Source: Haliotis cracherodii (taxonomy: Eukaryota). Taken from it: DNA of 64,000 nucleotides. Location of the stretch: positions 1,302,001 through 1,366,000 of the forward strand of contig NW_027266330.1 of NCBI RefSeq assembly GCF_022045235.1, in the 5' to 3' direction. Below are positions 1 to 64,000 of this stretch, in pieces (within the stretch, counting starts at the first letter, position 1; every line of letters begins with the position of its first letter). Below the pieces are notes generated by a model, which saw only the letters and a program-made list of their open reading frames with translations, had not been told where the DNA came from and ran no database searches. Made by a program: the position numbers and the translations under genes.

Positions 1-123
1 TAGCGGTCTATTGTTATTATTAACGGCATATTGTTATCATTAGCGATCTATTGTTATCATTGGCGGCCTTTTGTTATTATGAGCAGCATATTGTTATTAT
101 TAGCTGCATATTGTTATTGTTAG
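1..123. repeat. 20-bp minisatellite
   Basis: TAGCGGCATATTGTTATTAT-like units. Confidence 0.85.
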
Positions 124-363
124 CGAGACAAGAGTTTACCAGGCAAAGCGATTAAACGGCGAGATCCATCAGTGGTCATTTCGTCCGTATGCTGGACATG
201 GCCAGAGACAGTTCAACCAGTGGTCATCTATGTCCAGGTCTGGAGTGGACGTAATTGGGTCTGTTTAACAAGGCAGTGGTAACCGAATTCCGATAGTGTC
301 AACTTGCTGTCGTGTTAAAATAACTAGGTCACGATACAGTCAAGATATGCATTTAATTATCTA

Positions 364-537
364 CAGTAAACTACGTTTATAACGAACACGGTTACAACGA
401 ACTGACGGATATGACGAACTTTTTTGTGTGTCCCGGCCACTGCTCTATACATGCTATACATATGCTTATAACGAACTACGGTTATAACGAACTAAAATTA
501 GTGGTCACTTTGAGTTCATAATAGCCGCAGTTTACTG
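364..537. mobile_element. Tc1/mariner (pogo/Tigger-like) MITE
   Basis: ~24-bp imperfect TIRs starting CAGTAAACT, TA on both flanks, internal ATAACGAAC subrepeats. Confidence 0.8.
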
Positions 538-602
538 TAGAAGTGTGTTTTATCAATCTATTAAATATATATGGTCGCATTAAACTTTTATCCCTGTCGT
601 AC

Positions 603-955
603 ACATAACTGTGTGTGAGATGGTCAAACTGTAGTGATGCAAACATAACTGTGTGAGATGGTCAAACTGTAGTGATGCAAACATAACTGTGACAGATGGT
701 CAGACTGTAGTGATGCAAACATAACTGTGTGAGATGGTCAGACTGTAGTGATGCAAACATAACTGTGTGAGATGGTCAAACTGTAGTGATGCAAACATAA
801 CTGTGTGAGATGGTCAGACTGTAGTGATGCAAACATAACTGTGTGAGGTGGTCAGACTGTAGCGATGCAAACTCAACTGTGTGAGATGGTCAGACTGTAG
901 TGATGCAAACATAACTGTGTGAGATGGTCAGACTGTAGTGATGCAAACATAACTA
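603..955. repeat. 38-bp minisatellite, ~9 copies
   Basis: CATAACTGTGTGAGATGGTCAGACTGTAGTGATGCAAA. Confidence 0.95.
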
Positions 956-1062
956 TATGGTATGACAAATGAAGACGATATGCGAATGTAACAGAAACGA
1001 ATATTTCGACATTAAGTTGTGCAGACGCATGATATATATGTGACAAAGTAAAATAACAATCA

Positions 1063-1890
1063 GTCTTGTGATGTTTATAAACTGTCAGGCAATTAGTCGA
1101 CATGACCAAACAAGGATATCGTTCTTGTGATGTTCATGAACTATCAGGTGATTAGTCAACATGACCAAACAAGGATATCATTCTTGTGATGTCCATGAAC
1201 TGTCATGCGATTAGTCGACATGACCAAACAAGGATATCATTCTTGTGATGTCCATGAACTGTCAGGCGATTAGTCGACATGACCAAACAAGGATATCGTT
1301 CTTGTGATGTTCATGAACTATCAGGTGATTAGTCGACATGACCAAACAAGGATATCGTTCTTGTGATGTTCATGAACTGTCATGCGATTAGTCGACATGA
1401 CCAAACAAGGATATCATTCTTGTGATGTCCATGAACTGTCAGGTGATTAGTCGACATGACCAAACAAGGATATCGTTCTTGTGATGTTCATGAACTATCA
1501 GGTGATTAGTCGACATGACCAAACAAGGATATCATTCTTGTGATGTCCATGAACTGTCAGGTGATTAGTCGACATGACCAAACAAGGATATCATTCTTGT
1601 GATGTTCATGAACTATCAGGTGATTAGTCGACATGACCAAACAAGGATATCGTTCTTGTGATGTTCATGAACTGTCAGGTGATTAGTCGACATGACCAAA
1701 CAAGGATATCATTCTTGTGATGTTCATGAACTGTCAGGCGATTAGTCGACATGACCAAACAAGGATATCGTTCTTGTTATGTTCATGAACTGCCAGGTGA
1801 TTAGTCGACATGACCAAACAAGGATATCGTTCTTGTGATGTTTTATGAACTGTGTGTGTAGGTGATTAGTCGACATGACCAAACAACGAT
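1063..1890. repeat. 59-bp minisatellite, ~14 copies
   Basis: TCTTGTGATGTTCATGAACTGTCAGGTGATTAGTCGACATGACCAAACAAGGATATCGT. Confidence 0.95.
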
Positions 1891-2901
1891 ACATTCCACA
1901 AATTTGTGTTTTCTCATGCAAACCTTTAGCAAAAGCTTTTGACATTTCGCTTGTGTTTGGTTCGTAACCTGATTACATGAAAGACAAACGCCATGGCTGA
2001 CTTATAGTTTACCACGTTCTACTTTCAAATGCCATTTCTCCTTTCATGTAGGACGAACTTCCAAGGAACTGAGATATTATCGTATATACCTTCGCTGACA
2101 CAATGTATCCTCGGCTTAATGACTCAAAAACACAACCCACGGCTAGTTTACAAGTGCATGCCGTTCACACAATGTGAGTTTCAAATAGATCGAAGAATCT
2201 TGTTCTCTTTATTCAAAGGAAATACACTGAAGACATCAGAGACAGTTAGTGGGAATATTTATGCCAAAGTTTAATTTGTGAAGGCTTCAACAGGAAAGAA
2301 CGGTCAGTCCTGCCACCTCGTGACTGCAAGTCGTTGACTCTGTTGCAAAAAGGGTTTTGGTGTATTGTATTAAGTGATTTCTCGCAGTTAAGTTATAACG
2401 TAGCTGGGCAAGGAACATTCTGGTGAATGTCGTTAAGTGTATCAGAGGTAGTGCAGAGATCCTGGTGAATGTCGTTAAGTGTATCAGAGGTAGTGCATAG
2501 ATTCTAGTGAATAGAGTTAAGTGTATCAGAGGTAGTGCATAGATTCTAGTGAATAGAGTTAAGTATATCAGAGGTAGTGCAAAGATTCTGGTGAATAGAG
2601 TTAAGTGCATCAGAGGTAGTGCATAGATTCTGGTGAATGTCGTTAAGTGTATCAGAGGTAGTGCATAGATTCTGGTGAATGTCGTTAAGTGTATCAGAGG
2701 TAGTGCATAGATTCTGGTGAATGTCGTTAAGTGTATCAGAGGTAGTGCATAGATTCTGGTGAATAGAGTTAAGTGTATCAGAGGTAGTGCATAGATTCTG
2801 GTGAATAGAGTTAAGTGTATCAGAGGTAGTGCACAGCTTCTGGTGAATAGAGTTAAGTGAGGAAGAGAATATATGGATGTCAACTTCTTTATTTTGAGGA
2901 A

Positions 2902-2941
2902 CACAACGTTTCGGAGTATATGCTTACGCCTTCGTCAGGTG
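2902..2941 (-). ncRNA. Hammerhead motif on minus strand (one helix II mismatch)
   Basis: CAC-CTGACGA-A-GGCGTA-agcata-TACTCC-GAAACGTTGTG. Confidence 0.55.
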
Positions 2942-3157
2942 AATGAATGCCATGAGGCAGAGAACATATATATGTACATGTAAGGACAACAAAAATAAAA
3001 AGATAACAAAAGGTGGAAAATAACAAAGGGTACAAGCTGAAAAAGGAAGCTAACAGATGACTGGCGCTGATAGGTGATTTTACCACCTTTTGTTATCTTA
3101 TCAATTTTGTTGTCCTTACATGTACATATATATGTTCTCTGCCTCATGGCATTCATT

Positions 3158-3197
3158 CACCTGATGAAGGAGTAAGCAAATACTCCGAAACGTTGTG
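3158..3197 (+). ncRNA. Minimal type I hammerhead ribozyme motif (PLE type)
   Basis: CAC-CTGATGA-A-GGAGTA-agcaaa-TACTCC-GAAA-CG-TT-GTG: conserved core, perfect 6-bp helix II, palindromic helix III. Confidence 0.7.
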
Positions 3198-3746
3198 TTC
3201 CTCATAATAAAGAAGTTGACATCCATATATTCTCTTCATTATGTGTATCACTTCTAAATGCCTTTCAAAGACCAGAGCGAAGTGTATCAGAGGTAGTGCA
3301 AAGATTCTGGTGAATAGAGTTAAGTGTATCAGAGGTAGTGCAAAGATTCTGGTGAATAGAGTTAAGTGTATCAGAGATAGTGCAAAGATTCTGGTGAATA
3401 GAGTTAAGTGTATCAGAGGTAGTGCAAAGATTCTGGTGAATAGAGTTAAGTGTATCAGAGGTAGTGCAAAGATTCTGGTGAATATCGTTACGTGTATCAG
3501 AGGTAGTGCAAAGATTCTGGTGAATAGAGTTAAGTGTATCAGAGGTAGTGCAAAGATTCTGGTGAATAGAGTTAAGTGTATCAGAGGTAGTGCAAAGATT
3601 CTGGTGAATAGAGTTAAGTGTATCAGAGGTAGTGCATAGATTCTGGTGAATAGAGTTAAGTGTATCAGAGGTAGTGCATAGCTTCTGGTGAATAGAGTTA
3701 AGTGAGGAAGAGAATATATGGATGTCAACTTCTTTATTTTGAGGAA

Positions 3747-3786
3747 CACAACGTTTCGGAGTATATGCTTACGCCTTCGTCAGGTG
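3747..3786 (-). ncRNA. Hammerhead motif on minus strand, duplicate
   Basis: Same as 2902-2941 at +845. Confidence 0.55.
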
Positions 3787-4002
3787 AATGAATGCCATGA
3801 GGCAGAGAACATATATATGTACATGTAAGGAGAACAAAAATAAAAAGATAACAAAAGGTGGAAAATAACAAAGGGTACAAGCTGAAAAAGGAAGCTAACA
3901 GATGACTGGCGCTGATAGGTGTTTTTTCCACCTTTTGTTATCTTATCAATTTTGTTGTCCTTACATGTACATATATATGTTCTCTGCCTCATGGCATTCA
4001 TT

Positions 4003-4042
4003 CACCTGATGAAGGAGTAAGCAAATACTCCGAAACGTTGTG
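4003..4042 (+). ncRNA. Minimal type I hammerhead ribozyme motif (PLE type), duplicate
   Basis: Identical to 3158-3197. Confidence 0.7.
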
Positions 4043-5152
4043 TTCCTCATAATAAAGAAGTTGACATCCATATATTCTCTTCATTATGTGTATCACTTCT
4101 AAATGCCTTTCAAAGACCAGAGCGAAGTGTATCAGAGGTAGTGCAAAGATTCTAGTGAATGTCGTTAAGTGTATCAGAGGTAGTGCATAGATTCTGGTGA
4201 ATGTCGTTAAGTGTATCAGAGGTAGTGCATAGATTCTGGTGAATGTCGTTAAGTGTATCAGAGGTAGTGCATAGATTCTGGTGAATGTCGTTAAGTGTAT
4301 CAGAGGTAGTGCATAGATTCTGGTGAATAGAGTTAAGTGTATCAGAGGTAGTGCAAAGATTCTGGTGAATAGAGTTAAGTGTATCAGAGATAGTGCAAAG
4401 ATTCTGGTGAATAGAGTTAAGTGTATCAGAGGTAGTGCAAAGATTCTGGTGAATAGAGTTAAGTGTATCAGAGGTAGTGCAAAGATTCTGGTGAATATCG
4501 TTACGTGTATCAGAGGTAGTGCAAAGATTCTGGTGAATAGAGTTAAGTGTATCAGAGGTAGTGCAAAGATTCTGGTGAATAGAGTTAAGTGTATCAGAGG
4601 TAGTGCAAAGATTCTGGTGAATAGAGTTAAGTGTATCAGAGGTAGTGCAAAGATTCTGGTGAATAGAGTTAAGTGTATCAGAGGTAGTGCAAAGATTCTG
4701 GTGAATATCGTTACGTGTATCAGAGGTAGTGCAAAGATTCTGGTGAATAGAGTTAAGTGTATCAGAGGTAGTGCAAAGATTCTGGTGAATAGAGTTAAGT
4801 GTATCAGAGGTAGTGCAAAGATTCTGGTGAATAGAGTTAAGTGTATCAGAGGTAGTGCAGAGATTCTGGTGAATAGAGTTAAGTGTATCAGAGGTAGTGC
4901 AAAGATTCTGGTGAATATCGTTACGTGTATCAGAGGTAGTGCAAAGATTCTGGTGAATATCGTTAAGTGTATCAGAGGCAGTGCAAATATTCTGGTGAAC
5001 AGAGTTGAGTAGTTTAGCAGTATTGACGTGTCCCTGGCGAATACTTAGTATGATTCTCAATCTCAACTCGAGGTCCCACTTAAAGGGGCAGTTACAGCGT
5101 AAGTATATGTAAGTATTATGTCCATGGAGAATAGGGTATGAGTCAATGGGAA

Positions 5153-5675
5153 AGGCGGTATGTTCCTTGTGAATAGCGGTATGTTCCTTGTGAATAGCGG
5201 TATGTTCCTTATGAATAGCAGTGTGTTCCTTGTGAATAGCGGTATGTTCCTTGTGAACAGCGGTATGTTCCTTGTGAATAGCGGTATGTTCCTTGTGAAT
5301 AGTAGTGTGTTCCTTGTGAATAGCGGTATGTTCCTTGTGAACAGCGGTATGTTCCTTGTGAATAGCAGTGTGTTCCTTGTGAATAGCGGTATGTTCCTTG
5401 TGAACAGGGGTATTTTCCTTGTGAACAGCGGTATGTTCCTTGTGAATAGTGGTATGTTTCTTGTGGATAGCGGTATGTTCCTTGTGAAGAGCAGTATGTT
5501 CATTGTGAATAGCTGTATGTTCCTTATGAATAGCAATATGTTAATTGTGAATTGCGGTGTGTCCCTTGTGAATAGCGGTGTGTTCCTTGTGAATAGCGGT
5601 ATGCTAATTGGGAATAGTGGTATGTTATTTGGAAATAGCGGTATGTTCCTTGGGAATAGCGATATGTTCCTTGTG
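5153..5675. repeat. 21-bp minisatellite
   Basis: GCGGTATGTTCCTTGTGAATA. Confidence 0.95.
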
Positions 5676-6298
5676 GTATACAATGAGTGTTGGCGGCAAT
5701 GGAATGGTCGTACTAAAAGCTGCGAGTACAATGTATCGGTATTAGCGGCAATGAGACGTTTAGGTTAAAATGATACCAGAACATTTCAGGCGATGTGAAG
5801 GTCTTGGCATTAAGGAAGTACCTGATGCATAAGAGGGCCTACTAGTGAATACAGTATGTAGCTGAGGCGACTGGATGGTTCTGCTGAAGGTTGTGTAATT
5901 GTGGACTCGCATGACACACTATGGAAACTCTGTGGGCAGCTCCGCTGATGCCTCAGACAGGGCGCGTTTGTCTGCACAGTTCCAGATGAAAGCAACACTG
6001 AGAGGCATTTTCTTGTGGTCGGGTATCGGCGGCAACTAGAACAGCCCGGTGTAATGGCGGCCTACAATAGATGTGGAGGTGCACTGGCCTAATGCACAGT
6101 CTGCCCAGACTGCTACAATACACGGCTGATGTCACGGCAGTCCCACTGACAGAGCTCTGGCACACACACTGATGTGTTAACTTCAACGCTTGGGGGGCGG
6201 ACATGGATGTGGTCGTTGGTCATTACCAGATGGACGGTATTGTGATTAACGTAAAACCAAGGGACCTTCTGACAACAAGGACGATATATGTGATTAAA

Positions 6299-6450
6299 TG
6301 AGTGAGTATGATGTTACGCCGCTCTTAGCAATATTCCCGCAAAATCACGGCGGGGGACTACGGACATGGTTTACACATTGTACCAATTTTGGGAATCAAA
6401 CGTCGGCGTGACGAGCAAACGCTTTAACCACTAAGCTACCCAACCGCCCC
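6299..6450 (-). mobile_element. SINE family 1 copy
   Basis: Similarity to 41340-41509. Confidence 0.8.
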
Positions 6451-7310
6451 TGGACGGTCGTCGCACGTAACAGAACTGTAAATGATGACAACAGTGTAAA
6501 AAGAATAAATATAAATTATGCCGGAATTAATTTGGCAACACCTCCAAACAAGGGGCTAAATAACTGTCATTTTACTGACTACATCTTGCTGCCTAAATCT
6601 GACAGTCGCTCTGCATCCCTCTTGACATCCCCAGGTTTCTATTTTCTGTTTGGGTATATATTAACATGCAGGCGTTGAAACTCATCGTCGAATGATGCAG
6701 ATATGTATCCCTGTGTCAAAGTGACAGCTTTACAAGTATATGAACTCTGCAAACCCCGATTACCAGCTGGTTCCCGACAAGGGATGCGAGTGAAGCTGTC
6801 TGCTACAGAATGAAGGCATTTTACAAGGATTGCGTGTGCTTATCACGTGTGAAGCAACAGTTACAACCCCAGAAAATCTCCCCGACCGGAACATGGACTA
6901 TTACATTCAAGCCATTAGGTTAGGTCTGTGGAGGCAGCATTCGGTTATCATCTTTTTCACAGGGCAAGGAAGTAGGTCTTTATGTGCAGCTAGGCTAAAC
7001 ATCTATAACAGTAATCCCGACTCCATTAGGTCAGGCTACCACTGTGTGATGGTACTGAGTGGAGACATGGAACTGCATATAACTACTGATTTCTATATAT
7101 AAATATGATGGGCAGGGATTCAGGGGCGCTGGGTCATTAGAAACTAGTTATGAGAATACTTCGACAGTCCGCACTGATGCTGCGAACACCTGATGCCATC
7201 AATGAGTCTCAGTGATCCACTCATAACTGCCCCCACTATTTCGCCTGTTACACTCCATGGTTTCGGAAGATAATTGTGACTGATCATTCTCTGGCGTTGA
7301 TGCTTTTATT

Positions 7311-8064
7311 GTACACTATACTGGTACTCTAACTGTTACTTGTCGAGAGGCTGGAGTGTACACTATACTTGTACTCTAACTGTTACTTGTCGAGAGGCTG
7401 GAGTGTACACTATACTGATACTCTAACTGTCACTTGTCGAGAGGCTGGAGTGTACACTATACTGGTACTCTAACTGTTACTTGTCGAGAGGCTGGAGTGT
7501 ACACTATACTTGTACTCTAACTGTTACTTGTCGAGAGGCTGGAGTGTACACTATACTGATACTCTAACTGTCACTTGTCGAGAGGCTGGAGTGTACACTA
7601 TACTGATACTCTAACTGTTACTTGTCGAGAGGCTGGAGTGTACACTATACTTGTACTCTAACTGTTACTTGTCGAGAGGCTGGAGTGTACACTATACTGA
7701 TACTCTAACTGTCACTTGTCGAGAGGCTGGAGTGTACACTATACTGGTACTCTAACTGTTACTTGTCGAGAGGCTGGAGTGTACACTATACTGGTACTCT
7801 AACTGTTACTTGTCGAGAGGCTGGAGTGTACACAGTACTGGTACTCTAACTGTTACTTGTCGAGAGGCTGGAGTGTACACTATACTGATACTCTAACTGT
7901 TACTTGTCGAGAGGCTGGAGTGTACACTCTACTGGTACTCTAACTGTTACTTGTCGAGAGGCTGGAGTGTACACTATACTGGTACTCTAACTGTCACTTG
8001 TCGAGAGGCTGGAGTGTACACTATACTGGTACTCTAACTGTCACTTGTCGAGAGGCTGGAGTGT
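7311..8064. repeat. 47-bp minisatellite, 16 copies
   Basis: GTACACTATACTGGTACTCTAACTGTTACTTGTCGAGAGGCTGGAGT. Confidence 0.95.
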
Positions 8065-8637
8065 GTGAGCCCCAGTTTTGGGTTGCGGGCAGTCGCCCCA
8101 TTACGTTGTACGATCGTTAAACCAATAAAAAGGGGTAGCTGAACCTTCGCAGCGAAACCAATAATAAACCAGGATCACGGGTAATTGTTTTTTTTCTGTT
8201 TTGAATCTAAAGAAACCCCAAGGAAAATCATTAAATGGAGATTTTAACCTGGAGACAGATGCAAGTTCACACCATGATAGACTTTCGATTTTCTGGCTTC
8301 GTTTCTGGAGCACACAAGCGAAACAGTAGCGTTTAGAACTGTGATGCTTGCGTTACATCTTCCCACGTCCCGTGCACATGACGAGTCAGCATCAAGTGGC
8401 AGAAGAGCTTGCTCTCCAACCTCATCCTTGAGCAACGTGTACTATCGATCCAGTGAATCAAATCAACATCCGGTTTTTAAATTGCTGGTCAAAGATTAAT
8501 TTCGAACCTTTGTAAAACAGTTAATGGGATCGACTTACTTGCCGCTTCTTATTCAATTTTGATCTACTTCAGCACGGCTGGTTTCTTGTCTTGGAGTATG
8601 TGTTGAAAGGGTGTAAAATGAAGTTACTGTCATCGAC

Positions 8638-9087
8638 TGGGGGAGATACTCAGGTCGTCCTAGCTTCAGTTTATGTGGTTCTGTCAGTGACGGGGAAGAT
8701 ACTCAGTTCGTCCTAGCTTCAGTTTATGTGGTTCTGTCAGTGATGGGGGAGATACTCAGGTCGTCCTAGCTTCAGTTTATGTGGTTCTGTCAGTGATGGG
8801 GGAGATACTCAGGTCGTCCTAGCTTCAGTTTAGGTGGTTCTGTCAGTGATGGGGGAGATACTCAGGTCGTCCTAGCTTCAGTTTATGTGGTTCTGTCAGT
8901 GATGGGGGAGATACTCAGGTCGTCCTAGCTTCAGTTTAAGTGGTTCTGTCAGTGATGGGGGAGATACTCAGGTCGTCCTAGCTTCAGTTTATATGGTTCT
9001 GTCAGTGACGGGGGAGATACTCAGGTCGTCCTAGCTTCAGTTTAGGTGGTTCTGTCAGTGATGGGGGAGATACTCAGGTCGTCCTAG
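8638..9087. repeat. 53-bp minisatellite, ~8.5 copies
   Basis: GGGGAGATACTCAGGTCGTCCTAGCTTCAGTTTATGTGGTTCTGTCAGTGATG. Confidence 0.95.
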
Positions 9088-10447
9088 CACACAGCCACAG
9101 TTAATGTGGTTAACACAATATGCACATTCTGTATCTTCAAGTTCTGTTTACGCTCTGCCCTAAATTACCAACCATATCGTAGTGCAGGTCTACTGCTGCT
9201 GGTTAAATGTAATACATATTGATCAGTTTGGGAACGGTCTCTGCGCTCACATTAACTTCAGGAATTATAGTTTGGTGGTGGTCATAAAAAAATTAAACAA
9301 ACAAAGCCCTCCTTAGCACACCGAAGCTGGATAGCTCAATTTTTTTATTCAGTTTGAGAAAACTAAAATGCTTACCTCCCAAGACGTCTTACAATGGCAA
9401 CTTCAAAAGTTTAGACATAAGATGTATGTCTGTACGTTAACGTTGTTCTATATTTAGTGGATGCGGGTCAGAAGAATACCCGGTAATCCATATATCTGCA
9501 GAATGCTAACAACGGGCAAATTTTTAGAGAAAAATATAAATGATAATTCGCGCTTGTATGAATGTGAATTTGACTGTTTCTTTAAGTAATTACATCTATT
9601 GTCCTCGACCGAATGTATAAAACACCTAAACATGTCAATAATGAGAGACGTGGATCCTTTCTGGAAGACATTTTAAAAAAATAAACAAGTTCAACTGAAT
9701 TTCAAGGAACACGGAGATAAAAACAGCCGAGCCTATGGTTCAAGACTTATGAAGTCACACACACATCTTTGTGTTTCGGTTTTCTCTTAAAGTTCGAAAA
9801 ATCGTCCTTCCACTCTTTTTAGACATACTTCATCGTGACACACAACGTCTGATATTTTCATAAACAACTCATGACTTAAAACATCGTTATCGTACCTTGT
9901 CCTTAGTCTACGAGAGCATATATAGTGTCACAAATACGGTTTCTATGATGCCATTATTCAAATGGCACAATACGTTGCTCGTTGAGCAAATACGGAATAC
10001 ATAAAATGTCATTTTCAGTCATTTGGGAAATGTTTACAAAATAAAGATTATTATTTTCGACAGAACTATGTGCATGACAATAGCTGATTGGTACAAATAT
10101 ATCTATCTCAGGAAGACAGACGGGATGAATTGGAATATAACACCGGATAAGGTCGCGGTGGGATTTAGAAAATGTGTGCAGTGAAGTGCTTGACTTCTCA
10201 TTCTTTCTCCCCTTTTTTCTCATCCTCCCATCCCAAGCACGTCCCCTCCCCTCCCTGTCCCCCTCCCCTCCCCATTCCGACCCCTCCAATCCTTGACCAC
10301 CGGAAAATACAATAATGGACATTGTCAGCACCATCCTAACAGCTTACGACTACTTTATAAATTGACCAATCTCATGTGCCCTATATAACGTCTGGATGTG
10401 ATTACCAGGTAAGTAGAAGCTAGTGTTCCACTCAAGGGATAAATGAC

Positions 10448-10672
10448 TACTGGAGCGCTTCCTTCCCCTCTCCGTGCCCCGCCTTCGTCCACCCTGCGGC
10501 CTCCCAGGATGTGGCCAGTGATGAGCGGCCAGACACACTCAGTGGTGTGGTGCTGTACTGGAGCGCTTCCTTCCCCTCTCCGTGCCCCGCCCTCGTCCAC
10601 CCTGCGGCCTCCCAGGACGTGGCCAGTGATGAGCGGCCAGACACACTCAGTGGTGTGGTGCTGTACTGGAGC
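10448..10672. repeat. 108-bp tandem duplication
   Basis: Two copies bounded by TACTGGAGC at 10448, 10556 and 10664. Confidence 0.9.
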
Positions 10673-11819
10673 ACGGACTCCAATCAGAGACGAGCGAGGG
10701 GAGATGAACTGTGTCGCTTCGGGACCGAGCTGTCGTTACGTAAACCAAATCTCCTCGTTGTTTGTCCAAATCTGTAGGTTCATGCTGAGATGAACAGGTA
10801 GAATGACAAAGCGTTTGTGCAGTCAGCATCAACATCAGTAACATTAACAACACCGTCAGTGATCAACGTCAATATTAACACTAACAGTAGCATCACCGCC
10901 AGCATCACGATCAGTAAAAACGCTGACATTAACATCACCGTCAGTGATCAACATCACTATCAAAACTGACAGAAACATCTCTGGCAGTGATCAACATCAG
11001 TAACAACATCATCATGACCATCGAAATCAGCACCAACATTATCGCTGTAGTCATCACTATCAACATCAACATTATCGCTGTAGTCATCACTATCAACATC
11101 AACATTATCTCCGAGAAACCATGGGTACAGGCTACAATACGTTTGTGTCTGTAGTTGTACATCTGTCGTCTAATCCTGGGGAGATGATCTATGCTCTAAC
11201 ATATCATCCCAGCGTTACATCTACATAGAATCCCAGATCAAACATTTAATTAACACGTAAGTAATCTCTCGTCACTGTGTGTTCTCGGGTGTCAAATCAA
11301 ATCGAATTGTGTTTCATGTTATTCAGAACGCACACAAGCCTGTGAACATCGCCATCTTCTTCCCGAGTCGAACTATTGGCATTCAACATATTGGTCTCGT
11401 CGTGTCTTGGCATTGTGTGAGATTTTCATACCGCGTTATATATGTCAGCAGCAGAGTCACCGCACGTCGTATTTAGATATACGTTCTCAGAATGCTACAG
11501 ATTATAATTTGTCTGATGAGTTCTCCACATGTCTGATATGAGTCTTTAATTACACAGGTGCAAATAACGCGACGTCTTTGGGTGGAATGACAGCTTCTGT
11601 CTATGTGGACAGTGACATCAGTACAAGACTGCGTGGGTTTGTACGGGAGAAGAAACATCCCAGTCCTGCTGGGTTCCTTTGCAGTGGTTGATCTTCCCGT
11701 CCATGGGACAGTTACTACACACGAGCTTACTCTGTGTCAACGATGGACGTGGCGACGTACTTCCTGCTTTGCCTGAGATGACCAACGTTAGCTTCTCCCG
11801 CAGCTTGGTCAGATATATA

Positions 11820-12177
11820 CTCACCACCAAAAGAAACCAAAACCATAGAAACATAGAAAAGTATGGACGTTAAGAAGAAATGTTTCCAATGTGTATCAAT
11901 TAATGTCAAAACTTACAAGCAGTCGTGTGTTACCACAGTGTCTTTATTCCTATCACAATATGCTGCACGTGACTGCCAAACTTTTAAATCTAATCCTGCA
12001 CGAGACGAATTTCGAGTCATGGATCTATGACGTCACTTGTGATTCGTTCGTGAGCTTCGGTTCAAGCAACATAACAGTATGTTCGTTTGTGCGGTGAACC
12101 AATCTAATATCTCTGAAGTATGAGTAATGCTTAATATATTAACGTAACATAGTATTCTCGTTTCTTTTGGCGGTGAG
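11820..12177. mobile_element. Tc1-like MITE
   Basis: TIR CTCACCRCCAAAAGAAAC, TA flanks; second copy at 55184-55545. Confidence 0.85.
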
Positions 12178-12248
12178 TATACAAGAATGGGACATATTAT
12201 TCTTGCCCCCTGCTGTGCGTGGGCTTGTGTCTTCAACCTCGTCAGCCT

Positions 12249-13215
12249 CTGTTGTGTGACCCTGCAGTGATCTGTTGTGTGACCCTGCAGTTGTCTATTG
12301 TGTGACCCTGTAGTGATCTGTTGTGTGATCCTGCAGTGATCTGTTGTGTGACCCTGCAGTGATCTGTTGTGTGATCCTGCAGTGATCAGTTGTGTGGCCC
12401 TGCAGTGGTCAGTTGTGTGATCCTGCAGTGATCTGTTGTGTGACCCTGCAGTTGTCTATTGTGTGACCCTGCAGTGGTCTGTTGTGTGACCCTGCAGTGA
12501 TCTGTTGTGTGACCCTGCAGTTGTCTATTGTGTGGCCCTGCAGTGGTCTGTTGTGTGACCCTGCAGTGATCTGTTGTGTGACCCTGCAGTTGTCTATTGT
12601 GTGACCCTGCAGTGGTCTGTTGTGTGACCCTGCAGTGATCTGTTGTGTGACCCTGCAGTGGTCTGTTGTGTGATCCTGCAGTGATCAGTTGTGTGACCCT
12701 GCAGTGGCCTGTTGTGTGGCCCTGCAGTAGTCTGTTGTGTGACCCTGCAGTGGTCTGTTGTGTGGCCCTGCAGTAGTCTGTTGTGTGACCCTGTAGTGAT
12801 CTGTTGTGTGACCCTGCTGTGGTCTGTTGTGTGGCCCTGCAGTAGTCTGTTGTGTGACCCTGCAGTGGTCTGTTGTGTGGCCCTGCAGTAGTCTGTTGTG
12901 TGACCCTGTAGTGATCTGTTGTGTGACCCTGCTGTAGTCTGTTGTGTGGCCCTGCAGTAGTCTGTTGTGTGACCCTGCTGTGGTCCTTTGTGTGACCCTG
13001 CAGTGGTCTGTTGTGTGACCCTGTAGTGATCTGTTGTGTGACCCTGCAATGGTTTGTTGTGTGACCCTGCAGTAGTCTGTTGTGTGACCCTGTTGTGGTC
13101 CTTTGTGTGACCCTGCAGTGGTCTGTTGTGTGACCCTGCAGTGGTCTGTTGTGTGACCCTGCAATGGTTTGTTGTGTGACCCTGCAGTAGTCTATTGTGT
13201 GACCCTGTTGTGGTC
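12249..13215. repeat. 23-bp minisatellite, ~42 copies
   Basis: TGTTGTGTGACCCTGCAGTGRTC. Confidence 0.95.
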
Positions 13216-13389
13216 CGTTCTGTTAGAAGTAAACTTTTGAATGTGACCCGTTACTGAGTTTAGAACGGTTTCCCCAGACTACATGGAATTAATGAAATTA
13301 GTCTTAAGACGTAAACTGGTGGATAAAGAGTCAGGTAAACACGCGGGCGTCACATGATCAGTACACATGTTCTCCTGCTGAATGCTGTA

Positions 13390-13995
13390 GTCACAAAACC
13401 AAAACATTCCTCGTTACAACAGCAGAACTTTCCCGTCACAACACCATAACATTCCTCGTCATAACAGCAGAACTTTCCCGTCACAACACCATAACATTCC
13501 TCGTTACAACAGCAGAGATTTCCCGTCACAACAGCAGAGCTTTCCCGTCACAACAGCAGAGCGTTCCCGTCACAACAACAGAGCGTTCCCGTCACAACAA
13601 CAAAACATTCCTCGTCACAACAGCAAAGCTTTCCAGTCACAACAGCAGAGGTTTCCCATCAATACAGCAGAGCGTTCCCATCACAATAGCAGAACTTTCC
13701 CTCACTACGGCAAGCTTTCCCGTCACTACGGCAGAGCTTTCCCACCACCACAGCAGATTTCTCCCGTCATAACAGCAGAGGTTTCCCGTCACAACTGCAG
13801 AGCTTACCCGTCCAAGCAGCAGAGCTTTCCCACCACAACAGCAGAGCTATGCCGTCACAACAACAGAGCTTTTCCGGCACTACAACAGAGCTTTCCCGTC
13901 ACAACAACAAAAAATTCCCCGTCACAACAGCAGAGCTTACCCGTCCAAACAGCAGAGCTTTCCCGTCACAAGACCAAGGTATTTCTCGTGTCACA
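13390..13995. repeat. Diverged ~22-bp minisatellite
   Basis: CACAACAGCAGAGCTTTCCCGT. Confidence 0.9.
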
Positions 13996-15960
13996 TGTGT
14001 GACAGTGTGTATGCCAATATGTAAGACAGCCACTCGATAAATTGCAAAGAACAATAGAGAACGAAGCGGTGGTTTATTTCACGATACAATCATTGTTCTA
14101 TCATGACGTTACGTCTGGGGACTCGAACATGCGCTCATAACTTGATGACATCGTAAATCGGACGGCGTTTTTTCTGAGAGGGAAGTGTCTTGAGAGTTGT
14201 TCGCCATAGATGTAGCTGGCGACGCAGATAAACGCAATGGCCGAACGATCACATCCAATAGTGGCAGAGATGTGACAATCAGTATAGGGAGAAACGGAAC
14301 AAATGATCTACAAGTAAATTGTGAGAATGTCTGGGAAATAAAATACAACCCCGTTCATAAAATGGACTTATCCGACATTGCCAAAGTCGGATTGTATTCA
14401 GGGAGTCATCATTATTTAAATACGACTCTTGAACGTTGTTTATCGACAACAAAACACTGCAGCGAGAATAAACCACACGAAGCTGCGTCCATAATGCTGT
14501 AGCCTCTCAGCAGTGTTATTGTGTGCGATGAAATGTGTTGTTCACTACCTGTAATTTATTTTTTATTATATCAATCATAAAACCTTGAAGCCGTAATTCC
14601 CCCTACCTAACACACAGGAACGTTTTACAGTTATAGGAGAAATTTACAGTTTATAACCAATCATTTTCAAGAGAATAACCAACGGCAAGAAGCGACATTA
14701 ACTACTTCAATGACCATCTTTCATTATCTTGCCTTGTCCGGATGGAACTAACACGGAATGTAAAAAGGAAGGAAGTCAACAGCTTGTGTACGAGCCAGAC
14801 AGTTACAATTAAGGGAGACAATTTGCGGGGAGGTAACTCTTGTATGACTATAGTTCCGTCAAAGTGTTATGTTACCTGTAGTGAAATGTCAAGCGCTATT
14901 GTCACTGCAACGAAAATATCACTTTTCTCAACTTCAGAAAACTGTCATACCGAAGTAAATAATATAGTGTGTGACTGTTACATCGTATATGTCTGTGTGT
15001 CCATGACGTATATTGTTTGTGACTGTCACGTCGTATATTTCTGTGTTTCCATGACGAATATAGGAACCTATAAATTGTATACAGTTTAGTGTTTCGGTGA
15101 CAAAAATAGCGTGCAACTGTCACAACGTGTCATCTGCTGCACGATCAGATACCAACGTCATGTAATTGCCCTTTGTGATGTAAGGGCAAGTCTTGTGACC
15201 TACATTCCCATCAGAATAGACTTGACTTGTTGGGGAGGTAGACTGACGCTTGCTTCTGATTCCAGGGCGTTCCCTGTGGCGCCGTTTCCCCGCGACCCCA
15301 CCGTCAGCAGTGGAGGCAGCTTCGGCCAATAACGTCTGCCATCAATATTACGAGGAAAACATGTCCAAGTCATTTCTCACACTCGCCAAAAATACGTTTA
15401 GTCTATATTTAGTTAGGAAAAAGACACACTTTTTTTCATAACCATTTAATTTCCTGTAAAATGGTAGCAACAGCATCTCTGATACTCTAGGCCGGTGGGC
15501 GGGGCGAGGTGACCCTTTATCCCGTGGGGTGGGGAGGCGGGGTGGTGGCGTTGTGATGTGCACAGACAACCAGTGGCTGGCGACGGAACAGGATATGACT
15601 TACACAAGGATAGTTAATACTGCACGCGCGACACGGCAGGGGTGTAATAACGGGGTCCACGAGGAAACTTACAATCCAATATACCGTCTACAGACGTAAT
15701 GACCCATTTTAGCCCCCTGATGAGCGGCGAGATAAATGATTTGTGGAAAGAAATAACAAACTGGTTGAAAAGAGACGATTTCGTATAACCTTACATATTA
15801 AACAACAGAGACAAGCACGCTTCTCATTTCAGCAAATTTAAGAGCAGACTTGTAATACCGGTTAATAAAAAGAACAGTTATTTTCTGTGTGATTAAAGTG
15901 CACGCGTGTGTGACAGTAAAGATGCAAGCAGTATCACAAACACTGTCACCTCAGTTGACC

Positions 15961-18703
15961 TCTCCCGTGTGATGGACATGCATGCTGGTGTAAGTCGCTC
16001 TCCCGTGTGATGAACATGCATGCTGGTGTAAGTCGCTCTCCCGTGTGATGGACATGCATGCTGGTGTAAGTCGCTCTCCAGTGTGATGGACATGCATGCT
16101 GGTGTAAGTCGCTCTCCCGTGTGGTGGACATGCATGCTGGTGTAAGTCGCTCTCCCGTGTGATGGACATGCATGCTGGTGTAAGTCGCTCTCCCGTGTGA
16201 GGGACATGCATGCTGGTGTAAGTTGCTCTCCCGTGTGAGGGACATGCATGCTGGTGTAAGTCGCTCTCCCGTGTGATGGACATGCATGCTGGTGTAAGTC
16301 GCTCTCCCGTGTGATGGACATGCATGCTGGTGTAAGTCGCTCTCCCGTGTGAGGGACATGCATGCTGGTGTAAGTCGCTCTCCCGTGTGATGGACATGCA
16401 TGCTGGTGTAAGTCGCTCTCCAGTGTGATGGACATGCATGCTGGTGTAAGTCGCTCTCCCGTGTGGTGGACATGCATGCTGGTGTAAGTCGCTCTCCCGT
16501 GTGATGGACATGCATGCTGGTGTAAGTCGCTCTCCCGTGTGAGGGACATGCATGCTGGTGTAAGTCGCTCTCCCGTGTGATGGACATGCATGCTGGTGTA
16601 AGTCGCTCTCCCGTGTGGTGGACATGCATGCTGGTGTAAGTCGCTCTCCCGTGTGATGGACATGCATGCTGGTGTAAGTCGCTCTCCCGTGTGATGGACA
16701 TGCATGCTGGTGTAAGTCGCTCTCCCGTGTGGTGGACATGCATGCTGGTGAAAGTCGCTCTCCCGTGTGATGGACATGCATGCTGGTGTAAGTCGCTCTC
16801 CCGTGTGATGGACATGCATGCTGGTGTAAGTCGCTCTCCAGTGTGATGGACATGCATGCTGGTGTAAGCCGCTCTCCAGTGTGATGGACATGCATGCTGG
16901 TGTAAGTCGCTCTCCCGTGTGATGGACATGCATGCTGGTGTAAGTCGCTCTCCCGTGTGATGGACATGCATGCTGGTGTAAGTCGCTCTCCCGTGTGATG
17001 GACATGCATGCTGGTGTAAGTCGCTCTCCCGTGTGAGGGACATGCATGCTGGTGTAAGTTGCTCTCCCGTGTGAGGGACATGCATGCTGGTGAAAGTCGC
17101 TCTCCCTTGTGATGGACATGCATGCTGGTGTAAGTCGCTCTCCAGTGTGATGGACATGCATGCTGGTGTAAGTCGCTCTCCCGTGTGATGGACATGCATG
17201 CTGGTGTAAGTCGCTCTCCAGTGTGATGGGCATGCATGCTGGTGTAAGTCGCTCTCCCGTGTGATGGACATGCATGCTGGTGTAAGTCGCTCTCCCGTGT
17301 GATGGACATGCATGCTGGTGTAAGTCGCTCTCCCGTGTGATGGACATGCATGCTGGTGTAAGTCGCTCTCCCGTGTGATGGACATGCATGCTGGTGTAAG
17401 TCGCTCTCCCGTGTGATGGACATGCATGCTGGTGAAAGTCGCTCTCCAGTGTGATGGACATGCATGCTGGTGTAAGCCGCTCTCCCGTGTGATGGACATG
17501 CATGCTGGTGTAAGTCGCTCTCCCGTGTGATGGACATGCATGCTGGTGTATGTCGCTCTCCCGTGTGATGGACATGCATGCTGGTGAAAGTCGCTCTCCC
17601 GTGTGATGGACATGCATGCTGGTGTAAGCCGCTCTCCCGTGTGATGGACATGCATGCTGGTGTAAGTTGCTCTCCAGTGTGATGGACATGCATGCTGGTG
17701 TAAGCCGCTCTCCCGTGTGATGGACATGCATGCTGGTGAAAGTCGCTCTCCCGTGTGATGGACATGCATGCTTGTGTAAGTCGCTCTCCCGTGTGATGGA
17801 CATGCATGCTGGTGTAAGTCGCTCTCCAGTGTGATGGACATGCATGCTGGTGTAAGCCGCTCTCCCGTGTGATGGACATGCATGCTGGTGTAAGCCGCTC
17901 TCCCGTGTGATGGACATGCATGCTGGTGTAAGCCGCTCTCCCGTGTGGTGGACATGCATGCTGGTGTAAGTCGCTCTCCAGTGTGGTGGACATGCATGCT
18001 GCTGTAAGTCGCTCTCCCGTGTGGTGGACATGCATGCTGGTGTAAGCCGCTCTCCCGTGTGATGGACATGCATGCTGGTGTAAGCCGCTCTCCCCGTGTG
18101 ATGGACATGCATGCTGGTGTAAGTCGCTCTCCAGTGTGATGGACATGCATGCTGGTGTAAGTCGCTCTCCCGTGTGATGGACATGCATGCTGGTGTAAGC
18201 CGCTCTCCCGTGTGATGGACATGCATGCTGGTGTAAGTCGCTCTCCAGTGTGGTGGACATGCATGCTGGTGTAAGCCGCTCTCCCGTGTGGTGGACATGC
18301 ATGCTGGTGTAAGTCGCTCTCCAGTGTGATGGACATGCATGCTGGTGTAAGTCGCTCTCCAGTGTGATGGACATGCATGCTGGTGTAAGTCGCTCTCCCG
18401 TGTGGTGGACATGCATGCTGGTGTAAGCCGCTCTCCCGTGTGATGGACATGCATGCTGGTGTAAGTCGCTCTCCCTTGTGATGGACATGCATGCTGGTGT
18501 AAGTCGCTCTCCAGTGTGATGGACATGCATGCTGGTGTAAGCCGCTCTCCAGTGTGATGGACATGCATGCTGGTGTAAGTCGCTCTCCCGTGTGGTGGAC
18601 ATGCATGCTGGTGTAAGCCGCTCTCCCGTGTGATGGACATGCATGCTGGTGTAAGCTGCTCTCCCGTGTGATGGACATGCATGCTGGTGTAAGTCGCTCT
18701 CCC
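15961..18703. repeat. 38-bp minisatellite, ~72 copies
   Basis: TCTCCCGTGTGATGGACATGCATGCTGGTGTAAGTCGC. Confidence 0.97.
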
Positions 18704-19589
18704 GAGGTTCTGGAACACGTGCTGCCTCACTGATAGTATGCACGTGTTTCTACGTTGAGTGGAGGATGCACGGATGGCCATGACGTCCAAGTCGCCAGTC
18801 GCCAGAGAATAATGATCGTAGGTTTGAATCCTGGTTATGTTTCGAGATTTGTCAGCACCGTGCTCGTTGGTTTCACACATCCATCTGACCCACGCGATTA
18901 AACCCGACTAACTCACTCACTCACTCACTCACCCACTCACCCACTCACCCACTCACTCACGCCATCCCTTGTTTGTTGCATGTACGTCGCAAGGCTGCTT
19001 CTTGTGACAACGTTTATCTTCTCAGAGTCTCTATCCAAAGTTCTCACAACCTTAAAATGCATTACAGCTTTCATCACGTTACAAAATACGTAACTTTTAT
19101 CTGATGGCTTTCGTACTCCCATAAAAAAGACCAAGTTAATTATACGTGGAGCAAACCTCCCGAGCTGTACACGAGAAAGGCGCGTGAGTCCAGATACTCC
19201 CAGACGAGCAGTGGTCGTGGTTTTGCTGTGTTTGGCATGTTTGGCTGTCTCCACAGAGAAGCACTCACGCTGATGAGAGTGAGAGCCAGATCGTGCATCC
19301 TGGTGGTGCAGAGTCGCGTACGTAGCCTGTAGCTGCAGGGAGCCCCGTGTGTGCCTCCCCAACGCCATCCCCGACTGCAGCACTTGTCATAATGATGCTC
19401 ACGGAATCATTACATTATCGTCATCAATATTAGATCCGTACATCTGCATCAAAGGATGGATAGCGCAGGGCACTAATCACCACCAGGAGTTGTATCTCCA
19501 CTGGGACTACTCTGTGATTCCCCTTCCCTAACTACTGCCTGTACCTTCCCGCGCGGCTACTCGTCTCCACCTACAGATACTGGCCCCCT

Positions 19590-21400
19590 AGCCCTACCCA
19601 TTCCCTACTCCTCACACACCACACCCTACTACTCACCCACCCACAGACTACTGCTCACCCACCCACAGACTACTGCTCACCCCACCCCACCCTACTCCTC
19701 CCAGACCACACCCTACTACTCACCCACCCACAGACTACTGCTCACCCAACCCCACCCTACTCCTCCCAAACCACTCCCTACTCCTCTCCACCCACTCCTC
19801 ACCCATCCACGCCCTGCTCCTCCCCCACACGCCCTTCCTCCTCACACACCCACATTCTACTCCTCACACACCCACAGACTACTGCTCACCCAACCCCACC
19901 CTACTTCTCCCAAACCACACCCTACTCCTCCCCACCCACTCCTCACACACCACACCCTAATCCTCACCCACCCACATCCTACTCCTCACACCCCCACCCT
20001 ACTCCTTACCAGCCCCTACCCTACTCCTCACACACCCCCACCCTACTCCTTACCCACACACATTCTACTCCTTACCCACCTCTACCCTACTCCTCACCAA
20101 CCAACATCCTAATCCTCCCCAACCAACATCCTACTCCTCACCAACCAACATCCCACTCCTCACCCACCCGCACCCTACTCCTTACCCACACACATCCTAC
20201 TCCTTACCCACCCCTACCCTACTCCTCACCAACCAACATCCTACTCCCCCAACCCCCACCCTACTCCTCACCCACCCACACCCTACTCCTCACACACACT
20301 CCTCACACACACACACACACACCCTACTCCTCACACACACACACCCTACTCCTCACCCACCCACACCCTACTCCTCACCCACCCACACCCTACTCCTCAC
20401 CCACACAGACCCTACTCCTCACACACACAGACCCTACTCCTCACCCACCCACACCCTACTCCTCACACACACACACCCTACTCCTCACACACACAGACCC
20501 TACTCCTCACCCACCCACATACTACTCCTCACACACACAGACCCTACTCCTCACACACACACTCCTCACACACACACTCCTCACACACACACAAACACCC
20601 TACTCCTCACACACCCACACCCTACTCCTCACCCACCAACACCCTACTCCTCACCCACCAACACCCTACTCACCTACCCACACACACCCTACTCCTCACC
20701 CACCAACACCCTACTCCTCACCCAAACACACCCTACTCCTCACACACACACACTACTCCTTACACACACACACCCTACTCCTCACCCACCCACTCCCTAC
20801 TCCTCACACACACTCCTCACACACACACACACCCTACTCCTCACACACACACTACTCCTTACACACACACACCCTACTCCTCACCCACCCACTCCCTACT
20901 CCTCACACACACTCCTCACACACACACCTTACTCCTCACACACACACCTTACTCCTCACACACACACCCTACTCCTCACACACACACACCCTACTCCTCA
21001 CACACACACACACACTCCTCACACACACACACACCCTACTCCTCACCCCATCCTACTCCTTCCCACCCACTCCCCAGTCCATCCCCACCCACACTCTACT
21101 TCTCCACCATCCACACCCTACTCACCCCCACCCACTCCCTGCTCCTCCCACACCCACACCCTACTCCTCATCCACCCACAACCTACTCCTCCCCTATCCA
21201 CAACCTACTCCTCCCCACCCACTCCCTGCTTCTCCCCCACCCACACCCTACTCCTTATCCACCCACACCCTACTCCTCATCCACATACACCCTACTCCTC
21301 ACACACCCACACCCTACTCCTCTACCCACAACGTTCCCCTCACCGACCTACTCCCAACCCAGTTTACCCCCCCCCCCCCCCCCCCATCCTACTCATCCCG
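19590..21400. repeat. C/A-rich degenerate repeat (CACCCTACTCCT core)
   Basis: Almost no G on the + strand for 1.8 kb. Confidence 0.9.
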
Positions 21401-21894
21401 ACCCTGGAGCCCTTTCCTAACTTTCCCACACCAGACTTCACCTCGCCCCCCGACACAGGGGCAGCTGCACTATTTACTGAGGCAACACTTCACTCAACTC
21501 ATTCTAAAAACTGCTCCACATGCTCAAAGGATAATGTCGGAACGGAACGGACATGCCCTCAAGTTTTCCAATTCCTCACAGACTGATTTATGAAAAATAC
21601 AATTAAGGAGTCCCGCTGGCTGTTATCAACATGAATAAGTTTCTTTTGGGAGACCAGCTTGGTATAATCGATACAAGTGTAGAAGTTGTGTAGGGGGCAG
21701 TCAGTAGATGCCACTTCCTGATTCGCACCGGTCCACAGAAACCACCGGTGGTAACTTGCAGTACGTCATTCAGTCTGGCATATCAGCAGTGAATGTAGTA
21801 TAACTCACATGAGTATCTAAGTCTACGGCACCAGGGCTGTTTTCATTGTACTTGCTGACTTCTCATTCGTTAATCCTTTGCAAGAAGTACATAC

Positions 21895-24800
21895 CATGTC
21901 TCATAGTACCTGATAACCCTGTCTCACAATACCTGACAACCCTCTCTCACAGTACCTGACAACCCTGTATCACAGTACCTGACAACCCTGTCTCACATAG
22001 TACCTGACAACCCTGTCTCACAGTACCTGACAACCCTGTCTCACATAGTACCTGACAACCCTGTCTCACAGTACCTGACAATCCTGTCTCACAGTGCCTG
22101 ACAACCCTGTCTCATAGTACCTGACAACCCTGTCTCATAGTACCTGACAACCCTGTCTCACATAGTACCTGACAACCCTGTCTTACAGTACCTGACAACC
22201 CTGTCTCATAGTACCTGACAACCCTGTCTCACATAGTACCTGACAACCCTGTCTCACATAGTACCTGACAACCCTGTCTCAGAGTACCTGACTACCCTGT
22301 CCAACAGTACCCGATAGCCTTGTCTTACAGTACACAAATAACCCTGTCTACAGTCCCCTATAACCCTGTCCTACAGTACCCAATAACCCTGTCTTACAGT
22401 ACCCAATAACCCTGTCCTACAGTACCCAATAACCCTGTCCTACAGTACCCAATAACCCTGTCCTACAGTATCCAATAACCCTGTCTACAGTACCCAATAA
22501 CCCTGTCTTACAGTACCTGACAACCCTGTCTACAGTACCCAATAACCCTGTCTTACAGTATCCAATAACCCTGTCTTACAGTACCCAATAACCCTGTCTT
22601 ACAGTACCCAATAACGCTGTCCAACAGTACCTGACAACCCTGTCTCACAGTACCTGACAACCCTGTCTCACAGTACCTGACAATCCTGTCTCACATAGTA
22701 CCTGACTACCCTGTCTCACAGTACCTGACAACCCTGTCTCACAGTACCTGACAATCCTGTCTCACAGTACCTGACAACCCTGTCTCACATAGTACCTGAC
22801 TACCCTGTATCACTGTACCTGACTACCCTGTCTCACATAGTACATGACAACCCTGTCTCACAGTACCTGACAACCCTGTCTCATAGTACCTGACAACCCT
22901 GTCTCACATAGTACCTGACAACCCTGTCTCACATAGTACCTGACAACCCTGTCTCAGAGTACCTGACAACCCTGTCTCACATAGTACCTGACTACCCTGT
23001 ATCACTGTACCTGACTACCCTGTCTCACATAGTACATGACAACCCTGTCTCACAGTACCTGACAACCCTGTCTCATAGTACCTGACAACCCTGTCTCACA
23101 TAGTACCTGACAACCCTGTCTCACATAGTACCTGACAACCCTGTCTCAGAGTACCTGACAACCCTGTCTCACAGTACCTGACTACCCTGTCCAACAGTAC
23201 CCGATAGCCTTGTCTTACAGTACACAAATAACCCTGTCTACAGTCCCCTATAACCCTGTCCTACAGTACCCAATAACCCTGTCTTACAGTACCCAATAAC
23301 CCTGTCCTACAGTACCCAATAACCCTGTCCTACAGTACCCAATAACCCTGTCCTACAGTATCCAATAACCCTGTCTTACAGTACCCAATAGCCCTGTCCT
23401 ACAGTACCCAATAACCCTGTCCTACAGTATCCAATAACCCTGTCTTACAGTACCCAATAACCCTGTCCTACAGTACCCAAAAACCCTGTCTACAGTACCC
23501 AATAACCCTGTTTAACAGTACCCAATAACCCTGTCTACAGTACCCAAAAACCCTGTCTACAGTACCCAATAACCCTGTCTCAGAGTACCTGACAACCCTG
23601 TCTTACAGTACCCAATAACCCTGTCTACAGTCCCCAATAACGCTGTCCTACAGTACCCAATAACCCTGTCTACAGTCCCCAATAACGCTGTCCTACAGTA
23701 CCCAATAACCCTGTCTACAGTACCCAATAACCCTGCCCTACAGTACCTGACAACCCTGTCTTACAGTACCCCAAAACCCTGTCCTACAGTACCCAATAAC
23801 CCTGTCTTACAGTATCCAATAACCCTGTCCTACAGTACCCAATAACCCTGTCTTACAGTACCCAATAACCCTGTCCTACGGTACCCAATAACCCTGTCCT
23901 ACAGTACCCAATAACCCTGTCTACAGTACCCAAGAACCCTGCCCTACAGTATCCAATAACCCTGTCTTACAGTACCCAATAACCCTGTCCTACAGTACCC
24001 AATAACCCTGTCCTACAGTACCCAATAACCCTGTCCTACAGTATTCAATAACCCTGTCTTACAGTACCCAATAACCCTGTCCTACAGTATCCAATAACCC
24101 TGTCTTACAGTACCCAATAACCCTGTCCTACAGTACCCAATAACCCTGTCCTACAGTACCCGATAACCCTGTCCTACAGTACCCAATAACCCTGTCTACA
24201 GTACCCACTAACCCTGTCTACAGTACCCAATAACCCTCTCCTACAGTCCCCAATAACCCTGTCCTATAGTACCCAATAACCCTGTCTCAGAGTACCTGAC
24301 AACCCTGTCTTACAGTACCCAATAACCCTGTCTACAGTCCCCAATAACGCTGTCCTACAGTACCCAATAACCCTGTCTACAGTCCCCAATAACGCTGTCC
24401 TACAGTACCCAATAACCCTGTCTACAGTACCCAATAACCCTGCCCTACAGTACCTGACAACCCTGTCTTACAGTACCCCAAAACCCTGTCCTACAGTACC
24501 CAATAACCCTGTCTTACAGTATCCAATAACCCTGTCCTACAGTACCCAATAACCCTGTCTTACAGTACCCAATAACCCTGTCCTACGGTACCCAATAACC
24601 CTGTCCTACAGTACCCAATAACCCTGTCTACAGTACCCAAGAACCCTGCCCTACAGTATCCAATAACCCTGTCTTACAGTACCCAATAACCCTGTCCTAC
24701 AGTACCCAATAACCCTGTCCTACAGTACCCAATAACCCTGTCCTACAGTATTCAATAACCCTGTCTTACAGTACCCAATAACCCTGTCCTACAGTATCCA

Positions 24801-25172
24801 ATAACCCTGTCTTACAGTACCCAATAACCCTGTCCTACAGTACCCAATAACCCTGTCCTACAGTACCCAATAACCCTGTCCTACAGTACCCAATAACCCT
24901 GTCTACAGTACCCACTAACCCTGTCTACAGTACCCAATAACCCTCTCCTACAGTCCCCAATAACCCTGTCCTATAGTACCCACTAACCCTGTCCTACAGT
25001 ACCCAATAACCCTGTCTACAGTACCCAATAACCCTGTCCTACAGTACCCAATAACCCTGTCCTACAGTACCCACTAACCCTGTCCTACAGTACCCAATAA
25101 CCCTGTCTTACAGTACCCAATAACCCTGTCCTACGGTACCCAATAACCCTGTCCTACAGTACCCAATAACCC
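21895..25172. repeat. 22-25-bp minisatellite with two subtypes and higher-order blocks
   Basis: CAGTACCTGACAACCCTGTCTCA and CAGTACCCAATAACCCTGTCCTA. Confidence 0.95.
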
Positions 25173-26021
25173 TTCATATAAATAATGATGGTTCAACATA
25201 CTGAGCCTGCAAACGATGTTCATTACCGACCTACGAAACCTTCATAACAGTTCCATACGAGACGATGAGCTATCAGCGAGCAGTGATATCAAAGAGAAGC
25301 AATAACGCGGCAGTTCCTCCCATCTTGATGGAATGTTGTCGTGTAGAGGACCATTGTAATCACACGTAATAAAAGCCTAGAAGTGAGATCCAGTAATTTT
25401 ACCAAATCGCCTTGTTTTAACAAAGCAAAAGTCTGATTGAAAAGCAGCGCCATCTGCCGGTGCTAATGAAGCGTCTAAATTCAATTTACGCTGTCCGTGG
25501 TCCTCCCCTGGTTTCCGGCAGCACAAAGGGCAACAGTCGGCGGTGAACGGAGGACATCGGCTGAGGCTGCCCCACGCTGCGGACGTCGAACAATTGTGAC
25601 GGACACCGTAATAACACGACCAGTTGTTTCCCAGTGCAAGACGTAATCAGCAGAACAGGAGAAGATTTCATAAGCAGAGAACAGTCGCAGTCTCCCGGCT
25701 CACTTGATTACTGTTTCTGGAGTGGATTTCTGCCACTTCAAAGCACATGAAACGCGATATCGGGCCCGACTTGCACGACAACCCCGTCGCCCGGATAGAT
25801 GAGGGGAGAGATAGCCTGGACGTAATTACAACTTATCCAAAGTAGGAAAGTTTCTATTCCTAAAACACGAGTGGGAGAGGGCAGAGGCATCCCCGTGATT
25901 CGGCTCGGTCGTCGGTTAATCAAATACCCACGTTTGTTATACGTGAGCGAGTCTGCCTACTTGCATGAAAACGTCTCAGGAATCATGTCGTGGACATAAG
26001 GATGTAGAAATGAGAGTTGAG

Positions 26022-26925
26022 GTACGGCGTACTTACAGGGGTGATGCAGACGGGGCCGTGATGGCGTACTTAGAGGGGTGATGCAGACGGGGCCGTGATG
26101 ACGTACTTACAGGGGTGATGCAGACGGGGCCGTGATGGCGTACTTACAGGGGTGATGCAGACGGGGCCCTGATGACGTACTTACAGGGGTGATGCAGACG
26201 GTGCCGTGATGGCGTACTTACAGGGGTGATGCAGACGGGGCCCTGATGGCGTACTTACAGGGGTGATGCAGACGGGGCCGTGATGGCGTACTTACAGGGG
26301 TGATGCAGACGGGGCCGTGATGACATACTTACAGGGGTGATGCAGACGGGGCCGTGATGGCGTACTTACAGGGGTGATGCAGACGGGGCCGTGATGACAT
26401 ACTTACAGGGGTCCTGCAGACGGGGCTGCGATGGCGTACTGAGATTCACGGAGTCACGGAGTTGATGTCACCGACAACCAAGTGTGAGAGCTATTAATGT
26501 TAGGGAGCGGTGATAATATACTTAGGGGGTCCTGCAGACGGGGCCGCGATGACGTACATAACTTTTTCCTGCAGACGGGGCCGCGATGACGTACAAAACT
26601 TTTTCCTGCAGACGGGGCCGCGATGACGTACAAAACTTTTTCCTGCAGACGGGGCCGCGATGACGTACATAAATGTTTCCCGCAAACGAGGCCGCCATGA
26701 CCTACTGAAAGGGGTGCTTCAGATGAGGCCGCGATGACCTACTTAATTGGTTGCCTGAAGACAGAGCCGCGATGGGAGTGGTGATGACCTACATAAAGGG
26801 GTCCTGCAAACGGAGACCCGATTACGTACATAAATGTTTCCTCGGACGGGGCTGCGATGACTTACATAAATGTTTCCTGCAGAGAGACGTTCTTAAAGGG
26901 GTTTTGCAGACGGGGCTGCGATGAC
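26022..26925. repeat. 37-bp minisatellite, degenerate after 26500
   Basis: GTACTTACAGGGGTGATGCAGACGGGGCCGTGATGGC. Confidence 0.9.
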
Positions 26926-27869
26926 GACGTTGTAATAGTTGGCATGGCATCAACAGGTATTATGTGATTATTCTATATTTACATAGTTATTGGGGACAGA
27001 GTTAGTATTCCTTAAATATGCTCGGATATATTTATATTTGTTTGCTCCCATCAATATTCCACAGATCAATCTCATGAATGTTTGAACTGATAGTTCATAG
27101 CCTGTATCAGAGCTGTAGAGAGGTGCAGAGTGGGTGCTCGCTTGCCACTTCCCCGTCCCCCCTTCCCCGTCCCCCTCCCCCGTCCCCCTCCCCCTCTCTG
27201 GTCCTGCCTGCTGGATCTGTGCGCTGTTTGTGTGAGATTCACGGAGTCACGGAGCTGATGTCACCGACAACCGAGTCTGAGAGCTATTAATGTTGTAACG
27301 CTAGAAGTCGGCTCCAGTGAACAACATTTTGTATCCCCTAAATTGTCTTGAAGATGTGGGAAAAGCTTGCCTATCAGGAATTAACTAGCATCCCATGTAG
27401 ACAAGCACTTGACAGCACTTACTGTATGAAATGATGGGTTTTACTTGAGGAAGCAGGAGACGTGCTGGAGCCTGGAGGGGAGTCGGACACTCATCCGGAG
27501 ATACCGACTGTACCACGTGCCATTATAGAATAATGAATTGTATGTTTAAATATAAAAAATACAATTTGATTTTCGTCTGAATTTCGGAAGATTTCGTCTG
27601 AATTACTGATATAAGTAGATTTACATTTTAAATTAAGCCGACAATATTTGAGACATGTTTCTCAAAACATATCTCTGACTAAATGTCTGAAGCAAGTCAA
27701 TATTTCTAGAATTTAACTTTAGAATCGTGATTCCAAGTTTGGATTTTCTTTAATCCTCACGTGTTCATATGTACAAAATCGAAAACAAATCCGTTGCAGA
27801 AATATTTCAGTGATACTGCATCCAGTGCCAACACAAAAAGCTTCCTGTTGCTATATGCACGCAGGCAGT

Positions 27870-28690
27870 GCTTACACAATAAGCCTACCTATTGCAGTGC
27901 CTACTGTATGAAGTGTCGACACAATAAGCAACATATTGCTATGCCTACCGTATGAAGTTCCTACACTATAACCTACCTGCTGCTAAGTCTACTGCATGAA
28001 GTGCCTACACAATACGCCTACCTATTGCTATGTCTACCACATGAAGTGCCCACATAATACCCTTTCTATTGCTATGCCTACTGTATGACGTGCCTACATA
28101 ATATGCCTACCTATTGCTATGTCTACCACATGAAGTGCCCACATAATACCCTTTCTATTGCTATGCCTACTGTATGACGTGCCTACATAATATGCCTACC
28201 TATTGCTATGTCTACTGCATGAAGTTCCCACATAATACCCTTTCTATTGCTATGCCTACTGTATGACGTGCCTACATAATATGCCTACCTATTGCTATGT
28301 CTACTGCATGAAGTTCCCACATAATACCCTTTCTATTGCTATGCCTACTGTATGACGTGCCTAAATAATATGCCTACCTATTGCTATGTCTACTGCATGA
28401 AGTTCCCACATAATACCCTTTCTATTGCTATGCCTACTGTATGACGTGCCTACATAATATGCCTACCTATTGCTATGTCTACTGCATGAAGTTCCCACAT
28501 AATACCCTTTCTATTGCTATGCCTACTGTATGACGTGCCTACATAATATGCCTACCTATTGCTATGTCTACTGCATGAAGTGCGCACATAATACCCTTCA
28601 TATTGCTATGCCAACTGTATGACGTGCCTACATAATATGCCTACCTATTGCTATGCCTACTGTTTGAAATGCCTGCACAATAAGCCTACG
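27870..28690. repeat. 45-bp minisatellite with 90-bp dimeric higher-order unit
   Basis: Alternating CTATTGCTATGCCTACTGTATGACG / CTATTGCTATGTCTACTGCATGAAG units. Confidence 0.9.
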
Positions 28691-28949
28691 GGTGACAAGG
28701 CGTGGCATGAGGCTATTGCAATACATAGCAACGACTAGAAGGCTTTACGTCGCTATGTGAAGCAGTCGTGCTGTCTTCGTGTGGTGAATAATGTATTTTA
28801 AATGTTTGAGGACGGTTTGGGATCGTTGCTGTTCTCCACAAAGATCCACACTCAAATGCTGAAAGATGCTGATGCTGACCTAGATACCTGCGGTATATAA
28901 AATAAAAAAATAAATATTGAAATTATTATTATTTATTTATTGTGTACAG

Positions 28950-29692
28950 ATTAAAATATGCAATGCAGCAAAGAGGGTTTGGATCAGGCTGGTCAGGCTC
29001 ATCATCAGCTCAGGGCCCTTCCTCCCTCTACACGCAGCCCAGACAGCGAATGGGACTTCTTCCAGGAAGTGCTGCCTAGTCAAACCCAACCAGCACTTTT
29101 CGGAGAATGTGAAGTCTCCGCAACACTGCAGCCTTCTGCATTACCCAGATTGTCAGAAGGGCAGTATTCCTGGTAGCAAACCCGGGTACTCTCCCGATGT
29201 CAGTCGATTGGGAGGTACCAAACCTAAGGCACCGAGAACAATGGGGAGTCGGACAACTTGGTACTTGGGATGCAAGCGTGACAATTCGAAAGCGAGGTCC
29301 GCATATTCGCTGTGTTTATCCTCAAGCTTGTAATTCACGGGTCGTGTCATGGATGGACCTCTGTGTGAAAACCACCAGCTTGGCGAAAACGGTAATAAAA
29401 TGATCGAGCCACGTCATCATGTAGCTTCAGATACTGTGTCTGCGCCAAAGCAGGACATCCACTGACAATGTGTCTCATTACATTCATAGGATAATCTACA
29501 TTTCATATTTACATTTTGATTCAGAATCATACATTGAGTGGGAAGTGACTGGTCCTGAGCAGCAAACAGAGAGCCTTCTGTTTCACTTTTCAGACCAGCC
29601 GACCTCATCCAAGCGAATGTCTCTGCAGGGTTGCTGATCTTCTCAACACACTGCACATAAACTCGATGCAGTGGTCGTTCAGATAGCCTCTC
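28950..29692 (-). mobile_element. R4/Dong-like non-LTR retrotransposon 3' fragment (disrupted)
   Basis: WMRSAGLKSETEGSLFAAQDQSLPT, KCRL..ET and KHSEYADLAFELSRL...VVRLPIVLGALG match the C-terminal region of RLE-type non-LTR elements; frameshifted; flanked by TAA-type microsatellites. Confidence 0.8.
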
Positions 29693-29738
29693 CTTATTAT
29701 TATTAGTAGTAGTAGTAGTAGTAGTATTACTTCTACTA

Positions 29739-29896
29739 NNNNNNNNNNNNNNNNNNNNNNNNNNNNNNNNNNNNNNNNNNNNNNNNNNNNNNNNNNNNNN
29801 NNNNNNNNNNNNNNNNNNNNNNNNNNNNNNNNNNNNNNNNNNNNNNNNNNNNNNNNNNNNNNNNNNNNNNNNNNNNNNNNNNNNNNNNNNNNNNNN
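29739..29896. other. Assembly gap (158 N)
   Basis: Run of N. Confidence 1.
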
Positions 29897-30324
29897 ATAA
29901 TGTGACGTAGATATGTAGCACTGAGCACAGTCGAGTATGTAGAGCTGAACAGCCAATGCTCACGATATGTAAATACATCTTGCACATGGTAAAGAACAAG
30001 GCTGTTGTTTTTCTATTATGTGGATGTCATTGTAGCTCACTGCCTCCAGCCATTAGGCAGACACATCCATCATCCTCAGTAGGCATAGCACTGGTTTTAA
30101 TAGCATTTCCAGGCCATTTGGCCGAGGTATTTAATAACACTATTTAGATAAAAATACACGCTTCCATCGCTGAAAGACAGAACACATTCGCGAACAAACT
30201 AACATGAATCTATGTGGTAATAAACTGATTACGTCTGTGGCGTTACAAATATTCTGTTTAATCGGTAAATACTCAAAAAGCATTATAAGAAGAGCTCATG
30301 ATGCTTGGTGCTCAAGTAGCACAT

Positions 30325-31010
30325 ACACCCTCCAGCATCACATCCACTCTCCAGCACCACATCCACCCTCGAGCACCACATCCATCCTTCAGCACCACGT
30401 CCACTCTCCAGCACCACATCCATCCCCCAGCACCACATCCACTCTCCAGCATCACATCCACTCTCCAGCACCACATCCATCCCCCAGCACCACATCCACC
30501 CTCCAGCATCACATCCACTCTCCAGCACCACATCCACCCTCGAGCACCACATCCATCCTTCAGCACCACATCCACCCTCCAGCACCACATCCATCCTCCA
30601 GCACCACATCCTGCCTCCAGCATCACATCCACCCTCCAGCACCACATCCATCCTCCAGCACCACATCCATCCTCCAGCACCACATCCACCCTCCAGCACC
30701 ACATCCATCCTCCAGCACCACATCCACCCTCCAGCACCACATCCATCCTCCAGCACCACATCGAACCTCCAGCACCACATCCATCCTCCAGCACCACATC
30801 CACTCTCCAGCACCACATCCATCCTCCAGCACCACATCCAACCTCCAGCATCACATCCACCCTACAGCACCACATCCACCCTCCAGCACCACATCCACCC
30901 TCCCACTCCAGCACCACATCCACCCTCCCACTCTAGCACCACATCAACCCTACAGCATCACATCCATCCTCCAGCACCACATCCATCCTCCAGCACCACA
31001 TCCAGCACCA
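30325..31010. repeat. 19-bp minisatellite
   Basis: CACATCCATCCTCCAGCAC. Confidence 0.93.
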
Positions 31011-31553
31011 CATACTGACAACGCAGTCCATGAACATGACCACGAGACTGTGTGATTCAGGCATCTAGTCTATATTGATTACCTGTTGATAGTGTATCAG
31101 TATTTCCCTAGTTCGAATGAAGGTACAGTGTACATTCTGGTAAAAACATTCAGTTGTTTCGTGAGATAGAGAGCCGGCGGATGTTCTGACTTGCAGACGC
31201 CACAAATGTGAAACCTTTGGGAAATCTTCTAGTTAGAAAAACCTACCAGAAGAAACTCTGCAACAATGATTGTGCTGAAAATCAATGAGTTCTAAACATT
31301 TTATCGAACATCTGCTTGAACAAACCCATAGTGTAGGGTCACGTATCGCATGTAGGAGTTAGGTAGGTAGCGAGTATATTTAGTACATATGTGACGAATA
31401 GTGGATAGCGGATCGTGAATAGTGGATAGTGTGGTGGTAGGTGTTGGTGTATGCAGGTGTAAATGAAAGCAGGTAAATCATTGTATTCAGGAGTACCTTG
31501 AATCCTGTTCAAATTGAAACATTAACGCAATATCAACAAAGGGTTTTACTTAC

Positions 31554-31715
31554 ATTGACATATCCCCAGTCGACGGTGACGGTGCGGGGGATAGAGCCGT
31601 CGTCCCACACCACGGCGTCCCCCGGGGGTGTACATACATCCCCCGCCCCTCCCATCCCGGGGGGTCCCACCAAGACGATGCACAGACACACAATCCACCT
31701 GGTGTTACTATCCAT
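31554..31715 (-). CDS. Probable first coding exon of an unidentified secreted/membrane protein gene
   Basis: ATG in ATCATGG context; MDSNTRWIVCLCIVLVGPPGMGGAG looks like a signal peptide; 54 codons end exactly at a perfect GTAAGT donor (phase 0); GC-rich relative to flanks. Confidence 0.6.
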
Positions 31716-32174
31716 GATGAAACGATTCTATGACACAATCACACACCAGAATGTCTCTGGAAGTCCAGTTCACCAGACCATCCACTCCACGTGATCAGTT
31801 ATATCTGGAGTACAAACCTACAAAGGGAGGACTCAACCCACGGGCAGGCTTGTTAGCCCAAGTCGTCCCAAGAGGACTTCAAAGACGAGATGTGTTTCAC
31901 ATGAACACTATCCAGGACACTCACAGGGCTCTCTCCAGAACTCTCACAGGGCTTTCTCAAGAACAACGCCCGCGAGGTACTCGTGGATCTCCTTCGGTAC
32001 TTATCCTGCCGGCCGGAACAATCAGACACTCTACGACGCTGGAGTAACCGTCAACTGGTGTCCGTCTATAGACCTGTACTCACAACTAAACGCCACCATC
32101 CACAGCCGTTCATCAAGCGTGTGTTATTGATCTAGAGTACACGCTCCTCACACCTGGTAGAGCTCCGCCGCAGC

Positions 32175-32305
32175 GCATGTGACTGACAGGTCTTCACGTA
32201 CATTGCGCAATGAGTTCATATCGATCTCTGATCACGTATGTAACGTACAGGACGGACATTCCCTCGTGCAATGTAGATACATGCACGTGCTGTCACGTCG
32301 CCAGA
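32175..32305 (-). promoter_or_regulatory. Putative core promoter of the 31.7-kb gene
   Basis: Inr-like TCAGTC (32181-32186, -), perfect C/EBP palindrome ATTGCGCAAT (32202-32211), E-box CACGTG near 32284, several ACGT cores. Confidence 0.35.
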
Positions 32306-33029
32306 GTCGCCTCTACACCTACAAGTAAAAATTTCCCAAGTAGGTTGCCTGTTTCTTAAAGTCTAAACTCCACGCACCTCCATCAGATCTTCCTTGAGCT
32401 GCACATCACAGACGACGATCATTTAACATATTGAAAGTATTCCCTCGTGTTCGGTGGAAGATGACAATCGCTGGAGCCGAGAGCAACGAGATGAGGATGG
32501 TGGCCGCACTCTACATCAGCTCCTTGATATACTTGATGTTGCTGGAGAGTCATCACATAAAGTGGTCGTCCACAAGCCCGTCACTTTGTTACATCCCCCT
32601 AGTGAAGTGAACCGTTCAAAGAGCATTGTGTAGCAGGCAAAGCACCTTCTAGTGGCTTGGCTTCACAGATGTATGAAGTCAGGTTTAATACACCGCCGAC
32701 CTGCCCAGCTAGCATTACAGTTACTTAACATGATTAAAGTCTGCTGTACGTTCAAGTGCTTACATACCAAATGAAATCAGCGATATGTGAAAGTGGTTAA
32801 AAGCCACACAAAGTCCGGATAAGTCTATAAGTGTCCAACACAAATTGTGTCTATCTTGTCCAACACAGCCACACGAGAACGACGTCTGCAAGTTGTACAT
32901 GTGTGTGTGTGTGTATGTCTGTGTGTGTGTGTTTGGGTCTGTATTCAAGGAACGTTTTCTAAATGGGCTCTCGATCGAGTATGTTAATTTATATACATTA
33001 CAGCTTTTTGGGGTTTTCTGTTTCTTTGT

Positions 33030-33210
33030 TTCTTTGTTTGTTGTTTAAGGCCGCGATTAGCACCGTTCCAACTATGTGAATGAATCGGAATCCAGGCATT
33101 CCAGTGACTGTGATTTTGACCATCGCTCTGCGCAGTTGGGATACGATTACATGCATCAACCAAATCAGCGATACTGATCTCCCGACCCTATCAGTCGCCT
33201 CTTACACAAG
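33030..33210 (-). mobile_element. SINE-like family 2 copy
   Basis: Similarity to 49745-49995. Confidence 0.65.
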
Positions 33211-33354
33211 TATTGATCCCTGAATACCAATTCGAACTCGAATATTTTCGGGGTAAACATTGAAGCAGAAATACGACCTCTTTATTATTATTATCATTAT
33301 TATTATTGTTCTTCTTCTTATTATTATTATTATTATTATGTTACCGATATTACC

Positions 33355-33447
33355 GATACAAATAAATAAATGCAGCAAAGAGGGTTTGGGTGACCCTGGC
33401 AGAGTCAGGCTGGTTTGGTTCATCCCGGCCGCATCCCAGACAGCAAA
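33355..33447 (-). mobile_element. R4/Dong-like short 3' fragment
   Basis: ATGCAGCAAAGAGGGTTTGG...GCATCCCAGACAGC matches the same 3' end; embedded in ATT/ACT microsatellite. Confidence 0.6.
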
Positions 33448-33589
33448 TACTACAACTACTGCTTCTACTACTACTACTGCTGCTGCTGCTGCTACTACTA
33501 CTAATGATAATAATAATTATCTTCATCCTCCTCATCGTCGTCGTCGTTATAATTATTATTATTATTATCATTATTATTATTAACAGATT

Positions 33590-33785
33590 AATATAAAAAA
33601 ATGCCCCAAAGAGGGTTTGGGTGATCCTGGCACAGTCAGGCTGGTTAGGCTCATCATCAGCTCAGGGCCCTTGCCCCCTCTACACGCAGCCCAGACAGCG
33701 AATGGGGCTTCCCCCAGGAAGTGCCGCCTAGTTAAACCCACCCAGAACGTTTCGGAGAATGTGAAGACTCCCCAACACTGCAGTC
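33590..33785 (-). mobile_element. R4/Dong-like 3' UTR fragment
   Basis: Clear similarity to 28950-29135; abuts (ATT)n. Confidence 0.7.
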
Positions 33786-33866
33786 TCATTGCATTCTCAG
33801 TCTCATTCATCTACATACATATTCACATTTTGATGCAAAATCACACATTGACGGTTTCGAGTTGGA

Positions 33867-33921
<55 letters not shown>

Positions 33922-34309
33922 ACCACACACCTGCTGTGCGCCCTGGCACATGTGAAGCACTCAGCGTGAAGAATGTGCACAATTAGAAGCCCCGCCCAGG
34001 TAATTGTTGCATACAATAAATAATATCAACTGATGGAATGAAGTATATGGACGTCTGACGTGCAGACACGATATTGATCCCCGTCGGCGTTGTCGCACCT
34101 GTTACAGCAGTATCGACTCGCCTTGTCTCCTATCACCGACAGCCGGCGCTTAACGTGAATAATTGGTAGAAATTTGCCCAGCCTAACATGGAATTGATTT
34201 TGATAGGAATTATGATCACGCTAATTTCCCAGTTATTATGTCTTGACGCATGACTGACGAAAAGCACTTCAGTTGTGTTTATATAAATATACTTATGAGT
34301 AACCATGAT

Positions 34310-35470
34310 GTGGGTGTAGGACAGTGTTCGTGAGTGTAGGACAGTGTTGGTGAGTGTAGGACAGTGTTAATGTAGGACAGTGTTGGTGATGTAGGACAGT
34401 GTTAATGTAGGAAAGTGTTGGTGAGTGTAGGAAAGTGTTGATGAGTGTTGGAAAGTGTTGGTGAGTGTAGGAAAGTGTTGGTGAGTGTAGGACAGTGTTG
34501 GTTAGTGTATGACTGTGTTGGTGAGTGTAGGACAGTGTTGGTGAGTGTAGGAAAGTGTTGATGTGTGTAGGAGAGTGTTGGTGAGTGTTGGGCAGTGTTG
34601 ATGAGTGTTGGGCAGTGTTCGTGATGTAGGACAGTGTTGATGAGTGTTGGGCAGTGTTGGTGAGTGTTGGACAGTGTTGGTGAGTGTTGGACAGTGTTGG
34701 TGAGTGTAGGACAGTGTTGGTGAGTGTAGGAGAGTGTTGGTGAGTGTTGGACAGTGTTGGTGAGTGTAGGAGAGTGTTGGTGAGTGTTGGACAGTGTTGG
34801 TGAGTGTAGGAAAGTGTTGGTAAGTGTGGGGCAGTGTTTGTGAGTGTAGGAAAGTGTTTGTGAGTGTAGGAAAGTTTTGGTGAGTGTAGGAAAGTGTTGT
34901 TGAGTGTAGGACAGTGTTGGTGAGTGTAGGACAGTGTTGGTGAGTGTTTGACAGAGTTGATGTATTACAGTGTTGGTGAGTGTAGGACAGTGTTGGTGAG
35001 TGTTTGACAGAGTTGATGTATTACAGTGTTGGTGAGTGTAGGACAGTGTTGGTGAGTGTTTGACAGAGTTGATGTATTACAGTGTTGGTGAGTGTTGGAC
35101 AGTGTTGGTGAGTGTATGACAGAGTTGATGTATTACAGTGTTGGTGAGTGTAGGACAGTGTTGGTGAGTGTTTGACAGAGTTGATGTATTACAGTGTTGG
35201 TGAGTGTAGGACAGTGTTGGTGAGTGTTTGACAGAGTTGATGTATTACAGTGTTGGTGAGTGTAGGACAGTGTTGGTGAGTGTATGACAGAGTTGATGTA
35301 TTACAGTGTTGGTGAGTGTAGGACAGTGTTGGTGAGTGTTTGACAGAGTTGATGTATTACAGTGTTGGTGAGTGTAGGACAGTGTTGGTGAGTGTATGAC
35401 AGAGTTGATGTATTACAGTGTTGGTGAGTGTAGGACAGTGTTGGTGAGTGTTTGACAATGTTGATGTCGG
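34310..35470. repeat. 20-bp minisatellite grading into a 56-bp higher-order unit
   Basis: GTGTTGGTGAGTGTAGGACA; 56-bp period after ~34940. Confidence 0.93.
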
Positions 35471-35477
35471 AAGTGTT

Positions 35478-36990
35478 GTCCTTCATTTGGTTTTCCGCTA
35501 CTTTAATATGTCAGGATGTCCTTCATCTTACGTTGTGTTGCTTTAATATGTCAGGATGTCCTTCATCTTACGTTGTGTTGCTTTAATATGTCAGGATGTC
35601 CTTCATCTTGCGTTGTGTTACTTTAATATGTCAGGATGTCCTTCATCTTACGTTGTGTTGCTTTAATATGTCAGGATGTCCTTCATCTTACGTTGTGTTG
35701 CTTTAATATGTCAGGATGTCCTTCATCTTGCGTTGTGTTACTTTAATATGTCAGGATGTCCTTCATCTTGCGTTGTGTTGCTTTAATATGTCAGGATGTC
35801 CTTCATCTTACGTTGTGTTGCTTTAATATGTCAGGATGTCCTTCATCTTACGTTGTGTTGCTTTAATATGTCAGGATGTCCTTCATCTTACGTTGTGTTG
35901 CTTTAATATGTCAGGATGTCCTTCATCTTACGTTGTGTTGCTTTAATATGTCAGGATGTCCTTCATCTTACGTTGTGTTGCTTTAATATGTCAGGATGTC
36001 CTTCATCTTACGTTGTGTTGCTTTAATATGTCAGGATGTCCTTCGAACAAGGCACTGACACGCCAGATTGTCCTTCATCTTGCGTTGTGTTACTTTAATA
36101 TGTCAGGATGTCCTTCATCTTACGTTGTGTTGCTTTAATATGTCAGGATGTCCTTCATCTTACGTTGTGTTGCTTTAATATGTCAGGATGTCCTTCGAAC
36201 AAGGCACTGACACGCCAGATTGTCCTTCATCTTGCGTTGTGTTACTTTAATATGTCAGGATGTCCTTCGAACAAGGCACTGACACGCCAGATTGTACTTC
36301 ATCTTGCGTTGTGTTACTTTAATATGTCAGAATGTCCTTCGAACAAGGCACTGACACGCCAGATTGTCCTTCATCTTGCGTTGTGTTGCTTTAATATGTC
36401 AGGATGTCCTTCGAACAAGGCACTGACACGCCAGATTGTCCTTCATCTTGCGTTGTGTTGCTTTAATATGTCAGGATGTCCTTCGAACAAGGCACTGACA
36501 CGCCAGATTGTCCTTCATCTTGCGTTGTGTTACTTTAATATGTCAGAATGTCCTCGATCAAGGCACTGACACGCCAGATTGTCCTTCATCTTGCGTTGTG
36601 TTACTTTAATATGTCAGGATGTCCTTCGAACAAGGCACTGACACGCCAGATTGTCCTTCATCTTGCGTTGTGTTGCTTTAATATGTCAGGATGTCCTTCA
36701 TCTTGCGTTGTGTTGCTTTAATATGTCAGGATGTCCTTCGAACAAGGCACTGACACGCCAGATTGTCCTTCATCTTGCGTTGTGTTGCTTTAATATGTCA
36801 GGATGTCCTTCGAACAAGGCACTGACACGCCAGATTGTCCTTCATCTTGCGTTGTGTTGCTTTAATATGTCAGGATGTCCTTCGAACAAGGCACTGACAC
36901 GCCAGATTGTCCTTCATCTTGCGTTGTGTTGCTTTAATATGTCAGAATGTCGTTCATGTGGTGTTCTGCTACTTTAATATGTAAGAATAT
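35478..36990. repeat. 40-bp / 72-bp composite minisatellite
   Basis: GTCCTTCATCTTRCGTTGTGTTGCTTTAATATGTCAGGAT with or without a 32-bp extra segment. Confidence 0.95.
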
Positions 36991-39161
36991 GTAAGAATAT
37001 CGAATGATGCGCTGACACGGCAATACGTCAGAATGTCCTTCAAATGATGTACTAGTTAATACACCAGTGATTTTTCATCCCTTTCTGATGGGCCATGAAA
37101 GAACGTATTCATTGACAAATCGATTCCTGAAAATACAAAATACGATTTAGCTATAATTGAAAATAAATGCATTGATTCAAGGAACATTTAAATTTAATTT
37201 AACGCCTTAGGTCAAAATTTAACAAATAATGGTATTTATTTTGTGGCGAGCACCAACACTTGCCCAGAAGGGTTTGCGTGGAGGCCAAGTGACAGCGAGA
37301 AGGTTTTCTCCTGGAAACAACTACAGCTCTCGGCGTGTAAAAAGGTACTTCTCATCTTTACTGCTGTAAATAGCTTCTCTATCAATCTGCGTCGACGCAA
37401 GGTATTTTCGATTTCACGTTTTGTGCGATTTCTCAATAACCGTCCTCACGGTTTATTAAGCAAATGTGCCTTAAGAGATCTAGGGATACGTGCCAATGTC
37501 CCCAAATTTACTTTTTGTGAAAGAAATTGGTCATAGTAAATTTGATTTCATGAATGACGAAACAAAGGGAAGTGGTCTGACGCATTTTAATAGAATTTCT
37601 CCGACCTCCATGACGTGAGGGCGGACCCAGTACGTGCAGTGTTCATATCAATTCTGGGAGATCGATTAAAAGAGAGCATTCCAAGTTGGTGCTAAGGGAC
37701 AAGGTTTCAATTGCAATTACTCAATTCTTTCTGGGCCACGCTGACTCCAGAACCCGATGAAACTTCTGACACTCACTCACTGACTGCAGAACACGGGGAA
37801 CTGACTGACTGACTGACTGAATGAAGGTCTTCACGCACATCTCCGCTGTGTCAAGTGTGCCACGTATATCGGGACGGTATGTCGGGACGGTCTATCGGAA
37901 CGGTATATCGGGATCTCTACACAGTACGTTTATCATGGTATGTTACTGTCTATGTTAGCGTGTGTATGTCTGCCTGTTTAGTGTTCATAAACATGTTATA
38001 TCTAAATAATTATATATTCATTTGGTAGATACTTTATACAAACTCGTGCTCATTAGTGCATGGATTGGAACACAATAACCTTTGAACTCGAGATGTTTTG
38101 AACACAAATAGTGCACGTGCCTCATGTCCTGCATGCCTTAGTCACAATCACGTGACACATCTGTTGTCTTCGAGCACATTTTTAATACAACATATGACCA
38201 CTCACGTACACCGCCCTGCCGCGTACAGCGCCATTACTATGTCCTGGTGAGACTACATCCTACAGTCTAGCTGTATTTTTCTGTAGGGAGGAACTCCACC
38301 GCCTTATTCTCCCGGGTTTGTAGGGAGGAACTCCACCGCCTTATTCTCCCGGGTCTGTGCATCGATGAAACACCAACGCTTCCCGACCTCCAAGGCAGTA
38401 GTTGTTATCGACTTACTCTACTAACTCAACCTTATAGATAAGATTTCATATTTGTGTTAATATATCGAGGGCTGAATAAACTAGTTAAGTGTTAGACAGC
38501 CTTTCCATCTCGCTCTCGCCCAACCCCGTCAATATCTCGTGAACCTATTTCCTACCAAAATACACAGTCCAACCTATAGGAGGTCTGTCATTTCGGAAGC
38601 CTCGATTACTTTGCTGTCCAATCCACTTTCTTTATTGGTATTCCTTAATCTCGGATCGCCAAGGGACCTATTTTGTGGTATCAGCTAACGACCTGTCACA
38701 CACTGATGGCGGCGGAGGAAGTGGTGAAGTGTAGCGCAGTGATACATCAACTCCCATGGTGCTCCGGTGTCAAGCTTCTGTTTAGGGTGACCCTTCTGTG
38801 AACACACATCTCAAGAAAGACGTTCCGTTAATGGTTCTATCGCTTGATTTATCTATCACTCGTGCTTCGTTAGTTCAACCAAAACCAATCACAGCAATGA
38901 AGGGGATTTTGACTGGCGCCTTTGGTCGCCTTCCGCGATGAAGTTACTACACCAGCTTGATTGTCCCTCTTCAGATGAAGATAAATCAGGGACTGAAGAC
39001 ATTGAGACGGGGACAAGTCGACTGTAGGCCAAATCGAACTGGAGCTACTCATACACTGACGCAAGCCGTACGTGACGTGTCTGTAGAGGTCACACGGAGT
39101 TTTAGAATAATACTTAATACTCCAACACAGTAGCAGAATATCCATCCCGTGTAGGAAACAA

Positions 39162-39314
39162 GACACGGCTTCCATACTGTCATCGTGAACACTTCCCATC
39201 CTGGTGACACGGCTTCCATACTGGCATCGTGAACACTTCCCATCCTGGTGACGCGGCTTCTATACTGGCATCGTGAACACTTCCCATCCTGGTGACACGG
39301 CTTCTATACTGGCA
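39162..39314. repeat. 44-bp tandem repeat, ~3.4 copies
   Basis: GACACGGCTTCCATACTGGCATCGTGAACACTTCCCATCCTGGT. Confidence 0.9.
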
Positions 39315-39579
39315 TGATATGAGCATTTGGAGACGAATCAACAATTGTCTACACGAAGAAAGTATGACAGTCAGAGAGATAGGCAAGGTTGATACAGTTT
39401 TGGTGTCTCAGATATATAATGGTTTTATTCACGAAATCGAAATGTTAAACATTCTCTCAAAATACTAAAGTGAAAACAAGGTTTAAAAGGACGTGAATTT
39501 GTTCAATAACATCGTAGGCGTATCTGAGACAGCATCGCACAATGTTGTGTGAAGTTGACATGTGCAAATATGACTGCAC

Positions 39580-40540
39580 AGATGATCCCACAATATGACA
39601 ACCACTGAAGTAACCACTGCACCATGTTGGGTGAAGGTGACAGGTGATCCCACAATATGACAACCACTGAAGTAACCACTGCAACATGCTGGGTGAAGGT
39701 GACAGGTGATATCACAATATGACAACCACTGAAGTAACCACTGCACCGTGTTGGGTGAAGGTGACAGATGATCCCACAATATGACAACCACTGAAGTAAC
39801 CACTGCACCGTGTTTGGGTGAAGGTGACAGGTGATCCCACAATATGACAACCACTGAAGTAACCACTGCACCGTGTTGGGTGAAGGTGACAGGTCATCAC
39901 ACAATATGACAACCACTGAAGTAACCACTGCACCGTGTTGGGTGAAGGTGACAGGTGATCCCACAATATGACAACAACTGAAGTAACCACTTCACCGTGT
40001 TGGGTGAAGGTGACAGGTCATCACACAATATGACAACCACTGAAGTAACCACTTCACCGTGTTGGGTGAAGGTGACAGGTCATCACACAATATGACAACC
40101 ACTGAAGTAACCACTGCACCGTGTTGGGTGAAGGTGACAGGTCATCACACAATATGACAACAACTGAAGTAACCACTGCACCGTGTTGGGTGAAGGTGAC
40201 AGGTGATCCCACAATATGACAACAACTGAAGTAACCACTTCACCGTGTTGGGTGAAGGTGACAGGTCATCACACAATATGACAACCACTGAAGTAACCAC
40301 TTCACCGTGTTGGGTGAAGGTGACAGGTCATCACACAATATGACAACCACTGAAGTAACCACTTCACCGTGTTGGGTGAAGGTGACAGGTCATCACACAA
40401 TATGACAACAACTGAAGTAACCACTTCACCGTGTTGGGTGAAGGTGACAGGTCATCACACAATATGACAACCACCGAAGTAACCACTGCACCGTGTTGGG
40501 TGAAGGTGACAGGTCATCACACAATATGACAACCACTGAA
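39580..40540. repeat. 62-bp minisatellite, ~15 copies
   Basis: ACAGGTCATCACACAATATGACAACCACTGAAGTAACCACTGCACCGTGTTGGGTGAAGGTG. Confidence 0.95.
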
Positions 40541-41339
40541 ATGACCAGTGTAAAATGGTTGTTCGGCACGAGGTAGGTGCCTGCAGACTGTTGTGTTGAC
40601 GAATGGAGGGTGTTTTTCTAGGACATATCGACTACGCCCATAACTCTATTTCCGGCATTCTACTCGTATATCTCAGAAATGTACTCATCGCCTAATGCAC
40701 TAATCGTACAAATGATCAATGGAAAAGTGTAGTTGTATATTACTCAAATCGCGTTCACACTCAGTGGAATGTGTTTCAGCAGGCAATCGAGATGGAATAT
40801 TTTCTGGCTTTGATATTTCACATCCGCATAATACTTAGGCCAGGCGATTTGTTGTTCGTTCTCTGTATATGGAGAGGTAATACAAGTAGCAAACGAAGGA
40901 TGAACGCATGATGGTATTCTCCAGTGAGTCTCTCTGATTTTCAACCATTGTTTTGTGTTGAACATATTATACGATGACAAAGCAGACACAATTTATTTAG
41001 TTCTTTTATACTGTAAAGGCGACGTTACAGTATTAAAGAAGTTATTATCCATAAATTGTGTCTACTTTGTCATCCGTCAACTTCTAAGTAATGCCTATCA
41101 AACAAGTCATATTATACGATGCTTCACACAACCCTTACCTGAACTGCAGCATCGCCTGGTGACGCTTGACGGCCAAAAGGGCGTTCTCAATTATGTTTGT
41201 TTCTCAACTCCCAGTTTTCTCTGGTTTTCCCAGAGGGGCGGTCAAAAAAAGAAAAATAAGTGAAAATATTTTTTTTATTGCAGAATACCTATTCCAAATG
41301 GTAAATCCAAACGGCGAACGTACACTCTCAAAGATGTGA

Positions 41340-41509
41340 GTGAGTGAGTGAGTGAGTATGTTTTTACGCCGCTTTAAGCAATATTCCAGCAATATCACGG
41401 CGGGGGACACCAGAAATGAGCTTCACACATTGTACCCATGTCGGGAATCGAACCCGGGTCTTCGGCGTGACGAGCAAACGCTTTAACCTCTAGGCTACCC
41501 GACCGCCCC
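41340..41509 (-). mobile_element. tRNA-derived SINE family 1, full length
   Basis: A box TAGCCTAGAGG, B box GGTTCGATTCC, (ACTC)n tail, 13-bp TSD CTCAAAGATGTGA (41327-41339 / 41510-41522). Confidence 0.9.
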
Positions 41510-42209
41510 CTCAAAGATGTGACGATCTAGACCAAATAGTTGACAATTTAAACATATGTCTGATCTTCTATCAAGAGTAACTTAAACTCGTTAACCGGAA
41601 ATTAAGGGCATTGTGGGAAAGGATCTCAGAGGAAAGGACGTGTGGACAAAACAGAAACCAGCCACATGAAGCCATAGTGCAGCTAAACACAGTCTTACCA
41701 TTCACCTATTTCAAGTGAATCAGTTCTAAAAACACTTTAACATTAAACAAATATGCATCCTCGTACATGCAGTCTCGGTCAACATGGAACACGATACTAT
41801 CTTTTACATTTACTGAGGGAAATACTTTCCACAGAGGCTAGCCTAGATAGTTTCTCAGATAGGTTATTTCTTTACTAAATTAGAATGACAGACGGGCCTG
41901 ATCTAGTGAAGTTGAAATTGTACCCCCAAAAAATTCAAAACATCCTTTCCTAAGGGAAGCCGCGTTCATCCTTTAAAAGCATTTATAATATTAAATATTA
42001 CAATATTTACATGGATGTAATGTCACATGCTGGGTTTTTTCAATTTTCACAACTCAAGGAAAAAATGGCCAATACATTTAACGTGCTAAAAACTACATAT
42101 CACAAAGGTCTCGCCAATTCTAGAACTATTTAATATCATATGCATTGATGAAACGGAGGTTTCTGGAAATATTTTTGAATCAGAATGTCTTGTGTCTTCG
42201 TGAAATAGT

Positions 42210-42780
42210 TAGCTTCAACATCCAGAGACTCTTAAAGAAACATGCCTACATTGATGTAGTTTTCAAGAGAAGTCACACCATTCAGAACACAATTAAAGCC
42301 ACAGGGAAACACCATCTAGCCACGAGGTAGAGTGAGTGAGTAGTTGGGTCAAAGCCCTCACCACTAACCTCAAAGACTTCAAAAAGACTCCAACCATCAA
42401 AAGACTCCAACCGTCAATCAACCGTAACCAAGGATATTACATTCCACCGGCGTATCATCAACTCATCAAAGACCCCAATCAGTCATTATTCTTTTGTTCA
42501 TATTACAGGCTTCACTGGCCAATATGTTTTACCCTTTTGTGTACATAACAGGCTTCTCCACTCCAGTGTAACTACATCTGATATCTACTCTACTTTATAA
42601 ACACTTCCTCCTACCTGTATATATACTTGTCAGACATACTCTGTACATCACTTGCTTGGTAACGGTTTTAGAACCTACACCGGAAAGTTGCTCCTAATTG
42701 TAATTAAGAAGTTGTTCATCCATATATCTTATCCTTACTTACTCTATCCTTACTTACTTCTAAATGCCTCTCAAAGAAGG
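42210..42780 (+). mobile_element. Degenerate Penelope-like retroelement 3' remnant
   Basis: IKRLQPSINRNQGYYIPPAYHQLI resembles the C-terminus of PLE GIY-YIG endonucleases; tail AAGAAGTTGTTCATCCATATAT...ACTTCTAAATGCCTCTCAAAG matches the 2860-3279 element. Confidence 0.65.
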
Positions 42781-43262
42781 AACAGATTTATTTGCTTCGC
42801 CATAACGTCATGTACCACCTCATCAATGACACCACACACACTGCCCACGTCTTCTGACAAGTTGTCAAGGTCGTGTCGGCTACCAAGGCTCCCCGCATGT
42901 GTGTACCATACAGTGACACTCGCCTCTCACCATGGTCATCCAATGTTGCTCTTCTGCCGAAGTTTCGTAAAATCCTAACCTGGCCTTCGCGCGTTCACAA
43001 AGAAAACAGAACCGATGCCATGAATGTGCATGCCAGATACATGTTGAATCACCATGACCAGTTAAACAGGCTTGTTATGCAACGCGTAGAAAATAATGTC
43101 CCCGTTGTCTTGCTTGTCTGATAATTTAGACGTGTTACGTAGTTTACCAATAAGACGAACACAAACTCAAATAACCACTAGACTTCCCCAGATGTGTACA
43201 CACAGCCGGAATGGCATCAGCATTTAACCCGGCCAATGCCTTCACATAGTGGATGTTATGAC

Positions 43263-43419
43263 TGAGTGAGTATGGTTTTACGCCGCTTTTAGCAATATTC
43301 CAGCAATATCACGGCGGGGGACACCAGTAATAGGCGACACATTCTACTCATGTCGGGAATCAAACCGGTCTTCTTCGTGACGAGGGAACGCTTTAACCAC
43401 CAGGCTGCTCCACCGCCCC
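43263..43419 (-). mobile_element. SINE family 1 copy
   Basis: Similarity to 41340-41509. Confidence 0.85.
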
Positions 43420-43486
43420 GGCTGTTACGTAAGTCATGTGCAGCCTGTTACTTGCCGTGAGATGCCACATGATTGCATCTTGTGGT

Positions 43487-43730
43487 TTGTTTTGTTTGTT
43501 TGGCGCTTAACGCCGCACTCAGCAATAAATCCAGGTATATGACGTCGGTCTGTAAATAAACCAGTCTGGGCAAGACAGTCCAGTGATTGACATCATGAGC
43601 ATCGATCTATGCAACTGGGATACGATGACAGGCGTCAACCAAATCAGCGAGCCTGACCACCCTCTCCAGTTCATCGCCTCTGTCGACCAGCATGGCCACC
43701 TCTTGACGGCAAGCATGGGTTGCTGAAGAC
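43487..43730 (-). mobile_element. SINE-like family 2 copy
   Basis: Similarity to 49745-49995. Confidence 0.7.
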
Positions 43731-43892
43731 ATGGTCATGTGTGGTCATGTATAGTGACTTGACTGACGGCGTGTCAATGTACACCAATGTACACAATGTT
43801 GCTCATGATATCAACCACTGTCGTCACGAGACACATTACCTGTTTGCAATCGATTGTAAGGAAAGAGAGTGAAGCAAAAGTAGAAAATAAAC

Positions 43893-43898
43893 TTTATT
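43893..43898 (-). promoter_or_regulatory. Polyadenylation signal AATAAA of VWDE-like gene
   Basis: TTTATT on +, about 320 nt past the stop, followed on - by a T-rich tract. Confidence 0.6.
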
Positions 43899-44216
43899 TA
43901 ACTCAGATATCAAAAGTACAAATATAAAAACAGTTTATGTACAAGTACTTTTACATACATAAGTAGGATACTGACACGGCATGGAACCTGTGTCTAGGCA
44001 ACAGCCCTAACAACCAGGAGTATTGGTTGTCAGGGTGATGGTGGTCAGTGTGAGGGAGTACGATATGTGTGACCTGTACACAGATCGGTCTATACAGAGG
44101 GCATGCACTTGAGGTAATCCTCGCATCGGTAACTGTGGGGGATAATCTTGAATGTTGACCAGTTGTCAACCTCCAGGAAATCCATGAGCAATGAACAGAG
44201 AGAGCTAGTCTTGGTG

Positions 44217-44431
44217 TCAGCCGTGGACCCGCAGTCCGCCAAACACATCCGGTTTCGATCCACAGACTTCCGGTCGTCCACACGGCGAGCATTGGTTCCG
44301 GTGTTCCAGCCCGCACAGGCAGCCTTCGTTCTGGCAACATGCGCAGTCGGTCCGCGAGGGGTCGAAGGCGCACTGACACCCGGTGAGTGACAGGGTCCAC
44401 CCGTCCACCCCGTTCTCAGGGGACGTCTGAC
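44217..44431 (-). CDS. VWDE: VWDE-like terminal exon, Cys-rich repeat 2 (RQTSPENGVDGWTLSLTGCQCAFD...LRVHG*)
   Basis: gttgcag acceptor, phase 1, TGA stop at 44217-44219. Confidence 0.88.
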
Positions 44432-47400
44432 CTGCAACACAATCAATACAGTATTATATGACGTACTACACAAACAATACAGTATTATATGAGTTACTAC
44501 ACAAACAATACAGTATTATATGACGTACGGCACAAACAATACAGTATTGCGTGACGTACTACACAAACAATACAGTATTATATTACGTACTACACAAACA
44601 ATGCAGTTCTATATGAGGAACTGTGCAGAGTTGCGTCCCTTGGGCACGCCAGAAACCTATGATTGTGGGTTCGAATCCCGGTTCGCCCCGATTATGTTTC
44701 TAGGTTTGTCAGCACCATAGCCGTGCTCGTGGGTTTCACCGAAGTGGTAAACGTCTGAGACCTGCATCACTTCGGGCTTTCCTCCCACATTAAGCTGACA
44801 CGTTCGCGATATAACTGGAATACTGTTAAAAGCGGCGTTAAACCCAACTCACTCACTCACTCACTATATGAGGTACTACACAAACAATAACGTTTTACAC
44901 GGCGTACTACACAATCAATGCAGTTCTATGTGAGGTACTACACAAACAATAAAGCATTATATGACGTACTACACAAACAATACAGTATTATATGAAGTAC
45001 TACTCAAACAATACAGTATGACATGACGTACTACACAAATAAGAGTGTGACGTACTACACACACACACGCACACATTGCATCACATTTTCATGGCTGTAA
45101 AACAAACATTCTCTCACTTCAGATCACATGACTCCTTGTATGTTTCAGTATACAGACTTGATCGTAATGGTATTCGCACTAGCTTGACATGTCGAAGGCC
45201 TGACTTTGATTCCCGCAAGGGAACAATGTGACAATAGTGTATGATGCCCATTTCTGGTATCCCTCGGCATGCTGTTGCTCTAATATCGCTACACACGTAC
45301 ACACGTACACACCTACACACGTACACACGTACACACTTACACACATACACACCTACACACCTTCACACCTACACACCTTCACACCTACACACCTACACAC
45401 CTTCACACCTACACACTTACACACTTTCACACTTGTGACACTATTGGTCGTTAGACTAGGGACAGTGAGTGTGAGAGGTAATGTAACGACTATGTCCCAA
45501 GCCGCCATCTGTGTTCAGGGACAACTCACGTGTGCCGCACAGACGGGCTTCCTGACTGCACAGGGCGCACTGGTTGGGGTTCGGATCCGGGCACTGACAG
45601 GCACCAGCCTCACAACACGCGCAGTCGGTCCTGTTCTTGTCGAAAAAGCATGGACAGCCAGTCTGGTTGCTGGAAACGAAATAGAGAAATAAAGCACGCG
45701 TCAGACACCTAGCCATTTGCTTCAAATTGTATCCTGTATTTATTTCTGAAGTAAAATATTTGGCTTGTTTACAAGCTGTCACACTCCAGAAATGACAGAA
45801 ATCAGAAACAATTGTTACTATCCATGTCAGTGGTCGTGGCGACCGCTTCTGATGCTTCATACGATGAGTCAGGGACGTTTAACTTTTGTCCAAGAGTATA
45901 TGGTGAAAGTCGAAGTTTAAATCCCTGCTTTGAATAGCATGTCGTCAGAGGAACTCCGTGATAGCATGTGTAGCATAATATGTTCATACATATCTGTAGA
46001 GGGTTGTGATATTTTCTGTATGAATATATTATGCTATCGAGTTCCTTTATATATCCCGACTTTTCGGTTTCATGTGGGACGAGTGCCCAACGTGGTGCAG
46101 GTCTTGTACTACAGTTAGACGTCACCATTTGGGTGAAGCCGAACGTCAGGGGGATGGCGCTTACAACCGAGATGTGTGAACATGGACACAGCAAGACCTC
46201 AACATACAACCAGCCACCACCTTTCCCCCACTTCCCGGGAAGACTACATGGTCGGGGAACTAACATCTCAATGGGAGGATGCACTGGCCACACTCACCTG
46301 GTCCAGATGTCCCATCTGTCGAATCTGTTGTTGGTTGGAAGGCATGGCGCTGGGAAGGCCGCGAGTCTTGACACTGGAGACACGTGACAACAGAACATTC
46401 AGATGGTGTACACCTTTATATACATTTGTGAAGGTTTATATATCCAGTTCGTCTAGTGATTGTGGTGTCACCAACATTGGCAAAGTATCAATTAAGTTAG
46501 ATGATAAATTGCATTTTAGACGTAGATGAGCAGAAGGTGTAACGAGAATCTGTGAAAACTGCCAATTTCGGGCGATTGAGGATTAATTTCATGTTTCATT
46601 AATATGTAATAAGTATGAGAAAGGAATAATCCCACATATATGCACAAAAACAAGATGTTAATGATCAGTCTTATAAAATCGAACAACTATGCTGTCATAC
46701 GTCCACTGGCCATATTGTTGAAATATATATTCTCTGTCACTTTTTTGTATATCACATATCACGTAAGTAAACAAATGACAATGAAATGCCATCTGTACAT
46801 AGAGCCATGTGGCTTTACATATCTGTCTGTCTGTCCGTCCGATTATGAAGATGTGGTAATCAACACACATCTGTCGTCAAACTAGACACAGCAAGACCTC
46901 CACGTAATTGGGATACGATGACATGCATCAACCAAGTCAGCGAGCCTGACCACCCGATCCCATTAGTCGCCTCTTATGACAAACATCGTCCGGATCTTCA
47001 AGGGTCGTTTGTTATGTGTAGGAAAGACCCGCTTCAGGTAGCAGTTGGGTAAGTGAGAGTTTAACGTGGCTGTGAAGTTATATCAGCGTGTCAGCTTGTG
47101 ATGCATGTCTTAGGTGTTAACTACGAGCACGGTGAGGTGCTGACACACCTGGAATAATCAGCAGAATTCTTGGACTCGAACTCCGAACAGACACAACGCT
47201 GTCTGCCACGGTTAAATGACGTAATTCTGTGAACATCTCGGTGTTTTATCCGGCTGGACCTAGGTGCCGTTGAACAAAACAATCTTAGCGCTGTGACTGT
47301 CGTTAGTCTATGTACAGGTATGGGAGTTACCATCACCTCAGCGCTAAGATCGCTCTGTACAACGGCACCTGCCCGCCAGTGAAGACATATCAGTAAGACA

Positions 47401-47875
47401 AGAGAGTAAGCGTGACATATCCCTGCACGAACTGCACGAGCTGCACGCGCTGGTTCCCCACTCACGTGACGAGGTCCATCTCTCCTGGTCTCTATCCGGG
47501 TCACACAGCTCCGAGGGGTTCCTCGGGTTCTCCTCACGTGCACGTCTGCACGTGCCTTCTATGAGACATGTATCGTTCTGAAATAAATAGCATGTCCACA
47601 TGAAGCACGTGTTGTTCCGACTGTTATTAACATGCGTCTTATTCATACACTGTCATATTCATTTTATACAGAGTTATACGTGGATTTGAACATAAATTGG
47701 CGGGCAAAAGGAAATATTGCCCACGTGCGATGGTGGCTGAATATGAAACAAAGTAGCAATTCGATGATGATGTATTTGAAAGGGTATTCAGCCAAGGAAC
47801 GTATGGCTAACATTTGTAATGCTTTGGTTAAATCCTATTTTCAAGTGTATACTGTAATTGTTTATATGCCTGTTC

Positions 47876-47947
<72 letters not shown>

Positions 47948-50900
47948 TTCCACACTGCACACTGACCCACTCTGTTACAGGCAAGACACACCTACCCTGA
48001 TGCCACACTGGCCCATCCTGTTACAGGCGAGACACACCTACCCTGATGCCACACTGGCCCATCCTGTTACAGGCGAGACATACCTACCCTGATGCCACAC
48101 TGACCCATCCTGTTACAGGCAAGACACACCTACCCTGATGCCACACTGGCCCATCCTGTTACAGGCAAGACACACCTACCCTGATGCCACACTGACCCAT
48201 CCTGTTACAGGCAAGACACACCTACCCTGATGTCACACTGGCCCATCCTGTTACAGGCGAGACACCTACCCTGATGCCACACTGACCCATCCTGTTACAG
48301 GCAAGACACACCTACCCTGATGCCACACTGGCCCATCCTGTTACAGGCGAGACACCTACCCTGATGCCATACTGACCCATCCTGTTACAGGCAAGACACA
48401 CCTACCCTGATGCCACACTGGCCCATCCTGTTACAGGTGAGACACCTACCCTGATGCCACACTGACCCATCCTGTCAGGCGAGACACACCTACCCTGATG
48501 CCACACTGGCCCATCCTGTTACAGGCGAGACACCTACCCTGATGCCACACTGGCCCATCCTGTTACAGGTGACACACCTACCCTGATGCCACACTGACCC
48601 ATCCTGTTACAGGCAAGACACACCTACCCTGATGCCACACTGGCCCATCCTGTTACAGGCGAGACACCTACCCTGATGCCACACTGACCCATCCTGTTAC
48701 AGGCAAGACACACCTACCCTGATGCCACACTGGCCCATCCTGTTACAGGTGAGACACCTACCCTGATGCCACACTGACCCATCCTGTCAGGCGAGACACA
48801 CCTACCCTGATGCCACACTGGCCCATCCTGTTACAGGCGAGACACCTACCCTGATGCCACACTGACCCATCCTGTTACAGGCAAGACACACCTACCCTGA
48901 TGCCACATTGGCCCATCCTGTTACAGGTGAGACACCTACCCTGATGCCACACTGACCCATCCTGTCACAGGCGAGACACACCTACCCTGATGCCACACTG
49001 ACCCATCCTGTTACAGGCAAGACACACCTACCCTGATGCCACACTGGCCCATCCTGTTACAGGCGAAACACCTACCCTGATGCCATACTGACCCATCCTG
49101 TTACAGGCAAGACACACCTACCCTGATGCCACACTGGTCCATCCTGTTACAGGTGAGACACCTACCCTGATGCCACACTGACCCATCCTGTCAGGCGAGA
49201 CACACCTACCCTGATGCCACACTGGCCCATCCTGTTACAGGCGAAACACCTACCCTGATGCCATACTGACCCATCCTGTTACAGGCAAGACACACCTACC
49301 CTGATGCCACACTGGTCCATCCTGTTACAGGTGAGACACCTACCCTGATGCCACACTGACCCATCCTGTCAGGCGAGACACACCTACCCTGATGCCACAC
49401 TGGCCCATCCTGTTACAGGTGAGACACCTACCCTGATGCCACACTGACCCATCCTGTTACAGGCAAGACACACCTACCCTGATGCCACACTGGCCCATCC
49501 TGTTACAGGTGAGACACCTACCCTGATGCCACACTGACCCATCCTGTCAGGCGAGACACACCTACCCTGATGCCACACTGGCCCATCCTGTTACAGGCGA
49601 GACAGCGGGAGTCGTACACCACGTACAGCACCTCGTTACTGAACAGCGCCCCGTTTGTTGTGAGTGAGATGAGGAACCCATGCAGCGCCCGGTCTGAAGG
49701 ATAAACACAACACTTGATGGGTGGAGATTCACCCCGAGGTCGTTTTGTTTGTTTGTTTGTTGTTTAACGCCGCACTCAGCAATATTCCTGCTATATGACG
49801 ACGGTCTGTAAATAATCGAGTCTGAACGAGACAAAAAAGTGATTAATATCATGAGCATCGCTCCACGCAATTGGGATCGATGACATGCATCAACCAAGTC
49901 AGCGAGCCTGACCACCCGATCCTGTTAGTCGCCTCTTTCGACAAGCATAGTCGCCTTTTACGGCAAAGCAAGTCGCCTTTCAGGGCAAGCATCGTCGCCT
50001 CACCCTCAGGACACGCGCACAGAGATATACGAACACAGAGCGCTGTTTTCTCAACCATCTTTATGTTTCATTGATACAAGCAACCAGGGCCCCGTTCCAC
50101 GAAACGATCTTAGCGCTAAGATGATCGTAACTCCCATATTTGGCTTGGTTTACGACAATCATAGCCCTAAGATCGCTTTGTGGAACGGGCCCCAGAACGA
50201 CAAACATGTTGCAGTTATGTCATTCTTAAAGACATCATTGAACACACGTCGGACCACGGCGACATACGATAACATTGTGTACACATTTTCGGTGTACCGG
50301 GTACACAAAAGTAGTCTTCATCATGTGACATGTGTTTGTTGTTTAACGCCACACTCAACAATATTCCAGCTTTATGACGGTGGTCTGTAAATAATACAGT
50401 GATACGGTGATAAACCAGTGATAGACCATTGGGATACGATGACATGCATCAACCGATCCCGTCAGTTGCCTTTTACGACACGCTGAAGACAAATTGCAAC
50501 CCGGATGTTCACCATGCAACATCCGGGCATGTTAAGCTGCGTGATGTCACTGTCTACCTTCAGGTACTCTGGCATCAGGGAGGTGACAGCCGACTTCTCG
50601 GGAACTCTCGAAATCCGCGGGGACGATCGAGAAGTTGTTTCCGGGCGTCAGGTTGCCGTTATCTATCTGTAGAAACACAGAATGGGAATATCAGTTCCTG
50701 TGTATTAAAGAAGGGAGATTTTGATGCGAATTACATGAACCAGAACATTCAGACATTGTCTCAGATAAACCTCATGACAGTTCACAGCGTTACATTCTGA
50801 TTGATCTGTCAGCGGTATCGAACCCAGTGTTCGACCACAGTGTTATTGATCACTGCATCACCGAGAGAGAAATAAAAAGCATTTTAACAAAACCCTGTTG

Positions 50901-52123
50901 AGGACCCAAGAATAACAGAAGGAAAAGTGGCTGTGCATATTAGAAACCTCGCCGAACAACGACTGTATGAATGTCATACGAAATTCATAAGCATCAACAT
51001 TAACTCGTTCCACTGTACGTTCGCGCAGTAAACTGTGAGATTTCAGACAACATGCAGCCCACTTGACCATATCCGGTTACAGGTTTTCGTCCGATACCGA
51101 GGACCAATGAATGACATTGTTAGTGTTGTCCAATCGCAGCCTTCGGTTAATCTGCTGCCGCCTGTCTGTTCAGACGAGAAGACAGGAACCCAGTCAAAAA
51201 TCAACACAGCTTCAGATTTGACCGATTCTTGATTCTGCTTGTGCCTTATCACTTCCGCTATAACTAAGGAGTAATGGTGGACAGTATATGATATGGTAAA
51301 CTCGTACTCACTCTGACATCCCGCACTCTACATGCGATGTTTGGAGTTTCATGGAAGTTGTCGACGATGAGGAAGGCGATGCGACAGGGACGTCTCCGAG
51401 AGTTGCACAGGCCGTTCCTGGGGAGAAACATATTGATCTAAGTATGTACGATGTGATAACAGCGTATGTCAGGACACACCACATGGAGGCCGAAGGACAA
51501 CATAGATACACGTCTACATACAGGCGGGAGGTACAGGCGTGGGGAATACACAATCATCGTTAACACTGACCTCAGCCACGGTGTCCACCTCAAACACTGA
51601 CCTCATAATCCGGATGATCTGTGGAGGTCTCGCCACTTGGACGGAGCAGTCTGGCGCAGTGTAACCCTCGTCACAGAGACACGTGCCGGCGCTGCACACA
51701 CCCCTCAAGCTGCACTGGTTGGGACAGATGTTCTTGGTAACTTCTGGTGGTGGGAGTCGTCTCCCTTGGCCGTCGGTGCCGAAGTTGCTGATGTTTCTCA
51801 ATATGGCTTCCTGGCAGCCCGCCTCCAGGGCGGATACCGACGCCTGCAGGAAGACGGTCGTCTGTGCTGCCTGGGAGAATACACGTACTTGCAGGTGAAT
51901 AATTCCTTAGGGTTAGCTTTTTTGTTAAAATGTACCCCATCCATATGTATATACAGTATACTGTTCCCATATAGTCTCTTAAGGGTGACTTGTTATGTTT
52001 ACACCATAGTATTGACATAATACTGACATAGTATTGACTCAGGTGAGCTACAACATTGAAATAAGCTAAGATATGGTTACAAATATGCACAGATTTCACT
52101 CTCATCGATTTTCTGAGCTTTCG

Positions 52124-52179
<56 letters not shown>

Positions 52180-55100
52180 AATACAATATAAGATAAACAC
52201 ATGAAACAAAGAAACGATAAACTTACAACCATGTCTTCAACACAGGAAGACACAAAACCGGAGGTGTCGAAGCCGACGATGGTGGCGCACCTGACGCCGA
52301 GGGTGAAGTTTGCGATGGCGGTGAGGCACAGCTGGTTGGCGCGGGCCTGGGTGATCTGAGGCTGCACGGGGAGGTTGGGGTTGAAGCGGGGAAAGGGGTT
52401 AACCTCAGCCCCTGGAGTGAGGATCGTGACGTTGATACCCACGCTCGCCGTGAAGTTAACTGAAGGGGAAATGTGTTTGTGTTTCTTTACCGCCGCATTC
52501 CGACAAGTTCTATGTGACGGCGATCTGTAAACACACGAGTCTGGACCAGGCAAGCCAGTGATTGACATCATGATCGTCGCTCTACGCAACTGGGATACGA
52601 TGAAATGCAAATCAACCAATTCAGCGAGTCTGGCCACTTGATCCCGTTTGTCGTCTCTTACGACAGACATGAGTTGGCGGAGACCAATTCTTAGACGCGC
52701 TAGTGTGTAATTTTGTCTTGATGGTTTTCCAGCAGAGGCTGAATCCCCATTTATAAGCGCTATGAGAATATTTACACATTCGTTGATCCGTTTATCGAAC
52801 AATGCTTAGTTTCTGTTACACAACGTGGGCGGATGTGCGACCGGCAGGTGACACTAGGGGGTAAACCTAACCGGTCGTGACTTTACCCTGTGTGCCACCC
52901 TACGTCACTTCTCTTGGGTTGAGTGCTGGGACAGTTACTGACTGTCGGGTCATATCAAGATAGTACATTGACTTGTACATTGACTTGAACATTGACTTGT
53001 ACAGTGACTTGTACATTGACTTGAACATTGACTTGCCTGGTAAAGGTAAAAAATATATAGTACAATCTGTCTTCATTGATGCCATAACTTGTCCAATGTT
53101 ACTTACTGATAGTGGGTATAAAATATCATCACGAACTGTACGCAGCGATGCGAGTCAAAGTCGGGTTTGCGACAACTTCACTTGTGTCTTAATAAAAACA
53201 CACCCCACAGCTAATCGACCGACGTGTAACTTTTGACGACAGGTCTTCCCGAGAACAGAACGCGGTATCTCATTGGACAACTGAATGGTGTGTTGTCCTA
53301 TGTGTAGGCGACAGCCTGACATGATCGTACAGTAGTTCTAGAAGCTACTCACAGTTAATCATCGTCCTGAAGTTGGGCCTGTCGGGGACGGCAGTGGGGC
53401 CGGTGACGCGGACTGCAGGCTCGTCGTTGTCGTCGTCTATCACCGATGCATTTTGAGTCCGCGTTATAACTCGATCCGTGACATCGTGACACGACCGGCA
53501 GAGCTGAAACAAGTGGGCGTTACTGAGATGCTGGTGAGGATGAAAGTGTGGCTAGTTCGCAGTCTCCAATATACCAATATGTGTCAGGGGAGAATAAAAT
53601 CATGTCTGAATCAGACAACCAGTGATTGATAGTATGAGCATCGTCCCCGCGCCGTCGGAAAGGACAGGGACACAAATTCTCCAAGCCTGACAACCCGATC
53701 TATTTAGTCTTCTCTTACAACTATAGCCAGTCTGACTCGGAACTGGACGCAGCAAAGATCATATTTGAGGATCACCTGTTTGAGGATGACGACTGTGAGG
53801 ATGACGTGTATGAGGATGACGTATGTGACGTGTGTGACGGTGAGGTGTATGAGGGTGACGTGTGTGTTGTGTGAGGATGACGACTGTGGGAATGACGTGT
53901 GTGAGGCTGAAGTGTGTGAGAATGACGCGTATGAGGATGACGTATGTGACGTGTGTGACGGTGAGGTGTATGAGGGTGACGTGTGTGTTGTGTGAGGATG
54001 ACGTATGTGACGAGTGTGACGGTGAGGTGTATGAGGGTGACGTGTGTGTTGTGTGAGGATGACGACTGTGGGGATGACGTGTGTGAGGCTGAAGTGTGTG
54101 AGGATGAGGTGTGTGACGTGCGTGAGGATAAGGTGTGACGTGTGTGCTGATGACGTGTGTGAGGATAAGGTGTGACGTGTGTGCCGATGACGTGTGTGAG
54201 GACATATGAGAAGAACGGGCATAGTGTTGGAATACACAAACGTACATGAGATTACATGATGGAAGCCTGTGTGACGATCAGCCGTGATCAGAGTATGGTG
54301 GTCGTATGACACAAGGACGACAAGGACGTGTGACACAAGGATGACAAGGACGTATGACTCACATTTCTGACCGGGTCTTGTATCACTCTGTTGTTTCCAC
54401 AGTCAGCCGTCCTAGTGATGTTGTTGCACAGACACTGGGTGTTGATGTTGACGTTGTCGTATCTGATGACGCGTCTGGTGGGTTGGGAGCGAGTAGCACC
54501 GTTTAGCAAACTCTGGTCTACTCGGAGTCTGCGTGGAACAGAAGATAGCTTTATGTAGCAGGTGCCGGAAGGACCTGTATGGTAGATCCTTCACATACTG
54601 CACCCGGGACAAGATTTAGACTGGCTGAGTTTAGTGCAAATAGTTGAACAACACATTATCCTAAGGAATTTGATGAATTTATAAATCACGTGAATCAATA
54701 CTATAAAACTGTCACAAATATTTTTTATGAAATAGGTACATGTCACACAGTCTCAATCGAGAATGAAATCTACTGAATTGGAGGGTTGCCGTTTCGCCAC
54801 ATACGGCGGGGGACACCGGAAATGGAAATTGGAATTGAACCCGGGCTTTCGTACCCGCGAGACTACATCTGCAGAATGCTACACCTATCTTCACATGGGC
54901 AACACTGGCGACTGGTGCCCCCTTACCTCCAGGATCGGAAGAACAGAGTCGGGACGTTATTGTTGAGCTCGAACGTTTGTCCATCCGGGCCTCGCAGCTC
55001 GTTGTCAGGGTTACCGTCGAACGTGCCACATATGCCCTGCACGTGTCCGAAGTCCTCCGCCGGCACCTGCACCTCCACGTTGATATACGTGGCGAAGTCC

Positions 55101-58100
55101 TGCACGCGCAGCCATGACCCTGACGCGAAGGATATCTGGAACACGTGCATCAGATGACGTCATGAGAACATGTGTGTACTATACTCACCGCCAAAAGAAA
55201 CGCGAATACCATACTTGTTGGTTAATATATGAAGACTTACTCATATTCAAGAGATATTAGATTGGATCGATGCACACACGAACATGCTGTGAGCCGATGC
55301 TCATGAACGTATCACATGTGACGTCATAGATCCGTAACTCGAGATGCACCATTTGTCTCGTGCAGGATTAGCGTGTAAAGTTTGGAAATCATGTGTAACA
55401 TATCATGATAAGATTAAAGACACCCTGTGGTAACACTTGACTGATTGTTAGTTCTGTCATTAAGTGCTACACATTGGAAACATCTCTTCTTAACTTACAT
55501 ACATATCCATATGTTTCTATGGTTCGCGTTTCTTTTGATGGTGAGTATATATTGTGTGTCATGTCAGCACGTCTATCATCTTAATGTCGGTCAGTCCAGT
55601 TCCGTGTTGACTAGAAGTCCGTTGGGAGTTAAGCAGATCAGATGGAGGCTTATGCTGATTAATATGTATAATAGTTGCTCGGGAACAGTAGGTCACGTAA
55701 TACGGATTAGAGATGCCCAGCCACAACAAGCCAGTGTCGGTCTCCTCACAGACATACATATGTAGACCGACAGACCATTGTGTTCCCGTCACAGTCCACC
55801 AGTTCATTGACTTGGCATGATAACTCACGCATGCACATAGAAATTTCATTCATGGAAAAAGAGTATTAAGTGTTTCTTAATGTGTAGGTTTTTTGCTAAG
55901 GACAATATTAGTTGCTGTAACAGAATGAATTTCATAAGAGATGAATATTCAGTGTAATATGGCGAGGACTACTTTCTTCTTATATCGTTCACATCTAAAC
56001 GTCACATGGTAGTCATTGTGACGTTTTTACACTTTGTGGACAAAACAGACATCGCAGAATCGTCCATTATGGGGAAAGTAACTGTTTCGTCCAAGTTCGA
56101 CATTTAAACGGAAATAATTACATCTTCACTTCGAAACAGATATCATTATGTAATGTGAAATGTCACTTGTTAAATAACGTTCTGCGTTCAACATAGGCTT
56201 CAACACTGAACATTGTAGTTACATTTCGAAGATAATTCTATAGAAAAATTCCAGTTATGGTAAAGATTGTCTGATAGTCTTTGCTGAATTCATAAAGAAA
56301 TAATGTTATATCTCTGTTTTTCTTGTACCCAGACCAGTCCGAACCCTAAACTGAACAAAATGTCTTTTTTATTGATGTAGCCCATGTCACTTTTCCCACC
56401 TCATCCAGTGATGTTAGCATGACGAAGGCTTGGCGAGGTCATCTGTGAGAGTCGAGATGAAGAAGTCTGCACCAATACTTCACTGTTCTTGCCTAGAGTG
56501 CAGGGAAAGTATGTGGACAGTAGGTGTGTCTACACGTGTGCTACATGTGTGCCGCAGGGAGTTGATATACCAAGGAATAACTTTTTAATGTGAAGTTTGC
56601 ATGAAATACGGCTTTTCCATTGGGCGATAGGTCGGTCACATGGCCGCGAAACTGAAGTTCATAAGTGAATGAATGACGCATTTTTTATTATTCACGAGAC
56701 TGTATTCGAGAAATGAAAATTATTCCTGGGTTAACCCAAGGGAATTCCCTAGCACGAATAAATACAGAAGCGTTGTTTCACAACATTTAGACCCGTTAAT
56801 CTTGAATTTAGCGTTCATACAGTTTGGCCCTCACTCTATGAAGGAACACACTCCACTGAACACACACGAAGTGCAAGTCAATTCTTAAATGACCTACCAT
56901 AAAGTTCCTGCCGTCGTTCGTCCGCTTGATCTGTGTCCCCGCAGCCAAACTCCCCCCTGACACAATCCGCACCCGGGCGGGCGGGGCACCCCACCGCTGG
57001 CGGCACACGTCGATGGCGATGGTGTCAGGGCCGTCCATGATGGCGACGGCACACACGCAGGCGCGACCCACACACTCGTTGGTTCTGATGTTCACCTGGT
57101 GGGAGAGACTTCTGTTTAATATATTCTCTAGAGACCACAGAGTGTACAGCTGTACACAAAACCCGTCGGTACTGATGTACAGAGAGACACAGGTACACTC
57201 AAGGCGGTCTTACCTCAAACTGGCGCTGCGTGCTCCTCAGCAGTACGAAGTCCCCGACCTCGTAGAGATGCAAGGTGCTGAGGAGAGAACCCAGAAGATG
57301 AAGCAGATGATGTTTCAAGAGACCACATCAGTAATACATAGTCGTGACAGTCTCGCGGATTAGCGTGAGAGCGTTCACACGGTGATGGGTACATATCAGA
57401 TCCTCGCCGCAAAACAATCTTAGTTCTATGACAATCTGTCGACCATACTTTAACATGGACTTACGATGGTCGTACCGCTATGGCAATCTAGCGCGCATGC
57501 ATTAACATGGACTTACGGTTATCTTAGTGCTGAGGCAATCGCATCGCCCATACTTTAACATAGACGTATGACTGTCGTAGCGTTATTGCAATCTATCGAC
57601 CTAACTTTAACACAGACTTACGGCTTTCTTAACGTTGAGGCAATCGCATCGCCCATGCTTTAAGATAGACTGTCGCAGTGCTTACATGTTATTGACAAAA
57701 CGATGATGACTTTTTTTCAAGCATTTTTGGCAACACTTTTCTGAGACAAAATAGTTCACTACAACATTCCGACCCACATGATCGGACCCTCACGTGTTGG
57801 CGACACAGGAATCTCGCCTCGTCTCCGTGATGTGACCAGTGACTGACTGACACTTACTCTCGGCCCTCGAATGTTCTGATGTGTGGATCTGCAAAAGCCG
57901 AGCAGCGTCGCGTCTCCCCATCCACGGTGAATACCTGCAGCAGGATGTATCGATGTGGTGAACATGTGCAGTTTATAGAGTTAAATACAGTGAACACTTA
58001 ACTGTAGAGTATAGGGTTGAAATTGGTGAACACCTACAGTATATCAGAAAGATAGCATCTATCAGGCATAAAAGCATGAGGTTTGGTATTAACGCTGCTT

Positions 58101-61100
58101 TGAACAGTATTCCCTTTGTATCACGGCGTGTCAGCTTAATGTGGGAGGAAAACCCGTGTGATGCAGGTCTCAGACTTTCTTGAAACCCACAGACACTGGT
58201 ATGGTGCTGACGTACCTGGAAACAATCGGGACGAATCAGAATGCGAGTCTCAGCTGTTTAACACTTTGGTGAAATCTACGAGCACATATATGGTGCGGAT
58301 AAACCTAGGAACCTAATCGGGATTCGAACCCGTGGGTTCATAGGTTTCTGGCATGCCCAAGAGACGCAACTCTGGACAACGAGATGCGGAGCCTTAGACG
58401 ACTGCACTATATAAGATACACAGCATCACCGCATCACGGTACCATCCTCCAACATACTTCCAGTGGCGTAGCACCCACGTAGCACAAACAGCAAGTGCTT
58501 ACACATTAAAATCGTTAAATGAATAAAATAAAATAATCTATTAAAAAACTTTAGTGCGTTCCTATTTCTGGCGTTTGTCATAGTTACATGATCGTGTGTT
58601 AATGTACAGGTTGCCCCGACTACCAGTGTCAACATTGTGGTTTGTGAGTTGGTTCGATGTTGTTGTTTGCTTGTTACATTTGCTTCACCCTTTTGGCGGA
58701 CCCCTGGTGTCATCACTGATTGTCAGTGGTCCATCCATATAACTTCCACAGCTATTTTCCCTTTTCGACAAATGGAATCTGTTTCGGTCGATAATCTAGA
58801 GTGGTTATTCTTTTGCATTGACAGTTCATATTTTATGAGGATATGTGGGTTTGATCAGGATAATCAAACTGTTTTCTACTTAAAATGTGTTATGTACAGG
58901 ACGTGACAAGGATATGTCGTGATATCTCTGTTTTAGATATGTCGCACGGTTCTGTTTGTGTGTTTGTTTGATTATGAGTGCTTAAGGAAAATAAGTACTG
59001 CAATATGATTGCTTACATTTTAATTTCCCCTAGCTACGGTCATGCTGTCTGCATGTCGCGGATTTCGTCAAACCAGCAACCTTCCGCTCTCAGGGCAGAC
59101 ACTCCATCCACTACACCACGGAGGCGGTCCTAACGTAAGGGAGTATCGCTACGTTCACAGTGAGACACGGGACAGCATGACCCGGCCGTGTTCACGATAC
59201 ACCCTGTTGTATAACTGTTACCACACGCCATGCTCGAGTAACCGTGACACCTGTACGTGACAGTCATGTCACCCATACGATAAGTCACGCACACTTCTCG
59301 CTTTGAACATCACCGCAGATTTGTCACGAACAGCCAGGCCACCTGGCCGGCGCACCTACCCTGAGTCGAGGCAGTCTGTAGCCCCGCCAGATGTCCGGGG
59401 CGTTGATGTAGTTGGCGATGAAAGTGACATGGAGTTCCTGGTTGCCGTCCCTGACGAAGTCCCTGGTAGCTTGGACGGTGGTGGAGATGGTGGCGGTGCG
59501 GGTGTTGAGGTCCCAGTGGTCACGTGTCAGCAAGAGGAGGCACTGATTGGCTGTCGCGATGTCCTCTGGTGACAGTGACAAAAAGTTGTATACTACCAAA
59601 ACATGACATGACTGATTAACTGTAGTAATATGAAAGAAACTGGTGGTCATTAACTTGTCTTGTGTTCAGACACGGAGGTAGGAGAAACCAGAAGTCAGGT
59701 GGAAATATTTCCCAGTGTAGTTAATGCTGTATCCATGACGACTATGAACTCAAGAGATAACTGCTGCTACTGCCTGCGACATCGTCATGTTGACGGTGGG
59801 ATGGCCTGGGGAATATATACAGCGTTCGGTCGTCACGACAAGAACCCGGGTTCGAATCCCAAAGTTGGTACAATGAGTGAAGCCCATTTCTGGCGTCCCC
59901 TACCGTAATATTGCTGGAATATCGCGGTGTAAAAACATACTCATTTACACTGTCGAATAAATCCCTAGTTTTCTGAGGGGTACCCACCTTTCGAATTATG
60001 AATACAGGGCATATGATGACATTAAACTATTACAAAAGTTAGTGGGTGAATGAGTGAGTGAGTTTGGTTTTTGTCACGTGAACTGGCATGATGCTGACAA
60101 ACCTCGCGGCATAATCGAATCTACAACCAGCCTGATGGACGTAACTCAGACGCCTCAGACAACGGGTCCACTCGTTCCCCGCACCCTCCCCCCCCCCCCC
60201 CCCCCCCCCCCTCCCCTACACACACACACCCCATACACCCCTCCGCTAAATACAATATGACTATGTGCACATGGCATATTGAATTCACGAGTCAGCAATG
60301 ATTAAGAAAGGCCTAAAATAGGTGTGAAAAAAGAAACGTAGAATATGAACATAGGTTCACGTGTTCAGGTGCTTTTTTTCAACACACGATGTACGATGCA
60401 AATTGTACAATACACGATGGCCGCCCCGGGGATTCGGGGCTAGAAGAGGTCCCCAGTAGCTTATGTTTTTCGGTTATCAAATGGATCTGGTTGTCGAACG
60501 GGGTGACTTGGTTTATTTGCGTGCCGCGGTACCCCGACAAACACAGTACAACAATACACTATGATTGTACAACACGCTGTACACTGCCAAAGTCACATGA
60601 TCAAACGACAAATGTTTTTTCTTTGTCCATGCGAAAAAATAAAGTTAAAATTCCTTACGAGAAAACAACCAAAGCATTTAGAGTCAGTGTGAAACGGTTG
60701 TATTTATTTTCCAACGGAACTAACAAGAGTTGGCCAACAATGTTAGATAATCCTATCAGAATATCCAATAATGGCCTCACCCCAACTTCCGCCTGTGACG
60801 TCAATGTCAAGGTGAATGTTACAACGTTGCTGTGCGCCTGTGCACAAAACCGGAAGCGTTGACGTCACGTTGATCTGCTGAGGTCCCCCTGCCTCTCGTA
60901 CAGTCACGACCGGCGGCGCGACCTGGGAAGAGAGTCACGTACGTTCAATAGTCACACCGAGACGACACACTGACACAGATAGAAAACATGCAGCCTTGAC
61001 ACATGCTAATAGCGGCTTTGTGTCCAGCAGGTGCGTGTTGACAGGATTATGAGTGTCGCTCAGTTAGTAACATCATACATTCAATGAGAGCCAAGTAACA

Positions 61101-63988
61101 CAACACATCGCAATGGAACCAGAGTTAATTAGGAAAACAACATATTTGACGCTGCATGATATGTTTCAGAAATAGACTTGCTTCAGGGTCTTCTATGGAT
61201 GACGGCATATGTCACGGCAGCAGGAAGTATGTGATAGGCAGATTATAAGCTAAAGTCGTTAACGTTGTTGTACATTCAAACAGAACCACACAGCTGAAGG
61301 TCGCAAGCATTTAGTGGGAAATAACTATTTAACTTCCTCACCAAATGTGTGGCCTAGATTTCAGAAATAGCTCTACATGTCGGTCTGAAAGACATTGTAA
61401 CCGCCACCAGAACACCAGCCACCATGTGACCAGTGTGTGGTCACTCTGTGGTCGATGTGTGGTCAGTGTGTGGTCGATGTGTGGTCAGTGTGTGGGGTGT
61501 GTGTCAGTGAGGTTTGTGTGTGTTCAGTGTGTGGAGTGAGTGTGGGGTGTGTGTCAGTGTGTGGTCAGCCACGGTGTGGGATGTGTCGGCTAGGTTCGCC
61601 CTACCGAGTATGTAAAGGGTAACATCCCCATCATTTAGCATCACACACACTACATTGCTAGTCTAACATTATTAACTACACAAAGTCTGCGTATTTGCTG
61701 CTGCTGGCTGCTGGTGGATCAATGCGGGGTGAACGTGAATGCTTTGGGCGTGGTATGGCATGTAAGACGTGTGTTGTTGGGATATAACCGTGGTCTGGCA
61801 TGTTAGTCGTGTGTAGTGGAGGATATTGCCGTGGTTGGCGTGGTGTGGCATGTTTGTCGTGTGTAGTGGAGGATAATGGCGTGGTGGGCGTGGTGTGGCA
61901 TGTTAGTCGTGTGAAGAGGGGGATATTGTCGTGGTTGGCGTGGTGTGGCATGTTAGTCGTGTGTAGTGGGGGATAACGGCGTGGTGGGCGTGGTGTGGCA
62001 TGTTAGTCGTGTGTAGAGGGGGATAACGGCGTGGTGGGTGCTTGGTGCATGTGGTGTTATCCTAAAACAAACATGTCTACTTATAAACGTTACGTATAAA
62101 CATGCTTCTGGGATATACACAGTAGTGTGTGAATACAGACATACGTACAGTCCATGGAGTTGTATGCAGACATAACCTACCCTCACTCCCCCGAAGTAGC
62201 CGTTGCTGGTGAGGATGGCGCTCCTGACGTTGGGTGTCGTCACGTAGTAAGCATCGGCCCTGCACCGGAGCTGTAACACACAAGGCAGCCATGACAACCT
62301 CGGAGGCGATCTGATCACCTCACAGCGACACTCTCGCCAATGCAGTCGTCTACTTGTATTGAGGTTGGGAAGGACTACTATATAATGCTTGAGAATAACT
62401 ACTGAAACACAATTTGAGAATGATTAATTTTTCTAAAGTGTGAGAATTTACAGTGTTTGAGTGGAAGGACATGCTATTACTCGCCCAAAAGGTGGTCCTT
62501 ACTTTTATCAAGACATCAGATGTAAACAACATGATGGAACTCACCTAAAGTAACACAAATCCCATACATTTCAGGGAATAGATTATACCTGACTTATATA
62601 CCATCTTAGTCTTGTATGTCTCCACACGGGTCTTACAGCTGCCTTATATACCATCTTAGTCTTGTATGTCTCCACACGGGTCTTACAGCTGCTAATGAAC
62701 CATCTTAGCATTGTGCGTCTTCGCACGGGTCTTAAGCTGCCATATATACTATCTTAGTCTTGTGTGTCTCCACACGGGTCTTACAGCTGCCTTATATACC
62801 ATCTTAGTCTTGTATCTCTCCACACGGGTCTTACAGCTGCTAATGAACCATCTTAGCACTGTGCGTCTTCACACGGGTCTTAAGCTGCCATATATACTAT
62901 CTTAGTCTTGTGTGTCTCCACACGGGTTTTACAGCTGACTTATATACTATCTTAGTCTTGTATGTCTCACAATGGGTGTATTTGAGTGTTAAACATCTCA
63001 GTCTTGTATCTCGCCACATGAGTCTTATTGCTGACTTATATACCATCTTAGTCTTGTATGTCTCACAATGAGTCTTATAGCTGTCTTATATAACACCTTA
63101 ATCTTGTATGTCTCACAATGGGTCTTATAGCTGACTTATATACCATCTTAGTCTTGTATGTCTCACAATGAGTCTTATAGCTGACTTATATACCATCTTA
63201 GTCTTGTATCTCTCCACACGGGTCTTATAGCTGCCTAATATACCATCTTAGCTTTGTATGTCTCCACACGGGTCTTACAGCTTCCTTATATACCACCTTA
63301 GTCTTGTATCTCTCCACACGGGTCTTACAGCTGCCTTATATACCATCTTAGTCTTGTATGTCTCCACAGGGGTCTTACAGCTGCCTTATTTACCACCTTA
63401 GTCTTGTATCTCTCCACTCGGGTCTTACAGCTGACTTATATACCATCTTAGTCTTGTATCTCTCCACACGGGTGTATTTGAGTGTTAAACATCTCAGTCT
63501 TGTATCTCTCCACACGGGTCTCATAGCTAACTAAAATACCATCTTAGTCGTGTATGTCGTCTCCACACGGGTGTATTTGAGTGTTAAACATCTTAGTCTT
63601 GTATGTCTCCACACGGGTCTTACAGCTGCCTTATATACCACCTTAGTCTTGTATGTCTCCACACGGGTCTTACAGCTGCCTTATATACCACCTTAGTCTT
63701 GTATGTCTCCACACGGGTGTATTTGAGTGTTAAACATCTCAGTACAACTCACGGTCTTGCCGACGTTCCCTCTCCAGGCCTCTTGGTAAAGGAAAGCGAT
63801 TCTCTGGTCCCCTGTGAGGATGTCTGCGGGGCGAGTCGGGATGTCCACTCCGTCAAACGACCACGTGACATTGAAGGCGATGTTCTGAATGCCGCGCTGG
63901 AAGGATATGCCACAAGCAAACCTGAAGCGGTCTCCGATGATTTCCGGTCCGGTGAGGACTGGCGGAGAAACCATCCTTGGAGCCGATT
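44217..63988 (-). CDS. VWDE: VWDE-like protein (VWD + EGF + C-terminal Cys-rich repeats), 19 exons in window, 5'-incomplete
   Basis: Spliced reading frame stays open across 19 GT-AG exons with matching phases. VWD motifs CSAFADPHIRTFEG and GICGTFDGNPDNE; EGF CPNQCSLRGVCSAGTCLCDEGYTAPDC; VVYDSRCLAC and DTCLIEGTC motifs typical of invertebrate VWDE-like proteins. Orthology to vertebrate VWDE is not established. Confidence 0.9.
44436..45060. repeat. 31-bp intronic minisatellite abutting the terminal-exon acceptor
   Basis: ACACAAACAATACAGTATTATATGACGTACT, split by a SINE. Confidence 0.9.
44619..44863 (+). mobile_element. SINE family 3 copy inserted in a 31-bp minisatellite
   Basis: B box GGTTCGAATCCC, (ACTC)n tail, 10-bp TSD CTATATGAGG. 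Confidence 0.8.
45165..45290 (+). mobile_element. SINE family 1 copy, highly diverged
   Basis: GATTCCC...ACAATGTG...GCCCATTTCTGGT remnants. Confidence 0.5.
45530..45669 (-). CDS. VWDE: VWDE-like exon, Cys-rich repeat 1 (SNQTGCPCFFDKNRTDCACC...LCGT)
   Basis: tttccag acceptor, GTGAG donor, phase 2/1. Confidence 0.88.
46298..46373 (-). CDS. VWDE: VWDE-like exon (LSRLAAFPAPCLPTNNRFDRWDIWT)
   Basis: ctccag acceptor, GTGAG donor, phase 1/2 bridges both neighbours. Confidence 0.8.
47262..47370. mobile_element. Related short palindromic MITE
   Basis: TIR AGGTGCCGTTGWACA...ATCTTAGCGCT shared with the 50088-50192 family. Confidence 0.65.
47466..47577 (-). CDS. VWDE: VWDE-like exon (NDTCLIEGTC...CDPDRDQERWTSS)
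   Basis: tttcag acceptor, GTGAG donor, phase 0/1. Confidence 0.9.
47878..47947. repeat. (GA)n microsatellite
   Basis: Direct. Confidence 0.95.
47959..49604. repeat. 44/46-bp minisatellite made of an exon 3' end plus splice donor, ~36 copies
   Basis: Minus-strand unit TGTCTCGCCTGTAACAGGATGGGCCAGTGTGGCATCAGG|GTAGGTG. Confidence 0.95.
49566..49693 (-). CDS. VWDE: VWDE-like exon (DRALHGFLISLTTNG...VYDSRCLACNRMGQCGIR)
   Basis: ccttcag acceptor, GTAGGT donor, phase 1/0. Confidence 0.9.
49745..49995 (-). mobile_element. SINE-like family 2 copy with (AAAC)n tail
   Basis: Core GATGACATGCATCAACCAAGTCAGCGAGCCTGACCACCCGATCC recurs about 7 times in the window. Confidence 0.75.
50088..50192. mobile_element. 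Short palindromic MITE (possibly PIF/Harbinger type)
   Basis: TIR GGSCCCGTTCCAC..A.CGATCTTAG, CAG on both flanks. Confidence 0.7.
50558..50666 (-). CDS. VWDE: VWDE-like exon (IDNGNLTPG...EVGCHLPDARVPE)
   Basis: tttctacag acceptor, GTAGAC donor, phase 0/1. Confidence 0.85.
51312..51417 (-). CDS. VWDE: VWDE-like exon (RNGLCNSRRRPC...RVRDVR)
   Basis: ctccccag acceptor, GTGAGT donor, phase 2/0. Confidence 0.88.
51602..51870 (-). CDS. VWDE: VWDE-like exon with EGF domain (AAQTTVF...CPNQCS...PDCSV...RIM)
   Basis: ctcccag acceptor, GTCAGT donor, phase 0/2; tenascin-type EGF Cys spacing. Confidence 0.92.
52227..52459 (-). CDS. VWDE: VWDE-like exon (FNFTASVG...SSCVEDMV)
   Basis: cccttcag acceptor, GTAAGT donor, phase 1/0; C-V-x-D motif. 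Confidence 0.87.
52478..52690 (-). mobile_element. SINE-like family 2 copy immediately upstream of a splice acceptor
   Basis: Similarity to 49745-49995; further partial copies near 46904-47005, 50333-50510 and 53595-53745. Confidence 0.65.
53353..53503 (-). CDS. VWDE: VWDE-like exon (LCRSCHDV...IDDDNDEP...TMIN)
   Basis: gtttcag acceptor, GTGAG donor, phase 0/1; not in ORF track. Confidence 0.82.
53765..54205. repeat. TG/GA-rich degenerate intronic repeat
   Basis: TGTGAGGATGACGTG motifs. Confidence 0.85.
54363..54528 (-). CDS. VWDE: VWDE-like exon (RLRVDQSLL...CLC...DPVRN)
   Basis: cacgcag acceptor, GTGAG donor, phase 2/0. Confidence 0.85.
54927..55135 (-). CDS. VWDE: VWDE-like exon, VWD C-half (ISFASGS...GICGTFDGNPDNE...FRSW)
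   Basis: ttccag acceptor, GTAAG donor, phase 0/2; GLCG-type motif. Confidence 0.92.
55184..55545. mobile_element. Tc1-like MITE (opposite orientation)
   Basis: Same TIRs and homologous interior as 11820-12177. Confidence 0.85.
56898..57095 (-). CDS. VWDE: VWDE-like exon (VNIRTNEC...CVCAVAI...GRNFM)
   Basis: ccaccag acceptor, GTAGGT donor, phase 0/0. Confidence 0.9.
57214..57277 (-). CDS. VWDE: VWDE-like exon (DTLHLYEVGDFVLLRSTQRQFE)
   Basis: ctcctcag acceptor, GTAAG donor, phase 2/0; G-x-F-V-L VWD motif. Confidence 0.88.
57858..57934 (-). CDS. VWDE: VWDE-like exon, start of VWD domain (VFTVDGETRRCSAFADPHIRTFEGR)
   Basis: ctgcag acceptor, GTAAGT donor, phase 0/2; DPH-x-x-TF-x-G VWD signature. 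Confidence 0.9.
58077..58410 (-). mobile_element. SINE family 3 copy
   Basis: Reverse-complement similarity to 44619-44863; partial copies also near 18800-18960, 47055-47130 and 60050-60125. Confidence 0.7.
59360..59565 (-). CDS. VWDE: VWDE-like exon (EDIATANQC...ATRDFVRDG...RLPRLR)
   Basis: caccag acceptor, GTAGGT donor, phase 1/0. Confidence 0.88.
59793..59945 (+). mobile_element. SINE family 1 copy, diverged
   Basis: GGTTCGAATCCC B box and GCCCATTTCTGG body. Confidence 0.7.
60781..60922 (-). CDS. VWDE: VWDE-like exon (VAPPVVTVRE...STLPVLC...GGSW)
   Basis: cttcccag acceptor, GTGAG donor, phase 0/1; not in ORF track. Confidence 0.85.
61745..62060. repeat. ~50-bp intronic minisatellite
   Basis: GTGGTGTGGCATGTTAGTCGTGTGTAG... 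Confidence 0.85.
62181..62270 (-). CDS. VWDE: VWDE-like exon (LRCRADAYY...NGYFGGVR)
   Basis: gttacag acceptor, GTAGGT donor, 90 nt, phase 0/0. Confidence 0.85.
62588..63742. repeat. ~46-50-bp intronic minisatellite abutting a splice donor
   Basis: CCATCTTAGTCTTGTATGTCTCCACACGGGTCTTACAGCTGCCTTATATA and variants. Confidence 0.92.
63753..63988 (-). CDS. VWDE: VWDE-like exon (first in window; SAPRMVSPPVLTGPE...RGNVGKT)
   Basis: ttcag acceptor, GTGAG donor; phase 1 in, phase 0 out. Confidence 0.85.
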
Positions 63989-64000
63989 CTGAAGCCCGAA

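Follow-up and report, generated by a model that had tools for sequence, protein, structure and literature searches.

Background

In the insertions described for Penelope-like elements (PLEs), an inverted, 5'-truncated copy lies directly at the 5' end of the element, and a tail of 30-40 bp is found on one end (PMC8557442). A comparable layout, with head-to-head as the common form and target duplications of 8-10 bp, is described in PMC3846280, and the tail has been tied to two RT start sites (PMC11167929). PLEs also carry minimal hammerhead ribozymes (min-HHRs), which in the account of PMC4209133 have a CUGANGA core, a single base left unpaired between 9 and 10.1, a G10.1-C11.1 pair, a palindromic ACGU replacing helix III and a short helix I; opposite-strand pairs 100-700 bp apart have already been reported there. 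Metazoan non-LTR retrozymes are described as non-coding, PLE-derived elements in which two direct repeats follow each other and contain a type I hammerhead (PMC7229834; bioRxiv 10.64898/2026.07.22.740005).

The window analyzed here, 64,000 nucleotides from Haliotis cracherodii, contains two copies of a 420-bp insert (2860-3279 and 3705-4124) in a minisatellite of 42-bp units. Taken as a whole, the locus is very probably a PLE insertion in a single-locus minisatellite that was likely duplicated later by unequal exchange, with its ribozymes predicted to be buried in a hairpin. It resembles the insertions of endonuclease-bearing (EN+) PLEs as described (PMC8557442, PMC3846280, PMC11167929) in the C-terminal GIY-YIG after the RT, seen in sister copies, in strong 5' truncation, a head-to-head inverted pLTR, a tail of ~35 bp on one arm, a short target duplication and TATA/initiator-like motifs. 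Unlike them it retains no ORF, sits in a minisatellite and was duplicated along with it. The features of min-HHRs listed above, the opposite-strand pairing included, recur here, as does the U3-A8 variant of PMC4209133 in sister families. Helices II and I measure 6 and 3 bp, compared with 7-8 and 4-5 bp in Schistosoma and 6 and 2 bp in Drosophila virilis, while the cleavage triplet GUU and the broken helix II of the minus-strand copies set this locus apart from the min-HHRs described there.

Structure of the insertion

The two insert copies differ at 3 of 420 positions (2987, 3077 and 3082; 0.7%), and exact AAGTG stands on either side of the insert. Its arms are inverted and match over 159 nt at 95% in an ungapped comparison; a gapped alignment of 2860-3024 with 3074-3237 gives 94.5% over 164 columns, an arm divergence of 5.5%. 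The preliminary description, which reported a 420-bp insert with inverted arms of about 160 bp, AAGTG flanks, a 42-bp array and copies differing at a few bases, agrees with the sequence in all these points. The "loop" between the arms continues the left arm collinearly in sister copies, so that the insert is made up of a 220-nt minus-strand piece (2860-3079) and a 200-nt plus-strand piece (3074-3273), placed head-to-head. The former is an inverted, 5'-truncated pLTR/3'UTR piece without tail that takes in the loop; it is collinear with sister copies over ~220 nt, at about 89-93% to those that align along its full length. The latter is a direct, 5'-truncated pLTR piece that ends at the usual family end ...TTTCAAAGACC and carries a tail of 36 bp (3238-3273) missing from the inverted arm. 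In the second copy, the inverted piece occupies 3705-3924 (minus strand) and the direct piece with tail 3919-4118 (plus strand). This is the layout of an EN+ PLE fragment: an inverted, 5'-truncated pLTR head-to-head with a direct pLTR, and a tail on one end.

The left target-site duplication, of ~11 bp, was placed at 2849-2859, with the exact core AAGTG at 2855-2859, and the right one at 3274-3284 in copy 1 and 4119-4129 in copy 2 (all plus strand). The sequences at 2849-2859 and 3274-3284, AGAGTTAAGTG and AGAGCGAAGTG, are identical at 9 of 11 positions, 5 bp being exact. Most sister copies stop at or near GACC at the tail end, as here, and it is more likely, judging by the bases at the junction, that the target duplication has 11 bp, starts directly after this family end and leaves 2860-3273 as the element proper. 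At 56 surveyed sister loci, the duplications measured 7-12 bp in 20 and 5-6 bp in 11, and none was found in 25. The period of 845 bp can accordingly be written as 420+5+10x42 or as 414+11+10x42.

A TATATA box and an initiator-like TCATTC, 20 nt apart, are present at 3127-3158 (plus strand) and mirrored on the other arm; this pair may be the pLTR promoter, and its spacing is identical to that described for a rotifer Penelope pLTR (PMC3846280). Copies start at most 13 nt upstream of the hammerhead core in 24 of 29 sampled cases. In positions 1-20000 of the window we saw no convincing host coding frame, the long frames tracking tandem repeats (judged by eye).

Family membership and copy number

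The right arm and tail, used as a query against the 1.18-Gb genome, returned 2,708 first-look candidates, and 38 of the 40 that were scored are other loci, 87-95% identical. The preliminary description had called for a genome-wide copy search of the 420-bp unit: its arm and tail are high-copy, and the 42-bp repeat around it occurs nowhere else. Three sister copies (L027, L034 and L049) run upstream into a GIY-YIG-type frame. The best Atlas matches of these frames (0.95, 200-202 shared features) belong to clusters with PF01541 on 19-29% of members. A fourth copy (L035) runs on into RT and thumb sequence, with 47% identity over 229 aa to a 611-aa frame in which Pfam places RVT_1 above the cut-off. 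Pfam gave no match for five decayed ORF fragments of sister copies, and for four longer frames of related families it gave RVT_1 only, with no GIY-YIG; a PDB search with one longer related-family frame yielded weak RT matches only (AbiK, E 0.004; telomerase RT, E 0.07). A zinc-finger linker between RT and endonuclease was not seen in the translations of L035, L049 and L050, in agreement with Penelope/Poseidon, which has none in the description of PMC8557442, the clade being judged from that absence alone.

These matches identify the insert as a 5'-truncated, non-coding 3' end (pLTR) from a high-copy, endonuclease-bearing PLE. The earlier reading of a Penelope-like end with minimal type I hammerheads and an inverted 5' piece was borne out by the sister copies that continue into RT and GIY-YIG and by covariation in helices I and II. 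Of 150 matches scored, the listed ones with at least 65% identity contain no open frame longer than 319 aa, and the family therefore looks decayed. A search for copies running past the tail into the start of an ORF returned 8 matches, of which 2 are this locus and the other 6 diverge from each other directly after the tail, and it found no full-length copy of this family in the genome. One locus considered as a full-length PLE (L189) was rejected as a local 3.36-kb duplication. A MITE or fold-back DNA transposon was also rejected: a tail on one side keeps the arms from being terminal, the "loop" belongs to the collinear sequence of the family, and longer family members connect to RT/GIY-YIG.

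Inverted upstream pieces are common in the family. The first 30 loci with an exact core match, 29 of them distinct, served as a sample; such a piece was present at 16 and a near-complete opposed hammerhead core at 6. A wider pattern that covers sister families has 4,836 matches in the genome, and the first 100 of these listed include 8 head-to-head pairs less than 250 bp apart (counted by eye). Opposed hammerhead pairs likely number in the hundreds in this genome.

Hammerhead motifs

Four hammerhead motifs are present in the window: CTGATGA at 3161 and 4006 on the plus strand, and CTGACGA at 2938 and 3783 on the minus strand. One CTGAYGA motif per arm, one per strand, and two same-strand motifs on each strand had been described, and this arrangement was confirmed. 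The arm motif reads CAC-CTGAYGA-A-GGMGTA-loop-TACTCC-GAAACGTT-GTG. On the plus strand, the minimal type I hammerhead of copy 1 (3158-3197) is CAC / CUGAUGA / A / GGAGUA-loop-UACUCC / GAAACGUU / GUG, with a predicted cut after 3194, and that of copy 2 (4003-4042) would be cut after 4039; the cut sites after GUU proposed earlier are correctly positioned by the motif. Both plus-strand motifs have all core bases and an intact helix II. On the minus strand, the minimal hammerhead of copy 1 (2902-2941, predicted cut after 2905) has its helix II broken by a C-U mismatch at 2928, and copy 2 (3747-3786) has the same mismatch. A fifth CTGANGA...GAAA match, at 15717, is without the helix II and the palindrome of the four.

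The conserved core, the extra base at 9/10.1, the G10.1-C11.1 pair and the palindromic 15.2-16.2 are all present. A core pattern of 32 nt, allowing one mismatch, has 1,444 matches in the genome vs 0 for a reversed control, so the motif is not due to chance. The check by Rfam hammerhead models suggested in the preliminary description was negative: in 2000-5500 Rfam returned 17 matches at E<=10, none of them to a hammerhead family. MIR5048, at 91.7 bits (gathering 160), was rejected, as it reflects only the long hairpin. By its covariation across sister families the motif is a genuine minimal hammerhead, with self-cleavage as a prediction.

Two sister families of the same genome keep the fold, with the U3-A8 core variant present. 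Across five sequences of three families, a small and related sample, both-side (compensatory) changes occur at 4 of 9 helix I/II pairs. The covariation score is 0.378, a value reached in 1 of 500 shuffles; controls with slid positions score lower, with the -2 slide close at 0.333. Such changes on both sides of pairs across sister families argue that the hammerhead fold has been selected for in the active lineage, with the modest power of five sequences. In the inserted copies, the motif decays no slower than its flanks, as in neutral decay: departures from the majority were counted in 72 of 1,600 cells in the ribozyme and in 234 of 5,169 in the flanks, 4.5% in both (44 copies from 46 loci, 40 of them spanning the motif).

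Probable duplication within the minisatellite

The 42-bp array extends from 2417 to 5010 (~2.6 kb, plus strand) and consists of a left part of 10.5 units (2417-2859), ten middle units between the insert copies (3280-3699) and a right part of about 21 units (4125-5010). All 25 genome matches of a 32-nt unit pattern lie inside this array, and the 42-bp repeat is a single-locus repeat. The preliminary description took the insert plus about 10 units as repeated with a period of 845 bp. The period holds, but the repeat is not a clean one, since the middle 420 nt show 28 mismatches to the first ten units on the right, and 25 to the last ten on the left. The best single crossover still leaves 23 mismatches and calls for a second event; with the crossover placed behind the eighth unit and a jump of four units, located within the first of the middle ten units, 1 mismatch remains. 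The middle units are a mosaic, the first eight of right-flank type and the last two of left-flank type. Minisatellites that undergo unequal exchange in register with the repeat are expected to show such a mosaic of units. The combination of right- and left-flank variants points to unequal exchange of DNA, by which the insert was likely duplicated at a later time.

The arms are 5.5% apart vs 0.7% for the two copies, which suggests that the insertion is much older than the duplication. The RNA monomer cut at 3194 and 4039 exists only after the duplication and therefore cannot have caused it. Three other same-strand pairs with kilobase spacing (L189-L191, 1.4-3.4 kb apart) were fetched, and all three are local DNA duplications. 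The history would then begin with a head-to-head insertion made by the RT/GIY-YIG protein of the element, with a target duplication of ~11 bp, after which the two arms would have drifted apart to 5.5%. Much later, a misaligned exchange of a right-flank unit with one lying two units to the left of the insert would have duplicated the insert, with a gain or loss of four units in addition.

The second copy might instead be an assembly artefact, in which two alleles with one insert each were written in tandem. A difference of 0.7% fits allelic variation, a haplotype switch inside the minisatellite would look like a crossover mosaic, and no read or contig spans both copies. Against this, the assembly has 80 contigs for its 1.18 Gb and the array measures no more than ~2.6 kb, a length that long reads would likely span. 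The four-unit jump, moreover, requires a further event. We consider an artefact very unlikely. From one DNA run (X1), which may not be independent of the assembly, one contig equals 3248-3308 without differences and another equals 3025-3076 with one; both end one base short of a site that distinguishes the copies. The former contig crosses the joint with fewer than 31 letters to one side and was not counted as bridging. In four contig sets no sequence covered the left junction, a result without weight for or against the second copy. Two raw-read runs (X21 and X22), sampled at about 1 in 100, contained only other copies of the family.

RNA folding and alternative explanations

One insert is predicted to fold at about -265 kcal/mol on either strand. 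A read-through RNA of either strand has an antisense arm ahead of each ribozyme, and in full read-through folds the rounded probability of helix II is 0.000 in each of the four motifs. With the arm folded alone, the plus-strand helix II forms with P>0.9, while that of the minus strand, with its C-U mismatch, is lost in this case too. By prediction, a transcript begun between the arms, or at the TATA/initiator-like site, can leave the first plus-strand ribozyme free, with the second buried, because one antisense arm always lies between two same-strand ribozymes and at most one of them can be free. Forcing the dimer fold would cost 137.8 kcal/mol for 2860-4124 and 76.2 kcal/mol for 3151-4124. 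These folds are equilibrium predictions, with proteins and kinetics outside the model. Of the two outcomes offered in the preliminary description, a long hairpin that masks the ribozymes is what folding predicts. The other, release of an 845-nt retrozyme-like monomer, is disfavored by the antisense arm between the ribozymes, the cost of the dimer fold (76-138 kcal/mol) and the broken minus-strand helix II. The read-through RNA would pair each ribozyme with an antisense arm, which would make the locus a passenger and at most a minor source of dsRNA.

The locus could also be a nascent retrozyme, in which a transcript from the pLTR promoter or a read-through transcript is cut as a dimer into an 845-nt, satellite-containing RNA able to circularize. 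Two intact plus-strand motifs stand 845 nt apart with a promoter-like TATA/initiator just upstream of the first; metazoan min-HHRs are described as made for dimers (PMC4209133), and an origin of retrozymes from PLE ends via local tandem amplification has been proposed (bioRxiv 10.64898/2026.07.22.740005). The locus even fits formally the idea in this preprint of "two consecutive units with a motif". The antisense arm and the dimer penalties of 137.8 and 76.2 kcal/mol argue against this explanation, as does a helix I of only 3 bp, and min-HHR dimers cleave weakly in vitro even when unobstructed (PMC4209133), while 8 of 9 tested Xenopus dimers showed no cleavage (bioRxiv 10.64898/2026.07.22.740005). 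Two copies of 845 bp also contrast with the arrays of 150-450 bp described in PMC7229834. The motif is no better conserved than its flanks in copies. Moreover, the 42-bp unit has not spread, so the suggestion of a ribozyme-satellite unit at an early stage is not supported at a locus that is the only one with this repeat. Unlike the metazoan non-LTR retrozymes described, the 845-bp unit is half host minisatellite, is present in two copies at one locus, contains a minimal and not a canonical ribozyme together with an antisense arm, and is known here from DNA alone. Tandem units of 150-450 bp and dispersal of the unit in the genome were not found for this locus, and its ribozymes are not predicted to be free in the folded multimer. 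We therefore regard a nascent retrozyme as extremely unlikely. In its fullest form, a dead PLE end in a host minisatellite, made tandem by unequal exchange, would be transcribed from its own pLTR promoter, and a PLE protein would open the hairpin for dimer cleavage into an 845-nt circle, half of it host satellite; the hammerhead of an anole PLE cleaves only with its protein (PMC11167929). The birth of a retrozyme by this route seems exceedingly improbable here. A release of circular RNA from the locus, should it occur, would show the proposed transition from PLE to retrozyme in progress.

The hairpin itself could matter as a source of small RNAs, its duplexes of ~165-190 bp being diced into RNAs against this PLE family and the duplication having raised the dose. 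The fold of one insert at about -265 kcal/mol on either strand is in line with this, and Penelope copies yield small RNAs in rotifer and Drosophila (PMC3846280). However, the locus is not singled out, inverted pieces being present at 16 of 30 sampled loci. The arms differ by 5.5%, and no family copy whose long frame could serve as the target was seen (the listed matches with at least 65% identity, of 150 scored, reach 319 aa at most). Small-RNA production from the modeled hairpin is possible, but as the explanation of the locus we consider it very unlikely.

The preferred reading, an old PLE insertion duplicated with its minisatellite, combines the outcomes of two known processes. The locus is an ordinary stub of an abundant PLE family caught in an ordinary minisatellite rearrangement, and as it stands it is of small importance. 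A PLE stub duplicated within a minisatellite was not found in the literature searched, in which subscription papers were covered to a limited extent. The locus also indicates that a pipeline rule which equates two hammerheads in tandem with an active retrozyme can mislead, because folding predicts that the antisense arm inside each unit cancels the dimer.

A 46-bp hammerhead array elsewhere in the genome

At another locus of the same genome (L193:4840-6249; G000:C1:67136339-67137748), the hammerhead itself is repeated in tandem as a 46-bp unit, in 31 copies. The array terminates in a normal pLTR 3' end and is without an antisense arm, and all 28 genome matches of its unit-junction pattern lie at this locus. 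Core, helix II and cut site are kept in 15 of the 31 units. Where units meet head to tail, helix I is closed as a hairpin and adjacent ACGU palindromes can pair. In the first 3 of the 15 junctions of this type, this fold is predicted at 1.1-2.6 kcal/mol above the minimum. The 46-bp array is a better ribozyme-satellite candidate than the insert locus, and the route of retrozyme birth looks far more plausible there. This array offers a cleaner test of the PLE-to-retrozyme idea.

Tandem hammerheads elsewhere in the genome

The Penelope-like element (PLE) family whose two stub inserts lie in the window has also given rise to a minisatellite built of hammerhead motifs. At a single locus, L193, the entire minimal hammerhead of this family forms the 46-bp repeat unit of an array of 31 units arranged head-to-tail (L193:4840-6249, corresponding to G000:C1:67136339-67137748, plus strand; also in L089). 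The core, helix II and cut site are all intact in 15 of these units, and the array lacks the antisense arm, the inverted pLTR piece that opposes each plus-strand ribozyme in the window. According to modelling, pairs of adjoining units can adopt a type III-like hammerhead, predicted to lie 1.1-2.6 kcal/mol above the minimum-energy fold at the first three of the 15 intact junctions. Slippage, acting on a short stretch of TTC microhomology, is the likely origin of the array. In contrast to published retrozymes, whose units are far longer, the repeat is only 46 bp.

Same-strand hammerhead pairs were found at other loci. At L192 (L192:431-635, G000:C3:16.53 Mb) a 102-bp direct repeat places two hammerheads on one strand, and a short inverted piece stands ahead of each. 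L189 (3.36 kb), L190 (2.11 kb) and L191 (1.38 kb) are tandem duplications of local sequence, each containing two same-strand hammerheads in a row. That of L191 also includes an inverted arm, and that of L189 takes in an exon identified by eye as EGF-like, with a Tc1-like transposase frame, also recognized by eye, between the duplicated exons.

Sister PLE families in the same genome have hammerheads with a U3-A8 core variant (TTGAYAA) and a GUC cut site (L124, L126, L130 and L159-L187). These make up the majority of the first 100 listed among 4,836 matches to a wider motif pattern, and some of the families have open frames of 500-611 aa.

Copy starts and pLTR signals

In 24 of 29 copies sampled from G000:C1 (L061-L089), which were picked by presence of the core so that the start is bounded on one side, no more than 13 nt of the copy precede the CUGA core. 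The start falls at an initiator-like TCATTCAC located 20 nt downstream of a TATATA box. This clustering suggests that a short RNA initiated in the pLTR was copied, instead of truncation having struck at random.

Introns are present in the pLTRs of other Penelope elements. A genome search for a window-family copy running on into an ORF, as a test for an intron, found none. Judging from sequence signals, window 3163-3270 (plus strand) could hold a pLTR intron of about 98 nt: the ribozyme core contains an ATG, GTAAGC follows downstream within helix II, and a pyrimidine-rich stretch ends in TTTCAAAG close to the family 3' end.

Unrelated minisatellites crowd the whole window (1-64000), for which TRF lists 108 rows with periods reaching 178 bp; the window lies 1.3 Mb from a contig start, a setting like that of subtelomeric regions.
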